This document shows, one piece after another, positions 1 to 64,000 of a stretch of 64,000 nt of DNA. This DNA is from Erythrobacter sp. (GTDB taxonomy: Bacteria > Pseudomonadota > Alphaproteobacteria > Sphingomonadales > Sphingomonadaceae). The number at the start of each line of letters is the position of its first letter. Position 1 is the first letter of the stretch. Under the pieces are notes generated by a model, which saw only the letters and a program-made list of their open reading frames with translations, ran no database searches and was not told where the DNA came from. The stretch covers positions 1,472,215 to 1,536,214 of the forward strand of contig OY829379.1 in NCBI GenBank assembly GCA_963691825.1. Reading direction: 5' to 3'. The translations under genes were made by a program, and so were the position numbers.

Positions 1-200
1 CCGCACTTGCGGTGTCAGCTGATGACAAATGGCGCGCGCCCTATGCTTACCCCGCCGCCAGCTGTTCGCGAATCTAGGCTTCAAATTTGCCGGCCTGTCT
101 GTGACTTTCGCGCGCGACCTGTCACTATGGACCGACTTATGGTCGTTATGCCCTTAACCGGGTTTGAACACGGGTTATTGGATGCGGGCGTGCCCGCAAA

Positions 201-1220
201 TCAGCCGCGCACCAGCCCAAGAGCATCGTACGCAGCGTTGAGAGTGGTCAGGCCCTCTTCGCGGGCTTGCGCCGCGCCGCGGGCAAGGATCGCATCAAGC
301 GCACCTTGATCGTCTTTGAGCTTCATAAAGCGGGCATTGATCGGGGCGAGCGCCTCGACCAAGACCTCGCCAAGAGCCGGCTTGAACGCACCAAAGCCTT
401 GCCCGCCATGATCGGCGAGAACTTGCGCGGTGCTTTTGCCCGTCAGCGCGCCGTAAATCCCAATCAGGTTTTTGGCCTCCGCGCGCCCCTCAAGCCCCTC
501 TTCATCCGAGGGCAGCGGCTCTGGATCGGTTTTGGCCTTCTTGACCTTCTTCATCACCGTATCGGGATCATCGGTCAGGCTGATCCGGCTCATTTCAGAG
601 GGGTCTGACTTGCTCATCTTCGCGCTGCCATCGCGCAGGCTCATAATCCGCGCGGCCGCCGGCGGAATATACGGCTCGGGCAGAGTGAAGAGCGGCGCAT
701 CTTCGGTGCAGAAATCATTGTTGAATTTCTGCGCAATATCGCGGGCCAGTTCGAGGTGCTGTTTCTGATCTTCGCCTACGGGTACATGGGTCGCTTGATA
801 CAGCAGCACATCGGCCGCCTGGAGCACGGGATAGGTGAACAATGCGATCGATTGGCCTTCGCGGTTTTTGCCCGCTTTGTCCTTCCACTGGGTCATGCGG
901 TTGAGCCACCCCATCCGCGCTGTCCCATTGAGGAGCCATTGCAATTCGGCATGGGCGGGGACTTGCGCCTGATTGAACAGGATCGTCTTGGCCGGATCGA
1001 CCCCGCAGGCCACCAATGTCGCGACCATTTCGCGGGTGTTGCGGGCGAGCTCTGCCGGATCGTGCGGCTGCGACAAGGCATGCAGGTCTGCCAGAAAGAT
1101 AAAACACTTCCCGCCCGCCGCGACCGCCTCGTCCTGAAGCTTCACATAATTGACGATTGCGCCAAGATAATTGCCGAGATGGGGCTTACCCGTGGGCTGA
1201 ATGCCAGAGACAACGCGCAT
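201..1220 (-). CDS. trpS: Tryptophan--tRNA ligase
   Basis: HIGH-like motif (SGIQPTGKPHLGNY), VPVGEDQKQHLE and KMSKS. Start reassigned to the ATG at 1220 (MRVVSG). Confidence 0.97.
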   Translation of the reverse strand: MRVVSGIQPTGKPHLGNYLGAIVNYVKLQDEAVAAGGKCFIFLADLHALSQPHDPAELARNTREMVATLVACGVDPAKTILFNQAQVPAHAELQWLLNGTARMGWLNRMTQWKDKAGKNREGQSIALFTYPVLQAADVLLYQATHVPVGEDQKQHLELARDIAQKFNNDFCTEDAPLFTLPEPYIPPAAARIMSLRDGSAKMSKSDPSEMSRISLTDDPDTVMKKVKKAKTDPEPLPSDEEGLEGRAEAKNLIGIYGALTGKSTAQVLADHGGQGFGAFKPALGEVLVEALAPINARFMKLKDDQGALDAILARGAAQAREEGLTTLNAAYDALGLVRG

Positions 1221-1224
1221 GATT

Positions 1225-2877
1225 TCAATTAGCTTTCTTTGTAAATGCAGCAATTCGAGCGCGGTCGATCGCGCCGACCGCAAAGGCGATGCCGAAATAA
1301 ACGATTGCAGCCGCGCCGACCAGCGCCGCCAAAGCCGCCAACCGCACAAACAATCCGGCGGAATACCACCCGGTTAGCAGGTCGCTGGTGTAGAACAAGG
1401 CCCCGCCCATTGCGGCGGCTGCGAACATTTGGCGGATGATGCGAAACACCAGCACAGCCGGCATCCGGTAATGCCCGCGCCATGCCAACACAGCGAACAG
1501 GAATGCGACATTGATCCACGCGCCGATAACGCTCGCATAAGCGATCCCTTGAACGCCATATCCAAGGGCCGTGAGCTCAATGTGAGGAAACGGGAGGGAA
1601 AATAGCCACAAGTCGATAGACCCGCCGATCGAGAGACCAAGGTTGGCGATACAAAACGCGATAAACACGCCCAACGAAACAAACGCTGCGATCACCGGGG
1701 TTTTGGTGTCGGCGCGGGCATAGAAATTGGGCACCAACACTTTGACCAGAACATAGGCGGGCAGACCCAAAACCAAGGCGGCCAGCACTTTGCCCGTGAT
1801 CGCGGCATCGGACAGCGCAAACCGGCCGCCTTGAAAAATCATGGTTACAAATGGTTCGGCGCAAATCGCCAGCGCGACCGCCGCCGGGATCGTCAGCAAC
1901 ATCGACAGCTCAATCGCATCGGATTGCAAGCTGGCCGCGCGCGCCTCGTCCTTACCGCCAATAAATTTGGACAGGTTGGGCAAGATTGCCGTGGCGAGCG
2001 CAATCCCGATAATCCCCAAGGGCAATTGGTTCAGCCGGTCGGCATAATTCATATAGCTAACCGATCCATCGCCCAGTTGGTTGAGGAAATAGAGCTGCAC
2101 CAGAGTGTTGATCTGATAGGCGCCGCCGCCAATCGCGGCCGGCAGAGCGATGATCGAAAGCCGTTTGACCTTAGGCGTGATGCGCGGCCACAAGATTTTG
2201 GGCTTAAACCCCTCAACCCGGGTCCAGTAATACAGCCACGCCAGCTGCATCACCCCCGCGCCCGTTACGGCCCATGCAATTCCATAGGCGACCTGCTCGA
2301 TTGACGCGCCACTGGTTTCGATGAACCATTCGCCGGCTAGCAAGGCGGCGATCAAAACGAGGTTCAAAATGATCGGGAAGCTGGCGCCGGGCGCAAAACG
2401 TGAGACCGAATTGAGCATGCCGGTGAACAAGGTCACGAGGCTGACAAGGAGGATATAGGGAAACATGATCCGCGCGAAATCAACCGCCAGCGGATAGGTT
2501 TGGGCATCGACCGGCTTTTCCGATAACAGCCAGATCACGCCGGGCATTGCGATCTCGAACACCGCCACCAGCGCGATCAAAACCGGCAAGAACACGCTCA
2601 ACACATCGGCGCTGAAACTGCGCGCTTCTTCCAAGCCGTTCTGCGGATCATCTGATCCGTGCAGCCTTTTTGAAAACATCGGCACAAAGGCCGCAGAAAA
2701 CGCGCCTTCTGCGAACAGGCGGCGAAAGACATTGGGGATGATAAAGGCCTGAAACCAGGCATCGGTGATCGCATTCGCGCCAAGAACGCGCGCAAAGATC
2801 ATCTCGCGCGCCATTCCGGCAATGCGGCTGAGCAGGGTCAGAGACCCAATTGTGCCGACATTTTTGAGCAGGCTCAT
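1225..2877 (-). CDS. murJ: Lipid II flippase MurJ (MviN)
   Basis: N-terminal TLLSRIAGMARE, PNVFRRLFAEGAFSAAFVP and ADRLNQLPLG motifs; many TM segments. Confidence 0.96.
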   Translation of the reverse strand: MSLLKNVGTIGSLTLLSRIAGMAREMIFARVLGANAITDAWFQAFIIPNVFRRLFAEGAFSAAFVPMFSKRLHGSDDPQNGLEEARSFSADVLSVFLPVLIALVAVFEIAMPGVIWLLSEKPVDAQTYPLAVDFARIMFPYILLVSLVTLFTGMLNSVSRFAPGASFPIILNLVLIAALLAGEWFIETSGASIEQVAYGIAWAVTGAGVMQLAWLYYWTRVEGFKPKILWPRITPKVKRLSIIALPAAIGGGAYQINTLVQLYFLNQLGDGSVSYMNYADRLNQLPLGIIGIALATAILPNLSKFIGGKDEARAASLQSDAIELSMLLTIPAAVALAICAEPFVTMIFQGGRFALSDAAITGKVLAALVLGLPAYVLVKVLVPNFYARADTKTPVIAAFVSLGVFIAFCIANLGLSIGGSIDLWLFSLPFPHIELTALGYGVQGIAYASVIGAWINVAFLFAVLAWRGHYRMPAVLVFRIIRQMFAAAAMGGALFYTSDLLTGWYSAGLFVRLAALAALVGAAAIVYFGIAFAVGAIDRARIAAFTKKAN

Positions 2878-3063
2878 TGCGCTAGGCCTGAGGGGTCAAA
2901 AATCGGCAAATGTCCTATCCGCTCGGCTTTGTGGCGCACTGTCCCTTGTCCTTATGCGCTCACGCTAAGGGAAAAAGACGCATTTCGGCAAGCCCGGGCC
3001 AATGCAAGGTGTGAACGCGTCACAAATGCCGCGTTCACCCTGCCATGGGCCAAGGGCGTCCAA

Positions 3064-3603
3064 TCAGACAACGCCGCCCGGCGCGCTGGGCAGATCGCTG
3101 CCAGCGGCTGCGCCTTGCTGGCGGCTGGCCTGCAGGCGTTGAAGATACAGACCATTAAAGTCGATCGGGTCGACCATCAGCGGCGGGAAGCCTGCATCGC
3201 GCACAGCGTCGGCAACCACACGGCGGGCGAATGGGAACAGGATGCGCGGGGCTTCGGCAAACAGGAAGGCGTGCGCTTGGTCTTCGGGAATATTGCGCAA
3301 GCCGATCAGCCCGCAATACGACAACTCGACCAAATAAGCGGTGCCTTTTTCACCCGTTGCCGTGATGTTGATTTTGAGCTCAACCTCGGTGACCTGCTCC
3401 CCCTTGGGATGAGCGCCAATGTTGAACTGAACATCGACTTTGGGTGCGTCGGCCCATTGAAACACGTCTGGCGCGCTTGGGTTTTCGACCGAGAGGTCTT
3501 TGACATATTGCGTGATGATACCAGCCGCAGGTGCGTCATCGGCACCGGCAGGGCCACCAGCTGGATTGTTCAGATCGGTGAGAATGTCGCCTTCGTCGGC
3601 CAT
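3064..3603 (-). CDS. secB: Protein-export chaperone SecB
   Basis: QYVKDLSVENP and PRILFPFARRVVAD...GFPPLMVDPIDF motifs. Confidence 0.96.
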   Translation of the reverse strand: MADEGDILTDLNNPAGGPAGADDAPAAGIITQYVKDLSVENPSAPDVFQWADAPKVDVQFNIGAHPKGEQVTEVELKINITATGEKGTAYLVELSYCGLIGLRNIPEDQAHAFLFAEAPRILFPFARRVVADAVRDAGFPPLMVDPIDFNGLYLQRLQASRQQGAAAGSDLPSAPGGVV

Positions 3604-4092
3604 GATATAAACGTCTTTCGTAGGTGAGTTGGATGATGGGCGTGTCGATCATGCAAAAGCGCAGGTGCGATTTGACATACACGCCGCCAAAAAACAGTGC
3701 GCCGCGCGCCTAGCAGGGGCGCAGCAGTCAGGCAATCTTTGACTTGGATCATCACCAATTGCGAGGGTGCGAAGCGTCGCCGGCGTGGGAATCGGTCCAA
3801 AATGCAAGTTTGGCTAAGAAATGAGACAGGGTAAGCCCTCGGAGCACTGTTTTTCCGTCAAAAATGGGCAATTGACCGGCTTTTGTGCGCAATTTGACGC
3901 AAGTTTTGCGGAATCTCACCCAGATTGCGCGTTGGCGAATTGAATTTGATCCCTATTTATGGGACGACATGCATCTGCTTTGTGCGATTTGCGTAACTCA
4001 AAGTGTTCGAATCGTTTGAAGCTCAGGGTTAAAACCCTGACGATTGCACCCGGTTTTGTGCAGGCAGACCAAGAAAGTACCAAGGTAATAAC

Positions 4093-4752
4093 GTGATTCT
4101 AGAAATCGTCATTCTCGCCTCTATCGCGGCCTTTTTGGGGCTCCGCCTCTATTCGGTCCTCGGCCGCCGCGCTGAACACGAGGAAGAATCGGTGCCGCAT
4201 CGCTTCGATGCTGGTGACAATCTACCGGCGGCGTCGCCTGACGCGCCTCACGCCGTTGCTTCTGCTTCACCGCGTCCTGCTGAGCTTGAAGGTGTGATGC
4301 CCGCGGTTGAGCGTGGGATCCGCGAAATTTCCAGCGCGGATCGGACTTTCGCGCTTGCGCCTTTTATGTCCGGCGCACGCAGCGCTTATGAATTGGTGCT
4401 TGAAGCGTTCTGGACCGGCGACCGCGATACATTGCGCGATCTGTGCGATGATGATGTCTTTGCCGGGTTTAGCGCGGCAATCGACGCGCGCGAAGAAGCG
4501 GGGCACACGCTGGATAACAAATTGGTGCGGATTGAAGAAACCCGTATCCACTCAGCCTCCCTCGATGGGCGCATCGCTCGCATAGCAATCCTGTTCGTCG
4601 CGGACATCGCTGCTGTCACCCGCGATGCGCAAGGGGCAGTGGTTGCTGGCTCGCTCGATGACGCCATCGAGAGCCGGGACATCTGGACCTTCAGCCGCAA
4701 CACCGCTTCGCGCGATCCCAACTGGGTGCTCGACGAAACCGACGAAGGGTGA
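4093..4752 (+). CDS. Tim44/TimA family putative adaptor protein
   Basis: N-terminal TM (FLGLRLYSVLGRR) and C-terminal DIWTFSRNTASRDPNWVL; conserved position between secB and mltA. Confidence 0.9.
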   Translation: MILEIVILASIAAFLGLRLYSVLGRRAEHEEESVPHRFDAGDNLPAASPDAPHAVASASPRPAELEGVMPAVERGIREISSADRTFALAPFMSGARSAYELVLEAFWTGDRDTLRDLCDDDVFAGFSAAIDAREEAGHTLDNKLVRIEETRIHSASLDGRIARIAILFVADIAAVTRDAQGAVVAGSLDDAIESRDIWTFSRNTASRDPNWVLDETDEG

Positions 4753-4755
4753 GCT

Positions 4756-6063
4756 TTGGTTGACGGGCTTGACCGATCAGCCCGCCTCACATTGCATGGG
4801 GTAATCCGTTTGTTTGGCCAAGCTGCGCCTGCTCGCCGCGGGCGCTCTCCTGTCGCTTGGGGCGCGATGCTTGCAGCTATGACGCTGCTGGGTGGTTGTT
4901 TGCGACTGGTTCCCGAAGCCGCCGCGCCGCAGCCGTCAATAGATGAAGCCGCGCCCAGCGCTCCTTATCCAGTTCCAACTCCAGCAAGCGGCGCAGTGGA
5001 TGGGGTGTCGCGTGGCCCCATCATCGCGGATCTTGCTATCGGAGCCGAAGATGCGGCCAGTGCGCTTTCGGGCTTCGTAGAATCGTGTCCGCAATTGTTG
5101 CGCCGTGTCGACAATAGCGGTTTGACCAATAGCGTCGATTGGCGCCCGGCCTGCGCTGCGGCAGAGACTTGGCCCCGTTCTGATGCGCTAGGTTTCTTTC
5201 AGGCCCATTTCGAGACCGCTAGGGTTGGTGACGGCCGCGCCTTTGCCACGGGTTATTTCGAGCCTGAAATCCTGGGTTCACGCACTCGTCGGCCCGGATT
5301 TGATGTCCCCGTTTACACCATGCCCGATGATCTGGTGCGCGCCTGGCCAAGCGGCACTCCTCCATCCGAGCGCGACGGGCGTCCACCTTTGGGCAGATAC
5401 AATGCCAGTGGCGATTTCGAACGCTATCCTGACCGCGCTGCGATTGAAGATGGCGCGCTTGCTGGACGCGTACCGGTCATCGGCTGGGCAGCGGATCCGG
5501 TAGAGTTCTTTTTTCTGCAAATTCAGGGGTCAGGCCGGCTGCGCACGCCTGAAGGCGAGGTCATCCGGATCGGCTATGCGGGACAAAATGGTCGGGGATA
5601 TACCGGCATTGGCGGGGTCATGCGCGACCGCGGTTTGCTGGGCGATGGGCCCGGCCAATATCCTGGCTCAATGCAGGGGATCATGGCCTATATTCGCGAC
5701 AACCCAAGAGATGGCCGGGCATTGATGCGGTTGAACAAAAGCTGGATTTTCTTCCGCGAACTGACTGGCGATGGGCCTCTTGGGGCGCTGGGCGTGCCGG
5801 TCCGGCGCGAAGCTTCAATTGCTGCGGACCCCGCATTTGTGCCACTGGGGGCACCGGTTTGGCTCGACATGGACCGTGACATTGCGGATGGATTGTGGAT
5901 CGCACAAGACACTGGAGGCGCCATCAAAGGGGCCAACCGCTTCGACACGTTCTGGGGCGCCGGTGCGGATGCACGTCAAATCGCAGGTGGGATGAGCGCG
6001 CGGGGGCGTGCGCTTTTGTTGCTGCCCAGAGGCACAATTGATCGTTTGAACCGGTCAAGATGA
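4756..6063 (+). CDS. mltA: Membrane-bound lytic murein transglycosylase A (start may be the ATG at 4867)
   Basis: Lipobox LLGGC, TGYFEP, FFLQIQGSG and 3D domain AQDTGGAIKGANRFDTFWG. Confidence 0.93.
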   Translation: MVDGLDRSARLTLHGVIRLFGQAAPARRGRSPVAWGAMLAAMTLLGGCLRLVPEAAAPQPSIDEAAPSAPYPVPTPASGAVDGVSRGPIIADLAIGAEDAASALSGFVESCPQLLRRVDNSGLTNSVDWRPACAAAETWPRSDALGFFQAHFETARVGDGRAFATGYFEPEILGSRTRRPGFDVPVYTMPDDLVRAWPSGTPPSERDGRPPLGRYNASGDFERYPDRAAIEDGALAGRVPVIGWAADPVEFFFLQIQGSGRLRTPEGEVIRIGYAGQNGRGYTGIGGVMRDRGLLGDGPGQYPGSMQGIMAYIRDNPRDGRALMRLNKSWIFFRELTGDGPLGALGVPVRREASIAADPAFVPLGAPVWLDMDRDIADGLWIAQDTGGAIKGANRFDTFWGAGADARQIAGGMSARGRALLLLPRGTIDRLNRSR

Positions 6064-6067
6064 GGGA

Positions 6068-6691
6068 TTGGTGATGAGTGTTCCGCGTGGGCTGAGCCCT
6101 GACGAACAAGCCGCGTGGGCGCGGTTGGCGCAGAGCGTCACGCCAATCGCTGGCCGTGCGGCCCCCAAGCTTGCAAAACAGGCTCCGGCCAACGGCACGG
6201 ATCAAGGCGCATCAATGCCCACTGCAATCCGGGCGAAAAAGCCCAAGCCTAAAATCGCATCCAAACCTGCCGCGCCCGCTCCCGGGCCCATTGCGCCGCC
6301 GCGCCCCACGGCGCCGGTGGTCCCTTCCGCCCGGGCGCCGTTCAACTCACAGCTGGACTCGCACTGGAACCGCAAGTTGAAGGCTGGTCAGATCGCGCCT
6401 GACTACACGCTCGATCTGCACGGCCATTCGCTCGACGGCGCCTACAACCGGATCATCAGCGGGATCGATCAAGCCCGTGCAATGGGGGCGCGGGTTGTCT
6501 TGGTGATTGCAGGGCGCGATCGCGGGGCTGACCCTGCTGACCGAGCGACCAAGCGCGGGGCGATCCGAGCGAAAATGCTGGATTGGCTTGCGGCCAGTCA
6601 CCATGCAGAGGCGATCGCCGCCGTGCGCCGTGCGCATATTCGCCATGGCGGTGAGGGCGCGCTCTATCTGGTGCTCAAACGCCCACGCTAG
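6068..6691 (+). CDS. Smr/MutS2-domain protein
   Basis: LDLHGHS, VLVIAGR and HGGEGALYLVL Smr motifs; follows mltA as in other alphaproteobacteria. Confidence 0.9.
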   Translation: MVMSVPRGLSPDEQAAWARLAQSVTPIAGRAAPKLAKQAPANGTDQGASMPTAIRAKKPKPKIASKPAAPAPGPIAPPRPTAPVVPSARAPFNSQLDSHWNRKLKAGQIAPDYTLDLHGHSLDGAYNRIISGIDQARAMGARVVLVIAGRDRGADPADRATKRGAIRAKMLDWLAASHHAEAIAAVRRAHIRHGGEGALYLVLKRPR

Positions 6692-6708
6692 AGCCCATGT
6701 CGGGCGCC

Positions 6709-7257
6709 TTAGCCGAACAACCACGCATTCATCATCCGGCCGGGCATCGCAATCGCCACCAGGCCCGGGATCATCAGCGCACCCAGATAGAGGCTCATAA
6801 TCTCTTTCTTGTGCCCCTTCATATCGCCGCGCCGCGCGGTCATGATCAATTTGTACGAGGCCACCAGCGTCATCGGCACAAAAACGTGAATCGGACTGAG
6901 CATTTCGCCAAACCGGATGAACAGGGTGGAAAGCGCAGTGGTCACCATCAACGCCACCCAGATCTTGCCCAGTCGTTTGTGCCACACTCCTCCTTTGCGA
7001 GCGAGCAACAGATATCCTCCCAGCGGGATGGCGGGCAGGACGGTCGCCACATGGATAATGATCGCAAGTGAACCCGCATGGGGGTGTGCAGGCGCCAAAC
7101 CAGTAAATGCTCGCAGCAGCGCAATCAAAACCGCCAACGACATAGCCACGCAGGCCACCCAGACAATTTTACGTTGCCATGTGGTGATATCAAAGGCGTT
7201 GCCACCATCCGATTTTTGCGTGTTGGAAAATGGCAATTTGGCGGTTGAACTGGTCAT
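6709..7257 (-). CDS. DUF2306-family membrane protein
   Basis: H...ARKGGVWHKRLGKIW, SPIHVF and HKKEIMSLYLGALMIPG pattern; 4-5 TM helices. Confidence 0.8.
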   Translation of the reverse strand: MTSSTAKLPFSNTQKSDGGNAFDITTWQRKIVWVACVAMSLAVLIALLRAFTGLAPAHPHAGSLAIIIHVATVLPAIPLGGYLLLARKGGVWHKRLGKIWVALMVTTALSTLFIRFGEMLSPIHVFVPMTLVASYKLIMTARRGDMKGHKKEIMSLYLGALMIPGLVAIAMPGRMMNAWLFG

Positions 7258-7467
7258 CAATTAATCCCTTTGTCATACAGGCGGGGTGAGCCACATGTCC
7301 GGCGCATCTCGCTGTTGAGGGCACAATGGCATCGGCCCGTTGGCCGGCAATCGCCGCTGCGTGAGCGGGCGATAGAGCGCGCGGATTGGCCAGCCGCACC
7401 TTGGGAAAGTGCCGAATTTTAGGGGTTTGCCACTTTACGAAGCGCGAACGGGTCGGCAGATATTGCG

Positions 7468-8310
7468 GTGATGACTGTTCCGCCGCCTGCCCCACAACGC
7501 CCCCTTCTGCGTAAGATCGCGATCGATCTTGCGGTGATGACGGTGTTGGGCGTCTTGCTCGCTGTGGTCGGCCCGTTTGGCAGTTTTGAAGAGCCATTTC
7601 CCTTGCGGCTCGTAACGTGGCTGGGCTTCGCTTATATTGGCTATGTCGTCTACAGCCCTATGGGGATGTTTGTTGACCGGGCTCAGGCGGCACTGGACCT
7701 GCCGCGCGTGTGGCTATGGATTGTGGCTGTGGCGCTTGCGACCTTTCCGATGGCCACATTGGTGTGGGCGATGAAATTCGTATCCGGTCCTGTGCAGTGG
7801 CCCCCGCTCGAACGCGCAATCACGCATTATTTTCATGTCTTTGTAATTGGCGGCGGGGCGACAGCTTTGTTCTACGTGCTCGAAAAGCGCGGCGAGGGTG
7901 AGGTGCGCAGCGCATCTCCAACCGCAAATGCGGCTGATCTTGCCCCGACACATCCACCTGCAAATTCTGATCCTGATCCTGATCCTGATCCTATTTCTCC
8001 CAATCCTTTGCTCGATCAATTGCCGGCCGCTTTGGGTGGCGAAGTGATCGCGTTGGAGATGGAGGATCACTATGTCCGTGTTCACACCGCGCTTGGATCG
8101 CATTTGGTGCTGATGCGGCTGCGTGATGCGATCCCGCATATCGATGGGATCGAAGGGCGCCAGGTCCATCGCAGTTGGTGGGTGGCGCGCGGCGCGGTCG
8201 AGGATGTGCGCCGCGAAGGGCGCAATGTGCGGCTGGTTTTGGGCGAAGATTTGGTCGCACCGGTTAGCCGTGCGCAGGTGAGCGAGCTAAAGGCGGCGGG
8301 CTGGTTTTAA
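7468..8310 (+). CDS. Membrane-anchored LytTR-family DNA-binding regulator
   Basis: Four N-terminal TM segments; C-terminal MEDHYVRVHT...GRQVHRSWWVA...PVSR LytTR domain. Confidence 0.9.
   Translation: MMTVPPPAPQRPLLRKIAIDLAVMTVLGVLLAVVGPFGSFEEPFPLRLVTWLGFAYIGYVVYSPMGMFVDRAQAALDLPRVWLWIVAVALATFPMATLVWAMKFVSGPVQWPPLERAITHYFHVFVIGGGATALFYVLEKRGEGEVRSASPTANAADLAPTHPPANSDPDPDPDPISPNPLLDQLPAALGGEVIALEMEDHYVRVHTALGSHLVLMRLRDAIPHIDGIEGRQVHRSWWVARGAVEDVRREGRNVRLVLGEDLVAPVSRAQVSELKAAGWF
7969..7992 (+). repeat. (GATCCT)4 in-frame hexamer tandem repeat encoding DPDPDPDP in the LytTR linker
   Basis: Read directly from the sequence. Confidence 0.95.
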
Positions 8311-8315
8311 GTCGC

Positions 8316-8903
8316 TTATGCGCGCGCGGGGCGTATCATCGGTGTCATGACCGGCGAAGAGCCGGCCTGGATCTCGCCCATCACTTCGAAGCCGTAACGC
8401 TGGTAGAGCGAGATATTGCGCGGATTGGACGATTCCAGATAGGCGGGAAGGCCATCCGCATCGACCTTAGCCAGTGCGTGCCGCATCAAGGCCGCACCCA
8501 AACCTTGGCCGGTATGCGCAGGGTCGGCCGCGATCAAAGGCAGGTGCCAGCATGGCTCTTGCGGATGATAATCTGCCATTTGAGAGAAAAATGCGGTTGT
8601 CTCCCCGGTCCGGTCGGATGGGATTGATGCCGCGCTCGCCTCGGTCATGGCCTCGCTATCGGGTTCGACGCCCGGGGGAAGCCACATCGCAGCCGCGCGC
8701 CCACAAATTGTCTCGAAAACGCTGTCATGGGCAAAACCGCGCCCACCAAAGCCTTCTGCGATTTTGGGGAAAGTGGCCAGAAATGTTGCAGGGTCTGGCC
8801 ATGTCCAACGCATCACCGGATCGCTAGCAAAGCCCAAGGTCATAATGTCCAGCACAGCTTTGCGTCTGTCTTGGCTTGCGGATTGTACCGATATTGGCGG
8901 CAT
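8316..8903 (-). CDS. GNAT-family N-acetyltransferase
   Basis: GQGLGAALM acetyl-CoA motif and YLESSNPRNISLYQRYGF; SD GAGGAG upstream of the ATG at 8903. Confidence 0.88.
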   Translation of the reverse strand: MPPISVQSASQDRRKAVLDIMTLGFASDPVMRWTWPDPATFLATFPKIAEGFGGRGFAHDSVFETICGRAAAMWLPPGVEPDSEAMTEASAASIPSDRTGETTAFFSQMADYHPQEPCWHLPLIAADPAHTGQGLGAALMRHALAKVDADGLPAYLESSNPRNISLYQRYGFEVMGEIQAGSSPVMTPMIRPARA

Positions 8904-8946
8904 AATTGTCTCTCTCCTCACCGCTGGCATTAGAATGGCGTTGGGC

Positions 8947-8980
8947 AAACAAAAAGCCCCCGACAAAAATGCCGGGGGCT
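8947..8980 (-). terminator. Rho-independent terminator of katG
   Basis: Minus strand AGCCCCCGGC-ATTTTT-GTCGGGGGCT followed by TTTTGTTT, about 55 nt after the katG stop. Confidence 0.8.
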
Positions 8981-9035
8981 GGTTTTGTTATCCCACGCTC
9001 AGGCGCGTGATGGATCGTTTGCGGTGTGATCGCGA

Positions 9036-11222
9036 TTAGGCAATATCGAACCGGTCGGCATTCATCACCTTGGTCCAGGCCGCAATGAAGTCGGTCACGA
9101 ATTTCGCCTCCGCACCGCTTTCGGCATAGACCTCGGCCTGTGCGCGCAATTGCGCGTTGGAGCCGAAAATCAGGTCCGCCCGCGTTGCGGTGAACCGTTT
9201 CGCGCCAGTTTTGCGATCAGTTCCGACATATTCTTCGTCGCCAGATCCATCGACCGGGGTCCACTTTGTGCTCATGTCGAGCAGATTGGTGAAGAAGTCG
9301 GGGGTCAGCTGTCCAACCCTCTGGGTGAACACGCCGTGGCAATGTTCGCCGCTGACTGCGCCCAGCGCACGCATACCCCCAACCAGCACGGTCATTTCGG
9401 GGATTGAGAGGCCCATCAAATGGGCCTTGTCGATCAACATATCCTCGGTTTTCACCTGCGCTTTGGTTTTGAGGTAATTGCGGAACCCATCAGCAAATGG
9501 CTCAAGCGGTGCAAAGCTCTCTGCGTCGGTGTGCTCTTCCCCTGCATCGCCGCGCCCGCCGGTGAACGGCACGGCCACATCAAAACCTGCATCAGAGGCG
9601 GCCTTCTCAACCGCCGCCGATCCGGCCAGGACAATCGCATCGGCCATGCTCATCGCGCCGCGATGGCTATCGATCACCGACAGAACTTTGTTGAGTTCAT
9701 CCGGGTCATTGGCGGCCCATTCATTTTGCGGAGCAAGCCGCACGCGCGCGCCATTGGCGCCCCCGCGGTGATCCGACCGGCGATAGGTAGAGGCCGAGGC
9801 CCAAGCGGCCTTAACCAGCTCGCTGACTGTCAGGTCCGAGCCAAGAATTGCCGTTTTGAAAGCTGATATATCCGCATCCGAAGGCGCTGTGCCTGCTGGG
9901 ATGGGGTCTTGCCAAATCAGGTCTTCGGCCGGCACTTCGGGCCCTTGATAGCGGACTTTGGGCCCCATATCGCGGTGACACAATTTGAACCAAGCACGCG
10001 CAAAAGCATCGTCGAGCTGTTCGGGATGCTCCAAGAAGCGTTTGGAGATTTTCGCATATTCAGGATCGCGTTTGAGCGCCATGTCAGCTGTGGTCATGAT
10101 AGTCGGGACCTTTTTGTTTGGGTCCCGTGCGTCAGGTGCCATGTCCTCCGGATCTGGATTAACCGGGGTCCACATATTGGCGCCCGCCGGACTTTGGGTC
10201 AGCTCGTAATCATATTTGAACAAGAGCCGGAAATAGTCATGGCTCCATTGCGTCGGATTGTTTGACCACGCCCCTTCAATGCCCGAAGTCGTGATGTGAC
10301 CCTTGGCGATTTCGTCCTGATCGGTGAGCCAGCCAAAACCCTGCATCTCCAATGCTTCGCTTTCTGGGCTCTCCGAAAATGTATCGGCTGGCTGTGCGCC
10401 ATGGGCTTTGCCGAAAGCATGGCCGCCCGCCACCAGTGCGACGGTCTCTTCATCGTTCATTGCCATATTGGCAAAGGTGCGCCGCATATCGCGGGCCATG
10501 CCCTCGTCGTCATGCGGATTGGCGCCGGGTCCTTCGGGATTGACGTAGATCAGTCCCATCTGGATCGCGGCCAAGGGGTTGTCGAGGTCCATCTCCTTGT
10601 CCGGCTGGATCCGGGTTTGAGCCCCCGTATTCACCCACAAGTCCTCAGTGCCCCAATAGACCATTTCGGGCTCGTAAACATCGGCGCGGCCGCCGCCAAA
10701 ACCGAACACCGGGCCGCCCATCGATTCAATCGCGACATTGCCCGCCAGGATGAACAGATCAGCCCAGCTGATGCCTTTGCCGTATTTCTGTTTGATCGGC
10801 CACAACAGGCGGCGTGCCTTGTCGAGATTGCCGTTATCTGGCCACGAATTTAGCGGGGCAAAACGCTGCTGACCGCTGCCCGCGCCGCCGCGGCCATCGC
10901 CGGTGCGATATGTGCCCGCCGCGTGCCATGCCATACGGATAAAAAACGGGCCATAGTGACCATAATCGGCAGGCCACCATTCCTGATCGTCTGTCATCAA
11001 GGCCGTGAGATCGGCCTTTAGGGCGGCATAGTCGATGGCGTTGAAGGCGCTCGCATAATCGAAATCCTCGCCATAGGGGTTGGCGGATTTGCCCTCTTCA
11101 GTCAGCAGATCAAGCTGCGTCGCCTCGGGCCACCAATCCTTGTTGGTGCGGCCCAGCAATGTGCGGGTCGCGCTGTCTCCGTGGAACGGGCAGCCGCTCA
11201 TTTCACCGGTTTTAGCGTCCAT
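9036..11222 (-). CDS. katG: Catalase-peroxidase
   Basis: [11 protein letters not shown] distal motif, [10 protein letters not shown] and [10 protein letters not shown]; 728 aa two-domain length. Confidence 0.98.
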
Positions 11223-11303
11223 TGTCTCTCTCCCTTTTGGTTTATCCCTGCTCGTGACTCGGGTTTTCCCGAATGCATTGGGGGAGACTATCGCGTCAGC
11301 TTG

Positions 11304-11349
11304 ATCAGTCCAATCGATTAATCTGCGCGTATTGATTGGTTTTGCCGAT
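11304..11349. promoter_or_regulatory. Putative OxyR/LysR-type operator upstream of katG
   Basis: ATCA-N7-CGAT-N16-ATTG-N7-CGAT, similar to repeated ATAG-N7-CTAT OxyR half-sites. Confidence 0.45.
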
Positions 11350-11407
11350 TTCTAAGGCATTGGCCATTGCCCGGCTTCATTGGGTCGCCGGCCGGCAGGG
11401 CGGCGCT

Positions 11408-12526
11408 TTAGTCCAGTGATGCGGCGAGATGATCAAACCCTTCGGCAAATTCGCGCTTGAAATCTTGCACTACGCCCCCGGCGCTGCGCACTTCGGTGAC
11501 AAGCCCAACGCCTTGCCCAACGAAATACGAACACAGCTCTTGCGCTTTGGGATTGCCGTTGACCGCCGCTTTGTCGATTGCGCGCATGACGGGTTCGGAC
11601 AGCAACATCATCAGCGGCATGGGCAGCGCGGGCAGCCCGGCTTCCTCCCACATTGTGTGCCAGCCGGAACGCAATTGCCGCGAATATTTGCCGGTGCGGT
11701 GTTTGGACCGGATCGTGTCGCGGCTGCTGGCGGCGACCATCTTGTCGCGAAACACCTCATGCGTTTCGGCTTCGGCCGTGGCGAGCCAGACACTGCCACA
11801 CCATGCGCCCGCCGCGCCCATCGCCATCATGCCCGCCATTTGTTTGCCGTTCATGATCCCGCCTGCGGCCAGCACCGGAATATCCGCGCCTGAGGCTTCG
11901 ATCGCGGCGAGCACTTCGGGCACCAGAACAATCGTGCTCACTTCGCCGCAATGGCCGCCGCCTTCGCCGCCTTGTGCGATGATGAGGTCAACGCCGGCAT
12001 CAATCTGTTTCATTGCGTGTTCTTTCGCACCGACCAAGGCCGCGACCGGAATGCCGTGTTTCTTGCCCGCTTCGATCATCGCAGGCGGCGCGGTGCCCAA
12101 TGCATTGGCGATCAGGCGCACAGGATGGTTGAAGCTCACTTCGAGCAATTCTTGACCCAGCGACGTATTGGGCCGCTGCGCTCCGCCCAGCGGATCGGTT
12201 CCATCCGCACTGACCCCCGCATCGGCAAGGATTTTGGCGGTCATATCGCGATATTGAGCGGGGATTGCGGCGACAATTTCATCGGCCGTGACAGAATGAT
12301 CGACGGCCTGCACTTCGGGGATCAAAACATCGATACCATAGGGTTTGCCATCAACATGATCGTCGATCCATTGCAGCTCGGTTTCCAGCTGTTCGGGGGT
12401 AAAGCTGACCGCACCCAGAACGCCAAAACCGCCCGCGCGGCTGACCGCGGCAACAACATCGCGGCAATGCGAAAAGGCAAAAAGCGGGAACTCGCATCCC
12501 ACCATCTCTGTCATACGGAATGGCAT
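11408..12526 (-). CDS. Nitronate monooxygenase / 2-nitropropane dioxygenase family flavoprotein
   Basis: FAFSHCRDVVAAVSRAGGFG, AQGGEGGGHCG and PVLAAGGI; SD GGGAG before the ATG at 12526. Confidence 0.9.
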   Translation of the reverse strand: MPFRMTEMVGCEFPLFAFSHCRDVVAAVSRAGGFGVLGAVSFTPEQLETELQWIDDHVDGKPYGIDVLIPEVQAVDHSVTADEIVAAIPAQYRDMTAKILADAGVSADGTDPLGGAQRPNTSLGQELLEVSFNHPVRLIANALGTAPPAMIEAGKKHGIPVAALVGAKEHAMKQIDAGVDLIIAQGGEGGGHCGEVSTIVLVPEVLAAIEASGADIPVLAAGGIMNGKQMAGMMAMGAAGAWCGSVWLATAEAETHEVFRDKMVAASSRDTIRSKHRTGKYSRQLRSGWHTMWEEAGLPALPMPLMMLLSEPVMRAIDKAAVNGNPKAQELCSYFVGQGVGLVTEVRSAGGVVQDFKREFAEGFDHLAASLD

Positions 12527-12656
12527 CGGTTTTCTCTCCCAATCAATTTCGCCGGCCGCTTGTCCTTGAACGCGATGATGCTCCAACCACCATCGTAACC
12601 CGCTCAATAATGTGGGCGCATTCTGCTGCGCCCGGCTTATATCAGGCCCTTGCCCG

Positions 12657-13742
12657 TCATCCCATCTGCGCGCGGTGGAGCAGTTTTTGATCCGCCAGCA
12701 CCAGCGCCATCATGGCCTCCACCACCGGCGCGCCGCGAATGCCGACGCAAGGATCATGGCGGCCTTTGGTAACCACCTCGGTCGCTTCGCCATCTGAGGT
12801 GATGGATTTGACCGGAGTGAGGATGGATGAGGTCGGCTTGAATGCCACCCGGCACACGACCGGTTGCCCGGTTGAGATGCCACCAGCGGTGCCGCCTGCA
12901 TGATTGCTGGCGTAAACCGGATTGCCATCCTCGCCGGGGTGCATTTCATCGGCGTTTTCTTCACCGGTCAGCCTTGCGGCTTCGAACCCGTCGCCGATTT
13001 CAACGCCTTTGGTGGCATTGATGCTCATCATTGCAGCGGCCAGTTCGCTATCGAGCTTGGCATAGACCGGCGCGCCCCATCCCGCCGGGACACCGGTGGC
13101 AACGCATTCAACCACCGCGCCCAATGATGATCCGCTTTTGCGCGCTTTATCGACCATTTGTTCCCAGCGTTTCGCAGCCGATACATCCGGGCAGAAAAAC
13201 GGGTTCTGGCTGATTTGCGCGAAATCGATCGCCTCACGGTCGATTGTGTCACCGCCCAGCTCGCACACATAGGCGGTGATTTGCACCTCTGGCATGATCA
13301 AGCGCGCCACCGCTCCGGCGGCCACGCGTGCGGCCGTTTCGCGCGCGGAAGAGCGCCCGCCACCGCGGTAATCGCGAATGCCATATTTGGCGTCATAGGT
13401 GTAATCGGCGTGACCGGGGCGATAGCGTTTTGCGATTTCGGAATAGTCTTTGGAGCGTTGATCGGTGTTTTCGATCATCAGATGGATCGGTGTGCCGGTT
13501 GTCACCTGAACGCCATCACCATTGTCGAACACGCCGGACATGATGCGCACTTCATCGGCTTCTTTGCGCTGTGTGGTGTATTTGCTTTGCCCAGGCTTGC
13601 GCGCATCCATAAACGGTTGGATGTGGCTTTCGCGCAAAGGCAGGCCGGGCGGGCACCCGTCCAACACCGCGCCAAGGCCGGGGCCATGGCTTTCGCCCCA
13701 AGTGGTGAAGCGCAAAATGCGCCCAAAAGTGTTCCAGCTCAT
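12657..13742 (-). CDS. aroC: Chorismate synthase
   Basis: [31 protein letters not shown] and GRHDPCV signatures. Confidence 0.98.
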
Positions 13743-13863
13743 ACCAAGCCATTTCGCCCAAGCGGGCCCATTTGTCCATCACCCGATGGCCGCATGTTTC
13801 GCGATGCGGACAAATCGCGGCCTTGGGTGGTATTCACGCCCGCTTTCCTGCAAAAACAAAACC

Positions 13864-14472
13864 ATGATTGCAAAGCTATCGGGCAGGCTGGACTCTATTG
13901 GAGAGGATTGGGCCATCGTCGACGTCCAAGGCGTGGGCTATCTCGTCCATTGTTCGGCGCGCACATTGAATGCGCTGGGCGAAGTGGGTGAGGCGTGCAC
14001 CGTCCACACCGATATGCAGGTTTCCGAAAACGACATGCGCCTGCTCGGCTTTGCGGAAAGCGCGGAACGCGATTGGTTCCGCCTTTTGACGCAGGTTCAA
14101 GGGGTGGGAAGCAAAGTGGGGCTCGCGATCCTCTCCGCGCTTTCCACCGGCGAGCTGCGCGATGCTTGTGCTGCGGGCGATGCGGCAAGCGTGGCGCGCG
14201 CGAATGGTGTGGGGCCAAAGCTTGCCGGGCGGATCGTCAATGAGCTCAAAGACAAAGCAGGCGCGCTTCCGGGCGGAGCCACAGGCTCCGGCACGGGCGC
14301 CTTCAACGCACCTGTGGGTGGCGCCAGCGCCGATGCGGTGAGCGCACTGGAGAACCTCGGCTTCAAACCCAACGTGGCCGCGCAAGCTGTGGCGCGCGCG
14401 GTGGAGGAACTGGGCGAAGGCGCGGGCGAGGGCGACCTTATCCGCGTGGCGCTCAAGAAGGCGGCTGGGTGA
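13864..14472 (+). CDS. ruvA: Holliday junction branch migration protein RuvA
   Basis: MIAKLSG...VQGVGYLV, HhH motifs VQGVGSKVGLAILS and ANGVGPKLAGRI, C-terminal DAVSALENLGF. Confidence 0.97.
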   Translation: MIAKLSGRLDSIGEDWAIVDVQGVGYLVHCSARTLNALGEVGEACTVHTDMQVSENDMRLLGFAESAERDWFRLLTQVQGVGSKVGLAILSALSTGELRDACAAGDAASVARANGVGPKLAGRIVNELKDKAGALPGGATGSGTGAFNAPVGGASADAVSALENLGFKPNVAAQAVARAVEELGEGAGEGDLIRVALKKAAG

Positions 14473-14834
14473 TGGCTGACTCTGTCGCAATCCCGCACCC
14501 TGACGTGCCTGAGTGGCTAAGCGGTCCGACCAGTTCCGATGACGGTCAGTATGCTGTCTGGGACACCGACAACGATGTTGGGCCTTTCAAAATTGTCCAT
14601 AATCGGGACTTCATGATGAATGGCGATCAAGTAGATCAGGACTACAACTTCATCGACTATCTCTTTGGAGACCCCAGCAATCCGATATTGGCGCGAATGT
14701 ATCTGGACAGCCCTCGAGAGATTTCGGTTTCTCGTGAGGGCGGCCTCGATGAAATTCCGGAAAGCGTCATGGTCTATCTGAAAAAGCGGTTCCACGAAGT
14801 ATCGCTATTTGACGCAGTGGTTTGGGCTTCATGA
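14472..14834 (+). CDS. Hypothetical acidic protein (120 aa) between ruvA and ruvB
   Basis: ATG overlaps the ruvA stop (TGATG) and its stop overlaps the ruvB start (ATGA); fills the gap exactly. Confidence 0.75.
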
Positions 14835-15880
14835 CCGAAGACCCCATCCACTCCCCTGACCGCCAGCCCGGCGATCCCGATCAGGCGTTGCGGCCAAAGT
14901 CGCTCTCTGAATTTATCGGGCAGGAAGCCGCGCGCGATAACCTCAGGGTGTTCATCACCTCGGCCAAGGCGCGCGGGGAAGCGATGGATCACACGCTGTT
15001 CTTCGGGCCTCCGGGGTTGGGCAAGACGACGCTCGCGCAGATCGTTGCAGGCGAGCTTGGCGTTGGCTTCCGCGCCACTTCCGGCCCCGTGATCGCCAAG
15101 GCGGGCGATCTTGCGGCGCTGCTCACCAATCTCGAACCGCACGACGTACTCTTCATCGACGAAATCCACCGATTGAACCCGGTCGTCGAAGAAGTGCTCT
15201 ACCCCGCGATGGAAGACCGCGCGCTCGACATTATCATCGGTGAAGGCCCTTCCGCCCGTAGCGTTCGCATCGACCTCCCGCCCTTCACCCTGATCGGTGC
15301 CACCACACGACAGGGCCTGCTCACAACGCCCCTGCGCGACCGCTTCGGCATTCCGGTGCGCCTGCAATTCTACACCCATGATGAACTCGATCTTGTGGTG
15401 ACCAGAGCCGCCAACTTGCTCGGCCTAGACATAGATCCCGCAGGCGCGCGCGAAATTGCCCGGCGTTCGCGCGGGACCCCGCGTGTGGCGGGACGGCTGC
15501 TGCGCCGGGTGCGCGATTTTGCCCAAGTGGCCGGTCAAGCCACCGTCACCCGCGCTATTGCCGATGATGCGCTGACCCGGCTGGAGATTGACCGGTTGGG
15601 ATTGGACGCGATGGACCGGCGTTACCTCACCATGATCGCCACCACTTACAAAGGCGGCCCGGTCGGCGTGGCGGCCATTTCCGCCGGACTTTCAGAGCAG
15701 CGCGACACGGTTGAGGAAGTGATCGAACCCTACCTTATCCAATTGGGCCTCATCGCGCGAACCGAGCGCGGGCGGATGCTTAATGATGCGGCATGGGCGC
15801 ATTTGGGAATCGATCAACCCCGAGCTCGAACGGGCCCCTCCAACCCCGATCAACCCGGAATGTTTGACGAAAACCGCTAA
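14831..15880 (+). CDS. ruvB: Holliday junction branch migration ATPase RuvB
   Basis: [12 protein letters not shown], Walker [18 protein letters not shown] and RSRGTPR. Confidence 0.98.
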
Positions 15881-15887
15881 GGCAAGG

Positions 15888-15910
15888 CCCGTTTTCGGTC
15901 TCAAAACGGG
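15888..15910 (+). terminator. Hairpin after ruvB (possible terminator)
   Basis: CCCGTTTT-CGGTCTC-AAAACGGG perfect 8-bp stem 7 nt after the stop; no clear U-tract. Confidence 0.4.
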
Positions 15911-16078
15911 ACAGCCAAGCCGAAATGCGGCGCAAACGCGTCTTCATGGAGGTGTAGCGGCTATGGATCATGGTTAACGCCATTGCGGCGAATCCCTACC
16001 TGACCCCAAAGCAGACTCGGTATTATTAAGGGCGTGGTTTATCTGTGCCCGATCACGTCGAAAGCGGGGTTCGTTTTC

Positions 16079-17107
16079 ATGTCTGTCAAACTGGCTGTAG
16101 CAAAGCTGTCTGCCACCGCTGCCGGGGTCGCGTTGATGACCGGCGGCGCGGTGCGTGTGGCTGAGCCGATGGCGACGGACGACCCGGCCTACACCACGGA
16201 TGCCGATGGCAAATTGGTCGAGAGCAAGCTGATTGCCAAAAGCAAATATATCAAAGAGGGTGTGCCAGATCGCCGCGTTCGGATCATCGATCGCACATCG
16301 GAATGCGTGCCCGTTGAACCGGAGCCCGCCTTTCCCAGCACTGCGCCTTTGCCGATCTTGATGGGGGCCAGCATTCCGCTCCCAATTATGCAATTTTCAC
16401 CTTCTGGCACGGTGGTTGAAACCTATTTCGATTCGGTTGAATGCCCTCCGATCACCCGCGTTGCCTATGCCCCTGCCCCCCTGCCACCACTTCCGCCAGT
16501 CAGAGGCGGCGGAGGCAGCGCTGCGGCGCCTGTTATTTTTGGCGGAGGTTTCGGAGGCGGTTCTGGAGGTTTCTTAGGCGGATTTGTGACGAGCAGTTCG
16601 TCGTCTTCGGGTGATGTTACCGTGAATAACGATGTCTCTGCCGAAGCCAATGCGGCGGCGGTTGCAGCAGCGGTCGCTGCGGTTCTAAACGATATTGATG
16701 TGCCGCGACCGCCCGTTTCTTCGCCGCCACCCTCCTCAACCAGCGGTGACATTTATATCGACATCGACATCAGTTCGACCAGTTCCAGCAGCACGTCGAG
16801 CAGCAGCAGCACGTCAACCAGTTCGAGCACGTCGACCAGCACGAGCAGCTCGACCAGCTCAAGTTCGTCGAGCAGTTCTTCATCATCGAGTTCCGGTGAT
16901 CCCGGGCATGGCTCGTCAAGCTATGGTTCTTCGAGCCACGGATCGTCGAGCTATGGTTCTTCAAGCCACGGATCGTCGAGCTATGGATCCTCAAGCTATG
17001 GTTCATCCAGCCACGGCTCCGGGGGGACACCGGTTCCCGCGCCTCCAATGATGCTTCTGTTTGCCCTTGCGGCCGCAGCTATTCTGCGGCGCACGGTTAA
17101 GGCCTAA
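16079..17107 (+). CDS. Ser/Gly/Pro-rich exported protein with PEP-CTERM-like (VPAPP) C-terminal sorting signal
   Basis: Signal-like N-terminus; poly-Ser tract; ends PVPAPP-MMLLFALAAAAIL-RRTVKA (motif, TM, basic tail). Confidence 0.8.
   Translation: MSVKLAVAKLSATAAGVALMTGGAVRVAEPMATDDPAYTTDADGKLVESKLIAKSKYIKEGVPDRRVRIIDRTSECVPVEPEPAFPSTAPLPILMGASIPLPIMQFSPSGTVVETYFDSVECPPITRVAYAPAPLPPLPPVRGGGGSAAAPVIFGGGFGGGSGGFLGGFVTSSSSSSGDVTVNNDVSAEANAAAVAAAVAAVLNDIDVPRPPVSSPPPSSTSGDIYIDIDISSTSSSSTSSSSSTSTSSSTSTSTSSSTSSSSSSSSSSSSSGDPGHGSSSYGSSSHGSSSYGSSSHGSSSYGSSSYGSSSHGSGGTPVPAPPMMLLFALAAAAILRRTVKA
16907..17026 (+). repeat. 15-bp coding tandem repeat: (H/Y)GSSS x7 plus HGSGG
   Basis: Units read directly: HGSSS YGSSS HGSSS YGSSS HGSSS YGSSS YGSSS HGSGG. 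Confidence 0.95.
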
Positions 17108-17154
17108 CTCGGCCCGATCGGTAAGAATCTGAGAAAAGACCGACCAAAGTTCGC

Positions 17155-17652
17155 TTAGCCCCCGGCGGGGTCAATTGGCGCAATACCTTGCAGTTCGCCG
17201 CCAGCTTCCTGCCAGGCAAGGATCCCGCCGGCCAGATGTTGAGCAGGTGCGCCCGTGTGGGCCGCAAGGCGTTCAGCCGCGATGCCAGATCGGCGTCCCG
17301 ACCTGCAATAGAGCACCACTTCGCGTCCATCGCCGAAATCCAGTTGTGCCGGATCAAAGGCGTCGAGCGCTATATGCTCGGCTCCCGGAATGACGCCTAA
17401 CGCGACCTCTTCGTCGCGGCGGACGTCGATCAACCTGACATTATGCGCTTCCAGCTTGGTGCGTAAATCGTCGACGGACAGTTCAACAATCGCTGCCTCA
17501 GCTGTTTCTTTGGATCCGCTGTCAGGATCGGCTGTAAGCGCCAATTCATAACCAGACGGCATGTATCGCTCCTCGCTCTCACCATCGCTTGGGGTGCATG
17601 CACCGAGCAGAAGTGGAAGAGCGAGGAGGGCAAGAGGAAGTTTGGGGGGCAT
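17155..17652 (-). CDS. Rhodanese-domain lipoprotein
   Basis: Lipobox LLLGAC; IDVRR, YCRSGRRS active-site loop and LAGGILAW. Confidence 0.88.
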   Translation of the reverse strand: MPPKLPLALLALPLLLGACTPSDGESEERYMPSGYELALTADPDSGSKETAEAAIVELSVDDLRTKLEAHNVRLIDVRRDEEVALGVIPGAEHIALDAFDPAQLDFGDGREVVLYCRSGRRSGIAAERLAAHTGAPAQHLAGGILAWQEAGGELQGIAPIDPAGG

Positions 17653-17664
17653 GGCGTTATCCAA

Positions 17665-20337
17665 TCAAGCAGCCAATTTGCGCAGCACGTAATGAAGGAT
17701 CCCGCCATTGCGATAATATTCCATTTCGTTGGCGGTATCGATCCGGCACGCGGTTGTGAATGCAAAAGTGGATCCATCTGCGTGGGTCACCGATACCTCG
17801 ACATCTTGCCCCGGCTCCAGATCAGCCAGCCCCGCAATGCTGAATGTGTCATCGGCATTAAGGCCAAAAGATTTGCGCCCCTCGCCCTCCTTAAATTGCA
17901 GCGGCAGCACGCCCATTCCGACCAGATTGGAGCGGTGAATCCGCTCAAAACTCTCGACTATCACTGCCCGCACGCCCAGCAGGATCGTTCCCTTGGCCGC
18001 CCAGTCGCGCGATGACCCGGTGCCGTATTCCTTGCCACCAACCACAATCAATTGGGTGCCGTCCTGCTTGTGCCGCATTGCCGCATCATAAATTGGCATT
18101 TGCGTCCCATTATAGATGGTGAAGCCTCCTTCGACGCCCGGGACCATTTCGTTTTTGATCCGGATATTGGCAAAGGTGCCGCGCATCATCACGTCGTGAT
18201 TGCCGCGCCTCGAACCATATGAATTGAAATCCTTCTTCAGAACCTGATTTGATTTGAGATAGGAGCCAGCAGGGGAATCTTCCTTGATCGCACCGGCTGG
18301 CGAGATGTGATCGGTGGTCACCGAATCGCCCAGGATCGCCAGCGGCTTCGCATCGAGAATGTCGGTGATCGGCGCCGGCGTCATTTCCATCCCTTCGAAA
18401 TAGGGCGGGTTGGCAACATAGGTTGAGCCGGCGCGCCAGGCATAGGTGTCGGATGGTTCCACCGTAATTGCCTGCCAATGTTCATCGCCTTGATGCACAT
18501 TGGCGTAGCGAGCTTCAAACATGGACCGATCAATATTGGCTGCCCGATTGTGCGCAATCTCGGCATTGGTTGGCCACAAATCGGCGAGCATGACGTCATG
18601 GCCGTCTTGGTCCTGTCCAATCGGCGTTGTGGTGATATCCTGTGTCACTGTTCCCAGCAGGGCATAGGCCACAACCAATGGCGGTGATGCAAGGAAGTTG
18701 GCGCGCACATCCGGGCTGACACGGCCTTCAAAGTTGCGATTGCCTGACAAAACACTGGCGGCAACAATATCGTTGCCATTGATCGCTGCGCTGATCGGGG
18801 GGGCAAGCGGGCCAGAATTGCCGATACAGGTCGTGCAGCCATACCCGACGAGGTCAAAACCGATTGCATCGAGATCATCTTGCAATCCCGATTTTTCAAG
18901 ATAATCGGTCACCACTTGCGATCCGGGCGCAAGCGAGGTTTTGACCCATGGTTTGGGCGTGAGACCTTTTGCATGCGCCTTTTGTGCAACCAGACCTGCC
19001 GCGATCATGACATCGGGGTTGGATGTATTGGTGCAGCTTGTGATGGCTGCGATCACAACATCGCCGTCGCCAATGTCGTGATCGGTATCGGCCACATCGA
19101 CGCGTGCCGGTTTATCCTTGTTGTAGATGCTCGCCAGATCGCCGTTAAACAGTTCATCCACCTGCGGCAGCGTCACTCTGTCCTGCGGACGCTTGGGCCC
19201 GGCGAGGCTGGCTTCGACCGTGGCGACATCGAGTTCGAGTGTCTTCGAGAAAACCGGGACATTGTCCGGGTCAAACCAAAGCCCCTGCTCCTTTGAATAG
19301 GCTTCGACCAAGGCGATCTCGTCTTCGCTTCGGCCTGTCAGGCGCAAATAATCAATGGTCTTATCGTCGATCCCGAAAAACCCGCAAGTCGCGCCATATT
19401 CAGGCGCCATATTGGCAATCGTTGCGCGATCGGCGAGCGTCAGGTTGGCAACCCCGGGGCCATAGAATTCGACAAATCTCCCCACAACCCCGACTTCGCG
19501 CAGCATTTGCACACAGGTCAGAACCAGATCGGTTGCGGTCACCCCTTCTGCCATTTTTCCGGTCAATTTGAATCCGACCACTTCCGGGATCAACATTGAG
19601 ATCGGTTGGCCCAGCATAGCCGCCTCGGCCTCGATCCCGCCAACACCCCAGCCCAGCACACCCAAGCCGTTGATCATGGTCGTATGACTGTCTGTTCCAA
19701 CGCATGTGTCGGGATAGGCGACGCGCTCGCCCGCCTCGTCAGTGCTTGACCAGATGCCCTTGGCGATGTGCTCCAGGTTCACCTGATGGCAAATGCCAGT
19801 TCCAGGAGGCACCGCGGAAAAGTTCTCAAAGCTCTTGGAGCCCCATTTGAGGAAATCGTAGCGCTCGGCATTGCGCTCATATTCGAGCGCCATATTGGCT
19901 TCCATTGCGTGAGGATGGCCAAATTCGTCGACCATCACCGAATGATCGATCACCAGATTGACCGGAACCTGCGGGTTGATCTTGTCGGTGTCCCCGCCCA
20001 GTTTCTTGATCGCATCGCGCATCGCGGCAAGATCGACAACACACGGCACGCCGGTGAAATCTTGCAATAAGACGCGCGCCGGGCGGTACTGGATTTCATT
20101 GCCCGTAACCGGGTTGTTCTGCCAATCGACGACCGCCTCGATATGCTCTCGTCCCACGGTAAAGCCGCCATCTTCGAAGCGCAGGAGATTTTCCAGCAGC
20201 ACTTTCATCGAGATCGGCAGGCGTGACACATCACCCAATTGCTGCGCCGCTTTGGCAAGCGAGTAATAGGCATAGGTCTGCCCGTTCACATCGAGCGATG
20301 AGCGGGTCGCAAGGCTGTCATTGCCGGTGGCTGTCAT
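17665..20337 (-). CDS. acnA: Aconitate hydratase A
   Basis: [38 protein letters not shown] and [13 protein letters not shown]. Confidence 0.98.
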
Positions 20338-20484
20338 GTGTTTTCATCCCCTGTGCTGCCCCTTTGGACCAAGCGCGTCCGGAGCCGTCATTTGCGCTGT
20401 AAGTCGTGCTAGACTGCACTTGTTTGGTCAAGGGTTGGGCTTAGGCCAAGGTCTGATTTGCTCAGAGGGTTGCCGCTGAAAGCC

Positions 20485-21414
20485 CTAGTCGGGCATGGTG
20501 TTATTGGGTTGGTCTGCCGTTTTGCGGGTCGCAATCCAACACCCGGTCACGATCAAAACGGTTCCCGCAATTGTCGGCAAAGTGACGCTTTCGCGGAAGA
20601 ACGCCCAGCCAAGGATGCTGGCCCACAAGAACCCGGAATATTCGATTGGCACCAATGCCTGCGCCTCGGCACGGGCATAGGCCCAAGCAATCGCCATGGA
20701 GCCCGCGACAGTGAGCACGCCGCCAGCAATGATGGCAGGCATAACGCCGTCGACGATCGGGGTCGCGAAGAAAGGAACAAACAGCAACAGAAACAGACCA
20801 GAGACCCCGCTGTGAAAGGTCGCCACTTCGATCGGACCGGCGCGTTGTGACTGCTTGCGGATCACCACGAAATTGTAGGCATAAAGCAAGGCAGAGATCA
20901 TGAGGGATAGAAGGCCAAATAGGGTGTCCTCGTTGAAGTCGCCCTGGCCGATTTTGCCACCGATGATCACGATGGTCCCGGCCAGACCGAGAATGCTCGC
21001 AAAGATCGCGCCGGGCTGGATCACTTCGCCCAGCAGCACGCGGGCAAAATACAGCGCCAATAAAGGCGCGACAAAGCTGATCGCTATCGCCTCTGCCAAA
21101 GGCAGTTTGGTGAGCGCATAGAACCAGCTCAGAGCCATCAGCGCAGAGACAATTCCGCGCTCCAGATGGAGCCTCATAGTCGTCTTCTCGGGCCAGTTGG
21201 TGCGCCGCCATAGCCAGACCGGGGCAATCGCCGCCGCCCCGACCAAGGCGCGCAAAACCGTAGCTGTGTATGCGCCGGTCGCACTCGCCGCTTCTTTCAT
21301 GAAGGCATCCATCAACGACATCAAACCGATCCCGATTGCCGCGACAATGAAGGGCATCAGGCGCGACATGGCAGAAGATTGGGCAAGGCCAGAGGAGGGG
21401 ACGGGCGCGGTCAT
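20485..21414 (-). CDS. DMT/EamA-family transporter
   Basis: About 10 TM segments; two EamA repeats (LPLAEAIAISFVAPL; AQALVPIEYSGFLWA). Confidence 0.88.
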   Translation of the reverse strand: MTAPVPSSGLAQSSAMSRLMPFIVAAIGIGLMSLMDAFMKEAASATGAYTATVLRALVGAAAIAPVWLWRRTNWPEKTTMRLHLERGIVSALMALSWFYALTKLPLAEAIAISFVAPLLALYFARVLLGEVIQPGAIFASILGLAGTIVIIGGKIGQGDFNEDTLFGLLSLMISALLYAYNFVVIRKQSQRAGPIEVATFHSGVSGLFLLLFVPFFATPIVDGVMPAIIAGGVLTVAGSMAIAWAYARAEAQALVPIEYSGFLWASILGWAFFRESVTLPTIAGTVLIVTGCWIATRKTADQPNNTMPD

Positions 21415-21599
21415 ATCGCGCCCGCCTTAGTCGGCTTGCGGCAATAGGTCACGCAGCTTGCGAAAATTGCGTGGCCTGCGGTTCAGCCGGGCGAAAGCGC
21501 TTGTGCTTGATAGCGGTGGAGGAAAGGGAGTATGCTGCAACCATGGTTGGGCTCGCGGCGTTCGCTTTGCAGCCTGATCATGCGACGGGGAAATGGAAT

Positions 21600-23051
21600 A
21601 TGCGCATTCATTTGAGCGGTTTTGCAGCACATTTCGGAGCAGCCACACTGCTCATTGGGACCAGCCTGGCTGGTATCCTTGCCGCACATGCCGCATCCGC
21701 GCAGCAAGACGATACGGCCAGTGTAGCGGCACCGGTCGCACCGCCGCAAAGCACCGTTCCCAACGCCGATGGCAATCCCACTGGCACACCTGCGGATGCG
21801 CGCTTTGATGAGGCGTTTCCACGGATGATCTCCGACCCCGTGGTGCAAGGTGATTTGGCCCCGCCCGGTCCCCTGATCCAGGAATGGAGCGTTGAAAATG
21901 TTGCCGGCCTCATCACAGTGATTGAGGCGATCGGGGAAGAGGGGCTCGACCCTGCAGATTACGATCTCGACGCGCTCAAAGAGATGATGGCTCAGGGCAA
22001 GTCCGAGGCGCTCGATGAACTTGCCTCGCGCAATTTCGTCTGGCTTGTGGAGGATTTGCGCGATGGGCGCACCCCCATGTCGGCGCGGGTGCAATGGTTC
22101 GTAATCGACTCTGACCGCGAGGCTTTTCGCACCGGCGATTTGTTGACCCAAGCAATGGCCAGCGGCGACGTCGCAGCGGTTCTGGCGGACCTCAATCCGA
22201 CCCATGGTGATTATGCCCGCTTGCGCGATGAACTGGCTGCGACACCGCTCGAAGAGGCCGAAAAACGGCGGCTGATCCGCGCGAATATGGATCGTTGGCG
22301 GTGGTTGCCGCGTGATCTGGGGCGCATTCACCTGATCACCAATGTTCCAGAATATCAGCTGCGGCTTACGGTTGGCGACCGGGTCATCAAAAGTTACCGC
22401 ACGATTGTTGGAAAGCCCGGCCGAACCGCAACTCCGCAACTTGCTGAAATGGTCGAAGGGGTCGTGTTCAACCCGACCTGGACCGTCCCACAATCGATTG
22501 TCGTGGGCGAGGGATTGGGGCGCCGCGTGCTCAACAATCCGGGATGGGCGCGGGCAAATGGTTACAAGGCGAGCGAGGGCGCCAATGGCTGGATTACGGT
22601 CATCCAACAACCTGGCCCGGGCAATTCGTTGGGCCGGATGAAGCTGGAAATGCCCAATCCGCACGCGATTTTCTTCCACGACACGCCTGCACGCCATCTG
22701 TTTGCAAACACCAATCGCGCCTTGTCGCATGGTTGCATTCGCACCGAACGCGCGCTCGAACTGGCTATGACGATGGCGATCTTGGGCAAAGGGGCGACCC
22801 GCGATGAAGCGGTGGAGATCGCGACATCGGGCAAATACACAAAGGTCCCGATTGAGCGCAAAGTGCCAGCCTACATCACCTATTTCACCATGGGCGTGAA
22901 TATTGAGGGCGAATTGGTCACCTTCAACGACATTTACGAGCGCGATGCGCCCGTCTTGGCGAGCTTTGACCAGCCGCGTGTGCAAGGGCGCTCTGCCACG
23001 AGCGATGATGAAATCATCGTGATCGAAAACGATCCGCGCGACGAGGTGTAG
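21600..23051 (+). CDS. L,D-transpeptidase (YcbB/LdtD-like, scaffold + YkuD domain)
   Basis: NMDRWRWLP, NVPEYQL, VFNPTWTVP and FHDTP...RALSHGCIR catalytic motif; signal peptide. Confidence 0.92.
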   Translation: MRIHLSGFAAHFGAATLLIGTSLAGILAAHAASAQQDDTASVAAPVAPPQSTVPNADGNPTGTPADARFDEAFPRMISDPVVQGDLAPPGPLIQEWSVENVAGLITVIEAIGEEGLDPADYDLDALKEMMAQGKSEALDELASRNFVWLVEDLRDGRTPMSARVQWFVIDSDREAFRTGDLLTQAMASGDVAAVLADLNPTHGDYARLRDELAATPLEEAEKRRLIRANMDRWRWLPRDLGRIHLITNVPEYQLRLTVGDRVIKSYRTIVGKPGRTATPQLAEMVEGVVFNPTWTVPQSIVVGEGLGRRVLNNPGWARANGYKASEGANGWITVIQQPGPGNSLGRMKLEMPNPHAIFFHDTPARHLFANTNRALSHGCIRTERALELAMTMAILGKGATRDEAVEIATSGKYTKVPIERKVPAYITYFTMGVNIEGELVTFNDIYERDAPVLASFDQPRVQGRSATSDDEIIVIENDPRDEV

Positions 23052-23127
23052 CCCAGCCCGTTTGGCCATCGCGGCCCGGGCGCGCGCTTGTCACTTTTGG
23101 GCTTGGCGCGTGCAGTGCACCGGCGAA

Positions 23128-23841
23128 TTAGAATGTGCCAGGCATATACCGTTGCGCCGCGGTCGGATCACCGGTTTCAAGCGCTGCCAATTGCGCTTCG
23201 CGGCTCAGCATAGCTCCGTCTTCTTGGAGGCCAAGGCTGTCGGCATAGATCAATCTGCCGCCCGACATATGCATCAAAACCTCGCGGAATTGTTCCTTAC
23301 CAAAGGCAAAGCATCCGTTTGACCGGCCCAGCCGGCCCCAGCTTTCGATATGTTTGGGCTCCGCATATTCGGCGCGGTGCATCACGATATAGCGGCGCAA
23401 AGCGGCCTCATTGGTCGGGTCAAGCCCCCCCAGCCGGACCGATGTGCCATAGCGCCCCTGATACCATTCCCATGTAACATAGGCGCCTTTGCTCGACGCA
23501 TTGGAGCCGACCACATTGGAATAGGAATTGAGCCAACCATCGTGATCGGGGTCGGACCCGCGCCCATGGCTGCAATGCGCGCTGGTGACTTCTTCACGCT
23601 CCAGATTGACGAAATAGAACCGGCGGCGCGCGCTGTGCACGCCGTAATCGGCGATCCCGACAATATCGCGTTTCCAGATCGCATCGCCAGCCCGGTCGAG
23701 CTCGCGCTTGGCAGTTTCGAACAAAACCCGGTCGCGCGGCGATCCGGCGCGCGGTTGAGCTGCCAGTTTGGCTGGCAAAGTGGGGAGCGCCGCAGCGGTG
23801 GCGGCAACCAGACCAGTCTTGATGATCTCTCGGCGGTTCAT
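23128..23841 (-). CDS. Tat-exported murein L,D-transpeptidase catalytic-domain protein (YkuD_2 type)
   Basis: MNRREIIK twin-Arg signal; CSHGRGSD, SSKG and IVMHRAEY...LGRSNGC. Confidence 0.88.
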   Translation of the reverse strand: MNRREIIKTGLVAATAAALPTLPAKLAAQPRAGSPRDRVLFETAKRELDRAGDAIWKRDIVGIADYGVHSARRRFYFVNLEREEVTSAHCSHGRGSDPDHDGWLNSYSNVVGSNASSKGAYVTWEWYQGRYGTSVRLGGLDPTNEAALRRYIVMHRAEYAEPKHIESWGRLGRSNGCFAFGKEQFREVLMHMSGGRLIYADSLGLQEDGAMLSREAQLAALETGDPTAAQRYMPGTF

Positions 23842-23899
23842 GATGTTTATACTATCTACCTTAGAATGAAGTTCCCGTGAATCCCCTACTGCGCAGCTT

Positions 23900-25363
23900 T
23901 TACCCAGCGGATTCGTGGATTGCTTTGGCCGCCATGCCCAATTTGATGATGGCTGGCATATGAGACTGGATGGTGGGGCCAATATCAGCCAGAGCCGCAA
24001 GGCGGGGGTCGTTCTCTTTAATCATCTGCGCAATCGCTGGCCCGGTGGGGTGCAGCCGGCTGCGCGCATTGAAAGCATTGGTTTTTTTATTGTTCGACAG
24101 GATCGCCGCGCTTATCAAATTGGCCATGACCGAATAGGGATATGTCGCGGTCGTATCGGTTAGCGGGGCCGGCGGCAGGAGGTTGTTTTTCTCCTGATCA
24201 TTGTCGAAATTGGCCTCGATAAAGGCGGCCAAGGCGGCGCTGTAAGGGACAAAGGGGGTCTGAGCGAGCTGCAAAGTGACCACAGAGCCATCAAAGAACG
24301 GGCGCGCATTGCCGCGCTGTTCGAACGGGACCGCGCTGGCGGTGCAATCGATGAACAAGGTGCCCTGGGGCAATTGGACCTGGTCGCTATCCAATATCAT
24401 CGCGGCCGGTTCGATTGCGCTGACCCGGCGTCCGCGATGGACCCGCGTGATTTGACCGAGCATTGCCACTTCGGCTTCCGAGATGACTGCGAAATGGAAC
24501 ATGCTGGGCGTGACATCGCGGTCAATCCGCAACATCGTGCCCCGCTGTTCCAACTGGGCGAACATGTCATCGCCGTCCTGCGCCGTCGCCGCGCATTCAG
24601 CCAAGCTCAATTGAAATTCGATCAAACCCTCGAGCCGGTGGCGTGCCGGCTGCAACAATTTGCGGTTCATCATCCAGCTGTCACGCGGGCGAACCCAGTC
24701 GATCGCATCGGGAGACACTCCGGCCTCAAGCAACCATATCGCGGTGTCCATTGCGGTCTTGCCGCCCCCGATAATGGCGTAATGCGAGGGCAAATCATCG
24801 CTCGTCTGCCACAGATCCGGCAGGTCACCGGGCACCGCAAAGCGGGTGTTATCACCAATAGCAAAACCGGGCGTGTGGGTGGCGGGAACCGAGGTTTTGA
24901 ACCAGGTCGCATCGACCAGTTTGCGGCGGACCTCGAAAGTGACCGGATCGCCCGACAAGATGTGGCGCGCTGTGTGAACGGGCGCGGCGGCATCTTCTGG
25001 CCCGCTGCGATATTCGGTTAAGGGGTGATAGGCGACCCGGCCTGAGGGGATCAGTCGCTCGCTCATCAATTTGGAATAATAGGCGAGGATCTCGGCATGT
25101 TTGGCGAGCGGGTACATGCCGGCATTGTGGCCATGCGTGTCGACCCGGTCAGGGCACAGCTCCATCGAATTGACGCCATAGGTTGCGCTGGGCTGGTGCA
25201 AGGTGACAAAGGAATAGGCATCGTTCCAATGCCCGCCCGGGCTTGCATGTTTGTCGATCAGCGTGATGTGGCAATCGGGGTCTTCGTCGAGCAATGTGTC
25301 GGCAAACGCCAAGCCAACAGCGCCCGCTCCAACGATCAGGTAATCGGTTTGATGCTGGGTCAT
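23900..25363 (-). CDS. NAD(P)/FAD-dependent oxidoreductase
   Basis: GAGAVG FAD motif, PGGHWNDAY...LHQPS and GGGKTAMD second dinucleotide motif. Confidence 0.85.
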   Translation of the reverse strand: MTQHQTDYLIVGAGAVGLAFADTLLDEDPDCHITLIDKHASPGGHWNDAYSFVTLHQPSATYGVNSMELCPDRVDTHGHNAGMYPLAKHAEILAYYSKLMSERLIPSGRVAYHPLTEYRSGPEDAAAPVHTARHILSGDPVTFEVRRKLVDATWFKTSVPATHTPGFAIGDNTRFAVPGDLPDLWQTSDDLPSHYAIIGGGKTAMDTAIWLLEAGVSPDAIDWVRPRDSWMMNRKLLQPARHRLEGLIEFQLSLAECAATAQDGDDMFAQLEQRGTMLRIDRDVTPSMFHFAVISEAEVAMLGQITRVHRGRRVSAIEPAAMILDSDQVQLPQGTLFIDCTASAVPFEQRGNARPFFDGSVVTLQLAQTPFVPYSAALAAFIEANFDNDQEKNNLLPPAPLTDTTATYPYSVMANLISAAILSNNKKTNAFNARSRLHPTGPAIAQMIKENDPRLAALADIGPTIQSHMPAIIKLGMAAKAIHESAG

Positions 25364-25410
25364 TGCCTTTTCTCTATGGGTTTAGCAGCGGTGTGGGGGG
25401 CAATATTGCC

Positions 25411-26316
25411 CTAGCCAAACATTGTGTTTTCATCTGCCATTGCAAGCATCGAGCGGGCGTGGCGCCGGGCCACTGCGCTTTGATCGTCGCCATAACCGCC
25501 TCCCAAAGCCGATGCCAGCGGGAGGCCGCGCTGCCGTGCATGGCGTAGGACGAAGCGATCGCGCAGCGCCAAACCGTCATCGGAAAGCGCCAATCGGCCC
25601 AGCCTGTCATCGCGGTGCGGATCGACGCCCGCCTGATACAGCACCAGGTCGGGCGCAAATTGATCGAGGATGGTGGGCAGATGTTTGTCCAAGGCTTCCA
25701 AATAGCCGGCATCATCGACCCCGTCGGGCAATGCGATATCGAGGCTAGAGCGGGCTTTGCGCACCGGAAAGTTTTTCTCGGCATGCATTGAGAAGGTGAA
25801 CACATCTTCGCGGCCCGCCAACAGGCTGGCCGTGCCATCGCCTTGGTGCACGTCGAGGTCGACGATCACGATGCGCTTCGCATCGCGCTCTTCCAACAAA
25901 CGGTTTGCGGCAACCGCGAGATCGTTGAACACGCAATAGCCCGCGCCCGTATCCGCCAGCGCATGGTGGCTGCCCGCAGCAGAATTGGCGGCATAGCCGT
26001 GTTCCATGGCCAGCTTTGCGGCAAGCCATGTGCCGCCATTGGTGTGGCGCACCCGGTCGCGAATGGTTTTGGTCACGGGAAATCCGATCCGGCGTTCCTT
26101 GGCGCGCGGTACGCTGGCGGTGAAGACCTCTTCGACATAAGCGGGATCGTGCACCGCTTCGAGCCATTCGCGCGGCATGGGGTCGGGCGCGTGCTCGGTT
26201 ATGGCTTGGCCCGATGCGCGCAGCTCCTCCATCACCAGATAATATTTGTCGAATTTGAATGTGCCGCGTTCGGGGCGCGGCGCCATGTAATCAACGTGGT
26301 GGACGACGTGGAGCAG
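25411..26316 (-). CDS. Histone deacetylase-family (Zn-dependent) amidohydrolase; probable CTG start at 26316, first ATG at 26286
   Basis: [21 protein letters not shown] and QAGVDPH...GGGY; frame continues upstream as (CTG)[14 protein letters not shown]. Confidence 0.9.
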
Positions 26317-26318
26317 GG

Positions 26319-26834
26319 TTAGATCGCTTTCTGCGCCAATGCCGCCAGCTCATCATAGATCGCGTCTTCTTCGCGGCTTGCGGCGTTGCGCCAAGTGGTC
26401 GCGGTGTCGCGGTTGAGCAGCGCGCCATCTGCGCTCAGCACCAGAAGATTGGGTGTGCCGGGCAAATCATCGACCCCGAAACGCCGGGCGATGTGCAGAT
26501 TATGGCCATCGCCCGATTGCGGCATGCCGATATTGACGAAGACAAGTTCGTATCTGTCATCAACCAAGGCGCCAATGCGTTCGCTGGCCAGCCATCCGGC
26601 GAGCTCGCGGCTGTCATGGCACCAGTTTGCGCCCATCACCACCATGACGCGTTTGCCATTTTCCCCGGCGCGGGCAAGCGCGGCCTCGACATCGCCCATC
26701 GCGTCATCGGACACCGCGTAAGAGCGCGCCTCGGGGTAATCATGCCCGTGCGCATGGGTGAGCGCGCCAGCCAGCATCCCTGCGCCGATCACAGCAGCGG
26801 TCGCCAGAAATCCGGCGAGAACAGGTTTGATCAT
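26319..26834 (-). CDS. Exported thioredoxin-family protein (single-Cys WCHDS)
   Basis: Signal peptide; [11 protein letters not shown] and GTPNLLVL (cis-Pro) thioredoxin fold. Confidence 0.85.
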
Positions 26835-27973
26835 TCGGCCGCTTCTGCCGCATGCGGGTCAAAGGCAACCGCTTCGCCGGCTTCGATCTTGGCGGCTTTT
26901 TCTTCGACCAGACGCACAATGTGATCGAGCATGTCCTCATCCTCAATCGTGTGCGCCTTCACGCCGGAGAGGTAGACCATGTGCTTGCCAGAGCCGCCAC
27001 CAGTCAGGCCAATATCGGTTTCGCGCGCTTCGCCCGGGCCATTGACCACGCAGCCCAGCACCGAAAGGCTCATGGGTGTCTTGATGTGTTCAAGCCGCTT
27101 TTCGAGCGTTTCAACCGTGCGAATAACGTCAAATCCCTGGCGCGAGCAGGAGGGGCAGGAGACCACTCGCACACCGCGCGTGCGCAGGCCCAGGGCTTTG
27201 AGCATTTCATAGCCGACCTTGACCTCTTCCTCCGGCTCGGCCGAAAGCGAGACCCGGATCGTATCGCCAATCCCGGCCCACAGCAGCGAACCCATCCCGA
27301 TCGAGGATTTGACCGTTCCGCCGATCAATCCGCCCGCCTCGGTGATGCCAAGGTGCAAGGGGCAATCCACCGCATCGGCCAATCCATGATAGGCCGCCAC
27401 AGCGAGGAACACATCGGACGCTTTGACCGCGACCTTGAAATCATGGAAATCGTGGTCTTGCAAAAGCTTGATATGATCAAGCGCGCTCTCGATCAGCGCT
27501 TCGGGACACGGCTCCCCATATTTTTCGAGCAGGTCCTTTTCCAAGCTGCCGGCATTGACCCCGATCCGGATCGCACAGCCATTGGCTTTGGCCGCGCGCA
27601 CAACTTCGGCGACCTTTTTTTCATTGCCGATATTGCCCGGATTGATCCGCAGGCAAGCGGCCCCGCCATCAGCCGCTTCGAGCGCGCGTTTGTAATGAAA
27701 GTGGATGTCGGCAACGACCGGGATATTGGCCGCCCGGGTGATCAACGGAAAGGCGGCGGTCGCCTCTTCGGTTGGGCACGAGACACGGATGATATCACAC
27801 CCCACCTCTTCGCAGCGGCGGATCTGATCGATCGTTGCCGCCGCGTCTTCGGTGGGGGTGTTGGTCATGGTTTGAACCGTGATCGGCGCATTGCCGCCCA
27901 CAGGAACATCACCCACCATGATCTGGCGACAATTGCGCCGGTCGATATCGCGCCAAGGCCGTACTGAAGACAT
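26831..27973 (-). CDS. ispG: 4-hydroxy-3-methylbut-2-en-1-yl diphosphate synthase
   Basis: [27 protein letters not shown] and GCVVNGPGE. Confidence 0.98.
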
Positions 27974-28047
27974 GGGGGCCGGTATAGGCGCGCAAAGCCC
28001 AAGGGGCAATAATGCAAGAGCGCGCTGTGTTCAGCCCGGTTGGCGGA

Positions 28048-28710
28048 TTACCAGCGGATCAGGGGCGGCGCGGCAAACCGCCAGAAAATCGCCCCGATAA
28101 AAGCCGGTGTCACATGCCAGAAGCCGATATGCAGAAGCGAATCGAGCGGGCAGGTGATGTTGTAAGCCAACGCGCCAAGCGCGCCGCTCGACAGACCGAT
28201 CAGCCAGCCCGCCCGTTCAAGCGAGACCGGCGCCCCGCGGCGCAAATGCCAAATCCCGGCCAATGCAATCACCGAAGAGGCGGCCAATCCGCGCGCGGCG
28301 CATTTCCAATAGAGCAGGCCCGGATCATCCATGCCCATTCCATGGTCATGCCCGGCCTCGATCGAAATGAGGGTGATCATCGCTGCGATGGGTAGGACCG
28401 CCAGGATTGCAGTGCTCCATTGCGAGGCGGAGGTGCGTTGCCCAATACGCGGATTGGCGCTGGCGACGAGCGCGGCGGTGCTGGCGACGCCCACAACGCC
28501 CAGCAGGCCGTTGCTGATCCAGTAAAAGGGTGATGCTTCGCCGGTCAAAGCGCCAAACCAAAAACCATAATACACAACGCAGGCAATTCCTGCTGCCAGT
28601 GTCGCACATACGATCATTGCGGCCCCGTCGCGCGGCCTCACCCGCCTAACCGGTGTCATATCAGCCGTTAGGGCGGCGATAAGATCATCTCGGGATTGGT
28701 GTTTTTCCAT
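28048..28710 (-). CDS. nrsF: NrsF-type (DUF1109) membrane anti-sigma factor
   Basis: DDLIAALTADMTPVRR N-terminus, six TM segments, conserved periplasmic Cys (WKCAARG, ITCPLDS) and HIGFWH; directly follows the ECF sigma. Confidence 0.88.
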   Translation of the reverse strand: MEKHQSRDDLIAALTADMTPVRRVRPRDGAAMIVCATLAAGIACVVYYGFWFGALTGEASPFYWISNGLLGVVGVASTAALVASANPRIGQRTSASQWSTAILAVLPIAAMITLISIEAGHDHGMGMDDPGLLYWKCAARGLAASSVIALAGIWHLRRGAPVSLERAGWLIGLSSGALGALAYNITCPLDSLLHIGFWHVTPAFIGAIFWRFAAPPLIRW

Positions 28711-28712
28711 TT

Positions 28713-29243
28713 CTACTGTTCTTCCTCGACCAAGGTGGCCAGTTTCTTCAGGCCACGATGGATATTCACTTTAACAAGACTTTCACTCTGCCCAGTTTTC
28801 TCGGCAGCTTCACGAATCGACAAGCCACTGATTTTGACCAATTCGATCACTTGGGATTGTTTGTGTGGCAATTGTTTGAACAAGCGATCGAGGCTGACGC
28901 GTGACATCACGACTTCTTCGTCACTGTCCTCAACCGCGTCGCCTTCAAGCAGTTCCTTGCTCTCATGTTTATAAACTTTGCGCAGGTGGTCGACCCAGCG
29001 ATAGCGCGCGATTGCGGCCATCCATGGCAAAAACGGGCGCGCCGGATCCCAGCTTGCTCGCTTGGTGTAAAGCGCAATCAGCACCTCCTGCACCAGATCA
29101 TCAATGGCGTGCGGGGGGATGCGCCGTTTGAAATAGCGTTCAAGCCAAACGCCCGCCTCTGCCAGCAACACATTGGCGGCGGCTTTATCGCCGTCCTGTG
29201 TTGCCATCATGAGGCGGGCGAAGGTTGGCTCGTCAGCGACCAT
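28713..29243 (-). CDS. sigF: ECF16 / SigF-type RNA polymerase sigma factor
   Basis: LMMATQDGD, DLVQEVL, WDPARPFLPWMAAIARYRWVD and LVKVNIHRGLKKL; paired with nrsF. Confidence 0.92.
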   Translation of the reverse strand: MVADEPTFARLMMATQDGDKAAANVLLAEAGVWLERYFKRRIPPHAIDDLVQEVLIALYTKRASWDPARPFLPWMAAIARYRWVDHLRKVYKHESKELLEGDAVEDSDEEVVMSRVSLDRLFKQLPHKQSQVIELVKISGLSIREAAEKTGQSESLVKVNIHRGLKKLATLVEEEQ

Positions 29244-29256
29244 ATCCCTACCTCGA

Positions 29257-29730
29257 TCAGGCCTCCGTACGCGCGCTCAGGCGGCTCAAGATGTGATCGA
29301 CGCTCAAGACGCCGGGGCCGCGGCTGATGATGATGCCAGCCATAGCCAGCACGGTGATGTCCCAGCCGAAGAAATGCGCCCAAGTGGGGAATACAAAAAT
29401 CTGGATCACCAATGCCATCACCGCAAGGCCGGCCGCAGCAAAGCGGCTAAACAGGCCAACAATCAGCAGGATCGGCAAAAGAAATTCTGCATAGACCGTC
29501 ATGGGCACCGCCAGATCAGGCGCGATTGGCAGGCCTGTAAATTCATTGGCGAAGATGACGTATTGGGTCGGATCGATTTGCAGCCATGTGCCATCGATCA
29601 CCTTGGTTTCATAGGAGCGCCAGAAGATCAGACCCAATGCAATGCGGGTGAGCAACAAAGCGACGCTTTCGATTGCAGTGCCCGACAAAATGCCGGTGAT
29701 CCGCGACCAGAGTGATTGAAGCGCTTCCAT
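29257..29730 (-). CDS. DoxX-family membrane protein (bufferin BufD-like)
   Basis: LLTRIALGLIFWRS, YAEFLLPILLIVGLFSR and GPGVLSVD. Confidence 0.9.
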   Translation of the reverse strand: MEALQSLWSRITGILSGTAIESVALLLTRIALGLIFWRSYETKVIDGTWLQIDPTQYVIFANEFTGLPIAPDLAVPMTVYAEFLLPILLIVGLFSRFAAAGLAVMALVIQIFVFPTWAHFFGWDITVLAMAGIIISRGPGVLSVDHILSRLSARTEA

Positions 29731-29905
29731 TATGTCCTCCGTTGGAATGTGGACGTTTGGCTTTTACCTGATGGGCCAAACGGATGAATTGGATTCTGGC
29801 CGCTTGCTCACTCTTCTCATCGCTCGTGTAAATAAGGCCAGTGTGGCCCAAGCGGGATAGGAAAAGCAAGCAAGCAGACCGGATGGGTTGGTTTGCCCCG
29901 GCCGA

Positions 29906-30187
29906 TTAGCGGTCGATCGGGGTTAGCGAACCTTTGCCCTTGGGGGTTTCGATACTGGTGCAGGTCCCCTTGTCGACATAGGTCCAGGCATTGCCTTGAT
30001 AGTCGCGGGTTGAAGTGCCAGCGCAGCTTGTACCCGGACCAGCGGCGCAATCATTTTCGCCAGCAAGCGAGACGCCGTAACATTTCTCTTTGGCACCTTG
30101 CGCAGCAGCAGGCGCGGTCGCAAGACCAGCGGTGACGCCAGCGCTCAAAGCGAGACCGGCAAGCGAAGCGATAGATCTGGTATTCAT
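29906..30187 (-). CDS. DUF2282 / BufA1-type bufferin precursor peptide (93 aa)
   Basis: Signal peptide ending AAA; core [26 protein letters not shown]...[11 protein letters not shown] with four Cys; SD GGAGA. True start is 30187, not 30493. Confidence 0.92.
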
Positions 30188-30257
30188 AGTTTCTCTCCAA
30201 AAAACCGTGTGCAAGTAAGCGTCCCGCAGCACGGCGTGCTCGTGGGACCGCACAGGT

Positions 30258-30283
30258 TTCGCGGCGGCGGAGCGAATGGTTAC
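30258..30283 (-). promoter_or_regulatory. SigmaF-type promoter driving precursor-doxX-sigF-nrsF
   Basis: Minus strand GTAACC (30283-30278), 16 nt, CGAA (30261-30258); exact match to the Caulobacter sigmaF consensus. Confidence 0.85.
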
Positions 30284-30319
30284 ACACAGAATGCAAAACA
30301 TCATTTTGCATTCTGTGTG
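30283..30319. repeat. Perfect 16-bp inverted repeat CACACAGAATGCAAAA-CATCA-TTTTGCATTCTGTGTG
   Basis: Read directly; lies between the two divergent -35 elements. Confidence 0.95.
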
Positions 30320-30343
30320 GCGGCGATCAGCGCAGCATTTTAT

Positions 30344-30369
30344 GTAACCACGCAGCGCGCGCGCACGAA
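30344..30369 (+). promoter_or_regulatory. SigmaF-type promoter driving MNIO-DUF2063
   Basis: GTAACC (30344-30349), 16 nt, CGAA (30366-30369). Confidence 0.85.
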
Positions 30370-30431
30370 TTATGAGATAGGTGCACACACACCTGTCCCG
30401 TGCGATCCATTTGTCTGCTAGTGGAGATGTT

Positions 30432-31301
30432 ATGACGACGCCGCGCGAACCGATCCCCCCTTTTGGAGGCTTTGGCCTTGGCCTGCGCCGCACCCATTAT
30501 GACGATTTTCTCAGCGGCCATGTGGCGGTCGATTTCGTTGAAGTGATCAGCGAAAATTACATGATCGAAGGTGGGCGACAGCTGCGCATTCTGGAACAGG
30601 TGCGGGCCAGCTTGCCGGTCATTGCGCATGGTGTTTCGATGTCGATCGGGTCGGCTGGCGGGCTTGATCGCGATCACCTTGCACGGCTCAAAATCCTCGA
30701 GCAACGGATCGATCCGCTGTTTGTGTCGGATCATTTGTGCTGGACCAGGACGAGCGCGCACAATTCGCACGATTTGTTGCCCATGCCTCTGACGCGCGAC
30801 GCGCTGGATGTGGTGTGCGACAATATTGACGAGGCGCAAAATGCTCTGGGGCGGGCCATGCTGTTCGAAAACCCGTCGAGCTATCTCACTTTCCCCGAAG
30901 ACGAGATGACCGAATGGGAATTCCTGAGCCAGATGGCACAGCGCAGTGGATGCTATCTGCTGCTCGATGTGAACAATATTTATGTGTCATCGCGCAATCA
31001 CGGTTTTTGCGCCGATGATTATCTTGCTGGCCTGCCGCTGGACCGGGTGCGCCAGATCCATCTAGCAGGCCATGATCCGGCCACGCCTGAACGCGATATT
31101 ATCATTGATACACATGACCGCGCGGTCGCCGATCCGGTGTGGGAATTGTACGCCAAGGCGATGGCCATGTTGCCGCAACCGGTCGCAACCATGATCGAAC
31201 GCGATGAGGATATCCCGGCAATTGGCGTGCTGCTCGATGAGTTGGACCATGCGCGCAATATCGCTGGCGGTGCGGGGCACAAGGCGCTCGAACCGGCATG
31301 A
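30432..31301 (+). CDS. MNIO / DUF692 multinuclear non-heme iron oxidase (BufB-like)
   Basis: [53 protein letters not shown] and IERD; SD GGAG before the ATG at 30432. Confidence 0.95.
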
Positions 31302-32137
31302 CCAAACGTTCTGAAGGCACCTCAGCCAAGCCGCCCCGCGCCGACCTTGCTCAGCGACAGCAGGCCTTCTTGCAAGCGATCCATGACGATCGGGCGCCGC
31401 TGCCCTCGGGATGGGGCAATCGCCAGGCTGCGGGCATGGCGGTCTATCGCGGCAATTACCGCTCTGCATTGATGGCGGCTCTGGCTGATCTTTATGAGCG
31501 CACCGCGCTTTATGTTGGCGAAGAGGCGTTTCGGCGGGCCTCTATGCACCACATAATCACCCAGCCTCCCTCGGGCTGGACGATTGATGAGGCGGGGGCA
31601 GGCTTTGACAAAACCTGCGCGCAATTGTTTGGCGACAATCCCGAAGTGAGCGAGCTGGCTTGGTTGGAATGGACCATGCGCGAATTGGCCAGTGCGCCCG
31701 ACACGCTCGCTATGGCCCCGGCCGATTTTGCCGAGGCCGGGGCGCATTTCGGCGATGAGGAATGGGCCAATCTGCGTCTTGCCTTGCAACCGCGCGCTGC
31801 CGCAAGGTTGGTTGGGCATGATTGCGAAAAGCTGTGGCGCGCGCTTGATACAGCCAGCTCGAACGCGCCCGATCGGTCGCACGCCCGGCTCGCCTCTCCC
31901 CAAAGCTGTCTCGTCTGGCGCGAGGGGGAGCGTCCCACTTTCGTGATGGTCGAGGCGGATCATGCGGCGGCTTTTCATGCGGTTGCGGGGGGCGCGAATT
32001 ACGCCGAAATGATCGGCGCCTTATTGGGCGATGATCCGGACCCCGCGCCGCAATTGGTCGAACACGCCGCGATGCGGGCTGGCGCGATTTTGGGCCGCTG
32101 GCTGCAAGAGGGGCTGATTGTGGGGCTTAACCCCTGA
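31298..32137 (+). CDS. DUF2063 / BufC-HvfC-like MNIO partner protein
   Basis: GMAVYRGNYRSALMAALADLY and ELAWLEW; ATGA overlap with the MNIO gene. Confidence 0.9.
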   Translation: MTKRSEGTSAKPPRADLAQRQQAFLQAIHDDRAPLPSGWGNRQAAGMAVYRGNYRSALMAALADLYERTALYVGEEAFRRASMHHIITQPPSGWTIDEAGAGFDKTCAQLFGDNPEVSELAWLEWTMRELASAPDTLAMAPADFAEAGAHFGDEEWANLRLALQPRAAARLVGHDCEKLWRALDTASSNAPDRSHARLASPQSCLVWREGERPTFVMVEADHAAAFHAVAGGANYAEMIGALLGDDPDPAPQLVEHAAMRAGAILGRWLQEGLIVGLNP

Positions 32138-32273
32138 ACACCTGTGGGCGATTACCGGTTGGCATGGTGCCTACAACCACCCCAAGCGGCAAAAAACCCG
32201 TATCGTTTCGTCTGAAACTCTATGCCTGCTTGACACATGGGCGTGCTCGTTCAGGGTCGGCGCAAAGGGAGAT

Positions 32274-33227
32274 ATGATTTTGACCAACACCGCAATCGAA
32301 CTGCGCAGCCCCAAGCCTAGCCTGATGCTGCGCGGGGTCAAATGGTTGATGAGCAAGCGCCAAGGCGTCTTTCCTAACGAGGCGGATGAATTCCGCGCCG
32401 CAATGGCCGGGCGCGAATTGCCTAAAGACGCGCCCATGCCCGCCGCCTTTGACGCCAGGTTTCAGGTGGAACGCTGGGAAGCGGAAGGCCAGCAGGTGAT
32501 CACCTTGCACCCCAAATCGGGGCCGGGTGAATGGCATATGCTGTATTTCCATGGCGGCGGCTTTGTCTTACCGATGTTCAAGGAACACTGGCCGCTGGCT
32601 CAGGCGATGGTCGAAACCTGCGGGGTCAGCTTGACTTTGCCAATGTATGATGTGGTGCCCGAAAGCGCGCACAGCGTGCAAGATGCGCTCGCAGATGCGG
32701 CCTTTGCCAAATTGTGCGAAAGCCATGATCCGGCCAAAATCATCCTCAACGGTGACAGCGCGGGCGGTCATATGGCGCTCTCGCTTGCGCTGCGTCTGGC
32801 GAAAGCGGCGAAGGATGGTGGCGGCAAGCAGCCGGGCAAGCTGGCTTTGTTTGCGCCGTGGCTTGATATGACCATGGCCGATCCCGCCGTCGCCGCGGTC
32901 GAACCGCATGACATCATGCTCAAAATGGGCACGTTGCGCGCATGCGGCGCGATGTTTGCCGGCGAGCGTGACCCCGCCAGCGCGCAATGCAGCCCGCTTT
33001 ACACCGATCCGGCTGATCTCGCTTTGTTGCCGCCGACGCGGATCTGGACCGGGCGGCATGATGTTTTCATCGTCGATTCGCGCACATTTGTGGGCAAGTT
33101 GCGCGATGCGGGGGTTGATGCGAAACTCTACGAATACGAAGCCGCGCCGCATGTCTATATGGCGATTGTGCCCACGCGCGAGGCCAAGGATACGATGGCT
33201 TTGCTGCGCGATTTTATCGCGGAGTAA
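32274..33227 (+). CDS. HSL-family (alpha/beta hydrolase_3) esterase/lipase
   Basis: YFHGGGF oxyanion motif, GDSAGG nucleophile, D and H (AAPHVY). Confidence 0.92.
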   Translation: MILTNTAIELRSPKPSLMLRGVKWLMSKRQGVFPNEADEFRAAMAGRELPKDAPMPAAFDARFQVERWEAEGQQVITLHPKSGPGEWHMLYFHGGGFVLPMFKEHWPLAQAMVETCGVSLTLPMYDVVPESAHSVQDALADAAFAKLCESHDPAKIILNGDSAGGHMALSLALRLAKAAKDGGGKQPGKLALFAPWLDMTMADPAVAAVEPHDIMLKMGTLRACGAMFAGERDPASAQCSPLYTDPADLALLPPTRIWTGRHDVFIVDSRTFVGKLRDAGVDAKLYEYEAAPHVYMAIVPTREAKDTMALLRDFIAE

Positions 33228-33283
33228 CCCGAGCCCCCACTGATCCCCGACCGAGCCCAACTCTAACCCGGACCTGCGCGGGG

Positions 33284-34246
33284 TCAGGCGCTGAAACGCT
33301 CGCCGGTCATGTCCTCGGACAAGGCCCACAGCGCATCGGCGATCTCGGGATCAATGGCATAGCCGCGCACGCCACCGGCCGTGCTGTCATCGTCGCGCGC
33401 GGCGACGTGGCAATCTTCGCAATAGAGCGCGCCTTGGCCCTCCAATGTTGCGCTGGTCGCGGCCCAGACCTGTGTCGCGGCGCCTTGCGGGATGGTTTTG
33501 AATGTCATCGCCCCGCCATTGGTTTTCATTCGCTCCATCAGCGCGGCGATATCATCCTGCGTCAAATGGCGGCCCAGATTGGTCTGGATGCCGCCCGGAT
33601 GCACGGCCAGCGCATGAATGCCATGCGCGCCAAAGCGTTTCTCCAGCCCCACCGAGAACAGCACATTGGCGGTTTTGGCCCGGCCATAGCTGACCCATGG
33701 ATCGTAATCGGTCGTCTCGAAATTGGGGTCATCCAGATTGGTCGGGGCCAGATGGTGGCCGCGGCTCGACAGATTGACGATGCGTTTATTGGCGCCCCGC
33801 ATGATCAGCGGCATCAGATGTTTGGTCAGCGCAAAATGGCCCAGATGGTTGGTGCCAAACTGCATCTCGAACCCGTCAGCGGTGTGCATTTTGGGGCAGG
33901 CCATAACCCCTGCATTGTTGATCAACAGATCGATCTGCTCGAACCGGCTGGCTGCTTCTTGCCCGCAGGCCTTGATGCTGGCGAGCGAGGCGAGGTCGCA
34001 GATGATCGTCTCCAGCTTGGCGTCTTTTTGCGCCTCTTTGATCGCGGCGATGGCGGCGTCCAACTTGCCCTGATCGCGCGCGGCCAGAATGACATGGGCC
34101 CCCTTGGCCGCCATGGCGCGCGCGGTTTCCAGCCCGAGGCCCGAATTGCCGCCGGTCACAAACACTTTTGTCCCGGTCAGATCATGGCCCTCCAAAACGT
34201 CATCCGTGGTCGAAGCGGCGCCGAAACTTTGCTCAGTGTTGGCCAT
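33284..34246 (-). CDS. SDR oxidoreductase (retinol dehydrogenase/WWOX-like)
   Basis: TGGNSGLG, NNAGVM, FGTNHLGHF and YGRAK catalytic motif. Confidence 0.92.
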   Translation of the reverse strand: MANTEQSFGAASTTDDVLEGHDLTGTKVFVTGGNSGLGLETARAMAAKGAHVILAARDQGKLDAAIAAIKEAQKDAKLETIICDLASLASIKACGQEAASRFEQIDLLINNAGVMACPKMHTADGFEMQFGTNHLGHFALTKHLMPLIMRGANKRIVNLSSRGHHLAPTNLDDPNFETTDYDPWVSYGRAKTANVLFSVGLEKRFGAHGIHALAVHPGGIQTNLGRHLTQDDIAALMERMKTNGGAMTFKTIPQGAATQVWAATSATLEGQGALYCEDCHVAARDDDSTAGGVRGYAIDPEIADALWALSEDMTGERFSA

Positions 34247-34319
34247 GTGTCTTGTCCCCTGTGGCTTTGTGCAAATCCGATATGGTGTGATGCGCGCAAG
34301 TGGGTTAGCCATGCAAGCT

Positions 34320-35459
34320 ATGACAAACATTTTTCGCAATCTCACCGCTGCGCTGGGCGCAGTTTTGCTCGCCGCTCCTTTTGCCGGGCCCGTGATGGCC
34401 GACGATCACGGCGACAGCCACGGCGATGATGCGGCCCCCAAATGGTCGATCGCGATCCATGGCGGGGCAGGGACGATCCGGCGCGATTTGATGACGGTCG
34501 AGCAAGAGGCGCAATATGAGGCGGCCTTGCAAGAAGCGCTTGATGCGGGCGCCAAAGTGCTGGCCGAGGGCGGGACCGCGATGGAAGCGGTGCAGGCCGC
34601 GATTATCCCGATGGAGGATAATCCGTTGTTCAATGCCGGGCGCGGCGCGGTGTTCACTTGGGAAGGCGAAAACGAGCTCGACGCCTCGATCATGGATGGC
34701 CGCGATCGCTCGGCTGGCGCGGTGACCGGCGTGACCACGGTTAAGAACCCGATCCTGCTCGCTGACCGCGTGCGCACCGATAGCCCGCATGTCTTCTTGA
34801 TGGGCGAGGGGGCTGAACAATTTGCCAGCGAGCAGGGGTTTGAGGTGACCGACCCCGAATGGTTCGCGACCCAGCGGCGGCGCGAGAGCCTTGAGCGGAT
34901 GAAAGCCGACGCACTCTCGGCGATGGATGTCGATTTGAAGTTTGGCACCGTGGGCGCGGTGGCTTTGGACCAACATGGCAATCTGGCCGCGGGCACGTCC
35001 ACCGGCGGCATGACCGGCAAGCGCTGGGGCCGGATTGGTGATGCGCCGGTGATTGGCGCGGGCACCTATGCCGACAATCGCTCTTGCGCGGTCTCAGCGA
35101 CGGGGTGGGGCGAATACTTCATCCGTGTGGGCGTGGCTCAGGAGATTTGCACACGGCTGCGCTTTGTTGAGTCAGAGGCATTTGCGACCATGATTGCTTC
35201 CGCTGACGCGAGCAAGCCAGTCGTCATTGACGACGCGTTGCGTGTAGAGCTCCAGCAGGGTGTGGCCGACGCAGTTATGGCCGAAGTCAAAGATCTCGGC
35301 GGCGATGGCGGCATCATCCTTGTTACCCCTGAAGGCCACGCGCTCTATTCGTTCAACACCGCCGGGATGTATCGCGGGCGTGCGAACAGCGATGGGGTCA
35401 ACGAAGTGGCGATCTTTGGCGGGGAAGAGGCTGGCACGGGCGAAACGCCTGACCACTAA
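34320..35459 (+). CDS. Isoaspartyl peptidase / L-asparaginase (Ntn hydrolase) with signal peptide
   Basis: IAIHGGAG, FNAGRG, G-TVGAV autoproteolysis site, GRIGD and SATGWGE. Confidence 0.92.
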   Translation: MTNIFRNLTAALGAVLLAAPFAGPVMADDHGDSHGDDAAPKWSIAIHGGAGTIRRDLMTVEQEAQYEAALQEALDAGAKVLAEGGTAMEAVQAAIIPMEDNPLFNAGRGAVFTWEGENELDASIMDGRDRSAGAVTGVTTVKNPILLADRVRTDSPHVFLMGEGAEQFASEQGFEVTDPEWFATQRRRESLERMKADALSAMDVDLKFGTVGAVALDQHGNLAAGTSTGGMTGKRWGRIGDAPVIGAGTYADNRSCAVSATGWGEYFIRVGVAQEICTRLRFVESEAFATMIASADASKPVVIDDALRVELQQGVADAVMAEVKDLGGDGGIILVTPEGHALYSFNTAGMYRGRANSDGVNEVAIFGGEEAGTGETPDH

Positions 35460-35466
35460 AGCGCCG

Positions 35467-36351
35467 CTAGAGACCCAGCCTACACCCGCGCGCCTCGAGG
35501 ATCGGTTTCATCTCCCAATAGGCCGCCGGTGTCAGATGCAGCGGAATATAGGGGTGCAGATGGTGCACAATGTGGAACTGCATCCCCATCGAGCCCAGAT
35601 TGCCAAGTTTCGATTTCCAACTGCGCGTGTTGCGATAGCGCCCCTGTTGCGCGCCGGGATGATGCGGCGCCCATGACAGGAAAAACACGATATAGGTGAT
35701 CGCAATTTGATAGGGCAGCCACCACAGGAACAACGCCTCCAGCGCATATCCATTCCAGGCGAGCGTCCCCAAGATCGCGATAAACCCGATCTTATAGGCC
35801 AGCGACAAAAGGATCACGTCGGGCCGTCCGGCGCGCATCAGGGCGGCGGAATAATCCTCATTACGCTTGGCGTTGGGCTGGCGCTGGACAATGGCGCACC
35901 AGATCGCCTGCCATGGGCCATCGGCCTTGGTGGTGATGTCGACATCCTTTTCGGGATCATTGGTGTGGCGATGGTGATCAAGATGCGTGATGCGCAGCGC
36001 CTGATACGGGGTGGTTAACATCCATGTGGTCGAATGGCCCACCAATTCGTTGAGCCAACGCAATTTGGTCCCCGGGCGCGCAATAATGTCATGCTGCGCT
36101 TCGTGAGTGGGCAGGTAGACCAGCGCCATATTGATGGTGGCAATCGGAAAGGCGACCCATAGCGGCAGGACATCCATAAAGACCAGCGGCCACAGGCTCA
36201 GCCACACCGCCATATTGGCAAAGGCCCAGACCACCGCGATCCATGGCACTTTGCCTGAATATTTGCGCGCAATCTGGTTCTCGAGCTTGCGCAGCTCGCC
36301 ATCGGACAGCTGCGAGAGATCGTCGGGCACTATGGGCGAAATGGCGTTCAC
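35467..36351 (-). CDS. Fatty acid desaturase / CrtR-like membrane di-iron hydroxylase
   Basis: His boxes HEAQH, HLDHH and HIVHH; GTG at 36351 with SD GGAGG, overlapping the upstream stop. Confidence 0.85.
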   Translation of the reverse strand: MNAISPIVPDDLSQLSDGELRKLENQIARKYSGKVPWIAVVWAFANMAVWLSLWPLVFMDVLPLWVAFPIATINMALVYLPTHEAQHDIIARPGTKLRWLNELVGHSTTWMLTTPYQALRITHLDHHRHTNDPEKDVDITTKADGPWQAIWCAIVQRQPNAKRNEDYSAALMRAGRPDVILLSLAYKIGFIAILGTLAWNGYALEALFLWWLPYQIAITYIVFFLSWAPHHPGAQQGRYRNTRSWKSKLGNLGSMGMQFHIVHHLHPYIPLHLTPAAYWEMKPILEARGCRLGL

Positions 36352-36542
36352 ACCCACCTCCCTGTGATTTGCGCAAAAATCCCCCATGACCCGCCAATAA
36401 TCAGCGCAAAAGCGAGCGTTGAAAGCCCCAGAGGGGCGGCCATGCCGAGCGCCTGCATCCCTTGATCGATAACCGGCACCAGAAAGGCGAAGGCAAAGAT
36501 CACAGGCAGGCTGGATGCGATAAAACGTAATGCGCGTTCCAT
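36348..36542 (-). CDS. Small 2-TM membrane protein (64 aa)
   Basis: Two hydrophobic helices; SD GGAGG; 1-nt gap to tetR and GTGA overlap with the desaturase. Confidence 0.75.
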   Translation of the reverse strand: MERALRFIASSLPVIFAFAFLVPVIDQGMQALGMAAPLGLSTLAFALIIGGSWGIFAQITGRWV

Positions 36543-36543
36543 A

Positions 36544-37230
36544 TCAGGCGGCCTCCTCCAATTGGTTTGGTGCGCCGGTCAGATGGCGAAGGCGGGTGAT
36601 CAATTCGGCGCGGAAATCCTCGGCCGCATCGCTCGCCAGCGTGGTGTAAAATCCCCATCTTTGGCGCCGGCGCATCTCGTCCAGATCAATCGCATGGGCG
36701 AGCCAATCATCGAGCGCTGCGCGGTAGGTGCCAAACATCTGCACCGCCAGATCGCGCGCGGCCAGCGTTCCGCGCAGCATGCCTTTGCGCTGGGCCGCGC
36801 GCACGGCAAAGGCGGCCATATCGACCGAACGCCGCGCGGCATGCGCGCCGGCATCCTCGCGGGTGGGGTGATATGAAAACGCAATGCCGAGCCGTTGCAG
36901 CGCGATAAAGGTCGCACGCGAATAGGCCTGATCATCGCGGATCTGGGCGAAGGCTTCGTCTATCACCGCATCGGCCATGTCGAGCGGATTGGCGCGCCGG
37001 TCAAATGCCAGCCGGTCCCACAATTCCTCGATCGAACTGATCGCCATCGCGCTGATGATGGCGGCCTTGTCGCCGACCAGATTGTAGAGCGTGGGAACGG
37101 TGACGCCTGCGGCCTGCGCCAGTCCTCTTGTTGTGAGGGCGTCATAGCCATCGCGCGCAATAATCGCGCGGGCGGCGGCGAGAATGCGGGCTTTGCGATC
37201 GGCAATCGATTGGGCGCGTTTGTTGGTCAT
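36544..37230 (-). CDS. TetR/AcrR-family transcriptional regulator
   Basis: RILAAARAIIARDGYDALTTRGLAQAAGVTVPTLYNLVGDK HTH; start ATG at 37230. Confidence 0.92.
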   Translation of the reverse strand: MTNKRAQSIADRKARILAAARAIIARDGYDALTTRGLAQAAGVTVPTLYNLVGDKAAIISAMAISSIEELWDRLAFDRRANPLDMADAVIDEAFAQIRDDQAYSRATFIALQRLGIAFSYHPTREDAGAHAARRSVDMAAFAVRAAQRKGMLRGTLAARDLAVQMFGTYRAALDDWLAHAIDLDEMRRRQRWGFYTTLASDAAEDFRAELITRLRHLTGAPNQLEEAA

Positions 37231-37257
37231 GGCGATCACGATATCGCCAAGAAGTCG

Positions 37258-37291
37258 TTTTATCAATGATTAAATTTTATCACTGATAAAA
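37258..37291. promoter_or_regulatory. Tandem 17-bp palindromic operators (TTTTATCA-N-TGATAAAA)
   Basis: 37275-37291 is a perfect palindrome; 37258-37274 has one mismatch; 28-61 nt upstream of the tetR start. Confidence 0.8.
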
Positions 37292-37312
37292 CTATCATTC
37301 GCAAGGCTGGGC

Positions 37313-38227
37313 CTAGCCCTGCATGCGGGCAAAATCGGCCAGCACCTCGCCCACCTGTTTCAGCGGGGCTTCGTGCGCGCGGTCAAAGGAACTGTCGGTT
37401 CCAGCCGGACGGTAATAGGCGGCAAAGACCAGCGGGCTGGTTTCGGGGGGTTCGACAAAGCCGATATCGATATAGGTTCCGCCGGTCTGCGGGGTGAGGC
37501 CGGTGCCGGTCTTGTCGCCGGCCAACCAGCCATCGGGCAGGCCAGCGCGCACCCGCCTGCGCCCAGTGCCCGTATCGACCATCCATTGTTTCAACATCGC
37601 GCGCTCTGCCTGTGGCAATGCGGTGCCATAGACCAATTGGGCAACCGTGCGCGCCATCGCAGCAGGCGTGGTGGTGTCGCGTATCTCACCGGGTGGGACC
37701 AGGTTTACACTTGGCTCGTTGCGATCCAGACGGCTCACCTCATCGCCGATGGAACGCCAAAACCGCGTTAAAGCCGAGGGTCCGCCGATCTCGCGCAGAA
37801 GGATGTTAGCGGCGGCGTTGTCGGATGTGATCTGAGTCGCGCGCGCCAGTTCACGCAAGCTGGCCCCTTTTGAGATCTCTTGCGTGGTAAAAGGGGAGAC
37901 AAACATAAGGTCGTCTTCACTCCACCGCACGTGTCGATCAGCATCGTCGATCCCGGCACTATCGCGCGCCAGCACCATCGCGGCGAGCGACAGTTTGAAG
38001 GATGAGGCGTGGCCGAACCTTTCATCGCGGTTGTGTCCAACCGCCGCGCCGCTGCCGAGGTCGAGGATCTCGGCCCCCAAAGTGCCGCCAAAGCGGGCTT
38101 CGATGCCTCTGAGGCGCGCCTGCACGTCCTCCACCCGGCTGCGTGCCGCGGCGCTGAAGCCGCCCAGACCAAGTGCGAGGCCCGATGCACCGGCCGCTTT
38201 GATGAAAGTGCGCCGCCTTATGCTCAT
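37313..38227 (-). CDS. Class A beta-lactamase with Tat signal
   Basis: RRRTFIK twin-Arg signal; SxxK (ASSFK), SDN, omega-loop Glu (RNEP) and KTG. Confidence 0.9.
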   Translation of the reverse strand: MSIRRRTFIKAAGASGLALGLGGFSAAARSRVEDVQARLRGIEARFGGTLGAEILDLGSGAAVGHNRDERFGHASSFKLSLAAMVLARDSAGIDDADRHVRWSEDDLMFVSPFTTQEISKGASLRELARATQITSDNAAANILLREIGGPSALTRFWRSIGDEVSRLDRNEPSVNLVPPGEIRDTTTPAAMARTVAQLVYGTALPQAERAMLKQWMVDTGTGRRRVRAGLPDGWLAGDKTGTGLTPQTGGTYIDIGFVEPPETSPLVFAAYYRPAGTDSSFDRAHEAPLKQVGEVLADFARMQG

Positions 38228-39171
38228 GAATATTTGTCCGCCTTGCGTTTGCCAAACCGCATGTCGCCTTCCAGCTTGGCGCGCAATTGGCCGTAAAACG
38301 CCTCGAGGAAGGCGCGTTCATCGCCTGCGCCCGGATCCCATCCGATCTTGTTGCAGATCGTCGCGTGCACCGCAGCCAGCGCTTCGGGCTGAGCCTCGCG
38401 CAGCATCCGTTCGAGCGTTTGCAATTCATGCTCGCCGTAAACCGACAGCTCTTCCTCGCCGAAAGTGTAGCGTGTGCCGGTCAGCGCGCTTTCGCCCTCA
38501 TTAGCGGCCGCGCCTTGGGTCGACATCACCTCGGCCAGCTTGGTACGCGGCGCTTCCACCACCCATGTTCCCGCGATCACATCGCCGGCGCGCAATGCGT
38601 CCTTGTTGAAGAATGGGAAGGCCATGAAGATGCAGAACCAGATCATCCCGGCCAAGCCGAAACTGCCAGAGGCGCCAGTGGGGGCGACGAGCAGAAAAAT
38701 CAGTGGCATGAACAGTTCGATATCGCGCAGCAGATTGCGCGCTATGATCGCTTCGGGAGTGAGCCGCCCGCCATTGCGCGCCGCGACCCGGATCCCGACC
38801 ATACGTTTGCCCCAAGTGGCCCCGCGCGGCCCCAGCTCAAAACCGAGGAAATAGCCATAGCGGGCAAGGAATAACAGCAATACGATCAGGATGATCAAAA
38901 ATTCCGCCGCGCCCGATATATTGTTGTCGGCCGCATCAGCGATTTCCTGCAACAGACCGGCGCCGACCAATGCCAGAACAATTTGAATCGCGAACAGCGA
39001 AAATATGATGATCAGGAAATCAAGGATCAGCGCCCCCAGCCGGCTGCCGCGTGAGGCGATTGTGACCGGAACGGCAATCCCCTCCGGTGTGATCAAGGTG
39101 CGTTTGCGTTTTTCCAATTGCGCCGCAATGGCGCGCGAGCCTGTGGCTTGAAGGTTGGCGGGTGCGCTCAT
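38224..39171 (-). CDS. RDD-family membrane protein
   Basis: ITPEG...ASRGSRLGALILD, GATWGKRMVGIRV, RNLLRDIE and RAGDVIAGTWVV. Confidence 0.9.
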   Translation of the reverse strand: MSAPANLQATGSRAIAAQLEKRKRTLITPEGIAVPVTIASRGSRLGALILDFLIIIFSLFAIQIVLALVGAGLLQEIADAADNNISGAAEFLIILIVLLLFLARYGYFLGFELGPRGATWGKRMVGIRVAARNGGRLTPEAIIARNLLRDIELFMPLIFLLVAPTGASGSFGLAGMIWFCIFMAFPFFNKDALRAGDVIAGTWVVEAPRTKLAEVMSTQGAAANEGESALTGTRYTFGEEELSVYGEHELQTLERMLREAQPEALAAVHATICNKIGWDPGAGDERAFLEAFYGQLRAKLEGDMRFGKRKADKYS

Positions 39172-40322
39172 GCCGGATCCTCGGTTTGCGCGGCGTCACG
39201 TTTGCGCGGCGAGTAAAAGAAGAAATAAGCCAGCCAGAAAATCAGGAACATCCCGCCAATCACAAACCGGCTCTGCGCGCCCTCAACCAATTCGCGCGGG
39301 AACGCTTCGAGCAGGGCGGCGACTATCATCATGATCACCACGCCCACCATCACCACGGCGGCGCGCTGACCGCTGGTGGAGGCGGCTTCGAGCACGCTGC
39401 GCTGGCCCGGGAAAGTCATCGAGCGACCAATATGCAGCCCGGCTGCTCCCGCCAACAAAATGCCAAACAATTCAGTCGTGCCATGCACCGATAGCCAAGC
39501 GGAAAATTCGACTATCAACCCCGCATCAGCAAACAGCCACAAAACCGCCCCCAACAGCGCTGTGTTATAGATCAGCAGCATGAGCGAGGGGATGCCGAAC
39601 GCAAAGCCCAATGCAAATGCAAGGATACAGACCCCTGCATTGTTGCTGAAAAGGGAGGCGGCGAACACCGATAGGCCGTCTGTGCTTTCCTCCACTGCGA
39701 GTGTGGAGAGCAGTTCCTCGCGGCTTGCCCCCGGGACGCGCGAACCGGCCAGATCAGCGGGAACGAGGCGGAAAAACCAATCCTGATCGCGGGCCACCAA
39801 TAACCAGCCAACGATCGCTCCGGCGACCATGACAAACAGCGCAATGCAGATATCAAGCCAGATCTCGCGCACCGCACGGCTCCACCCGCCAAACAGAAAT
39901 TCGCGCAGCCACGCAAAGAACCCTTTGCGCGGGCCATAGACCTGAAACCAGCCGCGCTGAACGAGGTTTTCCAAATAGCTTAATGTGGCGGCATCAAGGC
40001 TGGTCTCGCGCGCGACCGACAGGCTGGAGGCGGCGGTGCGATAGAGCGTGGGCAGAGCCAGCAAGTCTTCGTCGCTGATCCGGCGCAGCCCGCCTTTTTC
40101 CATTTGTGTGACGATGGTCTCAAGCCTGCGCCAATCGGCTTCGCGTTCCAGCCGGAACCGGTCCGAGCGCAATGCCGCGCTTTCGATGTCGGCTGGCGGT
40201 GCCATATCTCCGCCGCGGCCCAACCAATTGGACAGGCGCCCCGCGGCTCGTGCCGCGGCTGATTTTGGTGCGGCGCTTGCCTCTGGGGCCTCGCCCGATG
40301 ATGGTGTGGCCGGGGCGTTCAT
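39168..40322 (-). CDS. SpoIIM (stage II sporulation protein M)-family membrane protein
   Basis: FSNNAGV and WLSVHGTTEL...AGAAG; position in the MoxR operon. Confidence 0.88.
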   Translation of the reverse strand: MNAPATPSSGEAPEASAAPKSAAARAAGRLSNWLGRGGDMAPPADIESAALRSDRFRLEREADWRRLETIVTQMEKGGLRRISDEDLLALPTLYRTAASSLSVARETSLDAATLSYLENLVQRGWFQVYGPRKGFFAWLREFLFGGWSRAVREIWLDICIALFVMVAGAIVGWLLVARDQDWFFRLVPADLAGSRVPGASREELLSTLAVEESTDGLSVFAASLFSNNAGVCILAFALGFAFGIPSLMLLIYNTALLGAVLWLFADAGLIVEFSAWLSVHGTTELFGILLAGAAGLHIGRSMTFPGQRSVLEAASTSGQRAAVVMVGVVIMMIVAALLEAFPRELVEGAQSRFVIGGMFLIFWLAYFFFYSPRKRDAAQTEDPA

Positions 40323-41659
40323 CCGATCGCCTCGCTGTTTTTGATCATGAAATATTTGTCGATCAGGTCATAGCTGATCTGTTCGTAAGGTGCCTCGATC
40401 ACATCGACCCCCATCCGGCGCAGCCTTTGCAATACGATCTGGCGTTGATGCAGCAATGTGTCAGCGGTCACCGATTGCGCAAGGGTGGCAATATCGCCCG
40501 GCTCGCGCGCGATGAAATCTTCCAGATCATGGTCGGCAATGGTCACAAATACGACGAGGTGTTTGGACACCAATCGGCCAATACTCTCAATCATCAATTC
40601 CGCCGCGGTTGGGTCGGTGAAATCGGAAAACAGCACAATCAAGGACCGGCGTTTGAGTTTGGCCGTCAGAGTCGCAAGCGCCAATATGAAATTGGGTTCG
40701 GTGGCGTCATAATCGAGCGCGGCCGCTGCGCTTTGCAAACGGTGGAAGGCGCGCGCATCATTGACGAAAGGGGTCATGACCTGCGGGCGCTGGGCAAACC
40801 CGAACAAAGCGATCTTGTCCCCTCCCTTGAGCGCGACATAGGCGCAGGTGAGCGCCGCCGAGACCGCGCGGTCAATCCGCGGCATGCCATCAACCGGTTC
40901 GCACATGGCCTGACCGCAATCAAAGGCGAAAACGATTTGATTGTTGCGCTCGCTTTCATTTTCGCGGGCGTAAAGTTGGACGTGCCGGGCGCTGGCTTTC
41001 CAATCGATCCGGCGGCGATCCATGCCCGGTTCGTATTCGGTGAGCGATTCAAACTGTGTCCCTTCGCCGCGGATTCGCCGCGCGAGCAGACCGTTTTGGG
41101 CATCGCGCATGAATGTCTGCAACATATTGGAGCGCACCGCCGATAGGTTGGGCCAGATCCGCACCTCTTGGTCGTCCATAATCCGCACGCTTTGGCGCGC
41201 GCCCAGTCCCAGTGGGCCGGTCCAACGCAGCCAAGCGCGGGTGATAGCAGCCGTGCCGCGGCGGCTGGGATGGGCATCGAACGTGCCGCTATGAGTGTCA
41301 TTGGCGGCCGATTGAACAAGGTCGATCGCGGCGCTGCCGCCTGCGGCAAGGCGCGGATCGCATTCGAGTGCGGCTTGCGGGTGTCCGACAAAGCTGCGGG
41401 CGAAGCGGGCGTGGACATCCAGCGCGGTGGACTGCCCCACTTCGGTGTCGTTCGGCACCACCACCTGCCATTCGCGCACCCCGCCGGCTATCAACCCATC
41501 CAAGACGATCAGAGCAACCAACGCCAAGGCCATAATCGGCGCGACCACCCACAATTGCGGTGAGAGCGCGGCGATCATTACTGCGACGGGGGCAAACCCG
41601 GCGGTAACCCACACCGCGCGCAAGGTGGGGACCAGAGGAAGGGCACGCAAGGACAGCAT
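40319..41659 (-). CDS. DUF58 (vWA-like) protein
   Basis: GTQFESLTEYEPGMDRRRIDWKASAR, FDCGQAM and LFSDF. Confidence 0.92.
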   Translation of the reverse strand: MLSLRALPLVPTLRAVWVTAGFAPVAVMIAALSPQLWVVAPIMALALVALIVLDGLIAGGVREWQVVVPNDTEVGQSTALDVHARFARSFVGHPQAALECDPRLAAGGSAAIDLVQSAANDTHSGTFDAHPSRRGTAAITRAWLRWTGPLGLGARQSVRIMDDQEVRIWPNLSAVRSNMLQTFMRDAQNGLLARRIRGEGTQFESLTEYEPGMDRRRIDWKASARHVQLYARENESERNNQIVFAFDCGQAMCEPVDGMPRIDRAVSAALTCAYVALKGGDKIALFGFAQRPQVMTPFVNDARAFHRLQSAAAALDYDATEPNFILALATLTAKLKRRSLIVLFSDFTDPTAAELMIESIGRLVSKHLVVFVTIADHDLEDFIAREPGDIATLAQSVTADTLLHQRQIVLQRLRRMGVDVIEAPYEQISYDLIDKYFMIKNSEAIG

Positions 41660-41665
41660 CCCAAC

Positions 41666-42679
41666 CTAGCGCGGCGCCTGCGTGCTATCGACCAGTTCGC
41701 TCACCAGTTCCTCAATATCGCGCCCTTCGATTTCCGCCGCTGGGCTGAGTGTCAGGCGATGGCGCAAGACCGGCACAGCGAGTGCTTTCACATCGTCGGG
41801 AATGGCGTAGGCGCGGCCTTGCAATGCGGCGCGCGCGCGCGCGGCCCCGGCCAACATCACCGCAGCGCGCGGTGAAGCGCCGACGGATAATTCGACATGT
41901 TCGCGCGTCGCCCGCACCAGCCGCACGATATATTCGGTCACTTCCTGTGCCACCGTGACATGGCTGAGCGCGGCGCTGGCTGCGGCCAGCTTGGCGGTAT
42001 CGGCAACCTTGCTCACCCCCAGATCGGCCGCGCGTTGTGGCCCCTGACGTGCGCCATAGCTCGCCACGATCCGTTCTTCTTCTGCTTCATCGGGATAGGG
42101 CACGAGCAGCTTGAACAAGAACCGGTCGAGCTGCGCCTCGGGCAGGGGATAGACGCCCTGGTTTTCGATCGGGTTCTGGGTAGCGATCACCATGAATTGC
42201 TCCGCCAATTGGTGCGTTTCCCCGTCCAATGTGACGCGGCGCTCCTGCATCGCTTCGAGCAGGGCGGCCTGGGTTTTGGGCGGGGTGCGGTTGATCTCGT
42301 CGGCCAGCAGCAATTCGCAAAAGATCGGCCCGCGTGTCAGAGTGAACTGGCTGGTTTGGAAGTTGAACAGGTTGGAGCCCAGAATGTCGCCCGGCAGCAG
42401 GTCCGGGGTGAACTGGATGCGTCCAAAATCGAGCCCGAGCGCGGTCGCAAAGGCATTGGCGAGGAAGGTTTTGGCGGTGCCGGGCGGGCCTTCCATCAGA
42501 ACATGGCCCTGCGCCACCATCGCCACCAGCAATTGCTCCACCATCTCATCCTGTCCGACGATTGCCTTGGCAATTTCGGCGCGGATGGAATCGGCCAACC
42601 CCCGCAGATCCTCCAGCGACATCGCACCGGCTGCGGGTTGGGGCGCAGTTGGATTTGCGCTTTGCGTGTCAGTGCTCAT
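41666..42679 (-). CDS. MoxR-family AAA+ ATPase
   Basis: [40 protein letters not shown] and [19 protein letters not shown]. Confidence 0.96.
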
Positions 42680-42695
42680 CGTGATCGGGTCCCCA

Positions 42696-43970
42696 TCATC
42701 TGTTTGTCTTCAATTTCTGTGTGAGTTTATGCAATGCGCTGGCTGCGCGCATTATCTCGGCCGGGTTTTGGGCATTGTGGAGCCGCTGCGCCAGCTGCGA
42801 AAATGGCTCTCCATCAGGCAGGCGCCGCGCCAGCGCCTGATCGATCGATTGCGGATCGGGATGGACCAGGCCAAGCGTCCGCCCAAGCCGCCGCTGGATC
42901 AGCGAAATATAGGGATCCGCCATCAGGCCAAGCCGATTGGCGCGCACGATCAAGCCTGCGCCATTGGTTACCAGCCGGCGTTTGCCAAAAGCAATCTGGG
43001 GCCCGCTCACCACGCTGGGGCCGAACCTTAAAAAAGCGCGCCAGCCAATGATCACGATTGCTAGGATGAGGCACAATGTCGCGGCAAGAAATGGCGGTTG
43101 GAAAGCGAGAGTTAAAAGGTTGAGCGCATCGCCCGGGCCGATCAACGTCATATCAAAGGTAACACGTCCTTCGTCATATCCAGCCTCATTGATTAAAGCG
43201 AGCGCAGCGGCGGCGCGTTGTGGGTCGGCAAGGCCGTAATTGTTCATGAGATCAGGCTCGACCACGAACATCGTCCAGTGCGCATCGTTGAAATATTCCG
43301 AGCCCGGCTCGCCGAGCACATGGAATGCCAGCATATCGCCGGCAGGATCGCTGATCACAGGATCAAAAATTGGGGTTGGCTTGACCGAAAAGTGCAAAGC
43401 GGTCGGCAGTTTGCCAACCATACCCAAACCCTGCCATTCGACCTCCTTGCCCTCAGTTCTCACATGCCGTTGGACAAATTCAAAGGGGGGCGGCAAATTC
43501 TGGGTCCAGGGCAGGTTTTCTGGCCTGACCAAGCGCACCCAGTCTCTTCTCAGTCGCTCTTGGTCCTCTTCTGATAGCTCTCCGGTCACACGAGCGGTGC
43601 GCCATTTGGGCAGGATCACGAGGGTGGGGCCGACATATTGCCGATCCTCGAGCACTTTTGCGAATTCCTCGGCATCGGTGTCGATGGGCGGGGTCAGGAT
43701 CAAAAGGTCGGATGTGCTCAACCCCGCGGGGTCGCGGCTGCGTTCAACCGTAATCCCATCTGATTCAAGCAATTGCACCAAGCCGGCATAGCCATTGAGG
43801 CCGTTCGAATAGGCATGGGCCTTGCCGGTCTCGTCCGGTCCGCCGGTATCCCCAGCCGCAATGAAATACAGCATGGCAAGGAAGGCAGCAAAGCCAACCA
43901 GCACCACGCCAAGAACCGCGCCTTTGCTGAAGGGAGAGCCCGCATTGCGCCGATTTGTTGCTCCGCTCAT
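42696..43970 (-). CDS. DUF4350-domain membrane protein
   Basis: N-terminal [22 protein letters not shown], second TM and C-terminal helical region; operon context. Confidence 0.8.
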
Positions 43971-44782
43971 CGTGCCCGCCCTTGGGCAATGGCGCCCGCC
44001 CCGGTTGGGCGCGCCGCGGTTTCAATCGCGGCCTCGGCGAAATTGGCATAGGCCGCCCGCGCGGTTTCCCAATCGCTTCGATCGAGCGAACGCAAAGCAA
44101 AAAGCGATCGCTCCACCTGTTCCGCGATCGTGCCAAACGCCCGCCTTGCGGTTTGAGACAGCGCCGGTAGCGCTGCCAGCTCGCGCGCCGTGCTCGACGG
44201 TTCGACCCAGTCGGGACGCGCGGCGGAAATGTGGCTGACGCTGCGTTGCAGCAGGAGGTGAGTGGCTTCATCAAACCGCCCTTGGGCTGCGAGCTTGTCG
44301 GCGTCTTCCAGCAAAGCGATGCTCTCTTGCGCGCTGGGCGCCCATTCCGGCTCGCTTACGGCTGTGCGCGCGGCGGCTTTCTTTCTTGCCAGCGGACCAA
44401 ATGTGCGAACTGACATGTACAGCAAAAAAGCCACCGCAAGTGCGAGCAAGACCCATTGCAGCCACGCCCATGAGGCGCCAAGCACGCCGCCTATTGGGGC
44501 GAGGATACTTCCCAAGACGTCAAAAAAACTGCGCAAGGCCTCGGCCAACCAGCTGGGCTCTCGCACCTCGACTATGGGGACAATCGGTTCGAACTGAATG
44601 TCGTCATTGCCGCGCAAATCTTCCCAACCGGCCGGTCCATTCGCTGAATCCAAGGGCGGTTGATCTGATGCTGCGGTCGTTTGCGCACCCTGCGGCATGT
44701 CCACAGAACCACGCGAGGGGACAATCCGCGAAGGCTCCGCGGCATCCAGAGTGCCTAAACTATCGTGTGTCGCCTCGCTCAT
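43967..44782 (-). CDS. DUF4129-like membrane protein
   Basis: TM helix, then ADKLAAQGRFDEATHLLL...SSTAREL...VERSLFA. Confidence 0.75.
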   Translation of the reverse strand: MSEATHDSLGTLDAAEPSRIVPSRGSVDMPQGAQTTAASDQPPLDSANGPAGWEDLRGNDDIQFEPIVPIVEVREPSWLAEALRSFFDVLGSILAPIGGVLGASWAWLQWVLLALAVAFLLYMSVRTFGPLARKKAAARTAVSEPEWAPSAQESIALLEDADKLAAQGRFDEATHLLLQRSVSHISAARPDWVEPSSTARELAALPALSQTARRAFGTIAEQVERSLFALRSLDRSDWETARAAYANFAEAAIETAARPTGAGAIAQGRAR

Positions 44783-44878
44783 CTAAACGGGTTGGTGGCA
44801 TGTCGCCTCGCACAGCGCAATATACTTCTAATAGTAAGTATTGGGGTAACGCGATTTCATTTGCTTGGTGTGGCGTAA

Positions 44879-45784
44879 TTAACCGCGTTTACGCGCCTGT
44901 TCGTAGCTGCCCAGCACGCGCAATTCTTTAGAATGGAAGGCGCATTCTTCCAGAGCGCGATCAACCGCGGGGTCGCCCGGCACGCCGATAATATCGGCAT
45001 AAAAGCGAGTGGCGGAAAAGCTGGTGCCGATCTGATAGCTTTCCAGCTTGGTCATGTTGACGCCATTCGTCGCAAATCCGCCCAATACTTTATACAGCGC
45101 AGCAGGAATGTTCTTCACCTCGAAGACAAAGGTCGTCATCGCCGGCTTGTCAGTGTCGGTTGTGATGAAAGTGGGTTTGTTCGCCAGCACGACGAAGCGG
45201 GTCATGTTGTCGTGGCTGTCTTCCACATTTTGCTCGATTATCTCCAAGCCATAGAGATCCGCAGCAATTGCCGGTGCAATCGCGCCGATTTTTGGGTCAC
45301 CCAGCTCCGCCACATGTGCAGCCGCTCCGGCGGTGTCGATAAAGCTCAATGGGGTGATGGCGCGGTCACGCAAAAACTTGCGTGATTGGCCGAGTGCTTG
45401 GGGGTGGCTGTAGGCCGATTCGAGCGCACCGCGCGCAGCATCCGTCTTGGGCGCCATCAGCGCGTGATGGATCGGCATGAAATATTCGCCAACGATCGAA
45501 AGCCCGCTTTCGGGCAGAAGGAAGTGGATGTCGGCAACCCGCCCATGCTGCGAATTTTCAATCGGGATGATGGCCTCGCCTGCGCGCCCATCTTTGACCG
45601 CGTCAAGCGCATCTTCAAACCCAAAGCACGGCAGCGGCAGGGAATCGGGCCGCGCTTCGGTGGCGGCTCGGTGTGAATTGGCCCCTGGCGAGCCTTGGAA
45701 TGCGATCGCCCGTGCAGGTGCCGCTTGGGCAGCGGCGCGCATTTCGTCAACAATCGCAATGGCGGGGGTGGGAAAACTTCGCAT
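44879..45784 (-). CDS. pheA: Prephenate dehydratase
   Basis: AFQGSPGANSH, PIENS, YSHPQALGQ, NMTRF and ACT domain NMTKLES; start at 45784. Confidence 0.95.
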   Translation of the reverse strand: MRSFPTPAIAIVDEMRAAAQAAPARAIAFQGSPGANSHRAATEARPDSLPLPCFGFEDALDAVKDGRAGEAIIPIENSQHGRVADIHFLLPESGLSIVGEYFMPIHHALMAPKTDAARGALESAYSHPQALGQSRKFLRDRAITPLSFIDTAGAAAHVAELGDPKIGAIAPAIAADLYGLEIIEQNVEDSHDNMTRFVVLANKPTFITTDTDKPAMTTFVFEVKNIPAALYKVLGGFATNGVNMTKLESYQIGTSFSATRFYADIIGVPGDPAVDRALEECAFHSKELRVLGSYEQARKRG

Positions 45785-45917
45785 AATAGAGGGCGTGCTA
45801 GTGCCCCCATGCCCCAGCGGCAAGGGGCCTGATCGCGGATTATTGCAATTCATGCACCAAATGATGATGCGTTTGGCCTTGCACAGGCTCGTGCCGGTCA
45901 TTATGGGGGCGTCCGGG

Positions 45918-46592
45918 ATGACTATGGACAAGAATTCATCAGCTACGCCGAACGCCGAAACGGATTCGGGCGACCTCTTCAACACCGCCGCAGGCTGGGT
46001 GCTTTTTGCTGCCGGCTTGGGACTGGGCCTCTCTATTGTGAGCGGCAAGGTTTTTCACGGCAATGATCCGCAAAGACCTGATGATTTGGGCTATGTGATT
46101 GAAGTCGCTGAAGCGGATGCGGGAGATAGCGGCCCCACTCTGGCTGAGGTGCTCAATACGGTCACGGCGGCCGATGGTGAGCGGGTTTTTGCCAAATGTG
46201 CAGCTTGCCACTCGATCGATGCGGGCGGCGCCAACGGTGTGGGACCAAACCTGCACGGGATTATGGGCGCACCCGTCGGCAAGGTTGGCGGATACAGCTA
46301 TTCCAGCGCGATGAGCACCCATGGCGGCAATTGGGGCTGGGATGAGATGAATGACTGGCTCGACAATCCGCGCGGATATATTTCGGGCACCAAAATGGGC
46401 TTTGCTGGCCTGTCCAAGCTTGAAGATCGCGCTGCTGTTGCGGTCTATATGAACGAAAACGGCTCAAACATTGCATTGCCCGAATTCGTTCCGGCTGAGG
46501 TGGTCGCAGAAGACGACGCCGAGGCCGAAGCTGAAGTCGATCAGAACGTCGCTGAAGGCACATCGGAACAGACCGCTGCGGCTGAAAGCTGA
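45918..46592 (+). CDS. Membrane-anchored cytochrome c (CycM/c2-like)
   Basis: N-terminal TM; CAACH heme motif, GPNLHG and GTKMGFAG. Confidence 0.93.
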   Translation: MTMDKNSSATPNAETDSGDLFNTAAGWVLFAAGLGLGLSIVSGKVFHGNDPQRPDDLGYVIEVAEADAGDSGPTLAEVLNTVTAADGERVFAKCAACHSIDAGGANGVGPNLHGIMGAPVGKVGGYSYSSAMSTHGGNWGWDEMNDWLDNPRGYISGTKMGFAGLSKLEDRAAVAVYMNENGSNIALPEFVPAEVVAEDDAEAEAEVDQNVAEGTSEQTAAAES

Positions 46593-46625
46593 GCTTTCTT
46601 AAAAAACCTGGGTATGAAAGAGGTG

Positions 46626-47291
46626 TTAGCTGCGCCCTTTGAGCCCTTGCGCCACGACATACCATTCCGATGAGCCCTTGCGGCTTGCGGGGGGCTTGGC
46701 ATGTTTGACGGTGTTGAAATGCTGTTTCAGCAGCGCGAGAAGTTCAGAGTCAGTCCCGCCAGCCAATACCTTAGCAACAAAGGCGCCGCCCTTCTCCAAG
46801 GTTTCCACCGCGAACCAAGCGCCCGCCTCGACCAAGGCCATTGTGCGCAAATGGTCGGTTTGTTTGTGTCCAACAGTGTTGGCTGCCATGTCGGACAAAA
46901 CGAGGTCGGGCGCGCCTCCCAATGCCTTTTCCAGAGCTGCCGGTGCGGCATCGTCCATGAAATCCATCTCGAAAATGGTGACCCCTTCGATCGGTTCCAC
47001 CGGCAGTAAATCGATGCCCACCACTTCGGCTTTGGGGGCTTTGGCGCGGACAACCTGGCTCCATCCCCCCGGGGCAATCCCGAGATCGACTACTCTCTTG
47101 GCCCCGCGAATCAGACCAAACCGGTCATCCAGCTCGATCAATTTGTAAGCAGCGCGGCTGCGGTAGCCGTCCGATTTTGCCTTTTTGACATAGGGGTCGT
47201 TCAATTGCCGTTCGAGCCAGCGCACCTGCGAAGCGGTGCGTTTCTTGCCGGTTTTGACCCGGCGATCCGGATTGCGTCCTGAACGTGTCAT
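46626..47291 (-). CDS. rlmE: 23S rRNA Um2552 methyltransferase
   Basis: YRSRAAYKL, DLGIAPGGWSQ, SDMAAN and K-D-K-E tetrad (SEWY). Confidence 0.96.
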   Translation of the reverse strand: MTRSGRNPDRRVKTGKKRTASQVRWLERQLNDPYVKKAKSDGYRSRAAYKLIELDDRFGLIRGAKRVVDLGIAPGGWSQVVRAKAPKAEVVGIDLLPVEPIEGVTIFEMDFMDDAAPAALEKALGGAPDLVLSDMAANTVGHKQTDHLRTMALVEAGAWFAVETLEKGGAFVAKVLAGGTDSELLALLKQHFNTVKHAKPPASRKGSSEWYVVAQGLKGRS

Positions 47292-47301
47292 AGCTCTCTA
47301 T

Positions 47302-48687
47302 TCATGCCTGCTTTTTGCGCGTTGCCTGCAGCGCTTCGAGGCTGCGCTCGCTGTCCCGGTCGGCGGCCATCAAGCTGCGCAAGATACCCTCTCGAATACC
47401 GCGATCCGCCACGCCCAAACGCTGCGCTGGCCACAGGTCGAGGATCGATTCCAGAATAGCACAACCCGCGACGACAAGATCGGCTCGGTCATTGCCGATA
47501 CACGGCACTTCGCTGCGCTCGGCTGGAGACATGCTGGATAACCGCTTGCTGATCTCGCGCATTGAATGCGAAGGCACAATCAAACCATCCACCGCTTTGC
47601 GGTCATAATGCGGCAGTTCGAGATGCAGGCTGGCGAGAGTGGTCACGGTTCCGCTTGTTCCCAAAAGCCGGATATGTGAGCCTCCCGCCGCTTGAGCAAT
47701 GCGCTCGGCAAAAGGTGCGAAGCTGTTTGAGACGGTTTCTCGCATTTTGTCATAGCGTTGGCGCCGGGCTTCCGGGCCGCTTGACCCTGGGGGCTCCTCG
47801 CGCCGGATGGTGTCGGTAAGCGACACAACACCCCAAGGCACACTCTGCCAATCGATAATTTCGGGTATTTTCTTGCCTGGCTGCAGCATCACCAATTCGG
47901 TTGAGCCACCGCCAATATCGAAGATCAGAGCCGGACCCTCGCCCGTCTCAAGCAGGATGTGACAGCCAAGAACCGCTAATCGCGCTTCTTCCTCGGCGGT
48001 GATAATATCCAGCACGATGCCGGTTTCCCGGCGCACGCGCTCGATAAAGGCTTCTCCGTTCGAGGCCCGGCGGCACGCCTCGGTCGCCACTGAGCGCGCG
48101 AGCCTGACATTGCGTCGGCGCAATTTGTCCGCACAGATTGATAATGCGCCAAGAGCCCGGTCCATCGCTTCATCCGAAAGGTGACCTGTGGTGGCCAAAT
48201 CTTCGCCGAGTTTCACGACCTTGCTGAAAGCATCGATGACGGTGAAGTCGGGCCCAGATGGGCGCGCAATCAAAAGCCGGCAATTGTTGGTGCCAAGGTC
48301 GAGAGCCGCATAGGCTTCGCCGCGGTTAAGGGGACGGTTGAGGGATCTTGTTGCGGTCGCAGATTTGCTGCGCGCAGGGGCGTGCGGTCGCTGTTTCTTG
48401 CCTGCTCGGCTTGCCGGTTTCGGGGCTGGTTGCGCGTCCCTGCCGATTGTGCGGCGCTGGCCATTATTGCCGCTGTGTTTTGGAGTTTGCGGACGCTGGC
48501 TTTGCGGGCCAACGGTATCTGAACCGCCTGACCGGTGCGCACGCGATGTAGGGCCCCTAGCTTTGGCTTTGGCTTTCTTGCCCTGCTGGCTGGAGCGTTT
48601 GTAGCGAAAATCGGCTACGTTACCGGACTTGCCGCTCCGTTTTTTGCCAGAACCTCTATATTCGTCCGGCGGAAGCGCATCCGCCAT
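47302..48687 (-). CDS. ppx: Ppx/GppA exopolyphosphatase with long basic N-terminal extension
   Basis: ALDLGTNNCRL, ATEACR, EEARL, DIGGGSTE, GTSGT and GIREG. Confidence 0.93.
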   Translation of the reverse strand: MADALPPDEYRGSGKKRSGKSGNVADFRYKRSSQQGKKAKAKARGPTSRAHRSGGSDTVGPQSQRPQTPKHSGNNGQRRTIGRDAQPAPKPASRAGKKQRPHAPARSKSATATRSLNRPLNRGEAYAALDLGTNNCRLLIARPSGPDFTVIDAFSKVVKLGEDLATTGHLSDEAMDRALGALSICADKLRRRNVRLARSVATEACRRASNGEAFIERVRRETGIVLDIITAEEEARLAVLGCHILLETGEGPALIFDIGGGSTELVMLQPGKKIPEIIDWQSVPWGVVSLTDTIRREEPPGSSGPEARRQRYDKMRETVSNSFAPFAERIAQAAGGSHIRLLGTSGTVTTLASLHLELPHYDRKAVDGLIVPSHSMREISKRLSSMSPAERSEVPCIGNDRADLVVAGCAILESILDLWPAQRLGVADRGIREGILRSLMAADRDSERSLEALQATRKKQA

Positions 48688-48706
48688 ACATCATGCTTTC
48701 ATATCA

Positions 48707-48727
48707 CTGACGTAAGATCAACGTCAG
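48707..48727. promoter_or_regulatory. Inverted repeat CTGACGT-N7-ACGTCAG upstream of ppx
   Basis: Perfect 7-bp arms 20 nt before the ppx ATG; function unknown. Confidence 0.35.
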
Positions 48728-49269
48728 AACCTGTTCTGATGTTTAGCAGCGAGCAAAGGGACGCGCAAGAAAACTTGGCCGCGCCCCCTGTGGGGTAACC
48801 TTTTTACGGATGCTTTTCGCGTGTAGGTGGAAATCAACTCTTGGGCCCAAACTGCTGCTCGATCGTCTAAGGATAAGACTGCAGAAGTCGGCTGCTTCGG
48901 TTGAAAGGTGAAACCACACGAGGCAACCATGGAAAGAATTTTTCGTTTTAGGTCAGCGTTGTAAAACGAGCATTAAGGTCTCGAAGAGTCAGCGTTTATC
49001 GCTTGGGATATCTGAGTGCAAGGCACGAGTTAAGCAGTTGGCGTCGGAGTGTAATTAAGCGTCATGGGCAGAGAATTCGGCCTCATAAAATCTAGATTCG
49101 AGTGTAGGCAATAGGTTTTTGAGCAATCGCATCGTTTGTTGTCGCAAGCATCGAAAATTATGTTGGCAACATTCTAATTCAATCGGGAGGTATTATTTAA
49201 TTATATACAAGATGGATAATTGTAATTTGCAGAAAATTCCTAAATATCAGCATGGAATAAATGCTAAAG

Positions 49270-49623
49270 TTATTTGAGAAAAATATACAGCTGGTTGAAA
49301 GATCCATCTGTATGCTGCAAAGCCACGAAGTAATCCAATTTGATCGTAGCTTGGATCGAGCCGTAAAAATTTGACCGAGCACGCTGCACGTATTTTTTGA
49401 CTATCTCGTCGAATATATCCCCGCCTGCTATCGCGGCTAATGTGCTTCTTGTTGTAGCTCTTCCTTCGGCCGTTACGAGGGCCCGTACAATTGCGTGCTG
49501 TGATTTTGGAAGTTGCAGGCAAGAACCATTAAATAGGAAAGTGTTCAGATCGTCGAATGAAATATTCCCGCATTGAATATTTTATGTCCAGTAAACCCTT
49601 GACCGCACTGTGGGCAATGACAT
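49270..49623 (-). pseudogene. Disrupted CxxC + OmpR/PhoB-type winged-helix gene (absent from the ORF track)
   Basis: Frame 49581-49270 reads NIQCGNISFDDLNTFLFNGSCLQLPKSQHAIVRALVTAEGRATTRSTLAAIAGGDIFDEIVKKYVQRARSNF...; in-frame ATG at 49623 is followed by TAA at 49584-49582; an adjacent frame reads HCPQCG. Confidence 0.65.
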
Positions 49624-49765
49624 TAATTTGTTTCCGATAATTGATTGCGATACTGTATTATAAAGATTTCTTTCTTTGAAAAGTATCAAACTCTTAATAT
49701 ATATAAAAAACTTTGTGGAATTAGAATACGTGTAATTACCAAGTAAATTGAATCTATCTGTTCAG

Positions 49766-50314
49766 CTAGATAACATCGATGCCAATAGGTCCGCCTAAAA
49801 GGCGCACCACTGCTTCCTGGCCTTTTCTAGTTAAATGTACTATTCGCCTCCTGTTGTCTGACTTGTCTGGTTCTGCGTAGATAAGGCCGTACTCGATAAG
49901 TAAATGAACCCATCGCAATCCAGTCGTTTGCGGGCACCTTGCGGCTAAAGACGTGTCACTCACTGACACCTTCCTTCCCTCATTCTCGCTGATAAACAGA
50001 TCGAGCAGCATATCAACGGGGGGGCCGTCAGGCACACCTGCGCTTAGAGCTCTCTCTGCGCTGCGTCTTCGAGCTGAATACATTCTTTCGGCTCGCTTGG
50101 CTAGATTTGATCTGTGATATTGGTCTGCATCATTTATCCCGTCACTATCCATGGTTTCAGGGAAAAAACCTTTGGACTCTTGCTTTAGCAGTAGCTTTTG
50201 GAGCGTCTTAAGGTCTGAAGTGGCTCGCGCGATAAGGTCTGCGAGGTCTATGGCGTCGTATTTTTCTCCGGCCCCAATCTTGGGTGCGGTTTGGGGTGTG
50301 CTACGGCGGCTCAT
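49766..50314 (-). CDS. MarR-like winged-helix regulator (sphingomonad type)
   Basis: DMLLDLF...RKVSVSD...PQTTGLRWV...D..DNRRRIVHLT pattern. Confidence 0.85.
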   Translation of the reverse strand: MSRRSTPQTAPKIGAGEKYDAIDLADLIARATSDLKTLQKLLLKQESKGFFPETMDSDGINDADQYHRSNLAKRAERMYSARRRSAERALSAGVPDGPPVDMLLDLFISENEGRKVSVSDTSLAARCPQTTGLRWVHLLIEYGLIYAEPDKSDNRRRIVHLTRKGQEAVVRLLGGPIGIDVI

Positions 50315-50828
50315 GGGATTTCAATAAGAGTCATGCTGTATTTGATCCCTTGGCGGGAGGGGGGCTGCGGAATTCTCAGGCTGCAGTCTCCTACAAAAAA
50401 GTTCTACGCAAAAAGCTTGCCAATTTTGTCCTGCGCCACGCATTTTTTGCAGTGATCAGAGAAATTGACTTTTTGGAAGACTGCTCCAACGACTTAATCC
50501 TAATTACAATCTCTGAGAAGTTAATTGGTTTTAATCCCGCTCTTCACACTACGACGCCACGAAAGCTAAGAACTTGGTCTTCATCCAAGAATGCAGAGGC
50601 CTGTAATCTGTTCAAGCTGACTTATTGATTATGTGAGGCTCCGTCCTTCTGTAACGGGCGCACCAAAAGGCGCTGTTCTCACACATGATTTAGCACACCT
50701 CTTGGGGGCACCAAGCTTCCGTATTCGTAAACTCATGTTTCAACGAGAGCTTTTCAGTGGAAGCAATTAAGTTCGCATCCGAAAATGCAAATGCCAAGCG
50801 ACAGAGGGAAGGGCAAGCAAGCTTGGTA

Positions 50829-50857
50829 TTGACCCGGCGCAGACGGGTACTTAACAC
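50829..50857 (+). promoter_or_regulatory. Sigma70 stable-RNA promoter of tRNA-Gln
   Basis: TTGACC-N17-TAACAC followed by a GC-rich discriminator (GCGCCTCCCGC). Confidence 0.7.
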
Positions 50858-50916
50858 GCGCCTCCCGCGCCCAGATTGCGGCAAGCTTCTGTCGATCTGG
50901 CGCTGGCTCAAGCTGA

Positions 50917-50990
50917 TGCCCCGTCGTCTAATGGTAAGACTGCGGACTCTGACTCCGTCAATTGAGGTTCGAATCCTCACGGGGCATCCA
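50917..50990 (+). tRNA. tRNA-Gln (anticodon CTG)
   Basis: Acceptor TGCCCCG/CGGGGCA, D-loop TAATGGTAA, anticodon arm GCGGA-CTCTGAC-TCCGT, T-loop GGTTCGAATCC, encoded CCA. Confidence 0.97.
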
Positions 50991-51276
50991 TATCGTTGCG
51001 CGCCTTTTGGGATTTAGCCGGATCGCTAGCGCGCCGTTGAGGCCGCAATGCACTCTTCTCAATCAGCATCGCCCTTAGGGCAACTCTCAAAGGACCTTGA
51101 AGCGTTCTTGTATTTGAACTGTCCGATGGGTTTGGTTGAGATATCAAGCGCAGCTAATTTGCAACGCTTCGGCCGTATTCAGCCTGTAGTTTTGAAACCA
51201 ACTTGACACATAGCTTTCTTCTCGAAATCTTCGTTTTGCAGTGCACAAACATAATAATATGAACAAGGAAAGCCAA

Positions 51277-54200
51277 ATGAAACCTCTCAAACTTTCTGGC
51301 CAAGCGCTTCTTCTGGCGGCCGCAAGTGCCATTCCTTTTGCCGCTCAGGCTCAATCCGCACCCGACGCAGACGTTGCGCAGGTGGAAGAGGAGCAGCGCA
51401 TCATCGTGACCGGTTCGCGCATTGCGCGCGACCCCAATATCGGTGCGCCGGCGCCGGTGATCTCGCTTGATGCCGAAGCTTTGACGCAAGCGGGTTCACC
51501 TGACGTTGTCGATGTCCTGCGTGACGTTCCGGCTTTGTCGACTTCGACCACGTCGGAAGGGTCGATCGACGGGATTTTCTCCGAAGCTGTGGGCCAATCA
51601 ATCCTCAACCTTCGCGGCCTGGGATCTAACCGTACACTGGTGTTGGTCAATGGTCGCCGCCACGTATCGGGCGTTGCCGGAGAGCAAGCGGTCGACATCA
51701 ACTCGATCCCCACCGCTTTGATCGAGCGTGTGGAAACTCTGACAGGCGGTGCATCATCGGTTTACGGCGCTGACGCTGTAACCGGCGTTGTGAACTTTGT
51801 GCTGCGTGACGATTTCGAAGGCCTGCAGGCAAATGTCCAGTCGGGCATCTCCTCCAAGGGTGATGCATGGCGGATCAATGCCGATCTGACTTGGGGCGCA
51901 AATTTTGCAGATGGTCGTGGTAACATCACGATCTCAGGCGAGTATGCGCGCGCTGACGAATTGCAATATGGTGATCGCTCCTTCTCGCGCAACAATGGGC
52001 TTTTCGATGATCAGGCAAACCCTGCGCTGCGGCTCCAAACTGGTGAACTCAGCGCGACCGATACGCCTAACTTCATTGCCAATGGGGCTGTCCTTGGCGG
52101 CCTGATCCCGACCGATACGACTGGCTTCATCCCAACCACTGCGGAACAGGCTTTGATCGACCGTTCACTCAATGCGCCGCGTCGTTTCATTGCTGGTGAC
52201 CCGCGTTTCTCGCTCTCCTCGGCAGGCGGCATTATCGCTCCGGGTGACATTGGTTTGAGCGATGGTCCAGATATCAATGGGAACGGTATCCCAGACTGTC
52301 TTGAATCGGCCGTGGGCTTCAACTCGACTTTTAACCCCGGCGCATTCGGGCTTGCCGGTGGTTGTGCGGCGATCAATGCAGACGGCACGCTTAGCGTATA
52401 TCAGGATGGCCAGATCACCGGCCTGTTCAATCAGTTCGGCGGCGATGGGATTGAAAACAATTTCGACGTCAATTCGTTGATCCCGGAAACCGAGCGCTGG
52501 TCGGTTAATGCCAATCTCACTTACGAATTTTCTTCGTCGGCAACTTTGTTCTTCGAAGGGAAATATGTGTCGAACTCGGCTGAGTTTCAGTCGCAGCCCA
52601 ATACATTCTACGACCTTTTGACAATCCGTAGCGACAACCCATTCATCACCGCAGACCAAGCGGCATATGTCGCGCCATTGTTTTTTGGCAACGGGACCGA
52701 TGAAGGTTTCTACATCACCCGCGACCCGGCTGATCTCGGCGAGAATCGCAACCGCAATGAGTTTGAAACCTATCGTTTTGTAGGTGGCCTGCGCGGTGAC
52801 ACGTCGGATTATTTCTCTTACGAGCTGTCAGCCAATTACGGTCGCTTTAAACAGACCTCAAACGATGCCAACCGGGTCATCATGGATCGCTTCTTTGCTG
52901 CGATCGATGTGACCACTGATGGGAATGGCAATCCGATCTGTCGTTCTGATATTGATTCAACTGCGCCGGCGACCACGCCGTTTGGCATTCCTGCTGGCGA
53001 TCCGGGTTTCTTCACCTTTAATCCGGGCGATGGTTCCTGCGCACCGGCCAACATCCTTGGCGGTGTTGGCTCAATCAGCCAGGAAGCTATCGATTTCATC
53101 ACCACGACTGTGGTGAATGAGTTTGAGCTCGAACAGCTGGTTTTCAGTGCGATCTTCACCGGCAATACGGGCGCTTTCCTCGAGGCCCCTGGTGGCGCCG
53201 TTTCCTATGCGTTTGGACTTGAATATCGTGAAGAGCGTTCGACCTCTTTGTTCGATCCGCTGGTTCGCGGTGTGGTCCCTGTGACCACGCCTGACGCCGC
53301 GCAAGGTGACCTGCTTCGAGATTTGGGTTTTGCGCAGAATTCGCTGGTTTTTGACCCCTCCTCGGTCATCAACGATGCTGGCGGTTCGTACAATGTCTAT
53401 GATCTGTTCGCCGAGGTTAGCGTTCCGATCCTGTCTGGTGTGGCTTTTGCTGAAACGCTCGAATTCAGCGCGGCGGCCCGTTTCTCGAGTTATTCTACGA
53501 TAGGGGATACATTCACATGGAACGTAAGCGGCCTTTGGGCGCCCACCGAAGATATCCTGTTCCGCGGAACTTACGCACAGGCGGTGCGTGCTCCGAACAT
53601 CAACGAGCTGTTCAACCCAGCGCAAGGCGCCTTCTTCCGTCCGGTCGATCCGTGCGATGCAGGTAACCTTGTTTCTGGTGCGGATCCGGCGCTGCGTCAG
53701 GCTAATTGTGAAGCTTTGTTCGCGCAGCTCGGGTTTGATCCCACGCTGGGGACGGGTTCCTACGCCTATGTTGATCCTTTGACTGCGCGCTTCTCGGGCT
53801 CGGTCAGCGGCAATCCCGACCTTCAGGAAGAGACCGCGAAGACATGGACTGTAGGGACCCAAATCACGCCCAGCTTTCTGCCCGGCTTCGTGCTCAGCGT
53901 CGATTATTACAATATCGAAATTGAAGATGCGATCAACGCGGTGAGCGCACAGGATATCGTCGACAATTGTGTCGATTCGTCCAGCATCAACAATGCGTTC
54001 TGCACTCTGGTCGATCGAAACTCGGCGAATGGTGGGTTTAGCTTCCTGCGTCAAAGTTCGCTGAACTTCGCACGCCAGGAAACCGCCGGTGTGGAAGCAT
54101 CGATGCAGTATCGCTTCGGTGCCGGTCCGCTTGATTTCACATTCAACGCAAGCGGCAACTGGGTCGACAAGCTCAACAACTTCTTCGATCCGGCCGATCC

Positions 54201-54567
54201 AACTTTGGTCGATCCTGAGCTTGGCGAATTGCAACGTCCTGAATGGGCCGGACGTGCCTCGCTTACGGCTGAGTTTGAAAGCTTCAGCCTGACTTGGGGG
54301 ACCACCTATCTGGACTCGATGGGGCTGCGTGCAGTTGAAATCGAAACAGTTGGCACCAGCGGGGCAGATACCTATTCGCCTGACAACGCGCTCACCAATG
54401 ATGTCTTCATCCACGACATCACTTTCACTTGGGAGGCGACCGACATGATCGACATCTATGGCGGGGTGAACAACGTGTTCAACCGTAAGCCATTTGTGAC
54501 TGAACAGGCCTATCCGGTAAGTCCGGTTGGGACGCTCTTCTTCCTCGGCGCCACCCTGACGATGTAA
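51277..54567 (+). CDS. TonB-dependent outer-membrane receptor (alternative start 51259)
   Basis: Signal peptide, TonB box IIVTGSRI, plug motif LNLRGLGSNRTLVLVNGRR, YGADAVTGVVN and C-terminal beta-strand. Confidence 0.95.
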   Translation: MKPLKLSGQALLLAAASAIPFAAQAQSAPDADVAQVEEEQRIIVTGSRIARDPNIGAPAPVISLDAEALTQAGSPDVVDVLRDVPALSTSTTSEGSIDGIFSEAVGQSILNLRGLGSNRTLVLVNGRRHVSGVAGEQAVDINSIPTALIERVETLTGGASSVYGADAVTGVVNFVLRDDFEGLQANVQSGISSKGDAWRINADLTWGANFADGRGNITISGEYARADELQYGDRSFSRNNGLFDDQANPALRLQTGELSATDTPNFIANGAVLGGLIPTDTTGFIPTTAEQALIDRSLNAPRRFIAGDPRFSLSSAGGIIAPGDIGLSDGPDINGNGIPDCLESAVGFNSTFNPGAFGLAGGCAAINADGTLSVYQDGQITGLFNQFGGDGIENNFDVNSLIPETERWSVNANLTYEFSSSATLFFEGKYVSNSAEFQSQPNTFYDLLTIRSDNPFITADQAAYVAPLFFGNGTDEGFYITRDPADLGENRNRNEFETYRFVGGLRGDTSDYFSYELSANYGRFKQTSNDANRVIMDRFFAAIDVTTDGNGNPICRSDIDSTAPATTPFGIPAGDPGFFTFNPGDGSCAPANILGGVGSISQEAIDFITTTVVNEFELEQLVFSAIFTGNTGAFLEAPGGAVSYAFGLEYREERSTSLFDPLVRGVVPVTTPDAAQGDLLRDLGFAQNSLVFDPSSVINDAGGSYNVYDLFAEVSVPILSGVAFAETLEFSAAARFSSYSTIGDTFTWNVSGLWAPTEDILFRGTYAQAVRAPNINELFNPAQGAFFRPVDPCDAGNLVSGADPALRQANCEALFAQLGFDPTLGTGSYAYVDPLTARFSGSVSGNPDLQEETAKTWTVGTQITPSFLPGFVLSVDYYNIEIEDAINAVSAQDIVDNCVDSSSINNAFCTLVDRNSANGGFSFLRQSSLNFARQETAGVEASMQYRFGAGPLDFTFNASGNWVDKLNNFFDPADPTLVDPELGELQRPEWAGRASLTAEFESFSLTWGTTYLDSMGLRAVEIETVGTSGADTYSPDNALTNDVFIHDITFTWEATDMIDIYGGVNNVFNRKPFVTEQAYPVSPVGTLFFLGATLTM

Positions 54568-54588
54568 GTTAGAGCTACGGCAAACAGA

Positions 54589-54623
54589 AAAGGGGCGCGA
54601 GGGTAACACCCTTGCGCCCCTTT
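54589..54623 (+). terminator. Rho-independent terminator after the TBDR
   Basis: AAAGGGGCGCGAGGGT-AAC-ACCCTTGCGCCCCTTT 16-bp stem (one G-U pair). Confidence 0.85.
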
Positions 54624-54791
54624 ACGTTTGTCAATCTGCGGCTTCCCCCTAAGGGCTGTGTCCCGGCTCTTTCTGGGTGGTTCTCCCGTTCATTCCTGCG
54701 AGGCTCCAATGGCATTGAGGAGCAACAAATCGGGGGCAATAATTGACTATCTTGGCCGCTCATGCACTTATAGGGCGAGATTAAGGATGAT

Positions 54792-56303
54792 ATGGCCCTG
54801 CTCAAACAATTGAAATATGCTGGGATTGCAGTTGTATTATTGCTCGCCATATTAATTATGCGGATGGTTTGGGTCGCTAATACGATCAAGGAGTATCCAG
54901 CTCCGCTGCGTGCGGAAACACCGCTCGATTTCGCACCCGAAGATTCCGTGGTTGCGACCAATATTTCTGCACCCTTGGACACCGTTAGCTCGCGGCTTGA
55001 AGTGGCTCTACCCAAAACGCTGGTTGCGCTCGATGAGAGGGTCGAGGAATGCATTCCTCGAGAAGAGGTGAGCGCCTTGGGTGTTGATCTGTTCAAGACG
55101 CCTCGGCTTGGTTGCAATTTGAAAGGCGAGATCACGCGCGGACGCATTACTTTGGCAGGTGCTGGCGATACGTTGAAGGTTCTCGTCCCGATCAATGCGC
55201 GGATCGAAATTCTTGATCTTGGCGATGTGGTCAAGCGCGAGACCGTCACCGCGGCAGCTGACGTGAGAGTTGCCGCAAGATTGACGGTCAATCGAGACTG
55301 GGGACTCACGCCAAAGCTCAACCTGACATATAATTGGTCTGTAGAGCCCGGTATCGATTTTCTGGGTCGCCGTGTCACATTTACGAAGCTTGCGGATAAG
55401 GCCTTGGCACAGAGCCTGAGCGACATTGAGAGGGCTCTGGAGACTGAGATCCGCAAGCTAAACTTGCGCAATGAGGTCGCAGATATATGGCGTGATGCCC
55501 ACGATACACTTTCGGTCAATCGTGAGAATCCGCCAGTTTGGCTGCGTATTACGCCGAGGCGGGTCGGGGCCGGAACGCTTAGCGTGGCCTCATCGCGCGT
55601 ATCTGTACAAATGATGGTGGCGGCCGGATTGGAACTGGTGGTCGGGGATCAGCCTGAACCCGAAAAGCCGGGGCCATTGGGCGAAAATGTCGGCGTACCT
55701 GCACAGCCGGGCTTTACCGTGAATGTCCCTGTCTTGGCCGATTACGCCGAGCTTGAGCCGGTGCTTTTGCGCGAACTTCAAAAACTCAGCACTTCTGGAC
55801 TTTTGCGGGATAAGGGATTGAATGTCAGTGTGGATTTCCTCTCAGTCACGATCTACGCCACCGAGCGTAATCGTCTGGCTGTTGGGATCGAAGCGCGGGT
55901 GAGATCAACCGGCAGGTTTGCAGGCAAATATTGGGCACGTAGCCGGGGCAGAGTTTGGCTGACAGCGGACCCGATCACGCAAGAAGGCAGCGAAATTCTG
56001 ACGATCGAGAATCTCGAGATTAACGGTGACATGGACCGGTATTCGGGTGACTTGCTGGTCCGATTGCTGGGCAATCCCGTGATCAAAAGCCGCATCCAGA
56101 CGGCTCTCACCACCAATTTCCGGCGTGACTATGATGATGTTGTGGCCAAAGCCCGAAAGGGACTGGCCTCGGTTAAAGTTGGTGATGCGCGGTTGGCCTT
56201 CGACGTTGACGAATTTAGCCATGGCAAAGTTTCCGTCACCGGCGCGGGATTGTTCATGCCGGTTACGGCCCGGGGCACCGTTGCTGCTCGTGTGACTGAT
56301 TAA
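54792..56303 (+). CDS. DUF4403-like protein (N-terminal membrane anchor, TULIP-like beta-rich repeats)
   Basis: N-terminal TM; motifs YNWSVEPGIDFLGRRVTF, VWLRITP and GLFMPV; family assignment from memory. Confidence 0.7.
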   Translation: MALLKQLKYAGIAVVLLLAILIMRMVWVANTIKEYPAPLRAETPLDFAPEDSVVATNISAPLDTVSSRLEVALPKTLVALDERVEECIPREEVSALGVDLFKTPRLGCNLKGEITRGRITLAGAGDTLKVLVPINARIEILDLGDVVKRETVTAAADVRVAARLTVNRDWGLTPKLNLTYNWSVEPGIDFLGRRVTFTKLADKALAQSLSDIERALETEIRKLNLRNEVADIWRDAHDTLSVNRENPPVWLRITPRRVGAGTLSVASSRVSVQMMVAAGLELVVGDQPEPEKPGPLGENVGVPAQPGFTVNVPVLADYAELEPVLLRELQKLSTSGLLRDKGLNVSVDFLSVTIYATERNRLAVGIEARVRSTGRFAGKYWARSRGRVWLTADPITQEGSEILTIENLEINGDMDRYSGDLLVRLLGNPVIKSRIQTALTTNFRRDYDDVVAKARKGLASVKVGDARLAFDVDEFSHGKVSVTGAGLFMPVTARGTVAARVTD

Positions 56304-56435
56304 AAGCTATCAAGGTCTGGACGATATGCCGGATCGTCGCCAATTACAGTTCGCTATTCGTCTGATGACCCTTGACCGGAGACTGGCTGAGGCGCAGGCC
56401 TTGCGATAGCTAGCCGTTGATCAAGGATAACTGCC

Positions 56436-58367
56436 ATCGAGCCTCATAACCCTGCCCTCGGTCCTGCTGAACAAGCCGATCCTGCGCGCCGGCTTGCTGC
56501 ACGAGAAAGGCAGGCGCGCATCATTGCCGATATTGGGCAAAAGGCGCTGGCGACACGCGATCTTGAAAGCTTCTTCGATGAAGTTTGCGCCTCATTATGC
56601 AGCGCGCTTGACTGCGGTTTTGCCAAAATGCTGCGGCTGTCGGATGACCGCCAGAACTTTGGGCCGATAGCCGGTGCGGGCTGGGATCCGGGCGCGTTGG
56701 AAGGCACGCGGATTCACAACGGGGCACACAGTCAAGCGGGCTACACCTTACAGGAGGAAAGTTCGGTACTCGTTCGTGATCTGAAGCGAGAGACGCGCTT
56801 CGAAATTTCGCAATTGTTTATCGATCACGGCGTGCGCTCAGGCATTGGTGCGCTCATCACGGTAGGCAATCAGCCTTGGGGAGTGATCAGTCTGCATGAT
56901 CGTGAGCCAGGCGCTTTCGGAGCCGAAGATCTCGCTATTTTGGAGGCTGCCTCGAACATCATCGCAATGACCATCATGCAGAAAATGCGTGAGGATTTCC
57001 TCTCGCGCGAGCGCTTTATTCAATCGCTTTCTCTGGGTGTGGCCGAAATTGGGGTTTGGACCCGTGACCTTACAACGGACGAAGTGACCTGGGATCAGCG
57101 TCTGCGTGAAATCGTTGGCGCTCAGAGCACTCAACTGACTCCGCAAAAGAACGATCTGACAGATTTCATCGTCGATGAAGATCGGCAACGGGTGCGCGAT
57201 GCGCTTGCCATGACCAAGGACCATGGCAAGGCGTTTGAAGAGGAGTTCCGATTGCTACGCCCGGACGGCGAGACGATCTGGTTGCACGCGCGTGCCGAAC
57301 GCACGCAGCAGAATAACCGGTCACTGGTAATCGGCATCACAGCCGACATCACCGAGCGCAAACTGACTGAAGAGCGCAGTGAATTTATGATGCGCGAACT
57401 CGATCATCGGGTCAAAAACCTGCTGGCAATTATTCTCTCGATTGCAGAGATCACGGCGCGTTCGGCCCCCGATGTGCAGAGCTACAAGGGGGGCTTTAGG
57501 GCCCGGCTTGATGCGATTGCACGCACGCACAGCCTGTTGGCTGATGCGCGCTGGTCTGGCGTGGAGCTGCGCTCTTTGATCGAGGATGAAGTGGTCGATC
57601 GGTCGGCTGCTGGCCGAGTGGAGATTGATGGCCCGCAAGTTCCTATATCACCAGGGGCAGCGCAGTCCTTGTCAATGTTGCTGCATGAACTCAACACCAA
57701 TGCTCGCAAATATGGGTCGCTCTCGGTTGATGGGGGGCGGCTCAAAATACTGTGGTATAAATTGGGCGGCGAAGATGGCGAGGTGGTGCTCACTTGGCAG
57801 GAAACCGGTGGGCCGCAGGTTCACACTCCAAGCCATCGAGGGTTTGGGAGCAAGGTGATCAATCAGATCATCGAGCGTCAGTTGGGCGCGAAGGTTACGA
57901 CAGACTGGAACCCGGCCGGGATTATCCTGTCTGTCCGCATTCCGATCTCGAGTGTTCGGCCACCCCCTTTGCAGAAACCCGACCGTGCAGCTCAAGACGA
58001 TTTTGTGTCGCAAGAGGCCTTGTTGGATGCCCGGGTGCTTGTGCTTGACCATGAATGGCTGGCCGCCGAGCAATATGGGGCAATTTTCATTCGACTTGGG
58101 GCGCAAGTGCTCGGACCTTATTTGAAATTGTCTGAGGCGGCAGGAGGGGATCTTGATGCGATCGATATTGCCGTTTTGGATCTTGCGTTTGGTGATGATG
58201 GATTGGCCTTTGCGGGGCGATTGAAAGATGCGGGCGTGCCGATCGTGTTTGTCGCGGAGCCAGGGGAAAAGCTTGATCTGCCCAGCCGCTTCGCCAGCGA
58301 TCCGGTTTTGACCAAACCGGCTAGTGCAGACGTTCTTATCAAAGCCGCCGCCCGGTTGCTGACATAA
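56436..58367 (+). CDS. GAF-PAS-HWE histidine kinase with C-terminal receiver-like domain; probable non-ATG start
   Basis: ELDHRVKNLL H-box, ELNTNARKYG, WQETGGP, GFGS; REC with VLD and KP. The frame is open from 56421 and encodes the GAF N-terminus upstream of the first ATG (56628). Confidence 0.85.
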   Translation: MEPHNPALGPAEQADPARRLAARERQARIIADIGQKALATRDLESFFDEVCASLCSALDCGFAKMLRLSDDRQNFGPIAGAGWDPGALEGTRIHNGAHSQAGYTLQEESSVLVRDLKRETRFEISQLFIDHGVRSGIGALITVGNQPWGVISLHDREPGAFGAEDLAILEAASNIIAMTIMQKMREDFLSRERFIQSLSLGVAEIGVWTRDLTTDEVTWDQRLREIVGAQSTQLTPQKNDLTDFIVDEDRQRVRDALAMTKDHGKAFEEEFRLLRPDGETIWLHARAERTQQNNRSLVIGITADITERKLTEERSEFMMRELDHRVKNLLAIILSIAEITARSAPDVQSYKGGFRARLDAIARTHSLLADARWSGVELRSLIEDEVVDRSAAGRVEIDGPQVPISPGAAQSLSMLLHELNTNARKYGSLSVDGGRLKILWYKLGGEDGEVVLTWQETGGPQVHTPSHRGFGSKVINQIIERQLGAKVTTDWNPAGIILSVRIPISSVRPPPLQKPDRAAQDDFVSQEALLDARVLVLDHEWLAAEQYGAIFIRLGAQVLGPYLKLSEAAGGDLDAIDIAVLDLAFGDDGLAFAGRLKDAGVPIVFVAEPGEKLDLPSRFASDPVLTKPASADVLIKAAARLLT

Positions 58368-58374
58368 AGCTGCG

Positions 58375-58400
58375 CCCCTATTCGCGCCCCCTATTCGCGC
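58375..58400 (+). repeat. Perfect 13-bp tandem duplication (CCCCTATTCGCGC)2
   Basis: Read directly in the kinase-LOG spacer. Confidence 0.9.
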
Positions 58401-58469
58401 CTCCCAAACTCTGTTTAAGCTGTATTGCTGGCTTGCCGGTGATGCTAAGCGGGCCTAATGCCTTGAGTT

Positions 58470-59369
58470 ATGACGAAACACTCCGACAAATCCGCTCCCA
58501 ATTCTTACCACGAACTGACCAATCGCAACTTCTATCGCGCGGGCGAGGAAAGCCGGTTTGCCGAGGAGGCTCCGGTGCGCACTCCTCAGACCGAGCATCC
58601 CGCTTACCAATTGGCGTTTCGCGATCATGACTTTTTGCTGCGTGATGAGCTGCGCCCGGTGCGGTTTCAGCTCGAATTGCTCAAACCCGAAATGCTGCTT
58701 GATGAAGCACGCGTTGGGTCAACAATGGTGATGTATGGCTCGGCGCGTATCCCCGCGCCCGAGGAGGCACAGGCCAAACTTGATCAGGCCAAGGACGGCA
58801 CTGAATATGAGCAGCAGGTCGCAAAGCGTTTGGCGGACAAAGCCAAATATTACGAGGAAGCCTACAAGCTTGCGCGGTTGGTTTCGGAAAAAGCGATCAT
58901 TGAAGATGGCAAACGCCAATTCGTTGTCACAACCGGTGGCGGCCCTTCGATTATGGAGGCCGGCAATCGCGGCGCGAGCGATGCGGGGAGCGAGTCGATT
59001 GGCCTCAATATTGTGTTGCCGCATGAGCAGGCGCCCAATGGCTATGTGACGCCCTATTTGTCACTCAACTTCCATTATTTTGCTTTGCGCAAAATGCACT
59101 TTTTGCTGCGCGCCCGGGCGGTGGCGGTGTTCCCCGGCGGTTTTGGCACATTCGATGAGCTGTTCGAGCTTTTGACGCTTATTCAAACGGGCAAGATGAA
59201 GCCGATCCCGATCATGCTCTTCGGCAAGGATTTCTGGTCTCGTGTTGTTGATTTCGATGCGATTGCCGAGGAAGGCACGATCTCGAAGGCCGATTTGGAC
59301 CTGTTCCACTGGTGCGAAACCGCCGAAGAGGCGTGGGCCCATATCGCGCAATTTTATGAATTGGATTAA
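58470..59369 (+). CDS. LOG-family (TIGR00730-like) nucleotide phosphoribohydrolase
   Basis: YGSAR, TGGGPSIMEAGNRGA, RKMHF and PGGFGTFDE. Confidence 0.92.
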   Translation: MTKHSDKSAPNSYHELTNRNFYRAGEESRFAEEAPVRTPQTEHPAYQLAFRDHDFLLRDELRPVRFQLELLKPEMLLDEARVGSTMVMYGSARIPAPEEAQAKLDQAKDGTEYEQQVAKRLADKAKYYEEAYKLARLVSEKAIIEDGKRQFVVTTGGGPSIMEAGNRGASDAGSESIGLNIVLPHEQAPNGYVTPYLSLNFHYFALRKMHFLLRARAVAVFPGGFGTFDELFELLTLIQTGKMKPIPIMLFGKDFWSRVVDFDAIAEEGTISKADLDLFHWCETAEEAWAHIAQFYELD

Positions 59370-59372
59370 AGG

Positions 59373-60207
59373 CTAGGGCGCAGCAGCTCGCTCAATCAAG
59401 TCGTCTCTCAAGGCGGGGTCGCGCGGCGTTTGTATGTCAAATGCCAGCCCCGTCTGCGCCAATGCTTTGATCACCCACCATCCCGGGGCAATTTGCCCCG
59501 GCTCCAGACCAATCCGTGCGCTTTCGGGAAAGGCGTGGTGGTTGTTGTGCCAACATTCGCCGTAAGTGAAGATCCCCAATCCGCTAAGGTTTGAGGCTTG
59601 GATCCCCGCATCCTTGACGAACCATCGGCCAGAGCCGGGATTGTGGCAAAAACAGGTGACGCTCCAATGACCGGCAGTGCTGACTAAAACACGAACACAT
59701 ATTCCCCAAAGCACGAATGCCCAGCCGCCAGCCCAATAAAGAAGGAGCGCGATTGGCACTTGTTGCCAGCGCCATGTTCGATCCAGCAAGCGGTAGAAGG
59801 GATCAGCCGTTATTGCGCTCTCGATATGAACCGGCGGAGGGCGCGAATTCAAAACGACAAAACAGGTTCCAGCACAGATCAGTCAAAAACGATCGACGGT
59901 GCGCGAAGAAATCGTGGCATTGCGCCTCGCGCTGCGCCCAGTCACGGGTGTCATGGATGCGGATAATACCCGAAGGGCCCGACACCCCGACAATTGTGCC
60001 AAGATAGATCAGCAGCCAGCCCACCCATTTGGGTGTCTTGAAAGTGCGATGGATCATCATGCGGTGCATTCCCACACTGTGGCCTATCAACAAGGTCACA
60101 TAGGTCAGCACGAGGAAAAGCAGCACTGATTGCCATGTTGCGACAAAAAGAGCGGCGATGGACCCCATAATCATCGCGCCGTCCACCCGCAGCACCGGCT
60201 CCATCAT
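59373..60207 (-). pseudogene. Frameshifted acyl-CoA desaturase-family gene
   Basis: 5' frame has HSVGMHRMMIH and HDTRDWAQR; 3' frame has GECWHNNHHAFP; frames switch at about 59841-59845 (FEF|RPPPVHIE). Confidence 0.85.
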
Positions 60208-61016
60208 AATTTGCGAACTGCGTGATGGCCGAGCGGGCCGTTGCCTGCACCAAATCCGGGAGCCGCCTCTATTGCGCGCAGCACAAAATTGCGACCAAGG
60301 CGCACGGCGTGCTCAAGCGGTTGGCCATGGCCGAGAAGCGTTGCGACCGCGGCAGAGAGCGTGCAGCCAGTGCCATGAGTGTGCGGTGTGTCGATCCGTG
60401 CATGATCAAATTGCACAGCGCGCGGTCCATGCGTCAAATCGGGGGAATACAGAATATCGACAATCCGCTCATCGTCAGTGTGCCCCCCTTTGGCAAGGAC
60501 CGCTGCGCCCGATTCCGCGGCGAGCTCTTCGGCGGCTTCGGCCATCTGTGTCGAGGTGGTCAGGCCGCGCCCCAGCAAATGCGCCAGTTCGGGCAGGTTG
60601 GGAGTGATCAATGTGGCCATGGGGAAGAGTTTTTCGCGCAAGGCCGCGATAGCCTCAGGCGCGATTAGCGCTGCGCCGCTGGTTGAAATCATAACCGGGT
60701 CGAGCACGATCGGCACTTGGACCTTAGCGATCGCCTGCGCGGTGGCTGTGATGATTTCCTCATCGTGCAGCATTCCGATTTTGATGGCATCAACTCCGAT
60801 GTCATCGATGCACGAGGCGATTTGTTGCGCCACCACGCTGCCCGCCATCGGAGCGATCGCCTGCACTCCGACACTGTTTTGGGCAGTGACAGAGGTGATC
60901 GCGCTCATTGCATAGCCACCCAGCATTACGATCGTCTTTATATCGGCTTGGATGCCAGCGCCGCCGGAACTGTCAGATCCAGCAATGGTTAGGATACGTG
61001 GCGGAGTTTTCGTCAT
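60204..61016 (-). CDS. thiD: Hydroxymethylpyrimidine/phosphomethylpyrimidine kinase
   Basis: [31 protein letters not shown] and [10 protein letters not shown]. Confidence 0.97.
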
Positions 61017-62359
61017 GTCGCAGCCCGCACCGCATTGCAGACTTTGTCGACTACATCTTCCACCTGTGAGGCATTATCGCCTTCCGCCATAACCCGGATA
61101 ACCGGTTCAGTACCCGACGGCCGGATCACCAAGCGCCCTTGGCCTTTCAGTTCTGCCTCAGCCTGTGCGATAACGGATGTGACCATGGCATTGTCAAGCG
61201 GGGCCCCACCTTCATATCGGACATTTTTGAGTAATTGCGGAACAGGGTCAAACAGGTGGAGTATCTCGCTTGCAGGCTTTTCTGAGCGCACAAGGCTGGC
61301 CAAAACACGCAACGCCGCGACCGTGCCATCGCCGGTGGTAGAATGATCCAACATGATCATATGGCCGGATTGCTCGCCTCCAATGTTAAACCCGGCCTCT
61401 TTCATCCGTTCCAGCACATAGCGATCGCCAACCTTGGTCCGCTCCAGCGTAAGATCCAGCCCTGCCAAATAGCGTTCAAGGCCCAGGTTGGACATCACCG
61501 TCGACACCACACCCCCGCCTTTAAGAGCGCCCTTTTCATGCATGCGAGTGGCAATCAGAGCCATTATTTGATCGCCGTCCACCGCGCGGCCTTGTTCATC
61601 GACAACGATTAGTCGGTCGGCATCGCCATCCAGTGCGATCCCGATATCTGCGCTCTCCTCCACCACTTTGGTCTGCAAAGCCTCAATCGCGGTCGACCCT
61701 ACTGCGTCATTGATATTGGTGCCGTTGGGTTCAACGCCCAGAGTGATAACCTCTGCACCCAATTCCCAGATCGCGCTGGGGGCAACTTGATACGCCGCGC
61801 CATGTGCGCAATCGACCACGACTTTCAAACCGTCAAAGCGGATGTCGTTGCCCACGGTTTGCTTGAGCGCATGGATGTAACGACCGCGCGCATCCTCAAT
61901 TCTGCGCGCCCGGCCAATTGCTTCAGGCTTGGCGAGAATGGGTTCGCGTTCAAGCAGGGCTTCGATCTCGGTTTCTGCTTCATCCGATAATTTGAAACCA
62001 TCTGGGCCAAACAATTTGATCCCGTTATCCAGAAACGGGTTGTGGCTGGCTGATATCATCACACCAAGATCAGCGCGCATTTCACGCGTCATCAACGCGA
62101 TTGCCGGTGTGGGCAATGGCCCGGTCATGATCACATCCATGCCAACGCTGGTGAAGCCCGCGACCAGAGCGCTCTCCATCATGTAACCGGAAAGGCGGGT
62201 GTCCTTGCCAATCACCACCCGATGGCGGTGGCCGCCGCCCATGAAATAATTGCCCGCTGCCTGGCCGACCCGCATGACGGTTGACGCCGTCATTGCGCCA
62301 GTATTGGTTCGCCCTCTGATACCATCGGTACCGAATAGTTTTCTTCCTACCTTGGCCAT
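61013..62359 (-). CDS. glmM: Phosphoglucosamine mutase
   Basis: [22 protein letters not shown] and GGEQSGH. Confidence 0.97.
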
Positions 62360-62506
62360 CTGGCTCTCAACGCCCCTATTGCCTGCGGCCCTGAGGTCCG
62401 CATCCCCTAATTTGATGTCGATCAAGACATACGATCAATTGTCAGCCGCTTCTGGCGCGGTTATCGCCCAAATGGAAGACTACATAGGTCCATAGAGGAC
62501 GGTTTA

Positions 62507-63796
62507 GTGACGAAATCTGATGCAAGCGGCGGCGCCAAAGAAACTTTAACGCCCGTGATCGATCGGGGTTATGAACTGGTGGCTATCCGCCTGCCGGTCA
62601 TCGCCACATTCCTCGCTTTGATCCTTGGTCTTGTATTGGGTGTATTCTCGGCCGGTTTTGAGCTGCCTGAATGGCTGCTCAAACTCAGCTCCCTAATCGG
62701 CACTTTGTGGCTCAGAGCCCTCCAGATGACGATCATCCCGCTGGTCGCGGCCCTGCTTGTCATTGGCTTGGCGCAGATGGTCAACGCAGCGCGAGCCGGA
62801 GCTGCAGCTCAGCGCTTTTTGGCACTGGTCTTTGCGGTTTTGATCGCAGGCGGTGTGTTTACAGCTGCGGTGCTGCCATGGCTGCTGAGCGTTATTCCTA
62901 TTCCAGAGAGCGCGAGCGGGTTCTTGTCTGAAGGAAACGCACAGGCGCAGGCTGTTCCGGATATCCTCGACTTTCTCGCATCCTTGATCGCCCCCAATAT
63001 CATCGCCGCTGCGGCCGAGACGGCAATGTTACCATTGACGATTTTCTTCGCTTTGCTTGCGATTGCGATCACGCAATTGCCAGCCAAACAAAACGAGCAG
63101 ATGCTGGGTTTTTTCCATGCGCTCGCCAATGCGATGCTGTTGATCATCGGTTGGGTCTTGTGGATCGCGCCGATCGGCGTTTTGGCGCTGGCCTTTGGTG
63201 TGGGGTTGAGAAGCGGGAGCGGGGCCTTTGCCGCGCTGGCGCATTATATTTTCGTTGTGTCGGCCATGGGCGGATTTATTCTGGTGCTGGCCTATGTGAT
63301 CGCGTGGTTGGTTGGCGGAATATCGCCATGGCGCTTTGCCAAAGCGATGCTGCCCGCCCAAGCGGTAGCGGTCTCAACCCAAAGTTCCCTTGCGAGCCTT
63401 CCGGCTATGCTAGACAGCGCCAATCGCCTGCATGTGCGTGCGCGCACATCGGAATTTGTTTTGCCACTGGCGGTGGCGATCTTTCGCGCAACCAGCCCTG
63501 CGATGAACATGGCGGTCGCACTCTATATCGCGGCACTCGCTGGAATTGAGGTTACGCCGACCCTTGCGATCGCCGGGATCCTGGTTTCGCTGATCATTTC
63601 GATCGGGACCGTATCTTTGCCCGGATCAATCAGCTTTGTGGTTTCGATCGGGCCGGTGGCCATCGCTATGGGGGTTCCGATCGAGCCGCTGGTTTTGTTG
63701 GTGGCGGTGGAAATGTTGCCTGATATTATGCGCACACTCGCCAATGTGACAATGAATGTTGCTGTGGCAAGCGCTGTGGATCGCAGTCAGGATTAA
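62507..63796 (+). CDS. Dicarboxylate/amino acid:cation (DAACS) symporter
   Basis: WLRALQMTIIPLV, STQSSLASLP HP1 motif and DIMRTLANV. Confidence 0.9.
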   Translation: MTKSDASGGAKETLTPVIDRGYELVAIRLPVIATFLALILGLVLGVFSAGFELPEWLLKLSSLIGTLWLRALQMTIIPLVAALLVIGLAQMVNAARAGAAAQRFLALVFAVLIAGGVFTAAVLPWLLSVIPIPESASGFLSEGNAQAQAVPDILDFLASLIAPNIIAAAAETAMLPLTIFFALLAIAITQLPAKQNEQMLGFFHALANAMLLIIGWVLWIAPIGVLALAFGVGLRSGSGAFAALAHYIFVVSAMGGFILVLAYVIAWLVGGISPWRFAKAMLPAQAVAVSTQSSLASLPAMLDSANRLHVRARTSEFVLPLAVAIFRATSPAMNMAVALYIAALAGIEVTPTLAIAGILVSLIISIGTVSLPGSISFVVSIGPVAIAMGVPIEPLVLLVAVEMLPDIMRTLANVTMNVAVASAVDRSQD

Positions 63797-63807
63797 GGGC
63801 GCGCGGC

Positions 63808-64000
63808 TTAAGGCAATGGGGCCTCGAGCTTGGCTTGATCCTCCGGGGCGTCCAGCATTTCTGCCCGAAATAATGGTTCGCCGAACATAAAGCCGACAAT
63901 ATTCGGCCGCCCGATATGGTCAAACAGCGATGTCAGCGTGAGCAAGATCGGCACCGATAACAATGCCCCCACCACGCCCCAGATCGAGGTGAAGTAAGAC
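63808..64000 (-). CDS. AI-2E family transporter, C-terminal part (runs off the window)
   Basis: Manual translation: SYFTSIWGVVGALLSVPILLTLTSLFDHIGRPNIVGFMFGEP...PLP*. Confidence 0.8.
   Translation of the reverse strand, partial: SYFTSIWGVVGALLSVPILLTLTSLFDHIGRPNIVGFMFGEPLFRAEMLDAPEDQAKLEAPLP

Follow-up and report, generated by a model that had tools for sequence, protein, structure and literature searches.

A SigF/NrsF-linked bufferin cluster of Erythrobacter sp. joining a Buf1-type precursor to Buf2-clade maturation enzymes

Gene content of the cluster

The window under analysis, a stretch of 64,000 nucleotides of Erythrobacter sp. (contig OY829379.1), contains at positions 28048 to 32137 a cluster of six genes, all of which an earlier note had placed here and all of which proved real when open reading frames were combined with Pfam and NCBIfam scans. 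The same scans confirmed the gene families behind that note's reading of the locus as an MNIO RiPP system of the bufferin type that has a SigF/NrsF module of its own, and this reading is supported. Four genes are on the reverse strand. The first, bufA1 (29906..30187), encodes a DUF2282 bufferin precursor of 93 aa (PF10048, 86 bits) with a signal peptide and four Cys residues that are invariant in 81 homologues, and its ATG is preceded by GGAGAG. It is followed by doxX (29257..29730; bufD-like, PF07681, 50 bits), by a gene for a SigF-like ECF sigma factor (28713..29243; Sigma70_r2, r4_2 and ECF models) and by nrsF (28048..28710), encoding a membrane anti-sigma factor (DUF1109/NrsF; PF06532, 110 bits). 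Against the NCBIfam equivalog model NrsF scores 39 and does not reach the cut-off of 300; nevertheless, it is a two-Cys DUF1109/NrsF protein, as in the SigF/NrsF module of the Caulobacter type, and its Cys pair (WKC, ITCP) is at least 95% conserved in 74 homologues. On the forward strand, bufB (30432..31301) encodes the MNIO maturase (NF050167 MNIO_BufB, 361 bits against a cut-off of 310), with GGAG 7 nt upstream of its ATG at 30432, and bufC (31298..32137), whose start overlaps the bufB stop, encodes the DUF2063 partner (PF09836, 55 bits). A longer bufB ORF, from a GTG at 30381, would begin almost at the predicted transcription start. The cluster is flanked by ispG (26831-28009, reverse strand) and by an alpha/beta hydrolase gene (from 32118, forward strand). 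A sequence search of the PDB matched BufB to DUF692, TglH and MbnB structures only, and returned no match for BufA1 and BufC.

Bufferins are the largest known group among MNIO-made RiPPs; in general, their central Cys residues are converted to 5-thiooxazoles and the product binds copper, and published work regards Buf1 and Buf2 as parallel systems with their own enzymes each. The reverse-strand genes resemble the buf1 cluster of Caulobacter vibrioides (bufA1B1C1D1, CC3254-CC3257, with sigF-nrsF adjacent; PMC11626156, PMC3511200) in having a four-Cys DUF2282 precursor with a Sec signal peptide, a DoxX gene within the cluster, adjoining SigF/NrsF genes, and a GTAACC-N16-CGAA promoter at a similar distance from the start codon. 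In contrast to C. vibrioides buf1, the operon lacks a Buf1-type MNIO/DUF2063 pair: doxX directly follows bufA1, bufBC lie on the opposite strand, and sigF-nrsF close the bufA1 unit instead of forming an operon of their own. The forward-strand genes, an MNIO_BufB equivalog followed by its DUF2063 partner, share with C. vibrioides buf2 (bufA2-bufB2-bufC2, CC2907-CC2905) an MNIO of the BufA2-linked clade and a SigF-type promoter, but no BufA2 (BUF_6/12Cys) precursor gene stands upstream of the MNIO gene or elsewhere in the genome (no NF050166 match above 12.6 bits), and, unlike in C. vibrioides, the enzyme genes diverge from a precursor unit of the Buf1 type.

Promoters and other features of the divergent unit

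The divergent spacer between bufA1 and bufB is 244 nt long and contains two exact GTAACC-N16-CGAA motifs pointing outward, which correspond to the experimentally defined SigF site of Caulobacter (PMC3511200). One (30258..30283, reverse strand) is the putative promoter of bufA1-doxX-sigF-nrsF and the other (30344..30369, forward strand), 62 nt ahead of bufB, that of bufB-bufC, ancestrally bufA2-bufB-bufC. Transcription is predicted to begin within a few nt past 30258 on the reverse strand and past 30369 on the forward strand. Since the whole 3.18-Mb genome holds only 10 exact copies of the motif (14 of the reversed pattern used as control), chance would place two such copies, each in the right orientation, in a single spacer with a probability of about 1e-7. 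Moreover, the pair is kept in 63 of 65 related divergent loci, in which the intervening spacer is not conserved. These motifs and their conservation point to SigF control of the cluster. An inverted repeat of two perfectly matching 16-bp arms around a 5-nt centre (30283..30319) lies between both -35 boxes and could be bound by another regulator that drives the cluster, the motif pair being coincidental; SigF dependence in this organism is, after all, deduced from motifs. Nevertheless, the conservation of both motifs and the chance expectation given above, together with the restriction of the palindrome to this genome, make such a regulator highly improbable. The palindrome was rejected as a conserved operator, nothing comparable being found in 64 related spacers, and the 37-bp element occurs once in the genome.

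The presence of an exact SigF-type promoter in front of each unit upholds the proposal that precursor and maturase are separate transcription units. The sigF and nrsF genes are, as also proposed, most likely carried on the precursor transcript, given the gaps of 13 nt between doxX and sigF and of 2 nt between sigF and nrsF, and no SigF motif with fewer than two mismatches was found upstream of sigF apart from the bufA1 promoter. The sole candidate for an internal SigF promoter of doxX/sigF, inside bufA1, has two mismatches and was rejected; a canonical operon of the same genus, L051, has an exact internal motif, unlike the present locus. Scans for sigma-70 promoters and terminators gave nothing over shuffled background, and no basal sigF promoter was found. 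The spacer between bufA1 and doxX (29731..29905, reverse strand) is predicted to form a long RNA hairpin (MFE -63 kcal/mol, z = -3.8; none of 200 shuffles folds equally well) and in relatives has a median length of 73 nt; this hairpin may be an attenuator, a stabiliser or the scar of a bufB1C1 deletion. Neither this spacer nor the palindrome is a copy of a repeat element, each being unique in the genome.

Origin of the enzymes and distribution of the layout

The MNIO tree is deeply split into Buf1-linked and Buf2-linked enzymes, with an SH-aLRT of 100 on the split, and BufB of Erythrobacter sp. is nested in the BufA2-linked clade and not in the DUF2282-linked one. Likewise, when compared with locus L148, in which two complete operons lie back to back, BufC matches its counterpart in the Buf2 arm and not the one in the Buf1 arm. 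Within its clade, BufB falls in a subclade lacking bufA2 (support 95), whose same-genus sisters L037 and L048 keep this gene. In relatives, bufA2 (NF050166, 104 bits) lies between the bufBC-type promoter and bufB, and this promoter is found upstream of bufA2 in the loci that retain it. The bufA2 gene was lost once in Erythrobacter; a relaxed tblastn search for its remnants in the bufA2-less spacers returned weak matches only, most of them on the wrong strand. Each loss happened once, within one clade, and the counts of loci given here are therefore not independent observations.

The earlier note had read the cluster as a split bufferin operon, a view of its origin that was not borne out, and the layout proved not to be unusual. 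Of the 80 loci closest to this one, from Erythrobacter and its allies, about 65 have the divergent layout, and in a 200-genome sample of the family about 37 of some 82 BufB loci are divergently oriented to a DUF2282 gene; the back-to-back arrangement is the norm within this bacterial group, the very outcome that the note had said would lower the novelty of its proposal. One strain with this arrangement is E. longus DSM 6997 (locus L070). A buf1ABCD operon divided for the independent tuning of precursor and maturase, with divergence as an adaptive innovation in the regulation of this locus, would account for the divergent orientation and for the two separate promoters, both of which are real, as well as for a systematic difference between the -35 hexamers of the precursor and enzyme units across relatives: among 55 bufA2-less loci the precursor unit has GTAACC in 54, and the bufBC promoter, present in 53, mostly has GTAACG. 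This explanation is, however, contradicted by the tree, which places the MNIO in the Buf2 clade, and the bufBC promoter is the old promoter of bufA2; the layout occurs in dozens of species, including variants that retain bufA2, and at the Erythrobacter sp. locus itself both -35 hexamers are consensus, with no asymmetry. We therefore consider a split buf1 operon very unlikely. Independent tuning of the peptide-to-enzyme ratio is nonetheless plausible, and the lineage-wide difference in -35 hexamers lends it some support.

Instead, we propose, with a probability of roughly 0.7, that this SigF/NrsF-controlled bufferin system represents the complementary remains of two back-to-back paralogous operons. 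The left arm would be a buf1 operon, bufA1-[bufB1-bufC1]-doxX-sigF-nrsF, that lost its own maturase genes, and the right arm a buf2 operon, [bufA2]-bufB-bufC, that lost its own precursor. A template for the former is found in L051 (bufA1-bufB1-bufC1-doxX-sigF-nrsF), and one for both arms in L148. The same architecture and promoter pair, with one maturase pair per cluster, are shared by two-precursor hybrid clusters of Sphingomonadaceae sensu lato (for example L113, L115, L150 and L147), most of which still have bufA2 before bufB, whereas the Erythrobacter sp. lineage lost it and has instead a second, remote, lipoprotein-type DUF2282 gene. An AAGPGTS loop in BufA1 was discarded as a signature specific to hybrid clusters, as L051 and L052, canonical operons of the same genus, have it too. 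The literature and supplements searched contained no account of hybrid Buf1/Buf2 clusters or of loci from Erythrobacter.

Probable precursors of the Buf2-clade enzymes

The genome of Erythrobacter sp. encodes a single MNIO and two DUF2282 proteins and lacks BufA2. The second DUF2282 gene is about 650 kb away from the cluster, has a lipobox, indicative of a lipoprotein form, and an exact SigF motif of its own, so that the circuit, contrary to what had been supposed, is not self-contained. A transcription start is also predicted ahead of this gene, at about genome position 850270. This remote precursor is conserved in 8 other members of the genus, with the motif in 7 of the 8. Among 41 relatives, MNIO and DUF2282 occur together in all 21 positive genomes, and in the family sample 61 of 63 DUF2282-positive genomes also have an MNIO. 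In one genome, G002, bufA1 of the cluster was lost and bufBC and the remote precursor were retained. Given a single MNIO, two DUF2282 precursors and no BufA2, the Buf2-type BufB/BufC most likely mature Buf1-type peptides in trans. The sequence CYG(V/I) is found at the first Cys of both BufA1 and BufA2, and similar folds have been predicted for them (PMC11626156).

Alternatively, BufB and BufC might not act on DUF2282 proteins, either as orphan enzymes with an unrecognised substrate or because the peptides are Cys-based metal binders that stay unmodified. In the paper texts searched, no literature test of cross-class maturation, that is, of a Buf2 enzyme on a Buf1 peptide, nor any experiment linking the two, was found, and many stand-alone precursor genes are listed in published surveys (PMC12452194). 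Against this, at least 56 loci without bufA2 retain intact bufBC with 70-83% identity, the SigF promoter type of bufBC is also that of both DUF2282 genes, DUF2282 without MNIO is almost never found in the family sample, and the list of ORFs shows no further Cys-rich precursor in the vicinity of the cluster. Taken together, we regard enzymes inactive on DUF2282 as unlikely.

In the Caulobacter-type SigF/NrsF module, Cu, Cr or Cd induce through the release of SigF. We hypothesize that here, too, metal stress would cause NrsF to let go of SigF, which would then fire three promoters of the same type, those of bufA1-doxX-sigF-nrsF, of bufBC and of the remote lipoprotein-type DUF2282 gene, the first of which would establish positive feedback. 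Prior to Sec export, both DUF2282 precursors would have their central Cys residues modified in the cytoplasm by the single Buf2-clade BufB/BufC, and in the periplasm the resulting soluble peptide and its lipid-anchored counterpart would bind copper; thiooxazole chemistry and copper binding are here extrapolated from known bufferins. Overall, we favor, with somewhat more reserve than the two-operon origin, the notion that one Buf2-clade MNIO/DUF2063 pair probably serves as a trans hub for separate SigF-driven DUF2282 precursors, including a lipoprotein, and that this state arose by reciprocal loss between paralogous RiPP operons, the peptide being kept by one and the enzymes by the other.

These genomes constitute a natural knockout series: L148 has two full operons, L113 and L150 have one enzyme type and both peptides, Erythrobacter sp. 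has one enzyme type and only peptides of the other type, and G002 only the remote peptide. If Buf2 enzymes do mature DUF2282 peptides, substrate recognition in the family would be broader than assumed, which would matter for genome mining, as hybrid clusters are probably being counted among the Buf1 BGCs, and would be relevant to the engineering of thiooxazole peptides. In addition, the lineage offers a clean test of how promoter strength sets the peptide-to-enzyme ratio.

Composition and frequency of the divergent cluster

All six genes listed in the earlier note are present, as judged from ORFs and from Pfam and NCBIfam models. On the minus strand, the gene encoding the DUF2282 precursor, bufA1 (29906-30187), is followed by doxX (29257-29730), the ECF sigma factor gene sigF (28713-29243) and nrsF (28048-28710), with gaps of 13 nt between doxX and sigF and 2 nt between sigF and nrsF. 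On the plus strand, the MNIO gene bufB, with its best start at ATG 30432, matches the BufB equivalog with 361 bits against a curated cut-off of 310, and its stop is overlapped by the start of bufC, which encodes the DUF2063 partner. The precursor displays a signal peptide and four cysteines, the latter invariant across 81 homologues. In NrsF, a His/Met-rich stretch (HDHGMGM, residues about 118-127) is found just ahead of the first conserved Cys; in 74 homologues only its first His reaches a conservation of at least 80%, and the stretch may constitute a lineage-specific set of metal ligands. Four genomes of the same genus (G004, G005, G007 and G024) harbor neither an MNIO nor a DUF2282 gene, yet encode a higher-scoring NrsF paralogue (146-153 bits), and the genus therefore also contains another SigF/NrsF-type module, one that serves different targets.

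As a bufferin system for which SigF/NrsF are the probable regulators, the cluster is of a known kind. In a synteny survey, exactly this divergent layout, leftward bufA-doxX-sigF-nrsF-ispG opposite rightward bufB-bufC-hydrolase, was observed in about 65 of the 80 closest loci, the rest being mostly loci on truncated contigs. The named genomes that supplied these 80 loci include Erythrobacter, Porphyrobacter, Qipengyuania, Pontixanthobacter, Altererythrobacter, Sphingobium indicum BiD32 and Sphingomonas sp. 37zxx. Likewise, in a sample of the same GTDB family (200 genomes, 105 genera, coordinates paired by hand), divergence from a DUF2282 gene was seen at about 37 of roughly 82 BufB loci, the canonical colinear order at about 28 and no nearby DUF2282 gene at about 15. 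The earlier note had accepted that a common layout would be less novel, and given this frequency its novelty is accordingly lower.

Promoters of the two units

Within the 244 nt of the divergent spacer, the motif GTAACC-N16-CGAA occurs as two perfect copies, each directed toward one unit; this is the SigF-binding sequence established in Caulobacter by 5'-RACE and reporter fusions (PMC3511200). Exact copies number 10 in the 3.18-Mb genome (14 for a reversed-pattern control), a rarity that excludes chance as the origin of the pair. Both motifs, with at most one mismatch, are found in 63 of 65 related divergent loci, where neither the 16-nt motif spacers nor the DNA between the motifs is conserved. 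Ahead of doxX or sigF no further SigF motif with fewer than two mismatches was found, which suggests that sigF-nrsF is most likely transcribed through read-through from the bufA promoter, and such read-through would create a positive loop. Elsewhere in this genome, outside the window, exact motifs are located 63 nt before a gene encoding a YHS-domain lipoprotein (L009:868-1437, minus strand) and 30 nt before a gene whose 712-aa product joins a DedA/VTT domain to a pyridine-nucleotide-disulphide oxidoreductase (L007:1557 onward, plus strand), both of them further candidates for a metal-stress regulon.

In loci lacking bufA2, which encodes the other class of precursor, the -35 hexamer is GTAACC at the bufA1 promoter in 54 of 55 cases and GTAACG at the bufBC promoter in 42 of 55. 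Loci that keep bufA2 display the reverse pattern: the bufA2BC promoter carries GTAACC in 11 of 12, against 2 of 12 for the bufA1 promoter. The consensus hexamer is therefore found preferentially on a unit that encodes a precursor, namely the bufA1 unit where bufA2 is absent and the bufA2-bufBC unit where it is kept, and the other unit usually carries GTAACG or GTAACT; in the window both hexamers are consensus. This pattern would fit the proposal that the peptide:enzyme ratio is tuned independently, and may be the product of just one or two evolutionary events. A perfect inverted repeat (30283-30319), with 16-bp arms around a 5-nt centre, is located between the two -35 boxes, with both predicted transcription starts downstream of it. 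It is the sole copy in the genome and absent from all 64 related spacers searched, and may represent an operator specific to this strain or have arisen by a template-switch mutation.

Probable origin of the hybrid arrangement

In 12 related loci an ORF is found between the plus-strand promoter and bufB, and it encodes a precursor of the BufA2 family (NF050166 score 104 bits, cut-off 60). A wider tblastn search showed bufA2 preceding bufB for every more distant relative of the window enzyme and also in three genus members. A maximum-likelihood phylogeny built from 57 MNIOs separates DUF2282-colinear from BufA2-colinear enzymes at a deep node (SH-aLRT 100). The window MNIO is nested on the BufA2-linked side, in a subclade (support 95) from which bufA2 is absent throughout; the sisters of this subclade, L037 and L048 of the same genus, keep it. 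This topology indicates that bufA2 was lost once; no remnant was found in the bufA2-less loci. Enzymes of the wrong clade, not colinear with the precursor, set the cluster apart from a canonical Buf1 cluster, and the missing BufA2 sets it apart from a canonical Buf2 cluster; it is therefore best described as a hybrid variant.

The left arm corresponds to a canonical operon present in the genus, bufA1-bufB1-bufC1-doxX-sigF-nrsF (L051), without bufB1C1. In one member of the family (L148, G162:C92:8500-20500) two complete bufferin operons stand back to back, leftward bufA2-bufB-bufC and rightward bufA1-bufB1 through to doxX, a state from which the hybrid clusters probably derive. On these comparisons, the simplest history would comprise three steps: two paralogous operons placed back to back, loss of the enzymes from the buf1 arm and, in Erythrobacter, loss of the peptide from the buf2 arm. 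The bufA-doxX spacer (29731-29905, minus strand) measures 175 nt, more than in most relatives (median 73 nt), and folds as a long hairpin (z = -3.8). It is unique in the genome and hence not a repeat element; it could control how much downstream transcript is made relative to bufA, or be the place from which bufB1C1 were deleted. In a family variant (L147 and L149), sigF-nrsF heads the arm encoding bufA2-bufB-bufC, opposite a divergent bufA1-doxX unit; according to one published survey, sigma and NrsF genes occur in Buf1 BGCs, not in Buf2 BGCs. An uncultured alphaproteobacterium (L130) carries three tandem BufA2 genes ahead of a single bufB-bufC pair.

A remote precursor and probable cross-class maturation

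The genome encodes one MNIO and two DUF2282 proteins, and a search of it for BufA2 found none. The second DUF2282 gene (G000:C1:850327-850671, L136:1357-1701, plus strand) is located outside the window, about 650 kb from the cluster, and adjoins argB; its product has a lipoprotein signal with lipobox (LAAC) and a linker rich in acidic residues, its four-Cys core is near-identical, and an exact SigF motif (850240-850265) lies about 60 nt before the start codon. This remote gene is shared by 8 other genus members, all without bufA2, with an exact motif in 7, whereas members that keep bufA2 have one DUF2282 gene only. Co-occurrence of MNIO and DUF2282 is perfect among 41 relatives and almost perfect in the 200-genome family sample. 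In one relative (G002) the cluster bufA1 has been lost, and bufBC and the remote precursor are retained.

Since BufBC is conserved, co-regulated and otherwise without a substrate, the most likely substrates of this Buf2-type pair are DUF2282 peptides, matured in trans. In accordance with such cross-class maturation, the first Cys stands in a CYG(V/I) context common to BufA1 and BufA2, and the two precursors have been reported to resemble each other closely in predicted fold and to undergo an identical mass shift at their central Cys residues (PMC11626156). A survey noted stand-alone precursors and suggested that certain MNIOs act on multiple substrates (PMC12452194); the texts searched describe no experiment on cross-class maturation. 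The window adds a single-loss phylogeny, a remote lipoprotein precursor, a series of reciprocal losses and the -35 pattern. The locus is ordinary for its lineage, yet it renders cross-class RiPP maturation directly testable.

Follow-up and report, generated by a model that had tools for sequence, protein, structure and literature searches.

The spacer between the bufferin genes bufA and bufB of this Erythrobacter sp. harbors two exact SigF/ECF16-type promoter motifs on opposite strands, and we estimate a probability of about 85% that both function as a divergent promoter pair recognised by RNA polymerase with the ECF16-type (SigF-like) sigma factor encoded beside them. Judged from its gene content, the locus comprises a bufferin cluster and the SigF/NrsF regulator belonging to it, distributed over two divergent arms: bufA-doxX-ECF sigma-nrsF on the minus strand and bufB-bufC on the plus strand. 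Coordinates refer to the window, that is, the whole 64,000-nt stretch of DNA analysed, unless another sequence is named. The features of the locus are as follows.

28048-28710, minus strand: nrsF, DUF1109 anti-sigma factor (Pfam NrsF, 110 bits, cut-off 26.8)
28713-29243, minus strand: ECF sigma factor, SigF-like, ECF16-type (Pfam Sigma70_r2, r4_2, ECF)
29257-29730, minus strand: doxX, bufD-like (Pfam DoxX, 50 bits)
29906-30187, minus strand: bufA, DUF2282 bufferin precursor (Pfam PF10048, 86 bits)
30258-30283, minus strand: P_bufA, putative SigF/ECF16-type promoter, exact GTAACC-N16-CGAA match
30344-30369, plus strand: P_bufB, putative SigF/ECF16-type promoter, exact GTAACC-N16-CGAA match
30432-31301, plus strand: bufB, MNIO (DUF692) bufferin maturase (NCBIfam MNIO_BufB NF050167, 361.6 bits, cut-off 310; Pfam, 344.8 bits)
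31298-32137, plus strand: bufC, DUF2063 partner (Pfam PF09836, 54.7 bits)
32118-33227, plus strand: alpha/beta hydrolase (Pfam Abhydrolase_3)

The initial annotation had described the two sites as exact and back to back, and both sequence reading and a pattern search found them at these positions. The forward strand reads GGTTAC at 30278-30283 and TTCG at 30258-30261, which corresponds to GTAACC-N16-CGAA on the minus strand; the -35 element GTAACC of P_bufA thus lies at 30283-30278, preceded by a T at 30284, and its -10 element CGAA at 30261-30258. In P_bufB, the -35 element occupies 30344-30349, with a T at 30343, and the -10 element 30366-30369, so that both sites have the extended form with a T directly 5' of GTAACC. 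The 60 nt between the two -35 hexamers and the 244-nt length of the spacer, from the bufA ATG (30187) to the bufB ATG (30432), were both reproduced. The distance from the -10 element to the ATG is 70 nt for bufA and 62 nt for bufB, and transcription is predicted to start at about 30249-30252 on the minus strand and at about 30375-30378 on the plus strand.

The motif had been assigned to the Caulobacter SigF (ECF16) consensus, which agrees with the literature (PMC3511200 and PMC8315932). GTAACC-N16-CGAA is the Caulobacter SigF-binding sequence, which was defined with 5'RACE, with primer extension and with lacZ fusions tested in the wild type, a delta-sigF strain and a sigF overexpressor (PMC3511200), and the ECF16 consensus is given as (T/C)GTAAC-N17-CGAA, the group being defined by a six-TM DUF1109 anti-sigma factor (PMC8315932). 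The sites described here show the -35 and -10 match, the spacing and the distance from the start codons of an ECF16 promoter, and a cognate ECF sigma with NrsF lies at the same locus.

The two exact matches had been regarded as strong support, and the statistics for the window bear this out: they are the only two in the 64 kb, where shuffling gives an expectation of 0.07, and none of 100 shuffles contained two or more. A genome-wide motif scan, which had been proposed as a way to define the regulon, yielded 10 exact sites in the 3.18-Mb single-contig genome, two of them in the bufA-bufB spacer. The exact motif is not enriched across the genome, since the reversed control pattern gives 14 sites against these 10; the genome-wide count is therefore uninformative, and the support rests on placement and conservation. 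With only 10 exact sites in the whole genome, the occurrence of two on opposite strands of one 244-nt spacer is far beyond chance.

Conservation was assessed in the 80 loci returned by a BufB-based scan, mostly from Erythrobacter, Qipengyuania, Porphyrobacter and other Sphingomonadales. The layout nrsF-sigF-doxX-bufA <> bufB-bufC occurs in 66 of these loci (Erythrobacteraceae/Sphingomonadales). Allowing at most one mismatch with N16 spacing, the minus-strand site was kept in 66/66 bufA-bufB spacers and the plus-strand site in 64/66, mostly as TGTAACG; the two exceptions hold two-mismatch versions at an unchanged position. Permuted motifs matched 0-8 of the 66 spacers, and reversed sequences 0-2. 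The aligned consensus across the relatives is TGTAAC(C/G)-N16-(G)CGAA, while spacers and flanks are unrelated between species. In the relatives, the -10 element stands 52-98 nt (median 63) from the bufA start, compared with 70 nt in the window, and the two -35 elements are separated by 22-237 nt, compared with 60.

The gene content on both arms largely corresponds to a Buf1 cluster. The bufA translation contains a signal peptide followed by four Cys residues, which gives a DUF2282 precursor with signal peptide and Cys, and the MNIO is accompanied by its DUF2063 partner. The single-operon order bufA-bufB-bufC-bufD is not found here, and the split layout is the one conserved in the 66 loci. NrsF and MNIO are each encoded once in the genome, DUF2282 twice. 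The alpha/beta hydrolase gene lies 3' of bufC in most same-genus relatives and is possibly a third gene of the plus arm. At the far end of the minus arm, ispG (gcpE; 26831-28009, minus strand), an Fe-S enzyme gene, lies 3' of nrsF on the same strand at a gap of about 40-75 nt. The nrsF-ispG gap has no terminator-like structure, and most relatives show the same synteny; under metal stress, transcription from P_bufA might conceivably continue into ispG.

The putative ECF16-type sigma factor encoded in the minus arm has PRK12539 as its best NCBIfam match, and its best NCBIfam matches all fall below their cut-offs. The nrsF gene directly follows and encodes the sole NrsF of the genome. Inspection of its translation revealed six hydrophobic segments, read as six TM. 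Cys137 and Cys187, 50 residues apart, are conserved in 63-64 of 65 relatives, and a conserved HxH motif (GHDHGMGMDD) lies beside Cys137 in the predicted periplasmic loops (loop residues 118-141 and 186-194). It is possible that the HxH motif, Cys137 and Cys187 are direct metal-sensing residues.

Six of the 10 exact sites in the genome precede a start codon by 24-73 nt and are correctly oriented towards it. The genes concerned are bufA, bufB, an orphan DUF2282 gene, a DoxX + Pyr_redox_2 fusion, a VTT/DedA + Pyr_redox_2 fusion and gdhA. The three fusion or orphan genes outside the buf locus are as follows.

G000:C1:850240-850671 (L095:1270-1701): orphan second DUF2282 gene, exact TGTAACC-N16-CGAA 62 nt upstream
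G000:C1:2013294-2015488 (L097:494-2688): VTT/DedA + Pyr_redox_2 (pyridine-nucleotide disulphide oxidoreductase) fusion, exact site 30-33 nt upstream
G000:C1:2966434-2968735 (L096:434-2735): DoxX + Pyr_redox_2 fusion, TGTAACC-N16-GCGAA 24 nt before the ATG

The orphan DUF2282 product has a lipoprotein-like signal (LAAC), and its site is kept in 11 of 13 same-genus relatives at 55-68 nt. The site of the VTT-reductase fusion is kept in 15 of 22 relatives at 20-75 nt, and the gene is therefore likely a new member of the SigF regulon. The same sigma appears to drive also the orphan DUF2282 lipoprotein gene and the DedA-flavoprotein reductase fusion. The DoxX-reductase fusion is a weak candidate for a conserved target: the gene is present in about one third of the same-genus genomes, and the site is kept in one of six relatives. 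As a regulon member gdhA was rejected, with the site in essentially 0/17 relatives, and it doubles as a negative control.

We considered whether the two matches could be chance occurrences or decayed relics devoid of promoter function. The genome-wide count of exact sites, no higher than that of the control, would fit such a reading, and the gdhA site seems to be a chance match of just this kind. Against it stand the expectation of 0.07 for the window and the retention of the sites in 64-66 of 66 loci despite diverging spacers, and these conservation data effectively refute it, leaving a probability close to nil. A different question is whether the motifs are read by another ECF sigma of the genome rather than by the adjacent one. 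Candidates exist, since the genome gives 13 matches to sigma region 4_2, nine of them above the cut-off, and the Caulobacter sigF promoter is not exclusively SigF-dependent. However, the motif is specific to NrsF-paired ECF16 sigmas in the four species studied, and the sole NrsF of this genome adjoins this sigma. In addition, the VTT-reductase site is found in 13 of 16 same-genus genomes with NrsF versus two of five without, a weak trend only, as the genomes are related and not independent. We therefore regard reading by another sigma as very improbable. Motif identity, the sole NrsF and the footprint in 64-66 of 66 loci uphold the earlier proposal that the adjacent ECF sigma drives both arms. 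The accompanying claim that it drives its own gene gained indirect support only, namely from the third position of the sigma gene in the minus arm and from the failure to find another promoter or a U-tract terminator upstream of it.

As to this autoregulation, sigF is separated by 13 nt from doxX and by 2 nt from nrsF. Between bufA and sigF, the window contains no further SigF-like site (at most one mismatch), and 59 of 65 relatives likewise have no second SigF-like site there; the other six, which are more distant (Pontixanthobacter and kin), carry an extra exact SigF-type site just before sigF. A search for sigma-70-like promoters in 27900-33400 found none, and no U-tract terminator was detected upstream of sigF, the bufA-doxX spacer being free of terminator-like matches. 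A weak terminator-like match in the bufA 5' UTR (30228-30210) was within chance expectation and was discarded. The bufA-doxX spacer contains two structures.

29754-29782, minus strand: intercistronic hairpin, 8-bp stem, loop CCAUCAGGUAAAA, the local version of a hairpin whose loop starts with UCAGGCA in relatives
29798-29880, minus strand: additional long hairpin, no U-tract, in the 175-nt bufA-doxX spacer

The fold of 29731-29910 has a free energy of -63.1 kcal/mol (z = -3.5). It could be argued from this structure that both promoters are real but that transcription from P_bufA mostly ends or is cut in the spacer, the sigma and anti-sigma genes then depending largely on an internal promoter that escaped recognition, without autoregulation. 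A 175-nt spacer with two hairpins at z = -3.5 could stop much transcription, the six distant relatives with a separate exact SigF-type site before sigF provide a precedent, and in Caulobacter and Brucella sigF has a promoter of its own. On the other hand, the hairpins lack a U-tract and the terminator scan was empty there, the window shows neither a SigF-like (at most one mismatch) nor a sigma-70-like site from bufA to sigF, and the bufA-doxX gap is only 4-50 nt in many relatives, which indicates an operon. We consider the internal-promoter arrangement unlikely; sigF autoregulation via read-through from P_bufA is the likeliest interpretation.

The hairpin near doxX is conserved in itself. A hairpin with a loop starting UCAGGCA occurs in about half of the relatives (e.g. 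L015:2372-2422, L016:2330-2380), placed just upstream of the doxX ribosome-binding site and lacking a U-tract. Its contiguous stem has a median of 8 bp, compared with 3.5 in shuffled flanks. Among 11 copies of equal loop length, 97.3% of cells were paired, with compensatory changes in nine of 10 pairs, while slid controls paired at 35-46%. An Rfam scan of 27900-32300 returned no relevant family, only a chance miRNA match at E = 0.37. A covariance model of the hairpin (R1) missed the divergent copy in the window itself at E < 1 and gave single matches in four of 41 same-genus genomes, three of them at the buf locus; the hairpin is single-copy and locus-specific. It is therefore not a repeat scattered over the genome, and the model performs poorly in genome-wide searches. 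We interpret the conserved hairpin as a putative intercistronic element for RNA stability or processing rather than as a terminator.

Between the two -35 elements, an inverted repeat abuts that of P_bufA.

30283-30319, no strand: perfect 16+5+16 palindrome

It is the only copy in the genome and is absent in the relatives, and as a conserved operator it was rejected as a family feature, only an A/T tract being kept. This tract, which spans -11 to -17 relative to the -35 element of P_bufA, is conserved at 76-87% A/T versus 44% in the background and is missing on the plus arm; in the window, the right arm of the palindrome provides the T-tract at -11 to -17. The tract resembles an UP element. Downstream of the -10 element, the bufA leaders of the window (30188-30257, minus strand) and of the relatives show, by eye, a 5'-proximal hairpin of the CCGGC...GCCGG type whose stems vary by species. 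A U-run ahead of the GGAG ribosome-binding site, also seen by eye, is common to these bufA 5' UTRs.

The precursors of the cluster differ between near and distant relatives. More distant Sphingomonadales (L065-L090) encode a 6-Cys Buf2-like precursor at roughly 100-400 nt upstream of bufB (e.g. L070:2633-2917), and such a precursor is found directly upstream of bufB also in one Cupriavidus, in one member of the Parvularculaceae and in other alphaproteobacterial loci. In those distant Sphingomonadales that have the divergent layout, the 6-Cys precursor is positioned downstream of the plus-arm SigF site, and two precursor types therefore surround one MNIO. In the genus and the genome of the window, the 6-Cys precursor is missing (best tblastn match, E = 2), which means that the precursor belonging to the maturase arm has been lost. 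By these searches, only DUF2282 precursors remain, one across the divergent promoter and one at the orphan locus. A broader scheme that combines these observations is tentative, and we hold it to be rather doubtful: the hairpin with its invariant UCAGGCA loop may be an undescribed cis-regulatory RNA (for processing, stability or protein binding) by which the levels of precursor and sigma/anti-sigma message are uncoupled within a single autoregulated ECF operon, a single MNIO of Buf2 ancestry may mature the DUF2282 precursors in trans, and the shared ECF16 promoter, not operon linkage, may define the pathway.

The promoter type and the back-to-back architecture are already known, having been documented experimentally in Brucella, Azospira and Caulobacter. 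In Caulobacter crescentus/vibrioides, SigF sites lie upstream of sigF-nrsF (CC3253-CC3252) and of CC3254-CC3257, now bufA1B1C1D1 (PMC3511200), both operons having the same promoter consensus as here. The gene families are shared as well (DUF2282, DUF692/MNIO, DUF2063, DoxX, ECF sigma, and NrsF with two conserved periplasmic Cys). The mapped start of Caulobacter bufA1 (CC3254) is at -61, and the predicted 5' UTR of bufA here is about 63 nt. Caulobacter NrsF C131 and C181, which are functionally important, are spaced like Cys137 and Cys187. The arrangement differs: Caulobacter has all four buf genes in a single operon (buf1) and a separate promoter for sigF-nrsF, the two units being divergent as judged from the locus-tag order, whereas in the present locus bufA and doxX are joined to the sigma operon, with bufB-bufC by themselves on the opposite arm.

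A similar architecture is seen at the bcrS-abcS / bcrXQP locus of Brucella melitensis, where back-to-back ECF16 promoters (TGTAACC...GCGAA) share one intergenic region (PMC8315932). The Brucella sites are at 18520-18545 on the minus strand (bcrX) and 18584-18609 on the plus strand (bcrS), so that their -35 elements are 38 nt apart; both starts have been determined by 5'RACE, and the sigma controls its own expression (PMC8315932). The sigma gene comes first in its operon there, and the target is a methionine-rich peptide with MsrPQ in a hypochlorite response, not a bufferin cluster. The sigF promoter region is partly active without SigF in both Caulobacter (PMC3511200) and Brucella (PMC8315932). 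In Azospira suillum, the divergent operons sigF-nrsF and yedY1Z1-mrpX each have a SigF-type promoter in a shared intergenic region, with starts determined by RNA-seq; this is a betaproteobacterial system in a perchlorate-reduction island, with other targets and with chlorite/hypochlorite as the inducer. Sigma and NrsF genes have been described as typical of Buf1 clusters within the bufferin BGC families Buf1 and Buf2 (Leprevost et al. 2024, PMC11626156; Microb Genom 2025, PMC12452194), as found here, and MNIO-unlinked precursors and multi-precursor bufferin clusters have already been reported (PMC12452194). In relation to these two families, the MNIO of the window is orthologous by synteny to MNIOs that have an upstream 6-Cys Buf2-like precursor in distant Sphingomonadales, although only DUF2282 (Buf1-type) precursors are left in its genus. 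What is new at this locus is the split cluster, a sigF for which no promoter of its own was found, the covarying UCAGGCA-loop hairpin and the missing 6-Cys precursor.

We propose the following mechanism, modelled in its regulatory part on Caulobacter. In the resting state, the six-TM NrsF would tether the sigma to the membrane. The sigma would be freed by periplasmic stress, with copper, other thiol-reactive metals or oxidants as the probable signals, sensed through the conserved Cys137/Cys187 and the HxH loops of NrsF, and the free sigma would then fire both P_bufA and P_bufB. P_bufA (start near 30250, minus strand) would yield the DUF2282 precursor, doxX, the sigma gene and nrsF, giving positive feedback with a built-in brake, while P_bufB (start near 30376, plus strand) would yield the MNIO maturase bufB, its partner bufC and perhaps the hydrolase. 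Since precursor and maturase lie on opposite strands, an identical promoter for each arm would replace operon linkage and keep their induction coordinated. The RNA structure between bufA and doxX most likely raises the precursor message over doxX-sigF-nrsF, and it would act by processing or 3' protection without full termination.

Knowledge of ECF16 promoters as such is unchanged by this locus. The analysis provides a well-supported promoter map and a small predicted regulon for a SigF/NrsF metal/oxidant stress system in marine Erythrobacteraceae, and a possible use lies in the design of copper-inducible expression tools. The predicted regulon would consist of four units: the two bufferin arms, the orphan DUF2282 lipoprotein and the DedA-flavoprotein reductase fusion. 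In this family, a RiPP pathway would remain co-regulated although its genes are distributed over a divergent promoter pair. This is of use in genome mining, since a precursor and its maturase can be encoded on different strands or in different operons.

Follow-up and report, generated by a model that had tools for sequence, protein, structure and literature searches.

The bufferin locus and its predicted promoters

The window (that is, the whole 64-kb stretch of DNA that was analysed) contains a bufferin gene cluster that is organised as two divergent units, bufA-doxX-sigF-nrsF running leftward and bufB-bufC running rightward, each headed by its own predicted sigmaF-type promoter (Table 1). 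Both promoters were recognised as matches to GTAACC-N16-CGAA, which is the sigmaF-binding sequence of Caulobacter as defined by 5'-RACE and promoter deletions (PMC3511200). There are just two exact matches to this motif in 64 kb, where 0.04 would be expected, and they flank the palindrome with which this report is mainly concerned. The genetic context is what one would look for in a pair of sigmaF-dependent promoters, in that the motif lies upstream of the genes and the cognate sigF-nrsF pair sits together with bufferin genes at the locus.

Table 1. Genes, predicted promoters and palindrome components of the bufferin locus (window coordinates)
Feature	Position	Strand	Details and basis
nrsF, anti-sigma factor	28048..28710	-	PF06532, E 1.7e-31
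ECF sigma factor (sigF-like)	28713..29243	-	Pfam Sigma70_ECF
doxX (bufD-like)	29257..29730	-	Pfam DoxX
bufA, DUF2282 bufferin precursor, 93 aa	29906..30187	-	PF10048, E 1.5e-24
PbufA, predicted sigmaF-type promoter, GTAACC-N16-CGAA	30258..30283	-	-35 box 30283-30278, -10 box 30261-30258; motif match
Palindrome, left arm	30283..30298	.	CACACAGAATGCAAAA; sequence and repeat finder
Palindrome, left arm, inner part			TGCAAAAC; matches block common to closest relatives
Conserved A/T block (+11..+15), putative UP-like element	30294..30298	-	79-90% A/T in 58 loci
Palindrome, loop	30299..30303	.	CATCA, 5 nt; symmetry centre 30301
Palindrome, right arm	30304..30319	.	TTTTGCATTCTGTGTG; sequence and repeat finder
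PbufB, predicted sigmaF-type promoter, GTAACC-N16-CGAA	30344..30369	+	-35 box 30344-30349, -10 box 30366-30369; motif match
bufB, MbnB/TglH/ChrH-family (DUF692, MNIO) enzyme	30432..31301	+	PF05114, E 3.7e-103
bufC, DUF2063 partner protein	31298..32137	+	Pfam; role from PMC11626156

The closest known systems are those of Caulobacter crescentus, in which PCC3254/buf1 and PsigF carry the same GTAACC-N16-CGAA motif (Kohler et al. 2012, PMC3511200). The buf operons of Caulobacter, which PMC11626156 describes as copper-induced members of the SigF regulon, likewise bring together DUF2282, MNIO, DUF2063 and DoxX genes beside sigF-nrsF. Unlike in Caulobacter, however, the cluster described here is split into two divergent units with a promoter each, and sigF-nrsF lie downstream of bufA-doxX. 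A palindrome between the promoters is not mentioned for Caulobacter in the accessible parts of these two sources (PMC3511200, PMC11626156).

Inspection of the open reading frames and their Pfam matches uncovered no regulator genes at the locus besides sigF and nrsF. BufC was entertained as a binder of the palindrome owing to the Pfam description of DUF2063 as a "putative DNA-binding domain", but this candidate was set aside since, according to PMC11626156, BufC is the partner needed by the MNIO enzyme for precursor modification and has an RRE-like C-terminal domain.

The leaders of both units show minor features of their own. That of bufA contains, at 30210-30228 on the minus strand, a weak hairpin with a T-run behind it, which immediately precedes the ribosome-binding site and has a terminator-scan score close to chance. 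That of bufB contains a (CA)4-5 run (30384-30392) within a 5-bp dyad, AGGTG...CACCT, and the outer ends of the palindrome arms consist of the same CA/TG dinucleotide repeat; such local low complexity could favour slippage or mispairing. Further down the bufB leader, about 10-20 nt before the start codon, lies a CTGCTA-N-GGA(G) motif (30415-30426) that is common to at least 23 of 59 congeneric loci and is probably an extended ribosome-binding context, a 5'-UTR regulatory element being the less favoured alternative.

A perfect palindrome in the divergent spacer

The sequence-only reading had singled out a perfect 16-bp inverted repeat around CATCA between the two promoters, and both the sequence and a repeat finder bear this out, returning a 37-bp element (30283-30319) with 16-nt arms that pair at 16/16 positions (100% complementary). 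The coordinates of the promoter matches agree equally well with the geometry that it had proposed, base 30283 being common to the left arm and the leftward -35 box, and 24 nt (30320-30343) separating the right arm from the rightward -35 box. It was also right to place the element upstream of both promoters and to deny it the role of a terminator. A promoter scan found no sigma-70-like promoter able to transcribe the palindrome, and the palindrome lacks the hallmarks of intrinsic terminators, with 38% GC, no T-run beyond either arm, a position upstream of both genes and no hit in the terminator scan. Likewise, an Rfam scan of 29700-30900 gave no relevant match to a structured RNA family. The palindrome as a terminator, sRNA or riboswitch was rejected on the strength of these terminator and Rfam scans.

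The palindrome is well beyond chance. Against the background of this genome (3.18 Mb, 59% GC), the analytic expectation is 0.01 per genome for perfect repeats whose arms measure 16 nt or more and whose loop is 0-10 nt, and six first-order Markov genomes together yielded a single such repeat (arms of at least 16 nt, loop of at most 10 nt). In the real genome, 13 perfect repeats reach an arm length of 14 nt or more, and 11 of them have 45-76% GC and, in most cases, terminator-like A/T-run flanks; the two that are AT-rich are the bufferin-spacer palindrome (38% GC) and a repeat in uppS (35% GC). The palindrome is therefore dissimilar to the GC-rich terminator hairpins that make up the bulk of the long perfect repeats in the genome. 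Folded as single-stranded DNA, each of its strands forms a hairpin of -18.1 kcal/mol (z = -7 versus shuffles).

Nor does the palindrome recur. Exact copies of the arm 16-mer in the 64-kb window are limited to the two arms, and there is no second copy in the 3.18-Mb genome with up to one mismatch. Nothing similar was found in the viral contigs and plasmids that were searched, and with a single copy in the genome and no viral or plasmid match, a REP/MITE-like repetitive element was rejected. The 19-bp core, TGCAAAA-N5-TTTTGCA, is unique in its own genome at 0 mismatches. At up to two mismatches it has seven sites versus three for a reversed control, and the two sites with one mismatch are unconvincing, since a long ORF contains one of them and the other has unremarkable intergenic surroundings. 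None of the nine other GAATGCAAAA sites in the genome is paired with an inverted copy at a similar spacing, and what comes closest to such a pair is a short 6-bp everted repeat at 2342077.

Beyond this genome, the exact core occurs in 4 of 211 other congeners, never at the buf locus; its surroundings differ each time, being the region upstream of dnaA in one genome, a ribosome-binding site in another, the sequence after pdxJ in a third and a small contig in the fourth. The GTDB representatives contributed 10 exact matches to the core, which belong to unrelated phyla and mostly to AT-rich taxa (Ruminococcus, Prevotella and others). There is no sign of a regulon or of a multi-copy element for the palindrome. 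The congener with the 7-5-7 core just upstream of dnaA (L203:1501-1519, genome G134) probably presents us with AT-rich origin or promoter sequence that is unrelated to bufferin.

Related loci and a conserved A/T block

Because blastn of the intergenic DNA against 60 related genomes gave no match, the comparison with relatives was anchored on proteins. BufB orthologues were found in 81 of 120 sampled congeners, and 27 loci, plus 31 more, were retrieved with enough flank, all of which have nrsF-sigF-doxX-bufA facing bufB-bufC as here. Wherever the spacer is recognisable, a GTAAC[CG]-N16-CGAA promoter lies on both sides, invariably preceded by T, so that the -35 box is actually TGTAAC. The distance from one -35 hexamer to the other varies between 20 and 115 nt (median 51) and is 60 nt in this genome. 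The divergent layout, complete with both promoters, was seen in 57/57 congeneric loci in which both promoters served as anchors, as well as in about 12 metagenomic relatives with a BufB identity of 77-85%, whereas metagenomic relatives with a BufB identity of 72% or less are co-linear, with bufA directly upstream of bufB on the same strand (L089-L110 versus L100-L109). The split divergent layout thus appears to be limited to close relatives, with a BufB identity of at least about 77%.

None of these approximately 70 related loci (57 congeneric and about 12 metagenomic) has the palindrome. Since all of the anchored congeners have the layout and both promoters and none has the palindrome, the layout appears to be the older of the two and the palindrome lineage-specific. 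When 81 upstream regions, including this one, were surveyed for inverted repeats with perfect arms and a loop of at most 10 nt, the longest arms measured 4-7 nt in 77 cases, 8-9 nt in three and 16 nt here alone; the lengths in relatives are about what chance would produce in sequences that long, and no dyad at a fixed position was found among these regions. The sequence-only reading had proposed to look for conservation in orthologous spacers and had counted restriction of the repeat to one strain, coupled with unchanged expression on scrambling, against itself. The search bore out the first of these, the other 80 upstream regions being devoid of perfect repeats longer than 9 bp, and the repeat is specific to the strain or species as far as the available genomes allow. 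An exact look-up of BufA found no genomes of the same species in the collections searched, and the nearest relatives reach at most 81% DNA identity in uppS (congeners) or 85% protein identity in BufB (metagenome scan).

What the relatives do share is a short A/T block next to the bufA promoter. When 58 loci are aligned by the -35 box of bufA, 57/58 have A immediately outside the hexamer, and positions +11 to +15 beyond the box are A or T (mostly A, then T) in 79, 83, 84, 79 and 90% of the loci, as compared with 29-64% at the neighbouring positions. An A/T run of at least 5 nt is found within the first 25 nt beyond the box in 51 of the 58. In this genome, an A-run at 30295-30298 occupies +12 to +15, which means that the A-run of the left arm falls on the conserved block, and the closest relatives (by identity over five proteins) have G(C/G)AAAAA(C) at the block, matching the inner left arm.

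If transcription starts about 7 nt after CGAA, this block would lie at about -43 to -48. UP elements, which are A/T-rich sites for the alpha subunit C-terminal domains (alpha-CTD) at about -40 to -60, as in rrnB P1, contact these domains around -43 to -48 and are also known for E. coli sigmaE promoters. Set at a constant distance on the upstream side of the bufA -35 box, the block may, judging by position and composition, be a UP-like upstream element of the bufA promoter. The likeness to UP elements extends to its being kept in 58 loci while the surrounding sequence is not; unlike in elements of the rrnB P1 type, the sigma factor here is of the ECF type and the putative element forms part of a perfect 37-bp palindrome. 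Two further candidate sigmaF-type promoters of the genome have an A/T block at about the same distance. In 12 loci with a spacer of 20-24 nt, the block is nearly all that separates the -35 boxes and often consists of an A-run followed by a T-run, so that short dyad symmetry arises naturally and no operator is needed to account for it. There is no comparably conserved block upstream of PbufB among the anchored loci, and the right arm, at about -57 to -72 of PbufB, is too distant to be an upstream element of that promoter.

Origin and possible roles of the palindrome

The reading that we favour, and to which we give an even chance of being correct, is that this is a lineage-specific palindrome made by hairpin-templated copying around the A/T block, with no regulator of its own. 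The inner left arm would be the local version of the conserved A/T block of the sigmaF-dependent bufA promoter. From a short seed dyad within it, hairpin-templated copying of the neighbouring 10-12 nt would have produced the longer repeat, through a copying error (template switch or quasi-palindrome correction) that would have written the complement of 12-16 nt beside the -35 box onto the other side of the block. Both promoters would then be under the control of SigF/NrsF alone, the left arm acting only as an upstream (alpha-CTD-type) element of bufA and the right arm being a passenger mirror copy with neither a function nor a regulator of its own. The palindrome, its uniqueness and the conserved promoters and A/T block are observed; that the block works as a UP element, that a template switch made the palindrome and that no protein binds it are parts of this scenario that we infer.

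Several features of the spacers point to such an origin. No relative has an equivalent of the outer left arm, CACACAGAAT, and nearly the whole right arm is likewise unmatched. The one thing resembling the right arm in related spacers is a short TTTTGC in a single species (L034), which has only GCAAAA-AC-TTTTGC, with 6-bp arms, at the same place, while another relative (L025) has 10-bp arms with one mismatch around the A-run. The dyad centres in these two vary (+15.5 and +21, as compared with +18 here), and short off-register seeds of this sort form the pattern of an extended seed dyad, not that of a positioned operator. Perfect symmetry over 16 bp exceeds what proteins need for recognition and is typical of copying events such as quasi-palindrome mutagenesis, in which template switching turns imperfect repeats into perfect ones (Ripley model; E. 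coli lacZ QP reporters). Like the products of these mutations, the bufferin palindrome is perfect, species-specific and placed at a short dyad; template switching would here be recognised from its outcome alone, the nearest congeners being about 80% identical even in uppS. Two counterpoints deserve consideration, which are that (i) a neutral perfect palindrome should decay, so that its perfection would speak of either youth or maintenance, and (ii) the palindrome touches a -35 box at a regulatory hotspot where operators are common.

The second of these counterpoints leads to an alternative that we find rather doubtful, but no more than that, namely that a lineage-specific dimeric regulator, encoded elsewhere, uses the palindrome as its operator. 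The centre of this operator would lie some 50 nt upstream of the predicted start of PbufA and some 75 nt upstream of that of PbufB, and a protein bound there would touch the bufA -35 box and exert a second layer of control, for example as a metal-responsive repressor, over SigF/NrsF. The sequence-only reading had offered an operator as its first option, and the part that holds is the presence in a promoter region of a perfect dyad, well beyond what chance would give, that adjoins a -35 box and has a co-regulated promoter on either side. Further marks of an operator were sought and not found. The other 80 upstream regions lack the palindrome as well as any fixed-position dyad, the genome contains no second site or half-site family, the core has no recurrent orthologous context in the 211 congeners, there is no adjacent regulator gene except sigF/nrsF, and arms of 16 bp are longer than typical half-sites. 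To our knowledge, the palindrome bears no resemblance to Fur, Zur, Irr, CueR, CsoR, CopY, ArsR, LexA or sigma-54 (-24/-12) motifs. An instructive comparison comes from an operator-like pair upstream of a TetR gene in the same window (37257-37292), where palindromes of about 18 bp provide dyad symmetry in a promoter region much as the bufferin palindrome does; these palindromes, however, are imperfect (89%) and adjoin a regulator gene, whereas the bufferin palindrome is perfect and has neither an adjacent regulator nor a second site. A role as a supercoil-sensitive cruciform between divergent polymerases is, in our view, improbable. Negative supercoiling would extrude the AT-centred palindrome, which would absorb about 3.5 turns and distort the bufA -35 box and its upstream element, thus coupling or limiting both promoters. 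The geometry is right, in that the 16-bp arms are perfect (about 10-13 bp or more being called for), the loop has 5 nt, the centre is AT-rich and each strand folds into a stable hairpin. In arm length, loop size and AT-rich centre the palindrome resembles the cruciform-forming ColE1 inverted repeat (13-bp arms, 5-nt loop), geometry being all that is compared here between ColE1 and a chromosomal promoter spacer. The twin-domain model also predicts negative supercoiling between divergent promoters, which is the zone of the palindrome. Against this, related loci keep spacers of 20-115 nt without a palindrome, so the system does not need one, and repeats this short seldom extrude in vivo at physiological superhelicity. 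Taken more broadly, the notion that the palindrome is a functional second control layer, be it a lineage-specific operator that occludes the bufA -35 box or a cruciform that couples both promoters, strikes us as unlikely.

The two remaining explanations concern origin. The sequence-only reading had also suggested that the palindrome is the scar of an inverted promoter duplication that made the divergent bufA/bufB layout, pointing out that the same 16-mer reads toward a GTAACC on each strand. As an account of the layout this is barely credible, for the layout and both promoters are present in every anchored congeneric locus, none of which has the palindrome, and co-linear layouts are confined to the more distant relatives. 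Besides, the promoters are not part of the repeat, the symmetry ending at the left -35 box and 24 nt short of the right one, and the N16 spacers of PbufA and PbufB agree at only 6/16 positions (read by eye from the motif matches). The notion of a local inverted copy survives as the best origin for the palindrome itself. Pure coincidence, neither selected nor templated, is very improbable given the expectation of about 0.01 per genome, which is lower still for an AT-rich arm at 59% GC, and given that perfect arms in related spacers span just 4-9 bp. The argument in favour of coincidence is the uppS repeat, whose perfection on a 16/5/16 plan is explained by coding constraints and a few synonymous choices.

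This second AT-rich perfect repeat lies outside the window, inside uppS (G000:C1:60057-60093, L169:458-494), where it codes for DLMNLMRKFIKS. The corresponding stretch of 29 congeners is quasi-palindromic, with 9-15 of 16 pairs, and its symmetry is largely imposed by the peptide and made perfect in this genome through synonymous choices. As a quasi-palindrome that occurs throughout the genus and is forced by the protein, it was rejected as evidence that some general process makes palindromes; what it demonstrates is that a repeat of this kind need not be an operator.

If the favoured reading of hairpin-templated copying is true, the palindrome itself would matter little, other than as an example of how perfect palindromes may arise at A/T-rich promoter blocks and as a caution against taking every promoter palindrome for an operator. 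If instead the palindrome binds a protein or extrudes, it would represent recently evolved extra control on a copper-defence peptide system, and as operator or cruciform it would have been added in recent evolution to a switch that is otherwise conserved and ECF-only. The more useful outcome is comparative, since the bufferin cluster of this genus is always split into two divergent sigmaF-driven units, whose spacer between -35 boxes can shrink to 20 nt and conserves nothing but an A/T block, set at a constant distance from the -35 box of bufA. This pattern offers a simple model of how ECF promoters might share an upstream element or use one in both directions.

Finally, five more matches to T-GTAAC[CG]-N16-CGAA were noticed outside the window, at G000:C1:850240(+), 2834134(-), 2004784(-), 2968735(-) and 1340006(+). 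They sit just upstream of start codons with Shine-Dalgarno-like sequences, two of them have an A/T block as far from the -35 box as that of bufA, and all five are candidate additional members of the SigF regulon.
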